DNA of 50,509 nt, filler included, from Sphacelaria rigidula (taxonomy: Eukaryota), in the NCBI GenBank assembly GCA_964200075.2. It is 2 parts of 2 records of this genome, joined end to end, with 100 filler letters (N's around TTAATTAATTAA, not from the genome) between each part and the next. Parts side by side here need not be neighbours in the genome. Positions count along the whole stretch, not along the records: positions 1 to 25,208 come from CAXNAA020000173.1; 1 more part is not named here. One strand, 5' to 3'. Made by a program: the position numbers and the translations under genes. Below the pieces are notes generated by a model. It searched no databases. It was not told the DNA's origin and saw only the letters and a program-made list of their open reading frames with translations. This document shows positions 1 through 50,509 of the stretch, one piece after another; the stretch's first letter is position 1, and each line of letters begins with the position of its first letter.

Positions 1-127
1 GGTCAGCCCCTGCAGGTGCCACGCCCCTGACTACAACCATAACACTAACCCTGACCCTAACCCTAACCATGGGGATGTTCAAATTCCGATGCGGTCCTCT
101 AAGCACGTTGTCCTCTCACGCATTACA
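1..127. mobile_element. Partial copy (cut by window edge) of a short TGT...ACA TIR element with telomere-like core
   Basis: 1-127 is a diverged inverted copy of 23414-23540. It ends in the TIR GCGGTCCTCTAAGCACG..TCCTCTCACGCATTACA and contains CCCTGACCCTAACCCTAA. Confidence 0.75.
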
Positions 128-511
128 TTACTGTGGTACAGTCCACAGTGCAGTACAGACAGTAAAGGAGAGTACAGCCAGTCTACGGGCAAATAGACAC
201 AGACTGCGGACAAATAGACTCTGGCACCGCGATTCATGCAGTAGTGCAAACAAGATTATCAGTGATGGTGACCGTACAACCACTGGCCGGAGGCCATTGC
301 TAGCCCGTGTTCGACTAGGGTGAGTTATTGCGCGTCAAAGAGTGGAAGGCAAACCACTGACGGTCTCGTTTGTTTCGAAGCATACAGGACAAGACATCGC
401 AAGATCCTGTCTACCTTCCGCTCTAATTCGCAACTATAATGCAAACGATCATGATTTTTCTCCATGGTACAGCCACGTCAAGGTAGCTCGAATCACACAA
501 GTAGATGCGGC

Positions 512-757
512 TTAAAACACACACGTCAAGATGGCTTGAATCACCCTTGTCTGTATAGAAGAACCACCCAAGGTGGCTTGAATCACACGTTCTACCCTAA
601 AGCACAGCGAAGGTAAGGCATACACGCCTTTACGCACCTCGTCTTCAGTAAGTATAGCCCCGTCTTCCACATCGATTGCCTGTTGCGAAGGATCCGGATC
701 CACGGCTTCATTTCCGACTGAAGCACCGCTAGAGCTGCCGCTCCCCGCGGTCGCCAT
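512..757 (-). pseudogene. Possible N-terminal coding remnant inside a hAT-like element (unidentified)
   Basis: ATG at 757 opens MATAGSGSSSGASVGNEAVDPDPSQQAIDVEDGAILTEDEVRKG..., which has protein-like composition and points inward from the TIR at 1619. No recognisable domain. Confidence 0.25.
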
Positions 758-1039
758 GCGGGCGAATTGTGTGGGTGTTTGGTTGTGTGTGCATCTGTGG
801 TCGAGTGTGCGTCTGTGGTTGAGTGTGCGTCTGTGGTTGTGTGTGTATGTGATGGCTACGATCCGGATGACATCTGATGCAACCATGTTGATTGTTGATC
901 TTCGCAAAAAGAAAATCCATCGCCACACGCAATGGGACAAATGTGTGCACATGTAACCGTTGTCACGTACGTACAATATCAACGTGCATGAGCATCGGAA
1001 CAGAAACAACTCCAGGATCGTCGTAGCTCCCGTAGTTCT

Positions 1040-1619
1040 CATAGCTCATCCAGGGTAATTATTCGCAGCTCACCTAGCTCTCATAGCTCATCCAGGGCAA
1101 CCATGTGTAGCTCATGCATCTCTCGTAGCTCATCCGGTGCAAACATGTGTAGCTCATGCAGCTGTCGTAGCTCATCCAGGACAAACATGTGTAGCTCATG
1201 CAGCTCTCATAGCTCATCCGGAACAAACATGCGTAGCTCATGCAGCTCTCATAGCTCACCCACGGCAAATATGAGCTGATGAGCTACGGGTTGATAGCTC
1301 ATCCAGGGGAAACATGCGTAGCTCATGCAGCTCTCATAGCTCACTCAGGACGAGTCTGAGCTGATGAGCTACGGGTTGGTAGCTCATCCAGAGGAAACGT
1401 GCGTAGCTCATACAGCTCTCATAGCCCACTCAGGACGGATATGAGCTGATGAGTTACGGGTTGGTAGCTCATCCAGGGAAAACGTGCGTAGCTCATACAG
1501 CTCTCATAGCTCACCCCAGGGAAAACATGCGTAGCTCATGTAGCTCTTATAGCTCACTAGGGAGCTACGCTGAAAAAGAGCTAGCTCGAGCTATAGGGAG
1601 CTGATCCGTCCGACGTGTG
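1040..1619. mobile_element. Terminus of a hAT-like element: TAGCTCAT-rich ~39-bp subterminal repeat array ending in a TIR
   Basis: Array of TAGCTCAT/ATGAGCT motifs at 1040-1600. CGTCCGACGTGTG at 1607-1619 is the reverse complement of the CACACGTCGGACG terminus of the MITE at 2553. Confidence 0.6.
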
Positions 1620-2552
1620 GAAGCCTCGGATATCCCCACGAAGGATATCAACGAACGCGACATTGTCACAGGGAAAAAAGCCCACACAAGAGTAAAAGTT
1701 GGTCAAATTGGGGCAAATCGAAAACGTCACTCTCAATCAAATGCTAGACTTGATCTCGCGAGATGGTTGTTTGCAGTCTGTCGCAATGCGATGTGCGTAG
1801 TCCGCGGAGGGGGGTGGTGAGAAAAACCGAAGCAGCGACGCATTTGACCCTCCCTCGTCCCGCACCATCTTATTTTGCTAGAGAGCTTCGAATATACTTT
1901 GCTAGTCACATATTTCGTGCTTTTTAATTTTTTTCACACTCCGTCAATCTCGTCGCGTGCTACGATAGCTTGCTCTGAAGAAATGGAGGCCAAGTGTGTA
2001 CATTGGCGTGCAGCCCGAAATCCCGCGATATCCGCTATTTTTTACAAAATCACGGACGCGTCTAAAGACTAATGGAGAAGAAAATCAACAGCCAGCGCGA
2101 CATCAGCAGACCTGACTCAAACGGGCAAATAGCATAAGGGAATGTACTCCGCCAATATAACTACTCCTCTAATGGCATACCACGCAGAGGGAAGGATCGC
2201 CGACGGGAAAAAATGGGTAGTCGATTCAATGTACAGTTTGTTTCGAAGGTGGTGCCATTCATCGAATACCAGTCCATTTGCTATTGCTTTCCACCTCACA
2301 CCTCACCTGCGTCTGGTGGTAGATTTGTATTTTGTCGGGGAGCGATGCCTGATCAATCACCTCACTCCTTCCGTGCAGTTCAATCGCCATATCCACGGCT
2401 TCTCACAAAAGAAAAAAATCGTGAAAAGAAAATGACAATGTGGGATGGCTTGTCCCGTCCTATCGTTTTACAGGGAGAGGGCTCTCCGTCACGACCCGAC
2501 ACACTTCCATTTTTTTTATGTCCCGTCGTTTTCCGGAGGGAAGGAAAACGTT

Positions 2553-3261
2553 CACACGTCGGACGAGCACGAGTATGACTCGTGGCACTCGCACTCGTTG
2601 GGCTGCTTGTTGGCCCTGAAAATTATTAGGGCCAGTACTCGAGTCATAGCTCGTTGTGGAAAAAATTGACAGGGCGAGCACTCGAGTCATTGCTCGTTGT
2701 GGGAAACATTCATAGAGCGAGTACTCGAGTCATTGCTCGTGGTGGAGAAGTAATGACTCGAGCACACGAGTCATTGCTCGTGATGAACGACCTGTGTGGA
2801 GGAGTCAGCACTCACACGCGCAAACAATGATAATGAGCTCTGCGACGATCTTGAAGGTATAATCCTCGAGTTCAAAACCATATCTGCACATGTACAATCG
2901 TCAAGCTCCAAAGCTCGTCTTCATATTATCCAAGCACCCCCCCGTTGCCCACACACACAGAGGTGAAAGTTCCACGAAAGCGGCGGAGAGTATATCTCGA
3001 GTAGTACATTTACACGATGAGCACTCGCGTCATTGTACGCTGTGGGAAAATGAGTGTGGGAAAATGAATGATTCGAGCACACGAGTCAGTGTTCCTTGTA
3101 AAAACAATCAATGACTCAAGCACACGAGTCGTTGCTCGTTGTTAAAAAGAGTAATGACTCGAGCACACGATGACTCGAGCACATTAGGCATGCTCGTTGT
3201 GTTTTCAGGAAACATCCACGAGTGCCCTGGTTTCGACGAGTAGTGACTCGTCCAACGTGTA
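2553..3261. mobile_element. Non-autonomous hAT-like MITE (~710 bp)
   Basis: TIRs CACACGTCGGACGAG / CTCGTCCAACGTGTA. 8-bp flanking duplication AAAACGTT (2545-2552) / AAAACGTG (3262-3269). Internal GAGCAC(A/T)CGAGTCATTGCTCGT repeats. Confidence 0.75.
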
Positions 3262-5380
3262 AAAACGTGCCCGTTCCATTCCTGCCAAGCACGTTGTACT
3301 TTTTGTTTTTGCATGTTCATTCTCCGTTCTCCTCACTGCCTTGCTGGATGTCATCGCTGGATCTCTCGGCTAGTGTTTCGGTTCCCGTTTAATTTTTTCA
3401 CTTGCTATACGCGTACCACTTTTGATGGGGCCAGGTGTGCACAGCGTCGGCGGCGTGGTCCGCACGAAGAGGCGACAGGCGGGTTATACGACCTCGGAAT
3501 GACTAGCTCTCCGTGACGATTTTTGGTGAGTTGGGTTTGACGACGGTTAAGAAGGGAAAAAAATGCGTGAACGTTGGTAGACACCGACCAATCGTGTTGA
3601 TCTTGTATGCGTGTTCGTGACTCGGGAAGGTTTGTACAAAATGAGCCATTCTGATTTTCCTTGCCCAGAGTCAAAGTGCACGCACCGAGACTCATCAGTG
3701 TGTCCTGGAATCCCGTCAGATGGTGGAACATATCATTCCCAGATCGAATAAGTCGTCCGGCCGTCTGCTCAGGCGCAGAGCGTTGGCGAAGGGTAAAAAT
3801 AGGCACTTTTGATCGGTTTGCACTTTCGGCCCCACACGACGTCGCCCTTGGATTCTTCTCCTCTCCTGTTTGTATCTTCTGCTCCGTACTAGTCGGCTCT
3901 GCTCTGGCTTTGCTCTTCCGTGAGTCGTCGACATCTCCTTTCTTGCCCCCTGTTTCTTTCTTTCTCTCTTCCGTTCTATCTTTTGCGTTTTATCTTTCCC
4001 TGGTAGCAGCTGCGCCTATCGATGCCTTTTTTTTCTCTCGTAGGTGTGTATCTTACTGCTCTTCCCCGGTGATTCAGTGGTTGATTACTGCTGTGGCGCT
4101 GCTTAGAGTTTTCCCGTCCGAGCTCATCTGTTGATCGTGTGTTTCTTGCAGAGGGGAGAAAGCTGCTTAGAGGTTTCCCGTGCGAGCTCGTGTGTTGGTG
4201 TGTTTTTTTCAGAGGGGAAACACCCCAGCCTGCAGCTCGCTTCTGCAGTGAGCTACTCTCTACCGGAGAAGTAATGCTTCTTTGCGTGGTTACCCCGGAA
4301 CGGTACCTTTCGACCGCGGGTCTGAACAACCTGGCTAATGAGATGGAGAGATGAAAAAAAAGGACACCTCTTCACGTTCTAATGGGATTTCCCGTCAAAC
4401 AACCAGGAAATCCGTCCAATCTCGCGAGGAGTTACAGATAACGTCAACGGTTTTCCGAACCTGTACCTGACTTGATACAGTGTACTGTTATACCCGTGAA
4501 TGAGGCCCGATTTCGGGCACTATATATCGGGAAAATATATAGACCAACACACAGTTGAATGCTGAAAAAATGGAAGCTAAATGAGCCAATCAGTATCAAT
4601 CACAAGTACACGCGTCACTCGAAATGACGACCACGCTCTTACAAAGTCTACTTTTACTATGGTGTATTCTACAACAAACCCGTAACTGACGTTGCTGTAC
4701 ACCTGTACACAGGGTTACAACACGAGTATAGACGCTGCTGCCCGTGTTGTTGTTGTGCCCCCCTTGTTGCGGTATGCTGTTGTGCCTATCTTTCAATGCG
4801 GCTCACTCGGCAACTAAGCAGAGGATTGGACTACCGATTGATGCGTGCGCTTCCCACACACTGGATTTAGCGGCTACACGGCAGTTTTGTTCCTTTTCGA
4901 TTTTATGGGGGCTATGTTTTAAAGGTCAGGCGCCAAGAAAACCCGTACCTCGCTTGTCATGACGCCGAAACTTGGAGGATGTGATGACTGGTACTACAGC
5001 AAGGTGTCGGAGCTGCAGCCGTGGCCGCACTAGGCGCGGATAACCCGATCTGCACTGAAACGGTATATACCATTCTCATCGGATTCTTTGTTTTTTCACC
5101 ACCTCCTGTCTGATGACGAATATAGTGTGTACAGTTTCGGTCAGGCTCGCAGACCGCATGGATCCGTCAGGCCTCATTGTCCATCTTCGCCCAGTGAGTG
5201 ATGAACGCTCGCAGAAAACCAGAAAATAAACAGCAGCTAGGCCCCTCCATACATGTGAGGGTCTAGGCTGAACGTTTTCCAGTTCGAAAAGCTCGACACG
5301 TCGAGGTGAAGCCTATCTCACGCGACCGCTGCGTTCTGCCGTGGACCCTGCCCCACGTACTCGATAAGTGGGCAACATTT

Positions 5381-6470
5381 CCGTACAGACAGTAGCAATG
5401 CTAGCGGATACATGATCTTGACAGTCTGGCAGCCGGCGAGGTAGTTATGGTAGTGTCCTTCTAGCGATGTCAACTTACAGTGCACTGTTGCAGAGTTCAC
5501 AGGTGAATATTTCAGCGATTGCTTCACCTGCAGTTCGCCCACATGTAGTGGATTTTCCCAACATGTCACCGTGCCAGATTATATGTGAAAATGTATCAGA
5601 TCCTGCGTCATATGTCGAAATGTCCCAGACCCTGGCCGAAGATTCTGCAGTCAGTACGAACACGGTGCTAGAAGTGTACTGCGTACAGTATTCCAATTTC
5701 ACAAGGTGAAGTTGGTTTCTGCTGTGAGTAAAAAATCCACTTCGTGGTTTTTTGCGACTTCGTTTTTGCGTCAAGATTCTGGCGACCTGATCATTGCGAT
5801 CGGATCCTTGCGATAGTTTTTTGCTAAATTTTTCCACTCTAAAACCCCTATCGATTTGGGTTTTCGCGGATGACTTCGTCAAACAGACACCAAACGCATC
5901 CTGCTCCAAGGGGCACCTGGACACACAGCACTTGCCGCTGTCTACTTGGTATGATCCTCCATATCGAAGTCTTGAGTGAGAACCCCTAGAGTTACGGTTG
6001 GGGTCAGGGTTAGGGCCAGGGTTTGGTGCCCATGAACATGAAGGATGATCTTCATCTAGTATCATGCTCCAAAACGTACCTGACAAGGGCGCAACGCCCC
6101 CGTACAGACAGTAGTAATGCTAGCGGATCTGACGTCCTGACAGTCTGTGACAGCCTGGCAGCCGGCAAGGTGGTTGTGGTGGTGTCCTGCTAGCGACGTC
6201 AACTTACATTGCACTGGAGCAGAGTTTGCAGGTGAGTATTTCGGCGATTGCGCCTCACCTGCAGTTCGCCCACATGTCGTGGATTTTGTCTCGATTCTAC
6301 CGAGTAACATTATTACATACATGTACAGGTGGAAACATACCAGACTCTCCGTCACATTATAGGTCGAGATGTACCAGACCCTGCGTTATGTATGAAAATG
6401 CACCCAACCATGCACAGAAGATTTCTACAGTCATTACGAACGCGATGTTGGAAGTGCAATGCATACAGTG
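5381..6470 (+). repeat. Diverged direct duplication (5381-5692 vs ~6100-6470) separated by ~400 bp carrying telomere-like repeats
   Basis: Shared blocks CGTACAGACAGTAG.AATGCTAGCGGAT, CAACTTACA.TGCACTG and CACCTGCAGTTCGCCCACATGT. The spacer has GGGTCAGGGTTAGGGCCAGGG near 6000. Confidence 0.7.
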
Positions 6471-6475
6471 TTTTG

Positions 6476-9400
6476 TGTGTATTGTCCCATCTATTCTGGA
6501 CGCCGATCTCCACCTTTCGGTATATGTGGGCGCACCAGCCGCGGCTGTGTTATCATTCAGCTTCGCCCAAGATACAGGCAGCCGTTAGAGCGGCGGAGGC
6601 GGCCTTTCACTCCTGCGTGCGCCACCTGGCGCAAACGCACGCTGTAGCTGCAACACGTACAGCTTTACCAAATTTGACGTAGCGATATACTGCAGCGCGT
6701 GGCGTGATATCCTGCGTACACGTTTGCCGCAGATACAAGCTGGTGCATTCATGATGTGGCAAACTGCGTAGGACAACGCGAAATCAATGTAGCACAGGAA
6801 TAGGCTAAGGATGTCACGTCCTGCGGTGTGCTTTGTCACCCTGCACCCTACCGCTGTGCAGTGAGCAGGTAGTACCGCCGAATGCGTCACGATGCGGTTG
6901 GTATACGGTAGTGTCGGCTCCACACTCGTAGGATAACCTCTGCATTGAATTAAATAAAACGCATTGAATTAAATTACAATGACGGGGAGCGTTATGTTCG
7001 AGCAGCACGCGCGCTAGCGTTTTCTGTGTTGTCGACATCGTGCCAGCGCGCTTGTGTACTAAAGCGCTGTACTCCCCTGTGGTAGCCCGTCACGGTAGTG
7101 CTCTTCACGTTTCATCACGCTTTATTCGAAAACGCGCAGAAGAGATACCAGCGAGTCCATCGTTGTTGCAATTGGATTGTGGTGAACCAGTTGTTTTTCG
7201 ATAGAACCCCCGCATGCTGCGTGTTGTACCAAATAGTATACCATACCAGTTCAAAAACGGATATGCATTATGTATACGCCACCGACATGCTCTGGTCATC
7301 ACAAACTGTGTACGAGGCGCGGAAAGCGTAGTTTTTGTCAAGGAAAATACGAGCACAACCATACTGCACTACAGGCAGTATGAAACACGTAATTCGAACG
7401 AGACACAAGACGAAACATTTATTTACATTTGTGATGAATACCTGGGCGTTTTGACACTGAAACGAGTCCACTAGTCTCTTCACTACCTACCATACGAAGA
7501 TGGCAAGGGTTGGACGAATCGGACGTTACTTGATTTTTAGTTTTGATTCGTACCGTACGAATTAATCCTTAGGCTTTGTTTTCAGCGTTGCAACCCAGGT
7601 ACGCGCAGCCCAGACACGTGGAATGGCGCAAACGTTGCGTGGATATCTGGAGCTGTTTGACCAGAGGTCGACTTTTTTCTCTCTTTCGAGCAATCAGGCC
7701 TACGAAGTTGTGGATTTGGTTATTCGAATCGGCGATGATTCGTCCGAACTGTGGAAGATAGATACCACGTTTAAATTACACACAAGAGAGTTTCGGGGGG
7801 AAAAAAATCAGAGGTCAGGGGTAACAGCGAGAAACGACTGGATTGTTTACGCTCGAACCCCAGGTTTGTTTTTATTTCATTTTACCACGTAGGTGTGGAC
7901 CGTGGCCAACGTTTCAGGGTTTTGTATTTCCTGTTCCGAAAGCCACATGGTCAGTGTCATGAGTTCAAAAGGTACAAGTCGCGCCGTGCTTTTCTTCGTT
8001 TGTAATCTGTGCCCATCCATGCGGTGTTACCCATACAGCGCGGGAGAGCCTGTACAGAGTCGTGCTACGATAGGTTAGGTGCATGATTCTAGGTGAAATG
8101 AACTCATAGATGTCTCGCACAATCTGACACACTCGCCGTGCGCTTGTATTTGGGTAAAACGGCGTCAAGCAGTATGGATGAGCGTTATTTATCGGTAACA
8201 CGCCCGTTCTGAAGGTCGTTGCTCCTAAAATCGATTCTAAGTTGAATTTAGTGGAAGCAACCGCACAAAATACCCCCCGTCCTTTCCTAGCATGACTAAG
8301 TTGTTCATGCTGTCCCCGTACCGTGGAATACGCGACAGCAGTATATTCGACTTAAAGGTCGACGAGGGAAGGGGACTGCTGAACCCATTCGCGATATACT
8401 TCAAAGGCAAGCACCGCAGAAGGAAGGTGGAGTGCTGAAAACATACCAAAAAGAAAAAAACTCCTGTGTTGGCCCTCCTCCGTGTGACCCCGGCTGGTGC
8501 GCTCGCATATACCGCAAGGTGTAGACCGGCGTCCGGAATGGATGGGACGACAACTCACTCACACAGTATCGTCAACACAGCCTCCGGATACGAACCCGGC
8601 ACAGTACACAGCGTTCGGCACACAGGCAGTGCACCTCGGCGCCCGCTAGTCATTCACAAGTCCTGCACGTGGTGTGTGGTACAGCACTATAATGTCAAGT
8701 TGAGACAGTGAAGGGTTGTACTGTAGTACTGTTGTTGAACTGTCTGTAGACAGTATTGTATACTTTCTGTAGTAAGTGTTCTGTACCGTACTATTGTCTG
8801 TAGCAAAAGTGTACACATGCCCGTGTGTGGGCGTTTGGATACTTTGAGAAAGTGCAGTAGTTTTCGATAAATATTCATTATACGCAGTAATCTCAGCTGC
8901 GTGGAGGCGGACGGGGGAACAGAGACATCTGTCGACCTGGCTATAGATGACTTGGAAGGACTGGAGTGGGTCACTCACGCAGCCGCTACGAGGGTCTCGA
9001 CAAAATGTCCACATAACGGTGGTGTACCTGCGCGAGCTAACGCAAGCTTCACATTGGGTGGCCATTTTTGTCAAGTCCTCGTAGCAGCTGCTTGAGCGGC
9101 CGACTCCCGCCCTTTCGCATCATCATAAGCCAGGTCAACTGATGTCTCGGCTCCTCCGTTCGCCTCCAAGTGTTCCTCGTAGTCTAGGGTCACCCTCGTG
9201 AACGACCTGCCATCTCCAGCGCTGTCGCAGGCGTTCACGGCATCCGCCATCGCCTCACTTACGATATTTGTCCTACGTCAGCCTACGGCTGTGTTCTGTA
9301 ACCTTGGTCGTTATGGGGAAGGGTTCCTAGTTCCGTTTCATAACCCTGAGTGTGGCACCAACTCTTTGGGGTGATTAGCAACTCAGGGTTTATTTGGAAA

Positions 9401-10166
9401 ATTGAAAATCAATCCTGAGTTGCTGCGCATGTCTCTTCTCAGGGTTCAGTTTTAAGGGTTTACCTAGGTGAAATCGTCACATCCTGGCCTTAAATCCCAG
9501 CCTCTGAACCCTGACCCTGAGTGTTTCCGGCCGGTTTTGTGTTTCCGAAGCTCTCTGATAAGTCACGGGCAGACCTTATTACTTGAGTGTGGAAGGGCCC
9601 AGCCAAGACCATTCCGGTTTCACCGCCGAAATCTGAGACGGCAACGTCACGAACACCGTAATAAATTGAAATTGGAAGTGCCCTAGACACAGGGCAATCT
9701 ATAGAATATATCGCCCACTATAATTTGTGTGATACTCGTACCTCAAGTCGATAACTGCAACGCTACACTTCGAGACAACAACAGTGTGTAAAATTCTCCG
9801 GGGTATGAAATGCCACACGCGACTCGCGCCATAGCGGCTGTGTTACCATACAGATCCGCCCAAGATACATGCAGCCATGACAACAGCAGAGGCGGCCTTT
9901 CACTCCTGAGTGCGCAGCCTGGGGCAAACGCACGCTGTAGCTGCAACACGGAGAGATTTACAAAATATTACCCCGCGTACACGTTGACCGCAGATACGAG
10001 CGACTGCGTGCATGATGTGGCGAACTGCATAGGACAGTGCGAAATCAATGCAGCACAGGGATGGGCTAAGGATGTGACGTTCTGTGGTGTGCTTTGTCAC
10101 CCTGCACCCTGCCGCTGTGCAGTGAGCAGATACTGCCGCCGAAGACTTAACGCCGCGGTTGGTACG
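6476..10166. repeat. Dispersed repeat fragments: 6540-6905 ~ 9834-10166 (direct); 6476-6545 ~ 8490-8555 (inverted)
   Basis: Shared GGCGGCCTTTCACTCCTG, GCAAACGCACGCTGTAGCTGCAACACG and GGTGTGCTTTGTCACCCTGCACCCT. The ORF track shows matching peptides (LQLQRAFAPG; PI[HY]SGRRS). Confidence 0.7.
8902..9168. repeat. Imperfect ~110-bp inverted repeat (foldback) with ~45-nt loop
   Basis: Arm 8902-9012 (TGGAGGCGGACGGGGGAACAGAGACATCTGTCGACCTGGCT...) aligns to the reverse complement of 9058-9168 (TGGAGGCGAACGGAGGAGCCGAGACATCAGTTGACCTGGCT...). Confidence 0.8.
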
Positions 10167-10499
10167 CAGTGTCGAACACGTCGCAGCAAACAGCATATTT
10201 CATGTACAACAGACGAGGATATGTGTTTCAACACCGATGCGCACAGAGTGGGACCCGCATCTAGAGAACCATGCCCCACCTCGTTTTAGTGGATACATGA
10301 ATCGTTTCAGCAAAAAACGCCTGCGACATGTGCTGTAACGAATGTCATGCATCATGCAGCTTTCTCCCATATGCGGCACCGCCCGTGCAGCGAGCTGTTG
10401 CAGCTAACAGTGCCCAAGTCTCTTCCCACGATGACCTCCTGTCTGAGCTCGAGATAATTGAACTGCGGGACATGACTTCAACTAGTAGAACGTACACCT

Positions 10500-13043
10500 C
10501 ACCGTGATTAAAGCTTCCATGTTATCGGAAAGGAACAACACTGACGGATGTCTTTCCGGAACGCGCACTGCAGCGGCTTCAGCAATTTGAAAAACGCTGC
10601 ACCGAACCCAAAATATACTTGAAAACGCGTTTCCTTCAACGCCTTGGGGCTTTTCGGATCTGCTGTAGCGAACTGGTCAATTGGGCTCCTATAGTCCGTA
10701 GGTTCAGTGTGTGTGCGGGCGGGTGTGAGGTGCCACAGGCCGGTTTGCTTCCTGGGTCGAGAACGAGGCGATGAAAAAATACAGCTGTCGCATACTAAGC
10801 CAAGATGGCTTGGATTCTGTCCAGCAAAAGATCAGCAGAGGTTAGGCACAGGTCCGACAGTCCATGACATCTTCATTACTCCTCCGCGTTTCTTTTTTTG
10901 TCTTTTCCTCATGGATTTCTGGTCGCTAGGGCCTTCATCCACGGGCATAATTGTGCAAAAACGTCATTTGCGGTATACAACATGAATTGACTGAGCAACA
11001 TACTGGCTCAAAGGCGAGTTGGTAAATATTGAGCGAACAACCTGTGAACCGTTCTAGGAATGTAATTTGTATCGGTCGTACATACAGCCGGCCACGTATG
11101 ACTTGGAGGTTTGTTATTCGCACAGCATGTTCCTTTGGGAGATGCACCAACGCATATCTTCTGTGGAAGACATTTTATGTCGCACAAGCGCAACATGTAT
11201 TGACCGCGCAAATTGTTTCACGCCCGAAGTGGGCACTATGTTGCCGGCTCAATAGGTTGTGCGTGGGTTAGTGCCTGAAAAGTCGGACGTAAATGAGAGC
11301 AGTATGTATTAAGGGCGTGTGATATACGGGTGGGCCCATAGGCAGTATGTGTTATGGGCGTGGGATATATGGGTGGGCCCATAGGTGCAACATTTTCCGA
11401 CGGGAAATTGAGGTCTTGTGTTGGATGTAACCTATCGAAACACCTCCAAAGTATTTTTCGCGATACGTTCTCAGCATGTACTGTAGCTATCCTATATCGA
11501 CGCCCCCCGGTGTGCACCATGTAAGGACAATATAATAATACTCTTTCTTTGGTTTGTGCTCGATGTACCGATCAATCGATATATCCGGAGCCGAGGGGGG
11601 AATGCATGTTGAAGCGTGCTGCTCGGTTCCAGTCCATACCAAACGATCAGAGACCACCACGACCACATATAGTGGGGTATCCCAATCGCATAGTTTGTTG
11701 TGTGATTTATCGTGACACACACGGGCGGCGGTGCATATGGTGCATTCCCCTTCACATGTGAAGCCAACTTCATTCGCAAACTCGGCATCAACTGTCGAGG
11801 CACACTACGCAGGAACTTCAAGTAAATTGGGCAGTCCATAAGGGCTTCGTCGAGGATCGTGGATTTGTTGAACATCGATGATGTAGCCATCCATTCGTCA
11901 TGAGCTGTCTTCCGGAAATCATCGAGATTATTATGTACCGGTGTTGAGGCGGGACCTGAGCTTTTATAAACTGCAACCACCGCGAAATGCATGTCTTCAA
12001 GCATGGGCTTCACCGCTCAAGCCATACCGTGACTTTGCGACTTCCATACAGAATAGACAGTCAGCAATCGGTAGACACCGATACCTTCTACTCCTTCAGC
12101 GAGTAAACCTCGGTAGTTTTTTTTTTCTCTATTCCGGAGTTTATTGTTCACCCCCCCGTCTCGTGTCTCCTGGTTGCGTTGAGTCTGAGTTTCCTGAGTT
12201 GGTCCAGCATTCAGCAAGGCACTGACTTTCGGTTCTCGCATGAAGGGGCAGAAAGTTCAGCGTTTGTTGCTCTTGTTCTCATCACCAGTCGCTTCAACCG
12301 CCTTCCCTCCAGTATGTCGTCTTTCTGAGCTATCGCTTGGAAGATGGGTCAGTATTGACCGAGAATAAAGCAGGATTCCGTACATTTTCGGTAGGACTCC
12401 CGACTCACTCATGGAAAGATCAACTTGGGTTGTTCACTCATGTGTTTCGTGTAGTTCCACGTGCTTGTTCTATAATTTCCCGCACTCGTTCGTTACATGC
12501 ATGCCATGAGTGTTGCAGAAACTGAAGGTTTGTAGCCGTCACTCTCCGAGGAACCTGCCTGCCTTATGAGGGCTGGAGTCCTTGTCCGCTTGTGCCAATA
12601 CGCACAACTTTAGCGGCAGCACGTGCCGATGCAGAAATTGGCGGGATTGTACTTATGACCAGGACGGTAACTCCTCTTAATCATGCCACTTCATCCGCGC
12701 AAATGGCTGAAGTAGAGTGAAGGAAGTTTTCTGAGGGAGAGACATTTGTGATATAACAACATTCGAATTTTGCAGAACTTTTTGCATGACACAACTGACG
12801 GCGACAGAGGGTGGGCTACGAATTTCTTGTGGAGTCTCGATATTTTCCAACTTTCAACAAAATGTATACACGTTTGTTGGTGTTTTTCGCAATCAATACC
12901 ATCCCATACTGGTGGTTTTCGGCCATAGTGTATGACACGTGTTTGCGTCGCTTCTTTGCATGGGCGGCGCAATCCAATGAAGAAGCTAGTGGTCGAATGA
13001 TGTAGGATTTTACAAAGCTCTCCATCGGAGGAATCGGCAGCAC
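10500..13043 (-). pseudogene. Decayed minus-strand coding region of unknown origin (transposon- or virus-derived?)
   Basis: Several protein-like fragments on the minus strand (11492-12013 MKPMLEDMHFAVVAVYK..., 12816-13043 MESFVKSYIIRPL...) broken by stops and frameshifts. No family recognised. Confidence 0.3.
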
Positions 13044-13346
13044 TACGTTATGTATTGGAAATGGCGACAGTGCGAAGACCTACCCGATCTTCACATAATA
13101 ATGGCCCACACAAGGTATGAGCCGCCCGTACTTACCATTTTTCCTCGAAGTACTGAATGCTTCTTTTTGACAAACACGTGACAATATTTGACCCAGTTTT
13201 TGAATCTGGTAAATAATCTCAGGCAGCATCGGGAAGGACAGCCTGCCCCTCTTCGGCATTCGACAGTGGGACTGCTACAAGCCACCGAAATTTTGTGCGC
13301 TAGAGCCTCTCGTTTTGCCGACGTAGCGGCGATGCTAGCTTGGCAG

Positions 13347-13711
13347 TGCGCCCAGAAGGGTTGCTTGAAGTGATCACAACATGGCATGACGGGCGTCAAC
13401 GTCGTGGAGGTGCCGACGGTCGATGAAGTAAACAACAGAGTGCGGTTAAAGAGGGCATCTCCAAACGACTATCGTACGGTGTAGCGGGAAGCCGGGTGGC
13501 GGAGTTCTGTGCTGGTCATGCTAGACAAGGGATGATCGATGTGAGGAGCAAGACGTGCGGCAACGAGGGCTGCTCCAAACGACCATCTTACGGTGTAGCG
13601 GGGAATCGAAAGGCGGAGTTGTGTGCCGAGCACACCAGGGTGGGGATAATGGATGTGAGGAGCAAGAAGTGCGGCAACGAGGGCTGCTGGTAGAACCCAT
13701 CGTATGGTGTT
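13347..13711 (+). pseudogene. Disrupted 5' EsV-1-7 repeats upstream of the main ORF
   Basis: Same frame as the main ORF from ~13450, but TGG TAG AAC at 13688-13696 replaces TGG AAG AAC of sister repeats. Further degenerate units at ~13441 (1-nt frameshift) and ~13347 (CAQKGCLK*). Confidence 0.75.
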
Positions 13712-16195
13712 GTGGGAAGCAGGTTGGCGGAGTTCTGTGCCGAGCACGCAAGAGGTGGGATGGTCAATATAGTGAGCAAGAAGTGCAGCAACGAGGGCTG
13801 CTCCAAACAACCATCGTACGGTGTAGCGGGAAGCCGGGTGGCGGAGTTCTGTGCTGATCACGCTAGACAAGGGATGATCGATGTGAGGAGCAAGACGTGC
13901 GGCAACGAGGGCTGCTCCAAACGACCATCTTACGGTGTAGCGGGAAATCGGAAGGCGGAGTTCTGTGCCGAGCACGCCAGGGTGGGGATGATCGATGTGA
14001 GGAGCAAGAAGTGCGGCAACGAGGGCTGCTCCAAACGACCATCTTACGGTGTAGCGGAAAATCGGAAGGCGGAGTTCTGTGCTGATCACGCTCAGGGAGG
14101 AATGATTGATGTTGTGAGGAAAAAGTGCGGCAACGAGGGCTGCTTCAAACGACCATCGTATGGTGTTGTGGGAAGCAGGGTGGCGGAGTTCTGTGCCAAG
14201 CACGCGAGAGGTGGGATGGTCAATGTAGTGAGCCAGAAGTGCGGCAACGAGGGCTGCTCCAAACAACCATCGTACGGTGTAGCGGGAAATCGGAAGGCGG
14301 AGTTCTGTGCTGATCACGCTAGACAAGGGATGATCGATGTGAGGAGCAAGAAGTGCGGCAACAAGGGCTGCTCCAAACGATCATATTACGGTGTAGCGGG
14401 AAATCGGAAGGCGGAGTTCTGTGCTGATCACGCTGAGGGAGGAATGGTTGATGTTGTGAGGAAAAAGTGCGGCAACGAGGGCTGCTGGAAGAACCCATCG
14501 TATGGTGTTGTGGGAAGCCGGGTGGCAGAGTTCTGTGCTGATCACGCTAGACAAGGGATGATCGATGTAAGGAGCAAGAAGTGCGGCAACGAGGGCTGCT
14601 GGAAGAACCCATCTTATGGTGTAGCGGGAAGCCGGAAGGCGGAGTTCTGTGCTGATCACGCTGAGGGAGGAATGATTAATGTTGTGAGCAAGAAGTGCGG
14701 CAGTGAGGGCTGCTTCAAACGACCATATTACGGTGTAATCGGAAGTCGGAAGGCGGAGTTCTGTGCTGATCACGCTGAGGGAGGAATGACTGATGTTGTG
14801 AGCAAGAAGTGCGGCAGTGAGGGCTGCTTCAAACGACCATCTTACGGTGTAATCGGAAGTCGGAAGGCGGAGTTCTGTGCCGACCACGCGAGGGTGGGGA
14901 TGGTCGGTTTGAGGAGCAAGAAGGGCAGCAATGAGGACTGCTCGAAGAACCCATCGTATGGTAAAGCGGGAACCCGGGTGGCAAAATTCTGTGCCGACAA
15001 CGCCAGAGTAGGGGTGGAAAATGTGAGGAGGAAGGAGTGCGGCAACAAGGGCTGCTTTGGACAACCATCTAACGGTGTAGCGGGAAGGCGGAAGGCGGAG
15101 TTCCGTGTCAAGCACGCCAGAGTGGGGATGATCGATGTGAGGAGCAACAAGTGCGGCAACGAGGGGTTCTCCAAACAGCCATCTTACGGTGCAGCTGGAA
15201 GCAGGGAAAGACTCTTCTGGGGCGACCACTCAGGGACAGGTATGGTCAATGTAGCGAGCGAGAAGTGCGGTGAGAAGGGCCCCTTCATACAACCATTGGA
15301 CGGTGTAACGGAAAACCGCGAGGCAGAGGCCTATACTGACCACGTCAGGGCGGGGATTGTCGATGTAGTAAATATAAAATGCGTCAACGAAGGCTGCTCC
15401 AAGAAACCCTATTACGGTGCAGCGGGATATCGGGCGACGAAATTCTGTTCAAATCACCTAAGGGTGGGGATGGTTGATGTAGCGAGCAACAGGTGCGGTA
15501 ACAAGGGCTGCTCCAAACATTCATCTTATGGCGGAAGGGGAAGTCGGAACGCGCAGTTCTGTGCTGATCACGTGAGGGCGGGGATGGTGAATGTTATGAG
15601 CAACAAGTACGGCAACGAGGGCTGCTCGAACCGGCGTGTGAATCGCGCGGATGATGTCGAACAGGGTAACGTTTGCCAACATGCCGTATCGCAAGCAACC
15701 AGGCGGGGGCAACGTGGAGACATCTTCGATGAAAATTTCACTAATGGCGGACAACCCGATTATTCTACCAGTCACGGGGGTGGTGCGGGTGATGTTGGGT
15801 TTGGCCCTGATTTGCTCGTAAGTTCTGAACTTGTTGGTACCGCGTCGTCGCAGGCTGCCGAGGGTGCCGAACGCGGACCTCTGAGGACAAGGCCGCACGC
15901 GAGGGTGAAATTGGAAGCGTCTGCTCTCCTTCAGCGTTCCCGGCAAAGCTTTCGAAGGAGGGTTGGCGTGACCACCTCCTCTGATGAAGGTGGGGGCAGC
16001 AAGATTGGCAGTACGTCCAGCGGTAGTTGCGATGAAAGAATGAAGAAGCGGATTTGCAGGACGCCGTCGACAGTTGGCGAACACCTTCCGGCAGAGGACG
16101 CTGTTGTCGATGCTTCTTCAGTGGTGTTTTATGGTAGAGAGGAAGGCGTGAAGGTGGAGCTGGCAGTTCCGGCCCCGTTTCCCCCCCTTGCGTGA
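13712..16195 (+). CDS. EsV-1-7 domain (cysteine-rich repeat) protein, intronless; 16 full 38-aa repeats in this ORF plus a low-complexity C-terminal tail
   Basis: 114-nt/38-aa units of the form CGNEGCSKRPSYGVAGNRKAEFCADHARQGMIDVRSKK (C-x4-C-x16-C-x2-H). This matches the EsV-1-7 repeat of brown algal IMM-family and phaeovirus EsV-1 proteins. First in-frame ATG is at 13760. Confidence 0.85.
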   Translation: MGSRLAEFCAEHARGGMVNIVSKKCSNEGCSKQPSYGVAGSRVAEFCADHARQGMIDVRSKTCGNEGCSKRPSYGVAGNRKAEFCAEHARVGMIDVRSKKCGNEGCSKRPSYGVAENRKAEFCADHAQGGMIDVVRKKCGNEGCFKRPSYGVVGSRVAEFCAKHARGGMVNVVSQKCGNEGCSKQPSYGVAGNRKAEFCADHARQGMIDVRSKKCGNKGCSKRSYYGVAGNRKAEFCADHAEGGMVDVVRKKCGNEGCWKNPSYGVVGSRVAEFCADHARQGMIDVRSKKCGNEGCWKNPSYGVAGSRKAEFCADHAEGGMINVVSKKCGSEGCFKRPYYGVIGSRKAEFCADHAEGGMTDVVSKKCGSEGCFKRPSYGVIGSRKAEFCADHARVGMVGLRSKKGSNEDCSKNPSYGKAGTRVAKFCADNARVGVENVRRKECGNKGCFGQPSNGVAGRRKAEFRVKHARVGMIDVRSNKCGNEGFSKQPSYGAAGSRERLFWGDHSGTGMVNVASEKCGEKGPFIQPLDGVTENREAEAYTDHVRAGIVDVVNIKCVNEGCSKKPYYGAAGYRATKFCSNHLRVGMVDVASNRCGNKGCSKHSSYGGRGSRNAQFCADHVRAGMVNVMSNKYGNEGCSNRRVNRADDVEQGNVCQHAVSQATRRGQRGDIFDENFTNGGQPDYSTSHGGGAGDVGFGPDLLVSSELVGTASSQAAEGAERGPLRTRPHARVKLEASALLQRSRQSFRRRVGVTTSSDEGGGSKIGSTSSGSCDERMKKRICRTPSTVGEHLPAEDAVVDASSVVFYGREEGVKVELAVPAPFPPLA

Positions 16196-19100
16196 CTGTT
16201 ATCAACACGAACGCGAGTCAGTGATTATGACATACTCGTTGCACGCCGATCTGTAGCTCAGCGCCAGTCGTTTCCTCAAGGGTTTGGTGGTATATTCAAA
16301 TGCGCCGCCCCAGCCCCCGTTTTCGTGCGTGTCGGTGCGACAGGGTAGAGATGTTCTCGTGTTACCATGATGATGTCTGCGCCGGAATTCTGTTGTTCGT
16401 TCGACGAGGTGCTCTGTTGAAGACGCAGTTTCCACGAGTGTGTTTTTGTTGTTGTAGCGGGCATGAACGCTGTTATGTCTGTCCTGGTGGTTGACACCAC
16501 TACAGCGTAGTACAGAATGCTCATGCGTCAGGTGCTGCTGTGCTGTGAGTATTGTAGCATCTATTCGCTGGGAACAAATCGTGTGTCGCCAATGGAAGAA
16601 CCGGCTTGTCGAGGATGTCACATGCTCGTAAGAAACCGTATGACCCGTGCACTTGCCAACGTCCAATACTTAACAGAGTGCACATGTGTGTCAAGGGTGT
16701 TAGACGATTAAGCGAAGAGTGTAGTCCTGGTATCGTGGATCAGAGGGACAGGCTTTGACAGTACGCTTTCGGCGTGAGTGGTGAGAATATACGGAAATAA
16801 TTGCAAGCTATTCGTCACCGGGTCTACAGCAGCTTGTACATTACTTCCGCGGTTAAAAGAGGGTATGGCATCCGTTTAGCATCCACCGGTGCTTCTGCCC
16901 CATTCTCCGCTTTCTCTCGTCCTTGTTGTGGCAGCAACAGTAGCTGACCGGTCTTTATCGATTTCAACGTTTTGGCTATAACTGCATCTGTGCTATAGAC
17001 CGTGAAAAAGATCTGAAGAGGGTCGCACTGTTTTGCCTCTAGTGGGACCAGCCTATGGAAGCCTGTATTGATGCGGAGAAAATTCAAGTTAGGCCTGTCA
17101 AGTAACAGCCGATCATCAAAAATGAGGATTGGGCTTTTCATTGAGGATGAGAACCCGGAGAATTAAAATTCCTTCGAGGCCCGTAGGGCTGAAAAGGCTT
17201 CTACTGATTCTAGATCCAAAAAGTGTCCTTTCCATCTCGACCTTATTTCGAGGCTCCGAACCACGCACATTTCTTCCCCGAATTGATTCGAAGCCGCGCT
17301 GCGCAAACATACCACCCCATCGTTCTTCTAACATCAATGGAGACACCCTAAATAAGTTTCAGCTTCATTGGTGCTCATGGCGTTGTGTTTCGCTTCTGTC
17401 TCTGGGCGCACTCAAGAACGCCCACAATTCCACCCCTTTCGAGCAGCGCGAGTCTTAATTGAGCTTCTCGGACCTGAATGTCGCAACTTCAATCGAGGTA
17501 CTTTTGGAGATTGGAGACATCACACGCAGCAGCCGGCGCTCCGAATCACTTTGAACACCCTCAATAAGGTTCACCTTCATTGCTGCTTTCTTCGTTGTGT
17601 TCGCTTGTGCGTGCCGACGCTGTCCGTGGCTGAGGTGAAGGCGGTATCAAAGTATATGATCGAGCTATCAGCCATCGGGCACACGATTGATCTGAGCGAA
17701 ACTCGGTTTCCATGTCGACAAACGGCGAGCGTACGGGTTCCCCTCATCGAAGAGTACGAGGACGGTAGAGACGTTCACTGACTGAGATCGGGTTGTCAGG
17801 GCGTGAAGGTTTGCCCAGAGAGCGAATAGGTCAGATAACAAGGATGGACCGACTAGAAAATCGGTCTAAGGAGGAGCGACAAGAAGATGAGCCTGGCTAT
17901 AGTCGAATCCACAAGGAGTTCGCATCTACTGTCGTCATCGCTGTCTGTCTTGGTCACTCTCCTGTCTTTCCTGTCTCGCCTCTTCTCAGTCTACAGCCAA
18001 GAATTCGTGTAATGTGTACTGAGGGTGCCTTTCCTCTGGTGAATATTTGACGTCGGCAACCCAAGGCAAGGCGTGTGTGGTCTGTTTGTAGCGTCGTGAC
18101 CCAGTGAGAGGATGGGGTGCAGACTCGACTCAGATGGTCGATCAATGGACACGACTGCGATAGTCGATCAATGGACACGGCTGACTGCCGATCAAGATGA
18201 GATAGAAATGTATATAAAGCTTTGTTGACGAAGAGGGAAGGAAGGGGGGTGATCGCAGTTGGGTTCAAGGTCCCAACATGCGACGAGCACCACTCACGTA
18301 TGTCCAGTCACAAACATCACAATATAAAGTCATCCCGCGTAGTACCCGGAATTCAAACAGGTATATCACTAGACTGTTGTACCTTACCCTGACTAGGTGT
18401 ATCTTACTGACCACCGCAGGCTATCCTACGAACACCCCCCCCATTGACTACAGCGTCAAATGTAAGGTTCAAGGATCATGCTCAGTGAACAGAACTACCC
18501 ACCGGAAAAAGAACTCTTCCGCTCACGGTGCATTCAGCAGGTGTATCCTCTCAAGAAATGAATTTCATCAACAACCGTAAAACCACCGTAAATCCCACAA
18601 CTCGTCGCTTCTTTCAACGACTATGGGACCAGCCAAGAATCAAATACATTGGTACATTTCTCTTCACACCAAGACAAAATAACAGGGATGGATGAGCTAT
18701 GTGTTTCACCACACTGTAGCTCCTGATGGTCAACCCAAGCGAAACGCAAGTCAAATTCTTCAACTGTACTTGCCCATGCCCCTCACAATAGCGTGGATGG
18801 TCGTACTTAGCATTCGAGTAACCTGCACTACGCACGCGAGACCAAGCTCCTAGGTAACATGTATGAACCCACACAACACGGTGCAGTTGAAAAATTTCGA
18901 AACTCGGATCACATGTTGCAAAATCCGCTTCACAGTCAGTCAGCTGCCTACAGTACAATAATCAAATTTCAAAATTCAAATTCAGCAATCCATACTACAG
19001 TAGTGCCTACGTCATCAAACCAAACTAGACACCCACTACATCTACTTAACCCCTTATTCCCCCTCGGTGACCGGCGGAGCAAAGCAGCTCAACGCCTCCA

Positions 19101-19469
19101 GACAAAACACACGATCAGCATCAGCCACCCCCAATTCTTGCTAATCAAAGTCTTCCCCCCCCCGCTTCTAGGCCACGGGGAAGGAGTGCTGCATTCATCA
19201 TCTTTCCCCCGTAGCGGGGAGATTTGCAGCGAGGGGTTGATCTTGATCCTGGTCGGTCACCGCCCTTCAAAACCAACCGTCACGTCATGCTCGTCTCAGC
19301 CTTACAGACAGCACCTGTGTCGGGCAAAAATGGTTTTTGGAGGCTCAGCGTCTCACAGATCGTGCAGACCCGAGGGGAATGGGCAGTGGGACAACAGAAA
19401 GGAAAAGTATTCATATCCATGTTACTCAGGCGCGTCAATCACCAACCGATAAACATACTCTCACCACGT

Positions 19470-19952
19470 ACCGTACTAACACTATATTCGTGAGATTCAG
19501 AACGTAGTTTTAGGTTCAGAGTAAGACCCGAAACAATTGACTTTCCCGTCGATTTTGACATCGCCACAGTTTGAGGAGTAATGCGCCCAGCTGATGGAGC
19601 GGTGGCTCCAATGGAAGCTGTCACCTACACAATCATTTTGACACGTCACTTGATCGAAACGAGGTAGTCAGTCCATTGCAACAAAAGATCCCCTCTTTCA
19701 GGAAAAACCGATTAGTGCCTGAAACAGTTTCAGTTCCGAAATGCCCCCCATGCGTAAAAATGCTTCGTGCCGTATCTCACCAACCAGACCGCCGAATTCC
19801 TCGAATGGGGTACTGTACGGTAGCTGCATGCACAGGACGTGTGCTCAAGCAAAAAAACAGGGAAAACGTTGTCTGTTAGGAACGCTAGAGCATCCACTCT
19901 GAATCTGAAACTACGTTCTGAATCTCACGAATATATAGTGTTTACTATGGTG
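19470..19952. mobile_element. ~480-bp TIR element nested in the LTR retroelement
   Basis: ~50-bp inverted repeats: ACACTATATTCGTGAGATTCAGAACGTAGTTTTAGGTTCAGAGT (~19479-19522) vs ACTCTGAATCTGAAACTACGTTCTGAATCTCACGAATATATAGTGT (19896-19941). Outer limits are approximate. Confidence 0.7.
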
Positions 19953-21134
19953 TCGCGTTACGGCAGTCGCGAACGCACACCCACATATTTCACGTGGATC
20001 CAGAACTATTATTTCAACTCTTCACTTCTCCTTCACATACAACACATGGATCAAACGGCAGTTCGGCCGCTACCATCCTGGTTGCATGAAACAGTACACT
20101 TTGCCTTTTACATGCCGTGCCAACATGTGTAAAACTGTATGGAATTCGCCTGGCCAGCCAACCGAGCAACGACCAGCTCCCATATGGGTGATACAATGCA
20201 CTCTTCTTTATCATGCTGTGCACATGAACCGCATCTCGCACATAACGTCAGCTCTATCTGTTAGCCATCAAATATGGATCACATGCGTTTTGCTGACCTG
20301 TAGCATAGGAATTTCATTTGTGCCCACAGTAAGTCTTCCGATATTATCATGATCAGGCCAAGCTACTAGTATTGCGCTATACTCAGTCCTTGCTCCTACC
20401 ATAACAACGATGTCTTATCAACCAATCCAGTCAAGAAGCCGATGCCTCGCGAATCCTACACCTCTCGGAATGATAACAACTTTTTTACTTAGATGTCGAG
20501 TTTCGGAACCCACCTCAAAACTTGTGGTCTCAACCATCATTCGTCCGCATACCCCTCTGCGGAACATTTTACCGACATCACCCTCTAGTCTAGTCAGACA
20601 GTGGTGCCCCACGTGCCTGTACTCACCAAGGCGACGAACAAGGTTCCACCCCAACCGATCGAGTAAGGGTGTGGTGCCCCACAGTCCTGCGCTCATCGGG
20701 GTGTCAAAAATATTACACATAAGCGTTGAGTTTCGGCATCCATGTCAAAACGTGTTCTCAACACTCTTCACGCACTTCACTCTGAGCAATTTTACCGACA
20801 CCGTTCCACAGTCAAGTCAAGTCGCGGTGCCCCGCTCTCCTCACACTTACAAAAACGGCAGACGATCTTCTACTCATCAATCGAGTCAAAACGAACGCGC
20901 AAAGTAAGTCTGCACTCATCGAGATAGAAATTCGTCAAACATCAACACTGAGTTTCGGTGTCCACATCAAAAAGATGATCTCAGCATTGTCCAGAGATAT
21001 CCAACATTTCGATCCACCTGGGCAACAACCTTTCCTTGGGTACATGAATCGCTACCTTCATGACGGTCACGAACACTCAAAACATAAAAACAAAGGGCTA
21101 TTTGAGTCATACATAGGTCTCATGCCATCATTTT

Positions 21135-22007
21135 TCAAAAGTCTTCTGCGTCCGCTCCCGAACATACTGAAGTATCGCTACTACCCGACGACCCTACTGC
21201 CATCGCTGTATCTTCGTTTTCTCTTGTATTACAATCCTGAAAAGAGTGTCCCTTTTTGCCGCATCTCATACAATGTCGTTCCGGACAGTCACGCGCGAAG
21301 TGTGCTGTTGGCTTCCGGCAAATCCAACACCGTCTCTCCTTTACAGAACCATTTTTCACGCCCATCAGGTTCCGAATCCCCCGTATCTCCCGAGGTCCCT
21401 TGTAAATTCGTAAATTCCTTTTTCGACTTCCCTTGCCACTTCACGGGGGTCCTGGCCAGTTTCCTGTGTCATACGGAAATATTTCCCGTCTGTCAGGTGA
21501 GGCGCTTATGAAAACTGCGGCACTAACTTGTGTCAGGGAATCATCATCACGGAACAACGGCCAATTTTTCTCCTTACTGTCAAACTTCTCATCGAGTCTT
21601 TCATCAACACGAAAACAACTCTTCACGCCTAGATGAGGGTAGTAAGCCGGGGACTCCTCGTTCATACTTACATGGGCGGATCCATTGCCCGTGGATCCTC
21701 GGAGAGGGCCTGATGCAATCCCTACACCAAGTGGTGACCGGACCCTCCCTGTTCCGGCACCGGCGACGGTGTGCCTTCCGTCGCCTGCCTCCCCCTCCTC
21801 GTCCACTGCCGCTCCGGGGCCAGTGGACGATGTCCCGCGCACTAACTGGGACACCATCATCTTCTTCAGCTCCGCCAGCTGCTCGGTGATACCCGCCACC
21901 GATCCTTGCAAGCTGGTGACATTCTCTTTCACCTCCAGCATCTCCGTTGGAGACGATGTGTCTCCCACGACAGCTGAGTGTCTTTCCGCAGTGCTCCAGT
22001 CCGCCAT
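21135..22007 (-). pseudogene. Gag remnant: coiled-coil N-terminus and two CCHC zinc knuckles, in separate ORFs
   Basis: MADWSTAERH...SLQGSVAGITEQLAELKKMM (21441-22007) and CWICRKPTAHFARDCPERHCMRCGKKGHSFQDC (21135-21365), immediately inside the 5' LTR. Confidence 0.75.
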
Positions 22008-22410
22008 CGGTCCCTTGGCCACAAAGCTCCCAAGTTGGGTTGGGTTGGGGGTCTAGAGTGTTTGTAGGTTCGTGACCCCGTGAGAGGATGGGGTACAGAC
22101 TCGACTCAGATAGTCGATCAATGGACACGACTGCGATAGTCGATCGATGGACACGGCTGACTGCCGATCAAGATGAGGTATAAATGTAAATAAAGCTTTG
22201 TTGATGAAGAGGGAAGGAAGGGGAGTGATCCCAGTAGGCACCAAAGTCTCAGGATGTGACAAGCACCACTCACGTATGTCCAGTCACTAACATCACAATA
22301 TAAAGTCATCCTGCATAGTACCCGGAACTCAAACAGATATATCACTAGACTGTTGTACCTTACCCTGACTTGGTGTATCTTACTGAACACCGCAGGCCAT
22401 CCCACGAACA

Positions 22411-23372
22411 CATGGGATGAGCGCAGACAGGTATTTCAATCGCTGGTGGTGGACATAAGCTATGTCCAACTCGCGACTTGGACGTACAGCCTATGCCCAC
22501 CTCCAGTCGGGCGGTGGTATTTTATATTTGTTGGCCTTGTGCAGCAGCGCGTCTCTCGCTCGCTACGAGGCCGTTTTGACCGTGCGATGGCTTGAACGGT
22601 TGCTGCGGACTGTGTGAGTGTATTGTAGGTTCTGTAGTGTCGATGCAAGGCATATGGGACGAGCGCAGACAGGTATTTCAATCGCTGGTGGTGGACATAA
22701 GCTATGTCCAACTCGAGACTTGTACATGGTAGCTCATGTCCACCACCAGTCGGGCGGCGGTATTTTTTGGCACTGGGCAGCAGGCGTGTTTCTCGTCCGC
22801 TACGAGGCCGTTTTGACCGTGCGATGGCTTGAACGGTTGCTGCGGACTGTGTGAGTGTATTGCAGGTTCTGTAGTGTCGATGCAAGGCATATGGAACGAG
22901 CGCGGACAGGTATTTCAATCGCTGGTGGTGGACATGAGCTATGTCCAACTCGAGACTTGTACATGGTAGCTCATGTCCACCACCAGTCGGGCGGCGGTAT
23001 TTTTTGGCACTGGGCAGCAGGCGTGTTTCTCGCTCGCTACGAGGCCGTTTTGACCGTGCGATGGCTTGAACGGTGGCTGCGGACTGTGTGCGTGTATTGC
23101 AGGTTCTGCAGTGTCGATGCAAGGCACATGGGACGAGCGCGGACAGGTATTTCAATCGCCGGTGGTGGACATAAGCTATGCCCAAGTCGCGACTTGTACA
23201 TGGTAGCTCATGTCCACCACCAGTCGGGCGGCGGTATTTTTTTGGCACTGTGCAGCAGGCGCGTTTCTCGCTCGCTACGAGGCCGTTTTGACCGTGCGAT
23301 GGCTTGAACGGTGGCTACGGACTGTGTGAGTGTATCGCAGGTGTTGTCGTGTCGATGTAAGGCACATGGGAC
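22411..23372. repeat. Tandem array of ~4 x 237-bp units, each with a ~65-bp palindrome
   Basis: Units start near 22411, 22651, 22888, 23126 and (partial) 23363. Units 2-4 contain CTGGTGGTGGACAT(G/A)AGCTA...TAGCTCATGTCCACCACCAG around a near-palindromic TGTCCAA.TCG.GACTTG.ACA core; unit 1 is more degenerate. Confidence 0.9.
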
Positions 23373-23413
23373 CAACGCGGGCGGGTAGTCAAATCGCAGC
23401 TGGTGATGGACAT

Positions 23414-23624
23414 TGTAATGCTTGAGAGTACCGCGTGCTTAGAGGACCGCATCGGAATTGAATCACCCCTATGGATAGGGTTCGGGTTAGTGTTGGTGTT
23501 GGGGTTAGGGTGAGGGGCGTGGTACCTGCAGGGACTGACCCGATTGGTTTTTAAAAACGTCGATCCTGAGGTATTTTGAACTACGGCGCGGTCCTCTAAG
23601 CACGCGGTCCTCTCACGCATTACA
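23414..23624. mobile_element. 211-bp MITE with TGT...ACA termini, 5-bp TSD and telomere-like core
   Basis: TIRs TGTAATGCTTGAGAGTACCGCGTGCTTAGAGGACCGC / GCGGTCCTCTAAGCACGCGGTCCTCTCACGCATTACA. Perfect GACAT duplication at 23409-23413 and 23625-23629. Second copy at 1-127. Confidence 0.85.
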
Positions 23625-25208
23625 GACATAACTATTTCCAAGTCGCGACTTGGACATGAGCTATGTTCAAGTCACGACTTGAAAATAGCATTAGACTACC
23701 CTATATGTATATATATATATATATCGCCGAGACGTGCCTCTTCCCCAAAAGCAGGCCGTCAAGCGACGTTAGCCTGGTCAGACGAGAAACGGGTCACTTC
23801 GCGCAAAGTCGCTGTGTACAACTAGTGACTTGAACGGTTATGTCGGGCCAAGTGCGGGGTGTACCCTTTCGCAAGGCCCCTCTTCATGCAATCATCATTT
23901 CCTGCCTGATATGATGACCGTCTTCCTCCCCCCACCGCTCCCTCCCGCTCCCTCCGGCCCCCCAAAAAGCACAGCCTGTATCGGTCAACCCACCCGAGCG
24001 CCAAACTCTAGACCACCCTCTCGGCTATAGACTTTTGTCTTCCTCGTGTGTAAGCGGTGTCCATCCATTTTTTGCCGTATGATTTATCTTTGATGATCCC
24101 ATGAAATGGAGAAAACATACCGTAGTGCCGCCTTACAGTCACATACCGAAGCCTTCTTCTCCTGTTTCTTTCGCGTTTATACATGCGTTGACCACGATTG
24201 CAAGTAGGCATCAACGCCGTGATTACTTGGAGCGAAGCTGTGGTGACATCATCTTCTTTATCGTAAAAAACATGCACCGAAGCACGCAGCCGTCGCCAGG
24301 CAAAAGCAAGGGTCAAGCCGACTACGCGGACTCTTCTTGGAATCATGTAGCGGCCTACCCTCGACAACTCCATGGAATGCGTGCGCTCGAAGAGGTTTAG
24401 GAGAGGGGGGTGCAGTTTATGCTGCGAACTACAGAGGATCTGTATCGGCTGGTGTTCTCAGAGCTTGTGTCTGCGGGGAGGCGTACTTTCAGAAAAATGT
24501 ATATCTGTCATCATCACTCGCTCGGCACTCTAAATCTCGTCATCATGTGCACAAGTCTAGCGATGGTTGTATCGAAAGTACCATAAAATTTGGTTCTCGT
24601 GCTCTCCACTGAGAGGAAGATGACCGCACTGAACATCGACCCCCGTTTGTGCTCCCCTACATCGTTTCCCGCTCAAGAACGTCGCCCTCTGATACATGGA
24701 AGGAAAGACAAAGTTTGTTTTGCCTGACCCGTAAGCCCAGGCTCACGAGAGCGCTTCATCCCCTCAGGATGCTGCTTCCGATATCTGCAAACACAAGCGT
24801 ACGCACAAAACGGAGTATTCTCAATCAGAGGAGTACCCCCTCGCACGCCGCCCACCCTTGTATAGAGTAGTTCTACAGTAATAGAGATGTATGTACTTTT
24901 TTGTCCAAAAGTGCTCAGAGGCTGCACACCAAGGCCCAGATGCTCGTCATCGAGACGCTCCGACAGTGCAGAGTCGCAGAGAAAGAATGTGCACCCCTAC
25001 CGTAGAACCACTCTATGGTATTTAGTACAGTATCGGTTTAAATACAGGAGTGTGTATAGTGTTTCGGGGGGTGTACTCATGATCATGCATGCCATAGTCT
25101 GATTCTTTTGTTGGGGGCGGGGGGGGGGGGGGGGGGGGTGATTGATCTCGCCCCCGGCCACCCCGTTCAAAGCACCAATACAAAAAAGGAGGGAATGAGA
25201 GGTGAGAA

Positions 25209-25308
25209 NNNNNNNNNNNNNNNNNNNNNNNNNNNNNNNNNNNNNNNNNNNNTTAATTAATTAANNNNNNNNNNNNNNNNNNNNNNNNNNNNNNNNNNNN
25301 NNNNNNNN
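25209..25308. other. Assembly gap spacer (N44-TTAATTAATTAA-N44)
   Basis: 100-bp block of Ns with a central linker carrying stops in all six frames; artificial contig join. Confidence 0.95.
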
Positions 25309-25675
25309 AGGTCGCTAGTGTTTCGGGTCTTTCGTGGAAGACAGATATGCCACTTCAACCCCATATTTTGTTCGAACCGCAAAATATAAAATCGGCTGTT
25401 TATTGCAGAAAGCAGTTGAGCCTCGTGGAAGTGCATTTCGGATTTGAAACGATTCATTCACTGATTGACCGTTTTTCACTCTCAATCACATCATCTTCTC
25501 ACAGTCTCACGAAAACACTGTTGTAAGTGGTGGAGGCTAGGAATGTCACACTCGGGATGAAAATGTGGCGGGTGATCGGATCTACTCATCATTTCACGGA
25601 AAGGTTTTTGATATGTACATCATGGGACAACGGGTACGAGCTCGGCCAGCCTAGAGGGGGATTCTAAGTGTGCAG

Positions 25676-26780
25676 GCCCATGCTCTTTCTTATACAATTA
25701 GAGTTCGGCCCTGAAATTTGATATGGACAGTGCATAGGGCATAACCAAAAAAATACCTCAAGCACTAAAAGGTTTATTCATTTCATTAGTTGAAGGCATT
25801 TTAATGATACCTGAATACCGATTATTGCTCTCAACTCACCGAAAAAAGATTTGGTACTTCAGTAATTTTTCGTCATGCCCTATGCACTGTCTATACCAAA
25901 CTACACGGTCTAATTCCAAATGAAGAGAAGAGTAGAGGCCGATCAAAAATGAGGCCGGTAGAAATTCGGAACAGTATTTCCGAGGCAACTTACCGGTCAA
26001 CGTTCGGGTTTCGTGTATTGAAAGTTGGTGTGGGCGCTTTCCAACTACATTAGACCAGAAGATTGGGGTTAGGTTGATTTTCTTCTTTTTTTCTTCTTGG
26101 TTCGGGACGTTCTTCTACGGCCAGGACCACTTTTTCACAAAAGTATCCGAACCTCGAGGAAAAATACGAAGGCCCATTTTTTTCCGTTCGGCACACGTTC
26201 GTGGTTCCCCATGCCAACTTTCAAATCACATTTCACAAATTAAGCTTAGAGAGTGCGATAAGGCCCAGGAGTAACATTTGTTCTTCCACAGCACTGCATC
26301 AAAGAGACGAAAAAGAGTAGAAAAAGTGACACCCGTTTTATTTTCGTCATCATGCACCGGCGGTACACTACACAAAGTTTTATCGATCTCTGAAAAGACG
26401 CTTGATGTCCAGATTGGGGGGATCCAGTGCCTCGGCTCGCATTCTTTTTTTCCAGCATGGAAACTCATGCTCACGATATCTCGGGATAGATCCCGAGTTC
26501 GAATGTGAGGGCACCTATCGTCCCCCCTTGCTCCAGAGAGTGTCCACATCAAGATTCGTCCTCACACTCATCGAACAGGGGTTTCGTACAGTTATCAGTA
26601 TGAGAGCCACCTCCGTCATGTATACAAATTACCAGATGTGAGATTTAGTCAACGAGAAAATGTGGGCCCGAACTTTTCATTAGATAGGCACATTCCCTTC
26701 GGAGAGACGATCAACGTGGTATGCCGGTCACGACCCAACTTGTTCGTGTCAATGGGATATTGCTTTTAGAGCTCGAATCC
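25676..26780 (+). repeat. Old dispersed repeat, copy 1 (homologous to ~36365-37452), with an internal ~90-bp inverted repeat
   Basis: Collinear similarity to the intronic copy (GGCCGGT.GAAA.T.GGAACAGTATTT; TCAACGAGAAAAT; GATATTGCTTT.AGAGCT.GAATCC). IR arms at 25676-25768 and 25851-25940. Confidence 0.7.
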
Positions 26781-28196
26781 GTTCTTGGGCTGGATCAGCT
26801 TGTATACAACTTGAAGTTGCGCATTATCGCAAGCGTCACCACATCGTGTAACTCGAGTAAACCTGTCCGTAGGCTGAGATTTGTGTTCTGCCACGCGGCG
26901 AGTCCCGTTTGTCCGAGGGTAGTTCAAATATATGTGAGGCGTGATATAACGTGCGCCAGCGGCAACACGCAGACTATTTCTTCACTACTCAGACATGTGT
27001 CTCACTACATTTCTGTGACGACAGTGGACCGGTGATGGGGGGTTCGATTATTTGTTTCAACTCTACATTTCTTGTGTGCTCTCGTTCGCCTTCAACACTT
27101 GAAGTGCTAACAACTACACGTGAATATCACACCCGGGAACATCGTGCACTCAATACCAGGTATCGGGCGAGGGGCCTCGTGAAACTGGAAGCGTAATCGT
27201 CAATCGACCCCTTACTTCCGGTCATACTCTCAACTCTGGACTCAACGACACCATGTCGAGTGTTCTTGGACCTTGGAATTCGACGTGACTGGATGGTGCA
27301 CGGAGATCCTTGCCCGACAGACGAGCGAACGTTCACATGACGTGTTCGCCGTCTAAAGCATTCTTCAAGAGGAGGTCCCCCGTTCGTAACGGGTATTTTG
27401 GAGATGCCGAAGGTCGCCATGCCACACGTCGTCATCCTGTGCGAATCATCTTATCCCGCAAAGTGGCAAATTGCATGAAATGTATTCTTTCATCATGTGT
27501 TGATCGGCGTCACTGGCAGTGACTTTCCTTGACCGCATCGTTTCGTAAGGGTCGCGTCGTGGGGCTAGAATGCAGCGTCAGAATCAGTAGATCTTCTCAT
27601 CGTGCTTGTTGTAAGCACTCCGAAGGTGTCCTAAGTGTTCTGTAGCATCACTCGCTGCATTCCCATGCTCTCGACCCGCGACAAAAGGGTTGGAAAAAAC
27701 TGGTCGAATACAACCCATCCACAAAAACATGCCGACCGCGATCGGATCACAAGATCTCGCTCAAGTCCAGATCGGGGCCGGCGCCGTCACAGGGACCGAC
27801 ATGAAGCGTGTGAGGTCACCAATGTGTCTGCCGTCTTCTTTCATAGCGGATTTCGCGCATCAAGGCGGCAGACACTGAACAGAGACCACGATCAACTAGT
27901 GACAGAAAGGTGGGGAAAAAGCCGGGACAAAAGGTCATTCCGCCCTCGAAAACGCATGACTCATCAGCAAGCAAGATGGCATGTCATCGGGCTGCCGGGA
28001 GGTAACAGCGGCAGCGAGTGCCGGTGACTTCTCCGACAGGAAGGAATTGTCTACCGTTATGAAAATGACATCAACACCCGACAAGCAGGAGAGTCATCAG
28101 CAAATGGTTCATGACGGCATTATTGAGATTCTAGCATCGGCACCCTCCGTTCCTACTTCCAACTGACGTTCTTCTATCTCGCGACGACGAAATAGT

Positions 28197-31100
28197 TTAG
28201 GTGCCCTCCTGCTGGGTCCTGCGCAGACGGGCAATGGTAGACCGAACCGTCACAGCCGCGGGGGTGCTGCGAGTAGGAGGCAACGAGCGACGACACGCGT
28301 GGGTTGCACGAGGGGTGTGTGGGGGTGCGACAGTTACTCACGGCAGAACGCTGTGCGCACAAGACAAGAATCTAGCCGGTGTGCTATCGACACTGTCCAA
28401 AGCGTACGCGCAGATTACGGAAGATCTACTCTGCTCCATCGCAGTGGCTAAAGAACGCACGAATGATGCACGCACATCGAAGATCGAGGGCACAGTAGAT
28501 CGCGAAACTCGGTCACAATCACATTGACGGAGATCGACGCCGATACACAGCGCGGTACAAGTCTACGGGGGTGAATCTCGTCGAGGATCCATGACGGTCA
28601 GGCGACTTCGCAACCCCTCTCTCGTCCCTTCAATCTTCCATCGAGGGGCGTTGTAAACCAAGAAGCGGCGAGTTCGAAAGAAATCCTCGACGAAAACACT
28701 CGTGTCGACTGTAGCAGCACTCAAAAGATACATCAGATGCTGCACGTTCGAACAACACGAAAAGAACAGGACGCTAACGTAATTGGATCGTCTTCACAGT
28801 TCCGTAAAATGTACGCCGATATACGTTGTGAACGGACACTCAACTCGTATTTAGACTGCTCGCATGCTGGAAATCCCGAGACATGATGCCAACATCTCGC
28901 ACGGTGAGCAACACTGGGAGCAGCGCGACGGATCTAGACGGGAGGCACAGATCGCATCAACATTAGCCGTGTATTCTTTTAGTAGATACCGTGTACCAGC
29001 ATCAAGACGCCTAACGCCTTTTCGAGGATTCACACTCATGGAAACCATCAGCATTCGGGAAATTATTCCGACCAGCTCCACTTTCGTGAGAAGCATACGC
29101 TCCACGACACATACTGTGAAGAAGCTCACTTGAGGGTGTAGGCGCCACCAGCCGATATCTTCTTGCAGGCAGAGCACTTCCAGATGCCGGTAACCTGGCG
29201 CCTCGTGGTTTCCTTGCCGCAGAAGGGGCACGTGTACGTCGCGTGCTGACTGATCTGTTGGGAAAAGGCCGCAATGAAGTGAACGTGGAAAATTCGCGTT
29301 CGTCGGAAACGCAGGTCAGGAAATGGGAAACTCGATTATTGCGAGGTGTAACTCCGCAACCAGCAAAATTTGCAGGATTCCGCCGTGCATCCCAAAAAGG
29401 TCATCATGCTCGTATAAGTGAGAGCTGCCGCCAGGTCACAAGTCTGAAGATGCCGAATCCGGTACAGTTATCATGTTAACACTCGAACAGAGATCTCGCT
29501 CAGTCTCAAGGGAAAACTTCAAAAGTAGTTTTGGCCGGATGTTGGACCCACTTTCATGGCATGCACGAATTTTACTTCTTCAAAATCGGGGAATGCACTT
29601 CAGGTATACGGATTTGGACCAAATCGGGGGTCACGATCTCGTTACAATAGTATGAGGCGTTTGATTTTTAGCAACGGCAGCAGAAGACAGTTTCGTGGCA
29701 GCACAAGGCGTGCTCACTGCCGCTCCCAGCTGCTGAAGCACCTTCGCAAGGGGTTCGACAGGCGGATTATACGTATTGATACTTACCCCACGGCGGTAGT
29801 TACATGTTGCGAGTGCCACTGTACTCTCCTAGCTTTTGTCGCCGTGCTTGAGAGGTGGTGTGCTGCACTGCACTACTGAACTCTGCTCGTGCAGTTTGTT
29901 CTCTGTTTTCGCAATACCGGCTGTGCCATCATGTACTTCCGCAAGGCATCATCATGTCACCGTACTGATGGAGTGTCCTGCACTGTATCACTCTACGGTA
30001 TCAAGGTACGAAACTGTACTCGAAGGATTGTTCGCCGGCTGCCTGATGTTCGGCTTCGTACACGAGTACGCAGTACCACACTCCTGCAAAAAATGACCGT
30101 CCGTGTACAGAACCGTTTCACACGTGTGATCCTGTACTTCCTGTACCATGAAACGGTTCCCCCGGTTTTTTCGAAATCGGGGTCCTAAAAAAGTCGATAT
30201 TCGTTCGCCATAAAAGTGTCTCACAATTTCCCCGAAAAATCGAAGTTCAACTATTCAGCCTCACCCAGATCAATCAATATCGGGTATTGGCCACTCATGG
30301 GCAAACCAGTGCAGAAACCCCGACCGTGACGATTGACTAGGATAGAAAAGAACACTGCACCTGCTCCCCACTGCATTCAAGTACATTGTACAGTGCTATG
30401 ATCTCTGCTTGATATTCCGCAGTTGTCTGCAACACTCGACAAAAGAAGGTAGGTGGGAGGCGCAGACTGCACGGAGACCACAAGTACCTCCCGCTACTGT
30501 GCTCCAGTGGTGGAATGCTGATGGCTAAACTTGGTCGAGCTCCACTTCATGCAAAACGTGATATACCCATTTTCGTCGAGACTACGTGTTCAAGACTACC
30601 GCTACAATACAGTTGGACCAAGAACGAGTGCAAGTATTGATTCATTACACATAATTGTAGAGCGCGTCAGTCGGCTGAAGTTCGGGGTGGGAGTGCATGG
30701 TGACTCGGGACACGAGGGGGAAACGCCTGCAGGGCCTGCAGAGAGTGGTTTTTACCGTGAGTTCGAGTGTGATAGAACCGTTTCGGCCCATAGCATACGA
30801 TGAGAAAATCAATGTGAAAACATATTTCTTCAAGTGTTGACTTGTGAGTAACCAGGAGAAAAACTTCTGCAGTGATCGATTCGATGTAGGCCCCCTCCCC
30901 CCTGGGGGAACAATCATTGCATGGGTGGGATTAAGCGTTTTGGAGTGTGTTGTTTCGGCTGAATCAAGGCATTCACCCTCTTCTCGAACGACTCCAGCAG
31001 GAACAGAGCTGATGTCCGACGTGTTCATGATTCACACATATCGTGATCATAGAGAAGTATGCAACCCACATCGACAAAATAGTATTTCGCTTCGATAATT

Positions 31101-32597
31101 GACGGGACTGAATCGCTTCGGGTTGGGTTCTTAAATGAATTAGTCTCGAATCCGTCTTAGTTAATCGATTGTAAGAAATGGCCATCTCACAGCGGAATAA
31201 GGGTCGGGGTCGTGGAAGACAGAGCAGAATCGGCATCCTCGTCAATTTTCTAATTGGAGTATGGTATTTTACAGTCAATGTCAACGTTGGACCTGCCGGA
31301 CTTCAGCGATGACAGAAAAATTGCTCGATGATCATTTGTTATCTCATCCATGCCCGTCACCAGACTCCTTATTTCGTGGGAACATGCTCATTGTTGCAGG
31401 AGATACTCGCTGAAATTCAATAAAATTACACGCACCCCGTCGGAAACATCCAAGCCCCCGTCTTTCAGAGTAAAACAGCGTTCCTGAACGATGCTGCGGA
31501 ACGACGGTAGTAACCAAGTAGGTGTTGTATGCATTTACTGCAGACGGCACGACTTCTCTGACGATCCAGGAGGGCGCACATCTCACCTCAATCTTCTTGA
31601 TGACCTTCCGGAGCGAGGACCCATATCGGACACCGTACTTCCCAGTGATACCCACCTTCTTCGTGCGCTTACCCTGAGGTCATGGTAAGGAAAAGGGAGA
31701 AATCGGTCAAGGTCTTCTCGGCAACTGAGACCACGTGGTGGCAAAACAGCCTGTGCCACACGCTACAAGCGCGTGAGGACTCGGCAGCTTCTTGCACAAT
31801 TCAGTCAACTGGACTATCTTGCTCACTTCATGGCAATGCAGGACCTAGAGCAGGTTATTTCAACGCTGCCTCTAACGGTCAACATGCCGACTGCCCGAGC
31901 TTAACATGAAGGCGACAATAGCCTTAAATCGCAAACGAGGAAAACTGTGTACGGCAGCTTTACACCTCTCAGGTCGTGCTAGTTTTCTGTTCCAAGAATA
32001 GGGGTCTGAGCTACAATATGAGGGCCAACAGGATTACCCTCAACAAGGGGGAGGTATTTCCCACCGAATTCAACGCAACCGTCCCATGATTGAAACGAAG
32101 AGGGGACGTACACGCTACAAGTGATGTGGCACCGATAAGGTGTGCGCAAACGCTGCAGAGGTTCCTTCGATACAGTGAGGTGGGTCACCACGAACGCTCA
32201 CAAGGCTGTTGCCCGCACACGTTCGGGTGTGACATAGCAAAAGTTCGAGGATAAACACAAGGAAGCACCGGGTGATCACCACCTCATGCATCACAGTTCA
32301 AGGGCCTGTGACCATCACGAGGACCAACAACTTACGTTGATTTCTCGTAAGAGCAGTCAATGAACGGTCCACTTGTGCTGCTTTAGCCCTACCGACAGCG
32401 TCGCTTTCAAGTCATGCCATCAGTGTCTTGGTAACCGGTTCACTACTCGCCTCCTGCCAGCCCCAGCGCAGACTACCAAAACGCGATGCAGCCTTGTCAT
32501 ACCTAAACTACACGAGTAAAATGAAACAGCAGCCATGCAAACACAACACACTTCTATTACATTAGAGAAGACAAGTGAAGGCCTGCTTACTCACCAT
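28197..32597 (-). CDS. RPL37A: 60S ribosomal protein L37a (eL43), 4 exons: 32597-32595, 31673-31587, 29254-29130, 28266-28197; 94 aa
   Basis: Spliced with GT-AG introns it gives [94 protein letters not shown], with the canonical eL43 C4 zinc finger. The CDS is 285 nt and the phases are consistent. Confidence 0.95.
29311..29410 (-). ncRNA. Candidate intronic box C/D snoRNA in RPL37A intron 2
   Basis: Minus strand reads AGC-ATGATGA...(~80 nt)...CTGA-CCTGC: perfect C and D boxes, a short GCA/UGC terminal pairing, and D box ~60 nt upstream of the 3' splice site. No rRNA target was identified. Confidence 0.35.
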
Positions 32598-33559
32598 GGT
32601 GAAGAGGGAAGGGGTCGACCGCCGACGCTAAAGGGTGCCTATGAACTGGTGCTCGTGTCCATGAAAATCGGTGGGAAGATGACACATCGTACGCGGACGT
32701 GTACGGTTTCCTGAGGCGTTCCACTTATCCTTCGAAGTCATGTTCTAATATTATCATGTCCCGTTGGTGGAAGAAATTACGAACTAATATGTAAAATCTA
32801 AGATGAGTAATGATCCAGAAGGGCGGGGACAAACACAAGAGAAATGAACATCAACATTCACGCTGGGTGGAGAGTCAGCCATCCCCTTTCATTGCGTACA
32901 TGAACCAACCGGTTTTGTGAGACATATATAATGAATTGATTATTTGTTTATATTCGCCGGGGCTCCAGTTTTCAGATCTGTGGTCGAATAAGGGAAGATT
33001 CCCGGGCAAGCACACATGAGCAGTGTTACTCCTCCCGTAGAGAGTGTGTAACTTCAGAGTTTAAATACCAGAAATACTACCTTATGCTTTAAACTGCACC
33101 ATCGATTGTCCACTGGTGGTTTTCCTCGCACACGGATGCTAATAGAAAATGACCAAGTGCTCTCAACCTGATACCCGTCTCTACCTCAGCGCGTTTTTGT
33201 CAACAGGCAACGAAGACAAGGTGGAAACAGTATGTATCGCGGGCTATGCCCAAGCCAAAAATAATGCTTGGATCAACCAGTCAGGATACATAGCACTAGT
33301 GTTGGAAATTACGGAGATAACTGAGTGCTTGCTATAGAGGAAAAGGAAGGGACTGAGGACGACGAGGGAAAGGCGGGGACTCGTGCGATATTACGGAAAC
33401 AAGAAGACCCCCCCCCCCCCATTTCCCCCCGACTGCAGGTCTCCGCACTTCACAGCACCCCCGTCTTGCCCGCAGACCTAGGAAAGGGCCCCCGAGGGGG
33501 TGCTTGTAACTGGCAACGACGGGCTCGATCCTACAGTAGAGTACATATTTCTTGTACAT
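32598..33559. promoter_or_regulatory. Putative divergent promoter region between RPL37A and the ENT/PHD gene
   Basis: Head-to-head start codons ~960 bp apart. Pyrimidine tract CCCCTTCCCTCTTCACC directly precedes the RPL37A ATG. Confidence 0.45.
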
Positions 33560-33862
33560 ATGAATCGCGCAGACCAAAGCGTCACTCGACACGCGGCGGC
33601 GTCCCGTGCGGCTTACGAGACTCTGTACGCGGCCTTTGCGTCGCAGCCGCAGGGTATCAAGGCGAGCCACAGCGGCGTGCTCAATTTACTCAGGACAGAG
33701 CTAAGGCTTGACGAAAGCTTTGCTCAGGAGGTGGAGACCAGATATTCGGGTAGCGGTGGTGGGAAGCGGACGCGGGGGGGAGGGGGCTCTGGAGGGAGTA
33801 GTGGGGGTGACGGAGAGAGTGGCGAGGCTGAGGTGCCTGCGATCCAGATTGCGTGGAAAGAG
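33560..33862 (+). CDS. First coding exon with ENT (EMSY N-terminal)-like domain; probable 5' end of the PHD/AP2 gene
   Basis: MNRADQSVTRHAAASRAAYETLYAAFASQPQGIKASHSGVLNLLRTELRLDESFAQEV resembles the ENT pattern (AY.svL.AF.aQ......e.lL.eLR.EL.isde). In-frame upstream stop at 33479; phase-0 donor GAG|GTGTGT. Confidence 0.6.
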
Positions 33863-35572
33863 GTGTGTTTCGACATCTTGGTCTGATATTTCGTTTTTCC
33901 TGTTATAGCGTACAAGGTTAGACTACTACTGTCTGTATCTTCATGTCGTGCGTTGTTGAGGTTCCTCTACACTACAACAGTAACTCGCAGCTAACAACTT
34001 GCATCGTCAGTACATGTTCATCGACAAATGCGTGGGACGGAAGGCTGGTTTGCGGGTGCTTGCTAGGTTGCCGTAGTTTACCGTGGTATGGACAAATCAA
34101 CTGGGTTACGGGAGCGTAGCGGGAGTTTTGTCAAGATGTTCGGTAGCTACTGTCGGTCAGTTCTGACTGCGGTTGTTTTGTGTATCAGGGAATGTCGAGT
34201 GGTAATGCCCCCGACAGGTTTTTGTTGCCTTTCGCGGTTCACTCCGATGGCGACTACTTGTTCAGTTGAAAGGCAGTTTTTAGCAGGAGCCTGTCAACGG
34301 GTGTCGTGGGATGCGGTTGCGGCATATTTGTTCCTCACAGGTTATCGCAGACGTCGTCTTTCAGAGTGCTTCGAACTGAAGGGTATGGTCAACCTTGGCT
34401 TGACCAACCACGAAAAGCATGTAGCGAATCTCGGACATAGACCACAACAGCAGTCAGTCACCGCAGTCACGGCTGTATACGAATCACATGTACAACAGTT
34501 CTCACGGGACGTCGAAGACTTGGCTGTAGTGTAAAAAAATACTGCAACAAAGTGCTGGATTTCGCGTCTAGCCGCGCATCAGCCTCGAGCAGAATCCTCC
34601 CTGCAGCCAGATATGGTGTCCATACGGTGGTCAACTGTCGCGAAAGCCCCTCGAAATTTGTCTCTGATGTTCTCCAGCTGACCTAGATTTGTTGTACATT
34701 GTTGTACAACAGTACAGATGTACTGTTGCTACAATTGTCTGTTGTGTTGACCGTCATGACACGCACTCAACGAATTTAAGGCGTTCCCAACTTTTTGATC
34801 AGGTCATCACAAATATTGATCGGGGCCGAGCTCCACCCTCGATCATATAACGGTGCATATCACATACATGAAAACGGTAGATGGCAAGAAGCTCGAGCTC
34901 GTTCGCTACACCCCGAGTGGTGGATATTCACTGCCGGGACGTTCGTATGCGAAAGTCAAACTCAAAATGTCTGCTTGCCTTCGGCGCGGGCAGACAGGTA
35001 ACCTATTTTCTGGCAGTGTCGCGTGTTGACGTCCGATTGAACATATGAGCAAAATGGATTTCACGTACGTCGCTTTCCGTGGGGTTGATGGGTAGGAGCT
35101 CATACCCAGAATAGTGTGATCGACATCGATGAGCCGCAATCTATTCTCACGGCTTTTTGATGTGAGTGCATGTTTTTTTTTTCTGTTGTGCATGACCTTT
35201 TCCACCTGACACCATGTTGCAAAGGCCGGTCATTTCTTGGGGGGGTTATTTTGTTTTGTGTTTGTTTGAATTTTTCGCTTTCTTTTTCAGTCTACTCTAC
35301 TCTGTGTGTCTGCTAGGCCAACTCTTGTGGGAGCGTTCGAGATTTCATTTTGCAACAGTTTCAGAGGAGTTTTTGTTTTCCTTGTCATCATGGTGAAGAA
35401 AGAAAGAAAAAAAAACGTTCGAAATTATTGCAAAATAAATTTCTAAACGCTCTCATAAGAGTTGATGCCCCTCTGTTTTCTTCGATTTGCTTCAGCGAGT
35501 GTCATATTTGTATCTTTTTGCATGTCTCGGGTATGCCATTAGCTGTCTGTGACCACGGATGGATCCCTGCAG

Positions 35573-35653
35573 GATAAGTTACTGTTGTGGGACAATCGAA
35601 CAATCAAAACTGGAGTGTCGTACGGGTCACTAAAACCTTCTGTCCGCGAACAA
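35573..35653 (+). CDS. Possible small internal exon (DKLLLWDNRTIKTGVSYGSLKPSVREQ)
   Basis: CTGCAG acceptor, 81 nt, phase 0/0, so it would bridge the ENT exon to the PHD exon. The donor GTCCGT is weak. Confidence 0.35.
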
Positions 35654-36364
35654 GTCCGTTCGAGTCTTGGTGTGGCAACACCCCGCCTGGTGTATCGGTT
35701 TGATTGTTGTATGCGGTCGCTCCTGCAGCAAAGATGGAGAAATTATCCTTCGAGCTGGGCCAGCCTAGAAGCACGTTTGTAGTTTACAGGCGAATTCGCA
35801 ATTTTTTACTCACAGCAGTGGGCGGTCTAAGTGTTCAAGGATGTTTCGGGGGTTTCCTCGCGTACTACTCTTCGATATAACTCGAAATCGCTAGTGTCGG
35901 TAGATTTTGGTACAAAAAGATCATCGTCGAAACACAACAGTGCAGAAGTCCGTGTGAGTCGGTGTTATCGGGTCGATACAAGTAAATACCCCGTTTATCA
36001 GGAGGGTGTTATTGACCGTGAAACACAGATTTTCGGCTTTAGTACGATAAGTAGGTAAAATTTCAAAAAATAAAACTTGACATTTTTTCACAAATATGAT
36101 CGGGACAAGCTCGATCGACCGAAAATACCGAAGAGTAAGAATCTGACCTGAAACGTGGCAGAACCCCCGATGACCGGTCAGCCTGTAGGTCACTCCATGT
36201 TGAGGACATATGAAGTTTTTTTCTTAAAATGTGGAGGGGATACAAATATTTTCAGATCCGCCATGTGATCAGCGGTGGCGAGCAAAAAGAGCCCAAGAAA
36301 ATCGCCAAATACGAAAAAATCACAGAATGCCACAAAATGAAAAGTTAGACCGCCCACTACGGTA

Positions 36365-37452
36365 GAGTTGGACACTGGAAATTGGTATGGACAACCAGCA
36401 GGGCATATACACACATATATTCGCCGGGTCCCAAAGATTTTATTTTGGTGATTTAACGTCATTTTACTAAAACCTGAAACTGACTATTGCCCTCAACTCA
36501 TGGGGGGGGAAAACTGTGTGGGACCCGGCATAATTGCATTCTTGATTGTCCATGAAAAATTTCAGGGTCCACCTCCAAGTGGAAATTGCAAATTCGCGTT
36601 TTGAAACCCGGGCCGGTGGAAAATTGGAACAGTATTTTGCAGGCTGTTTACCGGCCCACGTTTAGTGTTTGTGTATTGAAGATTTGTGAGGGACCTCGCC
36701 AGATCATGATGAACCAAGAAAAATTAATCAGGTTGGTTTTACTTCTTTTTTTCGCTGGTTTAGGGCATTTTAATATGGTAACGACCATTTTTTAACAAGA
36801 ACCCCCGAACCTCTCCCCCCCCCCCAAAAAAAATGAAGGCTCATTATTTTTTGCAGCATACCTGTGTGATTCTCCATGCTAAGTTTCAACTCCCAATTCT
36901 AAAAATTGAAATAAAAAATTCAGATGAGACCTAAGAGCACTGTTCATTTCTTCTCAAAACACGAAAAAAACGGCAAAAAAGGCTGTTTTACTTTCTTTCG
37001 TCATGCACTAGCGGTTCTCTATACATGATTTCATAGCATAACTCTCAAAAACTGAGACGCGATATCCAGATTTAGGGCATCCATAATAGTTCCTCTGCCC
37101 GTAGTATCTTGATTTTAGTCTGGAAACTTATGTGCGCCATATCTCGAGATAGATAACGAATTAGGTGAAGGTGAGGGTATCTATCGTCTCCCCGTGCTCC
37201 AGGGAAGGTCTGCACCGAAAATCGTCATCATGCGCTGAATGTATCGTTCGGGGTTTCATATAGATTTTCGTGTGGGCGCTATCTCCATACGGTACAGGAA
37301 TTACTAGACATGGGGTTTGCTCAACGAGAAAATATTATCCCAAACTTTTGAGCAGATGGGCACCTTTCCCATGATAAGACGATTGATACAATGTGCGGAT
37401 CATGGCCCAACTCGTCTGTGTCGATGAGATATTGCTTTGAGAGCTTGAATCC
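36365..37452 (+). repeat. Old dispersed repeat, copy 2 (intronic; homologous to 25676-26780)
   Basis: Collinear similarity with copy 1, including an internal inverted repeat (~36365-36435 / ~36520-36580). Confidence 0.7.
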
Positions 37453-39270
37453 CTGGCCGTACTCTTTCGAAATGGGCGTGCTGTATCTGCCAGCCCCCGT
37501 GGATTCTCCGCAGGAGAGGGCAGGAGAGCTGACGTAGCATCCTAGCCTCGACCTTTGCTGTCAACGCGCGAGTTTACGTCGCTGAGCGTGAGGCTACATG
37601 TGTCAGCCGTCATGCCTCCCGATGCGTCCCCGCAAAGATTCAACCAACGGCAGCAGAGAACAGCTGCTGATGGTGTTCTGCCCCAGAAAGCGAAGTGGAT
37701 CGCTCAGACCCGCCGTCGAAGGAAGAATTAAACTCCTAGAAAAAAAGCGAAAGCTCAAGATACGCGTCCCACGCTTTCACACAGCCTCATCGGGCCTGGC
37801 ATGTCATTCAAACTGACAAAAGTGCCATCGTCAGCTCCAACCACGCGACTAGGTTCGAACCGAAAAACCCGAATCCTTGCACACACGCGAACATAACGCT
37901 TGCTTGCAGAAGCCAAAGCATATTTGTCCCCCATGACGGCAGCAACTTCCGTTAAATTTCGCCCGAATGCCGGCTTCCGCACCACTGTACTGTAAAATAA
38001 AATGGCCATTCTCCAACTCAAGTGGTTGTTCGAAGTTAGACACCCGCTCCAAGGCATCACATGATGTTCGACTGAAAAAAATATATCATTCCATCCGGAG
38101 GGTCAAGCCCCACATCTATGATTTCTGTTCCGACTGAAGCCTCACATGAAACACCCGCGGGCCCTGAGCCCTTGAAGCGTCCAAAGATGCACACCCGGTT
38201 CCTGCAGTCATCTCTCGAGTAAACCAGTGCCGATTTATCAGCTACATGAGGCACCCCTGGGAGCGTGGGTCACCTACGCCTCTGATCGATTCGATTGAAA
38301 ATAATGCCAACTCAGGAGGTGGCCTACCCTGGTGGTCGAAGGACAAGTATGTACTTTCACTGTTGTTGTGAGTCATCCGGGTGTTCGTCTTGCATTCATT
38401 CTTCGAGTGAAGACGGTGCCACTTCAACAGGTGACCCGCCCTGGCCGTCAAATGGTTCACCCTCTTGGGCCTGAGGCTCTCACAGCAACCATGTCAATAT
38501 GTTACTAATTTATCTTTAATTTTCGGCTGATGCTCGACCGATCACAACTGCAGAGAGCGAGAGGTCGAGCGGGCAGCAACCGAAATCTGGTAGGTCCTTC
38601 GAAAGTGTACCCAATATCTGGTTTTTCTCCTTGTACTCCTCATTCAGAGCTGGGAGCGGCTAGGCCGTAACTCGATAGGAGAAAATGGCATGTGATCCTT
38701 CGCCCTTTCCGTCATCGGATATGGCAATTTCGATAATTACATCATTTCTCATATGTACATGCAAAACGTCATTCACCGCTCAAATTTATCATGTCGATGC
38801 GACGAATAGTCATATCCATCCTGTTGATGGATAGTGACTTATATCGTGGCAACACTTTTGTTGGATTATGAAAACCTTACATTACTGCGCAGGCGGCAGG
38901 CGGCAGCAGATAGACAAGCATAAACTGTCGAAGCAACGGCTGATCAGGTACCCTATATCCCAATCAAAAAGCGGCAACGGCGATGCCAGCGAACCGTTCA
39001 CGAAAATTCGTCCACTTTATTGATGGTGCGATACTGGTGACACTGACAACAGCTCCAAAGGTATAATGGGTGAGCACGGTGGGTTGTACCCATGCTGTCA
39101 GCATGAAGTCGGTCGGTGAGCGGTTAGTCGGGATCTCACGTGTAGTGCTGTCGTTTCGCGTACAGTGCATCGTGACAACAGAACCTGCCGCAACAGAGAT
39201 TTACCGAATGGTCGACGATGATGACAACAACAACAGTGGTTGGCACCTGATTCTAGTGTGAGCGCCAACG

Positions 39271-39510
39271 TTCGGACCTTCGGAGAGGCTGAAAGTCTCA
39301 AATTTTCTTAGCTCGTCCAAAACGTGTTTCTATCCAAAATCGGCACCGCAGTCGCTCATCTGAGGTCCGCCAACGCAAACTTTGCCCGAGACACCTCTGC
39401 ACACCTCATGCCCGTGGGTTCCCTTATGCCCGGGCGAGGTTACGGTTCGGGTTTACATTAGGTTTGGCGGCACCTCATTCGTAGTACAAACCATTGCTTT
39501 AAACCATTTG
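39271..39510 (+). repeat. Short dispersed repeat with degenerate TTAGGG core, copy 1 (homologous to 42311-42630)
   Basis: Shared TAGCTCGT.CA, TGAGGTC..GCCAACGCA.ACTT.GCC, TGCCCG.GGGTT and GG.TTGGCG.CA.CTCATT. Confidence 0.6.
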
Positions 39511-39590
39511 GTAATCAGCTCTCACCTACGGTACCACACGACTCCGTTCTGAAAAAAAACACGGAAATGCCCTACACTACTTGTAATTTC

Positions 39591-40641
39591 CAGGGTCTAC
39601 ACGTTACACGTGCCACAATGGTACACGTTACGTTCGCGTTACGTTTTGGCTGAAACGTAACGTGAACCTTGATTTTTTTTATCGTGTCAAACCAAATGTG
39701 AACGTAACGCTAAATTTTCAAATAAAACGTTAACGTAACGTTGAATTTTTTTCATCGTGCCAAACTAAACGTTACATGAAACGTGATAAATATGTTACAT
39801 GAAGCGGTGCACACTTCAAAATTGCAACGGATTTCGAAATCCTAGAAGATTGTGCTTCAATGGACCAGGGCTCTGCACGTTACACGTGCCTCAACGTTAC
39901 ACTTTACATTCACGTTACGTTGTGGCCGAAATGTAACGTGAACGTTTAATATTCAAATAATAAAATCCATCAGTTTGTGTACAGTAAAACAAAAGCATGT
40001 CAAGCTAGATGAATGCATTGGTTGCCTAGGCCGCGGCGTAAACCTACCAAACATACATATATGCATACGCACGTATGCCTGCCTGTGATGACCCTGATGA
40101 CGTAAAATGCCTTATTTGTCCATGGATACACGTATGTATATAGAGAGAGGGAGCCAAGGGTACCCGACTAAGCTTTCTCCGCGAAAGGTCAGCACAACTC
40201 AAACCGGCGTTCAATCATGTTCACGATCTGTTGTGTGTACAGCATGTGCTGTCGTGCGAATGACCAAGCATTTGAATTGAAAATTGGCAGCAACAAAAAG
40301 ATGAAAATAAAAGAGGATATCTAACAATATTATGGTCAAAAAACGGGGGCCTACGCTCAAACAAACGACGGGCCACTGTCAGCGTCACGTACACGGGCAC
40401 GTTACAACGCCTTCAACACTAGTAAATGAGCTGCGACATGCGCAGAGTGAAACATGACACTCGAACGTTACACGTTCCATGAAACGTTTCATAGTCCGTT
40501 ACTTGTAACAAAACGTAACCTTACATTTTCCAATGAAACGTTCAACGTAACGTTCATTTTTGTAACGTGCCAAACATGACATAACGCGAACGTTAATTTT
40601 TACGAACGTGTTAAACATAACGTGTAACGTGTAGACCCCTG
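39591..40641. mobile_element. Non-autonomous hAT-like element (~1.05 kb) with ACGT-rich subterminal repeats and a duplicated left end
   Basis: TIRs CAGGGTCTACACGTTACACG / CGTGTAACGTGTAGACCCCTG. 8-bp duplication GTAATTTC (39583-39590) / GTTATTTC (40642-40649). Second left end at 39866. Confidence 0.8.
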
Positions 40642-42310
40642 GTTATTTCAAAACATTATGACTCTCACTTCACCATTTCAAATTTCATCGCGCGGTATGA
40701 GCGCCGCCGCGTCACCATCACTGAAGAATCAAGTGTGTGCATAAGTAAGGGATACAGGCTGGTTCATGGTGAACGACAGGGATTTACTCCCCAGCAAAAG
40801 CTCACGTCGTTTTTTTCGAGTTGGACCCTGAAACTGAGCACGTGTTCCTTGAGATATTTAGAGGGGCTGTATAAACAGGGGTCTTCCGGGGAGGTTTCGC
40901 CAGATAGACGGGGTCCCAGGAGGCGGTGCCTGACAAACGGCGTGAGCTTCCGCCCGTATATGCGTTGAAGTGTTTTAATTCACGCGGAATCCCCCTAATT
41001 TCCTTGTTACAGCATGCCACCGACCTTTTCCTTGCGTACTTGAGCTTTAACCGACTATTTTGGATCAGCTTTTCGAGTTACGCAACGAACCATTGTACAA
41101 ACGTCCCTTGAAATACCCCGGGACGAGTCAGATTTGAATGTTTGATTGTGAAGCAATTTGTACCGGAGTTTGGGGGTCTTCATGCTGGAACCCCCGGAAG
41201 CCGGTAGAGAGCGGGTGAACGTGGAAATATTCTTCAATATATATATTTTTCCGTTCGTAGCACCCGGTATCTACCAAAAAGCTGCCAAGTTTGAGGATGA
41301 TCAGAGCTTTACTACGGAAGTTTCGAGGGAAACCGTCGAGAGGCTTCCGGGGTCTCCGATATATATGTTGGTGGAAATCTGACGACGCCAGACCCCTACA
41401 TCACCGAAGTATCATGTTTCGGTGTGTAACTCGATCCCACACAAACCGTTCTCATTTTTTTTTGCGTTAGATTCCTCACCTGTCAGTACAGGTATCTCAA
41501 ACTCGACAATCCCGATATGGTTTTCGGGAACCTACTGTTAAACATATTGGGAATCTCGAGTTCGAGATACCTCTGAGGTTTATTCGTGATGAGACTGGGT
41601 GCAAAAAGCGAAAAAGTCGCATTTTTTATTCCAAAACAATTTGAAAGCCCCTGATTGGCCGAGAAACATTTTCACTGCGAGCACCACGACAAAGAGCGCA
41701 AAAAAATTTTAACCGTGTCATACTGCTCGCTTGCTCATGGGGGTCACTTTGATAACAGAAATGTTTTCATCGGGTCAGTTTTGCGTTCTGTATCCAGTGG
41801 AAAAAAAAAATTGGGCTTTCACGGTGAATCAGCCTGTGGAAAACAGAGGAAATTGGTCATGAATACAAGTACCCTCATAAGTGTTGGATAACCATAAGTT
41901 TGCAGTTCTGACGGAGAGCATGACTCACTCATACCTAATTTCTAGGATATAGTGCAAGGTTTATTTTATTTTGTTGGTTTGTTGTTTTCCGTTCATTCCC
42001 TTTCCTTTTCCTGCCTGGTTTTCGTTCCGGGTTCTGTTCGGTGTTGATTTTAATTTGTCGGTGTACTCCATTTGTTTGTCCCCTATTTTATTTTATTTTC
42101 CCTCGATCTTTTCTTTTCTTCAGCGAGTGTTTCCATTCTGTTTTAACTTGAAAACGTTTCTCTTGTGACCACAGCTTGGTCCTCTTGGGGTAAGTTATTA
42201 TGTGCGATAATGTAAAATCTAATGAGTCAATTACGTCACAAAACAGCAAAGACCACAAAAAAAAAGTGGGAACCAATGGTTGTAACTTGATTCAAGTCTG
42301 AATATCGATA

Positions 42311-42630
42311 TTCGGGTTTTTCGAAGGGACTGACAGTCCTAAGTGCTTCTAGCTCGTTCAGAGCGTGATTCTCTCCGAAATAGGTGCCACAGGCACCGAC
42401 TTGAGGTCTGTCTGCCAACGCACACTTCGCCTAGGGCACTCTCCGCCCTCCGTCTCGAAAGGGATGCGTAGTCGATAGTCGAACGACTAAGGCAAGCAAC
42501 AAATGAGTACAACCCCCCACCCCGTGCCCGAGGGTTCTCTTTTGACTTGGTCGGGGTTAGGGTTGGAGTTAGCGTTAGGGTTGGCGACATCTCATTTATA
42601 GCGCCAACCGTTTTTTCCGATCGTTTGGTA
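42311..42630 (+). repeat. Short dispersed repeat with degenerate TTAGGG core, copy 2
   Basis: Homologous to 39271-39510; contains GGGGTTAGGGTTGGAGTTAGCGTTAGGGTTGG. Confidence 0.6.
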
Positions 42631-43648
42631 GCCAGCCCTCTTCAAATATCAAATTTCAATCAGGCAAATTCTACTGTCACGGTACAGGTAATGAGATTCA
42701 GATCGTTGCCAAGCAAGCCACCTGGAATCAGGGATGCGGAGTATTTTCAGCAATCGACAATGGGCTTGGCGATATAATAGATTACATGGTAAAAAAATGT
42801 ACTGCGTACAGTATGGAATCTATTGTCTAATGCAATAGACGCAGTAGTATAATTTTTGATAATGTATCGCAGTGAGCTACAGACCTACCTCGTATCATAC
42901 AGCTCTGCTGCTGTTCGATCGGCGCAGTTTTGGCGATGGCGTTATTGTACTTCATTGAGTACCGGGTGTGTCTCATATCGTGGCGTGATGGGGTGTTTAG
43001 AGACATATAATCCTACAAAACTCGGCTGGATCCATGAGGGGTCACTCGAAGTGCGACAATCAATCAATGAATCTGTCGATCAAATCAAACATGGCACTCC
43101 GGCAATCTTGAATATCTTGGGTAACTTGACGTTCGTGCCCTATCTGAACACCTCTACAATCGATGCACCTTCATATCCAGCACAACATACTCTTCGTGGT
43201 CTCGCCAGTTTTGACTGCGTGGGTCAACCGATCAATTTATTCAAAACCCCGACAATCGGTATTTTGCACTGTAGTTGTTCGCGTGGGATTTGCTGTGCTA
43301 CCCTTATCTGGATTCCGTGCACCGGCCCTCTGCACTATCGCCTCGCGGAGCCAACCTTCTCGCGCTGGGACCTGAAGTGTCGTCACGCGATTGGCAAGGT
43401 ACTCGCCGACACCTTCCGACAAGCCCTAATTATTTTATTTTTTGTGGTCGAGATACGACCGATCAGTTGATACGAGAATTTTTTGGGGTCGGTCATATCT
43501 ACGCCCTCACACATGAGGCATGGGTTCCTTCTTGCCTTGTTAATCCCCTGTTCGGCAAAAGGTTGCCCGACACGGTGCGTGTTACCTTGCTGTGCTGCCC
43601 TCACCTGGGTTTTGTGCGCCAACCCTCTCTCCGTCCCTTCGCTCGCAG

Positions 43649-46600
43649 GATCACAACGACCTCTGCGAGGTGTGCTCACACGGAGGCAATCTTCTGTGCT
43701 GCGATACGTGTTCGTTGGTTTTTCACACCAAGTGCGTGCGACCAGAACTGAAGCAAGTCCCGGAAGGGGACTGGAGCTGCCAGTTTTGCGTCATGGACAA
43801 TCCAAACAATACTTCAGGCAAGGGGAAAACAGTGGTGACGTGAAACATGATCAGGATATTATGTTTATCCATGGCGTGCTTGTTTAGTTCAACCCGACGT
43901 TGATGGCCGCTTTCCCGCCGTCTTTTTTTCTTTTTCTTTTTCTTTCACCTATTTGTCATCCGAGATGTGTTCCGACGCTCTCTATCTCAGTGAAATGGAG
44001 ATGTAATCTGCCGCCACTTTATTTTTCAACGATTTTTGTCTTGATTATGGAAGCTTTGGTCTAAGTCAAAAGCGTGTTGCGGTTGGTGCTGTTGGTGTCA
44101 ACTGCTGTGTGTGTGTGTGTGTGTGTTTCGATGTTTTTGGAGTCAACGTACACCCCCACCCCCGATGCCGAGTTGTCGATGCCCTTCGGAGACCTATCGG
44201 TGCCGTTGCGGTGTGCGGTGTTGGTGTTGGTGTTGTTCTATCCGTCAGTCCTGTGTTGCATCCCAAGTCGTCGGATGCCGGCGATTGATGCGGTTACGGT
44301 TGTGTCCCTCTTGACGGTGTTGTAGGTCGCGGGTCGTGCATTCCATTCCACCCTTGTCTTCACGCTGGACGTACATTGGAGTGTTTGGTGACTCGTGCGT
44401 AGTGTGTGACACGCGTGTGTCACGTTCCTTGCTTATATGTTGTGCTTCATGTCTTGTTGGTTTCGTTATACGCCGGGCTGCTCCTCGTGGTGGGAACACA
44501 GAGGTGCGGGACGAGGCCCGACGGAACGTTGCGGCGATGCGGAGATTACAAGGCATGTATATGCCGGAGGCGAGCACTTCGGCGCTTATCGACGAAAAGC
44601 AGAAGGTAGGGAGGATTTATGAATATCTCGGTACGCGCGCAAGCAAGGAGTGGATGGGTTATTTGTGCTCCTGATGTAGGATTTGCTTAGGAAAGGAACG
44701 TGACCAGAGTAGAGGATGGCAACCTGGTGGTATTTTTATCGTGACGCTGGTTGGTGTACGATGAGGGTAAATGTGGCATGCGTGCCTCGGTTCTTGTTCA
44801 CGCGAACGAAATCTAGCGGCTGCAGGACTGTACAGTATACGAGGAGTTCCCGTCTGAAATCCTGTGCACTGTTTGTCGTGCAAACCTTGCGACTATGACA
44901 TTTCCTCTGAATTCGACGCCCAGTTAGGCTCATATTGACGCAGGAAAGGCAGTTAATTGCCTTCCGGTCCAGGGAAAGTCCCCTTTCCCATCTCTTTCAA
45001 TTAGATAATGCCGCGCGACCTCGTTTGCCGCCAGTTGCCAAGGCTGGGACCTACTTGAACAACCAGTAAGGTGTGAAAAACAATTGCTTCCGTCAAACAA
45101 TAATGTACGTGAGGAGTTGTAGAGCACGAGGTATATACACCAAATGTTTTCATATGGGATGGTGTTCGCAGACAGAGAGTAGCTGCTGAGCTGTAGAGTC
45201 GGGGCTAGCGATCGACCGCGTGTTGGAGGCCAGCCGTTTATATTGTTCCGAGAAGAGGTCCGGTGTCCCAATCCGTTAAATATTAAATATATATATATAT
45301 ATATATTTACTGTTGTGCGTGTCTCGATCGATGCTTGGGTTGTGCATTGCAGGCGTTACGATACAGAGGGGTACATTGGGCAAACAATATGTTCGTTGTG
45401 ACCCATTTTGACAAGCACGGCAGCAAGGAGTGGCAGACTCTGGGAAAGTTCGCTTCTGCAGACGAAGCGGCGAGGTGTTACGACAGACACGTTCGCGCGA
45501 CCGACGGCACGAAGGCCAAGCTGAATTTTCCAGAGGCAGGCTCGCTTGCGCCGAGAGGTGATGGTGATTATGTTTTTCTTTGCTTTTCTGTTCATGTGAC
45601 GATCCCTTTTTTGTATCAATCTCGTTTTTACAGCCCTAGTATCGGATCTGAGTGAATTTTTCTGGGTCCGATTATATTTTTCGATTTTCGTGTACCCTCT
45701 TTCGGGTTGTTAGCCTGTGACCACGGAAGGCGTCCGCATCAGATGCTGCCCTGTACAGAGAGCTGCGCAGATGTCGGGACGGGTTTGTGTATGAAGACAT
45801 CATCATCATCATCATCATCATCAACAACAACAACAACAGCAATCTCAATTTTCTGTGCTCTTTATCCATCGTCCCATGTAGACTGTGGACTCTCGTATGA
45901 TTCAGTAAATGCTCTTGCTCATAGATTTAGAGCCCAGTGTTGGGCTGTTAGATCGACCCCGTTGGAATATGGCCACTGGGATGTTATGTTACGTTGCTGT
46001 GGTTTGAGACATTTGAATCTGATCCTCCTCCTCTGTTGAACCCACTCTAGGGTGCGGCTTTGCCGCGACAAAATGCCTTGGTTCTGATCGGCACTAAAGT
46101 TTTAACAACCATTGGCTTATTCTTTTGCGCACCTGCATTGTCGGTGAAAGGAAGATGCCTGCATCGGCACAGTGTCTTTGTGTTGTGCTTGGTACAACGT
46201 TGCGCGCTCGTGCGCACGTGTACGTGCTTATCAAGTTGCTCTTTTAGGGGGGGGGAGCGGCCGTACCGTGTCGGTGTTGCTCTTACGAGCGCGTGTATCG
46301 TACCTATGTGTTCCTGATCGAAAGTTGCCCTGCGCTTGTGTGACTGTCGGTTGGTCGCTGGCATATTTTACCTTCAGACGGTAGCGACGTTCTGGCTGAG
46401 GGAAGAGGAAATTCGGAGCAGGGCGGAGGCGGCAGCGCGGCCGCCGGCGCCCTAGCCCCCGCCTCCACCGCTGTCAGCGGCGCGGCGACTGGACTTGGCG
46501 ACCGCAAGGACGGAGTCGCGAAGCCCGCAGGTCCCTGCGCGTTTTGCCAGGATGACGACGAGGTCATGATGTGCCCTTTGTGCTCCTGCCGTGCGTGCTT

Positions 46601-49600
46601 TGGAAAGCAAGACCCTCACTTGGCCCTACTGTGCGAGGTGAGCTACGAAGCATTGAGTGGATTGTCGGGAAAATGAAGGTTGGGTTGGGTCGGTGCCACG
46701 AGGGGCGCATCGGAGGTTATCGTGGAGTAGAGGCACAGCAGCCATGAGAGGGGGGGGTTCTTGGAGTGGTGAGAGGACCTTTTTACAGGTCTTTTTCATG
46801 CCGTATCATATCTGTAATACATTGCAGCAATGTCGTTAGCTTTGTGTACCCCCCTTCCCACTGATTGCCAGCCTGGTCCGTGGAAAACCCGGCTTGCGCC
46901 CGGCTTTGTAGGAATGGGATGTCAATGATCTTATAAATACAGAGTACAAAATTACGAGTACCCCTTCCCCCCCCCCTCCCCGCTCCTCCCTTTTGAGGGT
47001 TGGCATCGGTTGGCAACGACGCTGTCGAATACGCCGCTCTCTGCGTGAGCTAGGCACCAGGCCATCGTTCTTTTTGACGCCTGGGTTTTTATGCGGTATC
47101 CATGATGGCCGAGCTATATCATATTGTGCGGAGTGGGAGAACCCAAACACCGCGCAAAAGGGGATGGTTGTACTACGTAGTGTTCATATGATGAGATATC
47201 CATGAGGCAGTGTGTCACTCATGGCTGTTTCTGAAAGTGACTATACCGGAGCAGCAACTGATTGTAGGTTGTCATCCATATGCAAGATAATCATTACGCT
47301 TCGGGCCGAACAATCTTGGCAGGATGTAGCTCACCCTTCATACGACTCGCCGAACGCATCACGGCACTCCGCGCTTGATGATTGCGAGCCTGGCCCGGCG
47401 CAGACCCGGGGTGCTCCGTCCCGGCTTTGTAGGGATGCGAGGTTAATCCTCCTCCGCCACCCTGCGTCGGCCGCCCGTCGTATCTGCCGTTGCGGTCCGT
47501 GTATCGATACGCGTTGTTTGATCCATTTTTCTCACGATGTCTCGCTCACTGGCCCACCCTCTCTGCAATTACCTGTTCCAGCACTGCGATGATGAGTACC
47601 ACACGTACTGCCTAAACCCGCCGTTGGCTGAGGTGCCAAAAGGCAAATGGTACTGCGACAACTGCAAGGCGAAAGGCTTGGATGTTGCAGACGGGAGCAA
47701 GGGACCGCGCAGCGGTGGAGGGGGCCGAGCAGCGGCGAAGCCATCTGCTCCAAAGGCTGCGGTGGCGGCAGCAATGACTGCCACGCGCGTTTCACCTCGG
47801 GCTGCGGCGGCGGCGGCGAAGGCAAGTAGCGCCGCGGGAGGTAGCTCTCTAATTGGTGCCACGGCAGGACCCGTGAGGACGGATGCCCCAGTCGCAACAT
47901 CGGTAGTAACGACGAGAGCAGCAGTTGGAGGCGGAGGCGGCTTTTCAGGGACAGGCAATGTCGCTACAGTGGGCGGTGCTTTGTCGCAGGATGGGCAAAA
48001 TATCAAGCGACAGCCGGGGGGTGTTGCCTCCCCGCACGCGAAGCCTTCTCGACAAGGGAGAGGATCGGCGGCGTCAGCTTCGCCAGGGGCACCGAAGAAT
48101 CTCCCATGGTCGAGTATGCCGGACGGCGGTCTCGTGCCTGAACTAGCTAGGACGCGCATGGCCAGCCGGCCGCCGGTAGGAGACAACCGGAGGGGGGGCG
48201 AAGGACGAGGTGGTCGTGCCCCCACCCATGGAGTTCCACAGCGTGTGCGCGGTCGAGCGAATGGAGAGAGGGTTACGGAAGAAGGTTCTGGAGCCAGGGG
48301 TGGCGGCGTTGAAGGATCCAGATCGAGTAATGGCGCGGCTACGGGAGCAGTGACGCCCGGGAGGGGGGGCGGCGCTGGCCGTGGTGGTACTTCGTGTACT
48401 AGTGAACAACCGCTGTCTCCAGGAGAGAATAAAAGAAAAAAGAAGAGGATAGAGGATCTTGTAATACCGGCGACAGCCCCGGGACCGGGGCTTACTGCGA
48501 CGCCGATCAATGTTCCGGCATCGGCAACTTCAGCGCCTCCGGCGGCGGCATTACAAGCAGCGCAGGCAAGCACTGCTGAACCAGCCATGTTGCAGGCGAC
48601 AGAAACTGTGGCTCCGGGAATGCAGGTTCAATCTGGCTCTTCCGTCGCACCGAACGCGTCATGCTTGCCTTACCCCGCGGATTCAATCCCTTCGCCGTCG
48701 TTGCCTGCGCCGCTTTCTTCCGCGGCGCTCCCGAGTGCCCCCTCCCCGGGAACCGTCCCCAGCTGTACAGCCGAGGCGGCCGCCACCACCTTCGCTGCCG
48801 CAACCGCGGGGTCGATGGCGCTTACTACCGACAACAAGAACAAGGCACGAGCGCGACCACGAAAAAAGAGGGCCAACGAGGGCGGCGGCGGCGGCGTGGG
48901 GGCCGCGGAGGAGGACCGCCGTGACGCGACCGCGCAGCAATCGGCGTCCATGGACCAGGAGACCTCGGTCTCATCTGGGGTGACGCCGTCCGGACACGAG
49001 AAAGGAACCTCAAGCAAATCCACCGCCGTCGCGGCTGAGGCGACTGCTGTTATTCATCAATCACCGAAGCGAAACGACACCAAACCTGCCAGGAAGCAAT
49101 CAAAGAAGAAGGGCTCTTCGGGCGGCGCTGGTGCCGGCGAGGGAGACGATGCAGTATCATCTGATGGGGCGCCGAAGGCGAAGCGACGGCGAGATAGTGC
49201 TCCGGGGGGGATTGGCCGAGGAGCGGGGGGGCGCGGCGGTAGTGGGTCGGGTGCCGCCGCGGGTGGGCGGACGGGGGGTGGCAGGCGAGGGGGGGGACAA
49301 GGGGGCAGGGGTAGCAGAGGTGGGCGAAGTCCCGGGATAAAGCCCCCAAGTGAAAACCTGTATAGCAGGCCAAGGTCACACCACCGAGCGCCGCCGTCAC
49401 CGACTGCGGAGGGCGTCAACGGGCTGGAGCCGACTCGACGTTCGAGAAGGAAGGTATGTGCAATAGTTGGTGGCGAACTAATGTATGACGCGTGTTCATC
49501 GATTGGGGGGAAAGTCTTCCGTCTGTTGTCCTGCTCTCCAGAGCTCAAACGCTTTTTTATATGGCTGTGAGGAGTTACTTGACGTTGATCCGCTCCCTCC

Positions 49601-50248
49601 GCTCCAGCCTGGAGAACACTGGGTACAACAAAGTCGCGCTGGTGTAAGCTCTAAGAAATGATAGCGTCCCGCGTGATATTACATGCTCACGCATCACAAC
49701 AGAACATGTAAATTGCGGGGTTTGCGACGTGGCCTGCAGCAGCTCCTCTCCAGCATGATGTGCGATACCTCTTGGACGATTTTCACAAGATGACTCACCT
49801 CAAGAAATTCCGCGGTTCCCAAAATTCCGTTCACGACACCATATCTGCACCTTCGCCACCTACCCCAACACCACCGCGCGTGCTCCGGCTGACCTGCCCC
49901 CTCGATTCATCAATTTGCTTTTTTTTTTATCGTGTTTTTTGCGCAAAACAGGTTGAACCGACATCAAGCCCTCCCTTGTCCGCCGAATCCGGTAATGTCC
50001 CACCAGAAGCGCAAACGCGGACGACGGAAGAGGAGGAGGCGGCAGCCTCGGAAGCAGCGGCAGCAGTGCAACCCCGACGGAAGTCAGTGGGTTCATCCGA
50101 TGAAGCGGCCGCGGGGGGCGGCACGGGAGGCAAGGTGAAAGGAGCGGCGCAAAAGCAAAGTCGGGCCTGCATGGCGGCGGCGTCGGCGGTGTTGCAGCAG
50201 CTACACACGCGTGTGCTCAGTGAGGAGGAGATGACCATGCTCGACAAG
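43649..50248 (+). CDS. PHD-finger / AP2-domain chromatin regulator, exons 43649-43817, 44502-44605, 45353-45557, 46378-46637, 47582-49453, 49952-50248 (3' end probably beyond the window)
   Basis: PHD1 is [29 protein letters not shown]...WSCQFC. AP2/ERF is YRGVHW...LGKFASADEAARCYD...AKLNFP. The UHRF1-like PHD2 is CAFCQDD..CPLCSCRACFGKQDPHLALLCE|HCDDEYHTYCLNPPL..WYCDNC, followed by a long Ala/Gly/Ser-rich tail with basic clusters. Splice phases are mutually consistent. Confidence 0.85.
45797..45840. repeat. Compound (CAT)n(CAA)n microsatellite in an intron
   Basis: Directly visible. Other microsatellites: (GT)n ~44107-44125, (TA)n ~45287-45306 and ~23702-23724. Confidence 0.85.
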
Positions 50249-50464
50249 GTGGGGAAAGTGAAGGGTTTGATCTGACGTCTTTTCTTGGGTGTTGTATCCT
50301 GTTTCTGCTCATTGTTGTACGAGTTGTCTAGTTTTATTCGTGTGAATGTTCGGTCTGTGGCTGTATTTTCTCATTGCAATATTCATGAGAGGCATCCTTC
50401 TTCTACTTCATTCCAGGAGAACGTTGTGTATCGGTGCCAACATAATATACATCGATATAGCCGC

Positions 50465-50509
50465 GCCCCGGTGGTGTAATGGTCCGACTGTCGCCATTAG
50501 GGTGGAGAG
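50465..50509 (+). other. tRNA-like 5' half (tRNA gene or tRNA-derived SINE head), cut by window end
   Basis: GCCCCGG TGGTGTAATGGT gives a Pol III A-box-like motif, followed by a TCGCC/GGTGG stem. The B-box is not visible. Confidence 0.3.

Follow-up and report, generated by a model that had tools for sequence, protein, structure and literature searches.

EsV-1-7 repeat proteins (PF19114 / IPR043822) form a large family that has expanded in brown algae, with 2018 proteins in 31 genomes (Denoeud et al.), and published passages rank it among the largest gene-family expansions of this lineage. This family of cysteine-rich repeats includes gene 7 of phaeovirus EsV-1 and Ectocarpus IMMEDIATE UPRIGHT (IMM), the latter described in these passages as a developmental regulator of unknown biochemical function. 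IMM orthologues are defined by a unique N-terminal domain ahead of five repeats, as stated in a passage of Denoeud et al. Published accounts, as far as their passages go, treat the repeat itself as a possible new type of zinc finger to which neither a function nor a ligand is assigned, and on this point they still agree with the first-pass annotation of the locus reported here. Titles and passages of the literature on EsV-1-7 and PF19114 / IPR043822 describe no ligand, code or nuclease-like fusion, and one passage reports a transposase with an N-terminal EsV-1-7 domain (PMC12477816).

EsV-1-7 arrays resemble the TALE, PPR, PUF and C2H2 arrays in that small tandem modules combine a conserved scaffold with polar variable residues and undergo recombination between repeats. 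We analyzed a long EsV-1-7 array from Sphacelaria rigidula which, in the first-pass annotation, had been read as a TALE/ZF-like switching code. The best explanation for the apparent code is that, in a gene copy now partly decayed, a small number of repeat variants were recently copied and reshuffled.

Organization of the repeat array

The locus is found in assembly GCA_964200075.2, in a stretch of 50,509 nucleotides (the window) whose positions 1-25,208 correspond to CAXNAA020000173.1. An open frame on the plus strand (13427..16195, stop at 16193-16195) contains the array and a tail and is interrupted by one TAG codon at 13691..13693. Tandem Repeats Finder reports a 114-nt period with 19.2 copies at 13439-15627 (75% matches, 2% indels, score 1882) and a higher-order period of 342 nt, equal to three units (score 2151). 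Units 0-17 (13556..15607) have the pattern C-x4-C-x16-C-x2-H-x12, follow the register 13556+114k in this frame and contain zero indels. Pfam PF19114 (EsV_1_7_cys) matches 16 stretches in 13694-16195 (E 5.1e-213, 689 bits versus a cut-off of 25) and two further stretches upstream of the TAG (13427-13690, 84.6 bits). The proposed family assignment is thus borne out far above the cut-off, and the array comprises 18 indel-free units of 38 amino acids. The locus is a new, unusually long member of the known EsV-1-7 family, with the same tandem C-x4-C-x16-C-x2-H unit as IMM and EsV-1 gene 7.

Of the 18 units, 14 have the full set of four putative zinc ligands, including unit 1, which also carries the TAG. 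Units 12-15 (14924..15379) are degenerate: each is missing one or two Cys/His ligands and deviates at 3-8 of 18 family-conserved columns. Units 16-17 (15380..15607) again keep all ligands and are at the nucleotide level the most diverged of the ligand-complete units, their closest partners sharing only 75% and 79% identity. Upstream of unit 0 lies a decayed unit -1 (13442..13555; Cys1 to Ala, Cys6 to Ile, Pro10 to Leu), which is 89% identical to unit 2 in nucleotide sequence. A fragment of a 19th unit (15608 to 15634) leads into a low-complexity tail of 195 amino acids ending at 16192, with the motifs VKLE (15905-15916) and VKVEL (16148-16162). We take the locus to be the large exon that encodes the repeats in an EsV-1-7 gene of a brown alga, with a decayed unit at either end. 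Units 2-17 are strongly basic (K+R 103 versus D+E 60, pI 9.34), and we found no long inverted or direct repeats flanking the gene within 8000-20500.

The TAG replaces the conserved Lys8 codon of unit 1; its sister WKN units, 8 and 9, have AAG at this position. The first in-frame ATG past it (13760..13762) encodes Met31 of the same unit and opens a reading frame of 811 codons beginning MVNIVSKKC; in-frame ATGs are also present upstream, at 13532 and 13649. Five Sphacelaria gene models likewise begin at a unit Met31 (MVNV..KKCG.EGC). Ahead of the array, the window contains decayed repeat sequence only, and no non-repeat N-terminal part was seen, in contrast to the unique N-terminal domain that precedes the five repeats of IMM in the published description. 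The gene has no other Pfam domain, as reported in the available passages for all Ectocarpus members, and may be among the EsV-1-7 proteins of Table S17 of Denoeud et al.

We compared the array to 120 relatives among the matches listed, in which a unit spacing of 38 is the mode (377 of 657 successive spacings, 777 unit hits). The array has 18 matched units, whereas our own unit HMM finds at most 12 in any of these relatives; Pfam counts for five of them reach a maximum of 15, in P0016. The best named matches are the unnamed S. rigidula paralogues P0006, P0010, P0017, P0019, P0031, P0056 and P0100, the first four with 53-61% identity across 29-36% of the query, and no protein among the matches listed reaches 62% identity. 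These paralogues share the architecture of an array followed by a low-complexity tail with [VILM]K.[ED][VLIMW] motifs, but they are 462-507 amino acids long, have fewer units, and none is nearly identical to the locus. A short tail motif is common to Sphacelaria and Pylaiella relatives, the pattern having been picked after viewing these tails. The stop codon and the four ligand-deficient units set the gene apart from the rest of the family.

Support for the assembled sequence

Contigs from sequencing runs allowed us to assess the assembly. A 126-nt contig of run X6 spans the TAG (13661-13786) with 0 differences, and no run has another letter there. Contigs from three runs of two studies match with 0 differences at 14123-14259, 14645-14766, 14876-15103 and 15136-15627, and a contig of run X1 (16042-17157) is exact across the gene end. 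No single contig spans the whole array, so that the order of units over 2 kb stands without independent confirmation. The array could in principle be an artefact in which paralogous arrays were collapsed or joined into a chimera, with neither the unit order nor the TAG being real. Many array contigs are indeed 95-99% alike (726 of 1164 in X1), and some link units that lie far apart, with differing letters in the intervening sequence, for example 13814 to 15538 in X5, X6 and X9, or 13491 to 14213 in each of the four runs. These runs must therefore contain related arrays that are composed differently. Against an artefact stand the exact contigs, which cover four stretches of the array and, in one case, the TAG itself, and the finding that no run lists any differing letter throughout 13556-14726. 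We therefore consider an artefact scarcely credible.

Exact contigs of runs X1, X5 and X6 join the downstream stretch 16196..17157 to the gene end; this stretch may be a 3' untranslated region, the type of these runs being unrecorded. The same three runs have little at 10670-13007 and contigs at 13222-17157, run X9 covers both regions, and contig ends differ by run, so that this pattern counts neither as a sign of expression nor as one of its absence. One contig of run X9 joins 10537 to 18434 on opposite strands.

Repeat variants and their synonymous markers

The five-residue words listed for the first 12 units (SKRPS, W*NPS, SKQPS, SKRPS, SKRPS, FKRPS, SKQPS, SKRSY, WKNPS, WKNPS, FKRPY and FKRPS) proved exact on re-reading, as did the second slot (ARQ/ARV/ARG/AEG with DVRS/NVVS/DVVR), to which unit 4 adds AQG. 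The words of the proposed fixed scaffold with few switchable positions therefore stand, but the positions are not few, since alternatives recur in at least two units at 14 columns, and 24 of 38 columns vary in units 0-11. Family-wide, entropy exceeds 2.4 bits at 19 of 38 columns (438 units from the 120 relatives among the matches listed), and columns 2-4, 14, 15, 24 and 25 vary as much as columns 7 and 9. The suggested entropy check therefore revealed no discrete set of 2-4 hypervariable positions, either here or across the family, in contrast to the 2-4 specificity positions of TALE, PPR, PUF and C2H2 repeats.

Column 9 in the same family sample is most often Arg (29%) or Gln (26%), and hydrogen-bonding side chains dominate columns 33 (D/N) and 36 (S/N/H). 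In close homologues (53 matched unit pairs), low conservation grades broadly over at least 13 columns. An orthologue-versus-paralogue column test, of low power with its 18 unit pairs, found columns 38, 36, 33, 9 and 25 more conserved between matching units than within one protein, which is the pattern that unit-specific roles would give.

The nearest relative of a unit is often located three or four units away: pairs 0/3, 2/6 and 4/7 share 94.7% of their nucleotides and pair 1/5 shares 89.5%, and mean identity is higher at lag 3 (0.853) than at lag 1 (0.806) or lag 2 (0.796). Words are accompanied by synonymous markers. GGA30, xxT32 and GTT34 each occur in 4 of 4 A[EQ]G units and in none of the 8 others (p=0.002 each), and codon 8 ends in G in 3 of 3 WKN units and none of the 9 others (p=0.0045); of nine such linkage tests, eight gave p<0.05 and one p=0.13. 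All four gametes are present in 181 of 406 informative site pairs (Rm=8), and at least eight exchanges inside the unit are required by these tests.

Because each word comes with synonymous markers in its neighbourhood, we regard the words as copies rather than independent switches. Together with the partners at lags 3-4 and the four-gamete pairs, this linkage indicates that a few ancestral variants were block-duplicated and recombined. Each half of the unit has about four of them (SKR, SKQ, WKN and FKR in the first half; RV, RQ, RG and EG in the second), each half-unit variant marked by its own synonymous changes. Duplication of blocks of 3-4 units multiplied these variants, and unequal crossing-over or gene conversion within the unit re-assorted them. 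The words are identical by descent, and the array does not support the TALE/ZF-like switching code proposed earlier. Specificity residues of a code are expected to be independent of the neutral background of their unit, and no such independence was found in the array; unlike in TALE, PPR, PUF and C2H2 arrays, the units differ strongly at synonymous sites (pS 0.34), and this divergence co-varies with the amino acid words. A young tandem array can mimic a fixed scaffold with switching words by duplication and recombination alone, and it is the synonymous markers that reveal this. TALE arrays, which do carry a code, also diversify through recombination between repeats, and shuffling by itself thus does not exclude one.

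Past and recent selection on the units

We next asked how dN/dS behaves across the repeats, a check that had been suggested for the switching words. The answer is divided: older variation is constrained, with a pooled dN/dS of 0.35 for units 0-11, whereas recent change is neutral-like and damaging. Variants shared between units comprise 17 synonymous and 26 nonsynonymous changes, only 3 of the 26 falling in family-conserved columns. Singletons comprise 5 synonymous and 18 nonsynonymous changes, 12 of the 18 in conserved columns (Fisher p=2.6e-4 versus shared variants); the contrast in synonymous to nonsynonymous counts is alone not significant (p=0.18). Among the eight closest unit pairs, dN/dS is 0.56, 1.35, 1.41, 1.17, 1.08, 0.99 and 1.79, and one pair has 0 synonymous and 6 nonsynonymous changes. 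At columns 7, 9, 15, 19, 28, 29 and 35, pN is 0.39-0.55 against the pooled pS of 0.34, and with 12 recombining units that each supply a single codon per column, diversifying selection and neutrality cannot be told apart at these seven columns.

As the older variation avoided conserved columns, the ancestors of the units were working modules under purifying selection. The present copy is under relaxed constraint, because its youngest changes are neutral-like and include the TAG and, in units 12-15, missing zinc ligands and altered core residues. At best, it would produce an N-terminally shortened protein from the ATG at 13760, in which 12 units are ligand-complete, 4 are broken and the conserved tail motif is kept; a pseudogene would be the worst case. 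Counter to long decay, the frame remains open for 811 codons past the TAG and the oldest units, 16 and 17, keep all their ligands, which is not what long-standing pseudogene decay predicts. The short motif retained in the tail also speaks against decay. With moderate confidence, we view the locus as the repeat exon of an EsV-1-7 gene made of block-duplicated and recombined variants, once constrained and now relaxed, in a family that most likely binds polyanions.

Predicted fold, fused domains and possible function

AlphaFold2 predicts the same elements in every one of units 2-5, modeled together without metal (pLDDT 93.2, pTM 0.62): strands at columns 12-14 and 31-33, with a short helix between them at 24-26. 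An intact unit would thus form a small zinc-bound hairpin with a short helix. Searches with the four-unit model were uninformative on the fold (Foldseek against the PDB, best E 1.9; VIA-align wide, no Z of 2 or more), as was a PDB profile search with query A1 (0 matches at E<=1). The single-unit model gave a best VIA-align Z of 2.8, with weak RING and B-box matches at Z 2.1-2.8; values below 3 do not indicate that two domains share a fold. Structure and sequence searches gave no match to TALE, PPR, PUF or C2H2 arrays.

Most of the closest database relatives among the matches listed pair the repeat with a putative endonuclease-like domain, which provides a lead to function. This C-terminal RPD...ExDExQH...NPD domain is present in 80 of the 120 relatives among the matches listed, mostly unnamed database entries, and is absent from all 15 of the named brown-alga or eukprot relatives among them. 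An HMM built from 72 such domains gave only two hits in a six-frame translation of the whole window (E 0.27 and 0.34). The gene described here thus shares the repeat family with these array proteins from metagenomes and giant-virus contigs, but the domain is missing from it. Even the best matches of the domain are weak: E 0.094 for the PvuRts1I nuclease domain, a best E of 8.9e-5 for DUF2726, which 4 of 11 members match, and an Atlas score of 0.89. PHROGs gave no match for the domain from six viral relatives, and from these weak matches the domain may be restriction-endonuclease-like. In giant-virus contigs, the same domain also follows two other kinds of zinc-repeat array, DUF723 and a short CxH..CxxC repeat. 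As relatives are fused to a transposase or to the nuclease-like domain, a DNA-binding role for the EsV-1-7 family is plausible, and the likeliest partner of its arrays is a polyanion such as DNA, held through many weak module contacts.

Could the array nevertheless be a re-programmable DNA/RNA-binding module, in which columns 7-11 and the slot at 28-29 and 33-36 read a base or short word? The R/Q alternation at column 9 and the hydrogen-bonding side chains at columns 33 and 36 would suit such a role, these three columns are among the most unit-specific in the low-power comparison of 18 matched pairs of close homologues, the array is basic, the fusions in relatives are found where a DNA-targeting module is expected, and the same C-terminal domain recurs behind two other zinc-repeat arrays. 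Yet the words travel with synonymous markers, variation extends over 14 columns here and 19 of 38 family-wide, the conservation gradient among the 53 matched pairs is broad, no solved nucleic-acid-binding finger matched our models, and the copy has a TAG as well as four units in which the ligand set is incomplete. Nothing in this array shows one unit reading one base, and we consider such a module very unlikely. The suggestion that it is aimed at surrounding transposons found no backing either, as a Pfam search of the window's 10 largest other ORFs revealed no transposon domain. A functional zinc scaffold that binds proteins or associates with chromatin, an IMM-like developmental or nuclear regulator with no nucleic acid code whose unit number and surface residues drift freely, appears unlikely, but less so. 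It would be consistent with the long open frame past the TAG, with RING and B-box folds, mostly protein-binding, being the only (weak) structural matches, and with tail psi-K-x-E-like motifs that are conserved with relatives and that we take to fit the SUMOylation consensus. SUMOylation is a mark common on nuclear regulators. IMM, in the published passages, is itself a developmental regulator. Those structural matches, however, remain below Z 3, the nuclease and transposase fusions of relatives suggest DNA rather than protein partners, recent changes fall in conserved columns, and a start at ATG 13760 must bypass the ATGs at 13532 and 13649 if the transcript begins upstream. We retain the relaxed, recombined repeat exon of a probably polyanion-binding family as the preferred reading of the locus.

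A broader reading, which we regard as improbable, is that EsV-1-7 arrays are a fourth natural modular DNA-recognition array, with which giant viruses aim a restriction-endonuclease-like domain, and that in brown algae this targeting module was retained in a regulatory role. If so, the viral fusions would be a natural counterpart of zinc-finger nucleases, block duplication and recombination inside the unit would generate new target specificities, and bases would be read by columns such as 9 (R/Q/N), 33 (D/N) and 36 (S/N/H). The nuclease-like fusions make DNA binding by the arrays directly testable in the viral relatives, with an enzymatic read-out. Relatives of P0033, one of these fusion proteins, are encoded at 21 loci on giant-virus (IMG/VR) contigs, and a single 153-kb contig carries two of these loci.

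A long EsV-1-7 array

We found an open frame on the + strand that runs from 13427 to a stop codon at 16193-16195 with a single interruption, a TAG at 13691-13693 (+). It contains 18 units of exactly 38 residues each (units 0-17, starting at 13556+114k, +), preceded by a decayed unit (unit -1, 13442-13555, +) and followed by the fragment of a 19th unit (15608-15634, +). In Tandem Repeats Finder, 19.2 copies of a 114-nt period span 13439-15627 (score 1882), and a three-unit period of 342 nt scores higher still (2151); the array is genuine and well outside what chance would produce. Pfam matches PF19114 (EsV_1_7_cys) in 16+2 stretches with an E-value of 5.1e-213. The first-pass annotation had described an array of about 18 38-residue units of the EsV-1-7 family, and the single frame, the repeat analysis and the Pfam search bear out both statements. 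The twelve five-residue words that follow the second cysteine (columns 7-11, e.g. SKRPS and WKNPS) and the second slot (ARQ/ARV/ARG/AEG with DVRS/NVVS/DVVR) also read exactly as it gave them. An HMM search with the unit returned no further copies elsewhere in the 50.5-kb window. The locus adds a new member, very long and in part decayed, to the known EsV-1-7 family; the literature examined in part describes this family as a possible novel zinc finger, counts it as 2018 proteins in 31 genomes, and takes it to include the developmental regulator IMMEDIATE UPRIGHT. Immediately before the array, 13347-13394 reads CAQKGCLK and then a stop in a different frame. This could be what remains of another unit, but with a non-significant HMM score (iE 0.97).

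Origin of the word vocabulary

The most similar units are not neighbors but lie 3-4 units apart: units 0/3, 2/6 and 4/7 share 94.7% DNA identity and units 1/5 share 89.5%. Mean unit identity peaks at lag 3 (0.853, versus ~0.80 at lags 1 and 2). When the DNA of the units was compared, each amino-acid word was found linked to synonymous changes of its own. In the A[EQ]G...VV type, GGA30, GTT34 and a third-base T in codon 32 are each found in 4/4 units versus 0/8 others (p=0.002 each); WKN is accompanied by a third-base G in codon 8 (3/3 versus 0/9, p=0.0045) and by TAT12 (3/3 versus 1/9). AGA28 goes with RQ, and GCC24 together with GCC27 goes with RV. Because the words are linked to synonymous markers in this way (p<0.05 in eight of nine tests), they derive by copying from a handful of ancestral variants rather than by independent switching time after time. 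The two halves of the unit are combined in more than one way (WKN in the first half, for example, with RG, RQ and EG in the second), and all four gametes are present in 181 of the 406 informative site pairs, indicating at least 8 exchanges within the 114-nt unit. Block duplication together with unequal crossing-over or gene conversion would leave a scaffold that stays fixed and a limited set of words, and this accounts for the look of the array. Contigs of several sequencing runs join 13491 to 14213 and 13814 to 15538 through an interval of 37 or 13 other letters; related arrays of other make-up, either paralogues or alleles, are thus present in the same samples.

Variable columns and the proposed recognition code

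Variation had been described as limited to a few switchable positions, which does not hold: 24 of the 38 columns vary among units 0-11, and 14 of them (3, 7, 9, 11, 15, 17, 19, 25, 28, 29, 32, 33, 35, 36) have an alternative residue in at least two units. In 438 units taken from the best 120 database relatives, conservation is seen at C1, G5, C6, K8, P10, Y/F12, G/N13, G16, F/Y22, C23, H26, G30, M31, V/I32, D/N33, V34, K37 and K/R38. Entropy exceeds 2.4 bits in 19 other columns, including columns 2-4, which are a near-invariant G-N-E in units 0-11 of our array, most synonymous sites included.

It had been proposed that the array may be a re-programmable recognition code of the TALE or zinc-finger kind. 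In line with such a code, column 9 is divided between R (29%) and Q (26%) in the 438 units, and a comparison limited to 18 pairs shows columns 38, 36, 33, 9 and 25 to be more conserved between matching units than within one protein. Against it stands the common descent of the words together with their synonymous markers. Moreover, TALE, PPR, PUF and C2H2 arrays vary at two to four discrete positions, whereas across 53 pairs of matched units from close homologues the lowest conservation is spread over a broad gradient (0.38-0.53 identity; columns 11, 3, 15, 7, 25, 29, 5, 14, 9, 36, 35, 24, 2). A switchable code is thus not supported by this array.

A nuclease-like domain behind related arrays

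The first-pass annotation knew of no ligand for EsV-1-7 repeats, and none is given in those parts of the literature that we examined. In Ectocarpus, a Tc1/mariner transposase has been reported to carry an EsV-1-7 domain at its N-terminus (Genome Biology, PMC12477816). Among the best 120 relatives, 80 (P0008, P0013, P0016 and P0033 among them) carry a C-terminal RPD...ExDExQH...NPD domain, which is found in none of the 15 named brown-alga/eukprot proteins in this set and is absent from the window's own gene. Relatives of P0033, an array with this domain, occur at 21 loci in giant-virus contigs, two of them on one 153-kb contig. The domain also follows about eight DUF723 repeats (L015:1555-3570), and, in two further loci, a dozen ~20-residue CxH..CxxC repeats (L019:2047-3435 and L013:2209-3546), and behaves as a shared effector module placed after interchangeable repeat arrays.

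The domain aligns with the nuclease domain of the PvuRts1I restriction enzyme across the D...ExDE motif (E 0.094), with DUF2726 (4/11 members, best E 8.9e-5), with DUF559 (E 0.083) and with Hjc (E 0.011); PvuRts1I-like_N clusters reach 0.89 in a protein atlas, under its 0.9 line. We take the PvuRts1I N-domain, DUF2726, DUF559 and Hjc families to belong to the PD-(D/E)xK fold. These best matches are weak throughout yet agree with one another, and they point to a possible restriction-endonuclease-like domain. If it is a nuclease, the simplest view of the arrays that precede it is that they bind DNA for it, which supports DNA as the ligand of the EsV-1-7 family. The fusions give a per-unit code no backing, and EsV-1-7 as a modular DNA-recognition array is still an open idea, better tested on the viral nuclease-like fusions than on the window's copy. 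We found no description of an EsV-1-7 array fused to this nuclease-like domain in the literature searched.

Predicted unit fold and C-terminal tail

AlphaFold2 models of units 2-5, from an alignment of 129 rows, reach a pLDDT of 93.2 and a pTM of 0.62 (83.3 pLDDT for a single unit with flanks). Each modeled unit contains two strands (residues 12-14 and 31-33); between them come a bridge at 22 and a short helix at 24-26, on which C23 and H26 are held. The models gave no convincing match to a solved structure (Foldseek best E 1.9; VIA-align Z below 2 throughout for four units and at most 2.8 for one unit, to RING and B-box), and a PDB sequence profile search gave no matches. With K+R 103 versus D+E 60 and a pI of 9.34 over units 2-17, the array has a strongly basic character. 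The tail contains VKLE (15905-15916, +) and VKVEL (16148-16162, +). The pattern [VILM]K.[ED][VLIMW], picked after inspecting the tails, occurs one to three times each in those of 8/8 Sphacelaria relatives and the single Pylaiella relative, and is absent from the Scytosiphon tail and all three Ectocarpus tails compared. It resembles the psi-K-x-E SUMOylation consensus.

Selection and state of this copy

Pooled dN/dS over units 0-11 is 0.35 (pS 0.337, pN 0.141), and the unit variants thus evolved under purifying selection. Variants common to at least two units comprise 17 synonymous and 26 non-synonymous changes, and just three of the latter fall in columns conserved across the family. Singletons are the most recent changes; they comprise 5 and 18, with 12 of the 18 in conserved columns (p=2.6e-4). 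The synonymous to non-synonymous ratio of shared versus singleton variants shows no significant contrast on its own (p=0.18). In the eight closest unit pairs dN/dS is 0.56-1.79, one pair having 0 synonymous and 6 non-synonymous changes. The TAG replaces K8 of unit 1. It is backed by a contig of run X6 (13661-13786, zero differences), no run has other letters there, and it is no assembly slip. Unit -1 has lost Cys1 and Cys6, and units 12-15 each lack one or two of the four ligand residues and deviate at 3-8 of the 18 conserved columns; ligand-deficient unit 13 still shares 88% DNA identity with unit 3. Our conclusion is that constraint on this copy is relaxed.

Several features speak against a gene that died long ago. 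Starting at 13760, the first ATG past the TAG, the frame runs on for 811 codons without a stop, units 16 and 17 are the most diverged of the ligand-complete units yet keep all ligands, the tail motif is shared, and five Sphacelaria gene models likewise start at Met31 of a unit. A shortened protein from ATG 13760 is a putative product.

Surroundings of the array

In all four runs, the summed word depth of contigs at 9000-10669 and 17016-19000 exceeds that of the intervening stretches by a factor of tens to thousands; these may be repeated DNA flanking the gene. Pfam finds no transposon domain in the ORF at 18811-19452. The 40-nt arms of an inverted repeat (19483-19522/19896-19935, 95% complementary) enclose 373 nt, roughly the dimensions of a miniature inverted-repeat element. 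A 682-codon open frame (47522-49570, +), in a GC-richer stretch (0.57-0.61), matches the PHD finger PF00628 (E 8.3e-6, 26.2 bits versus a cut-off of 24).
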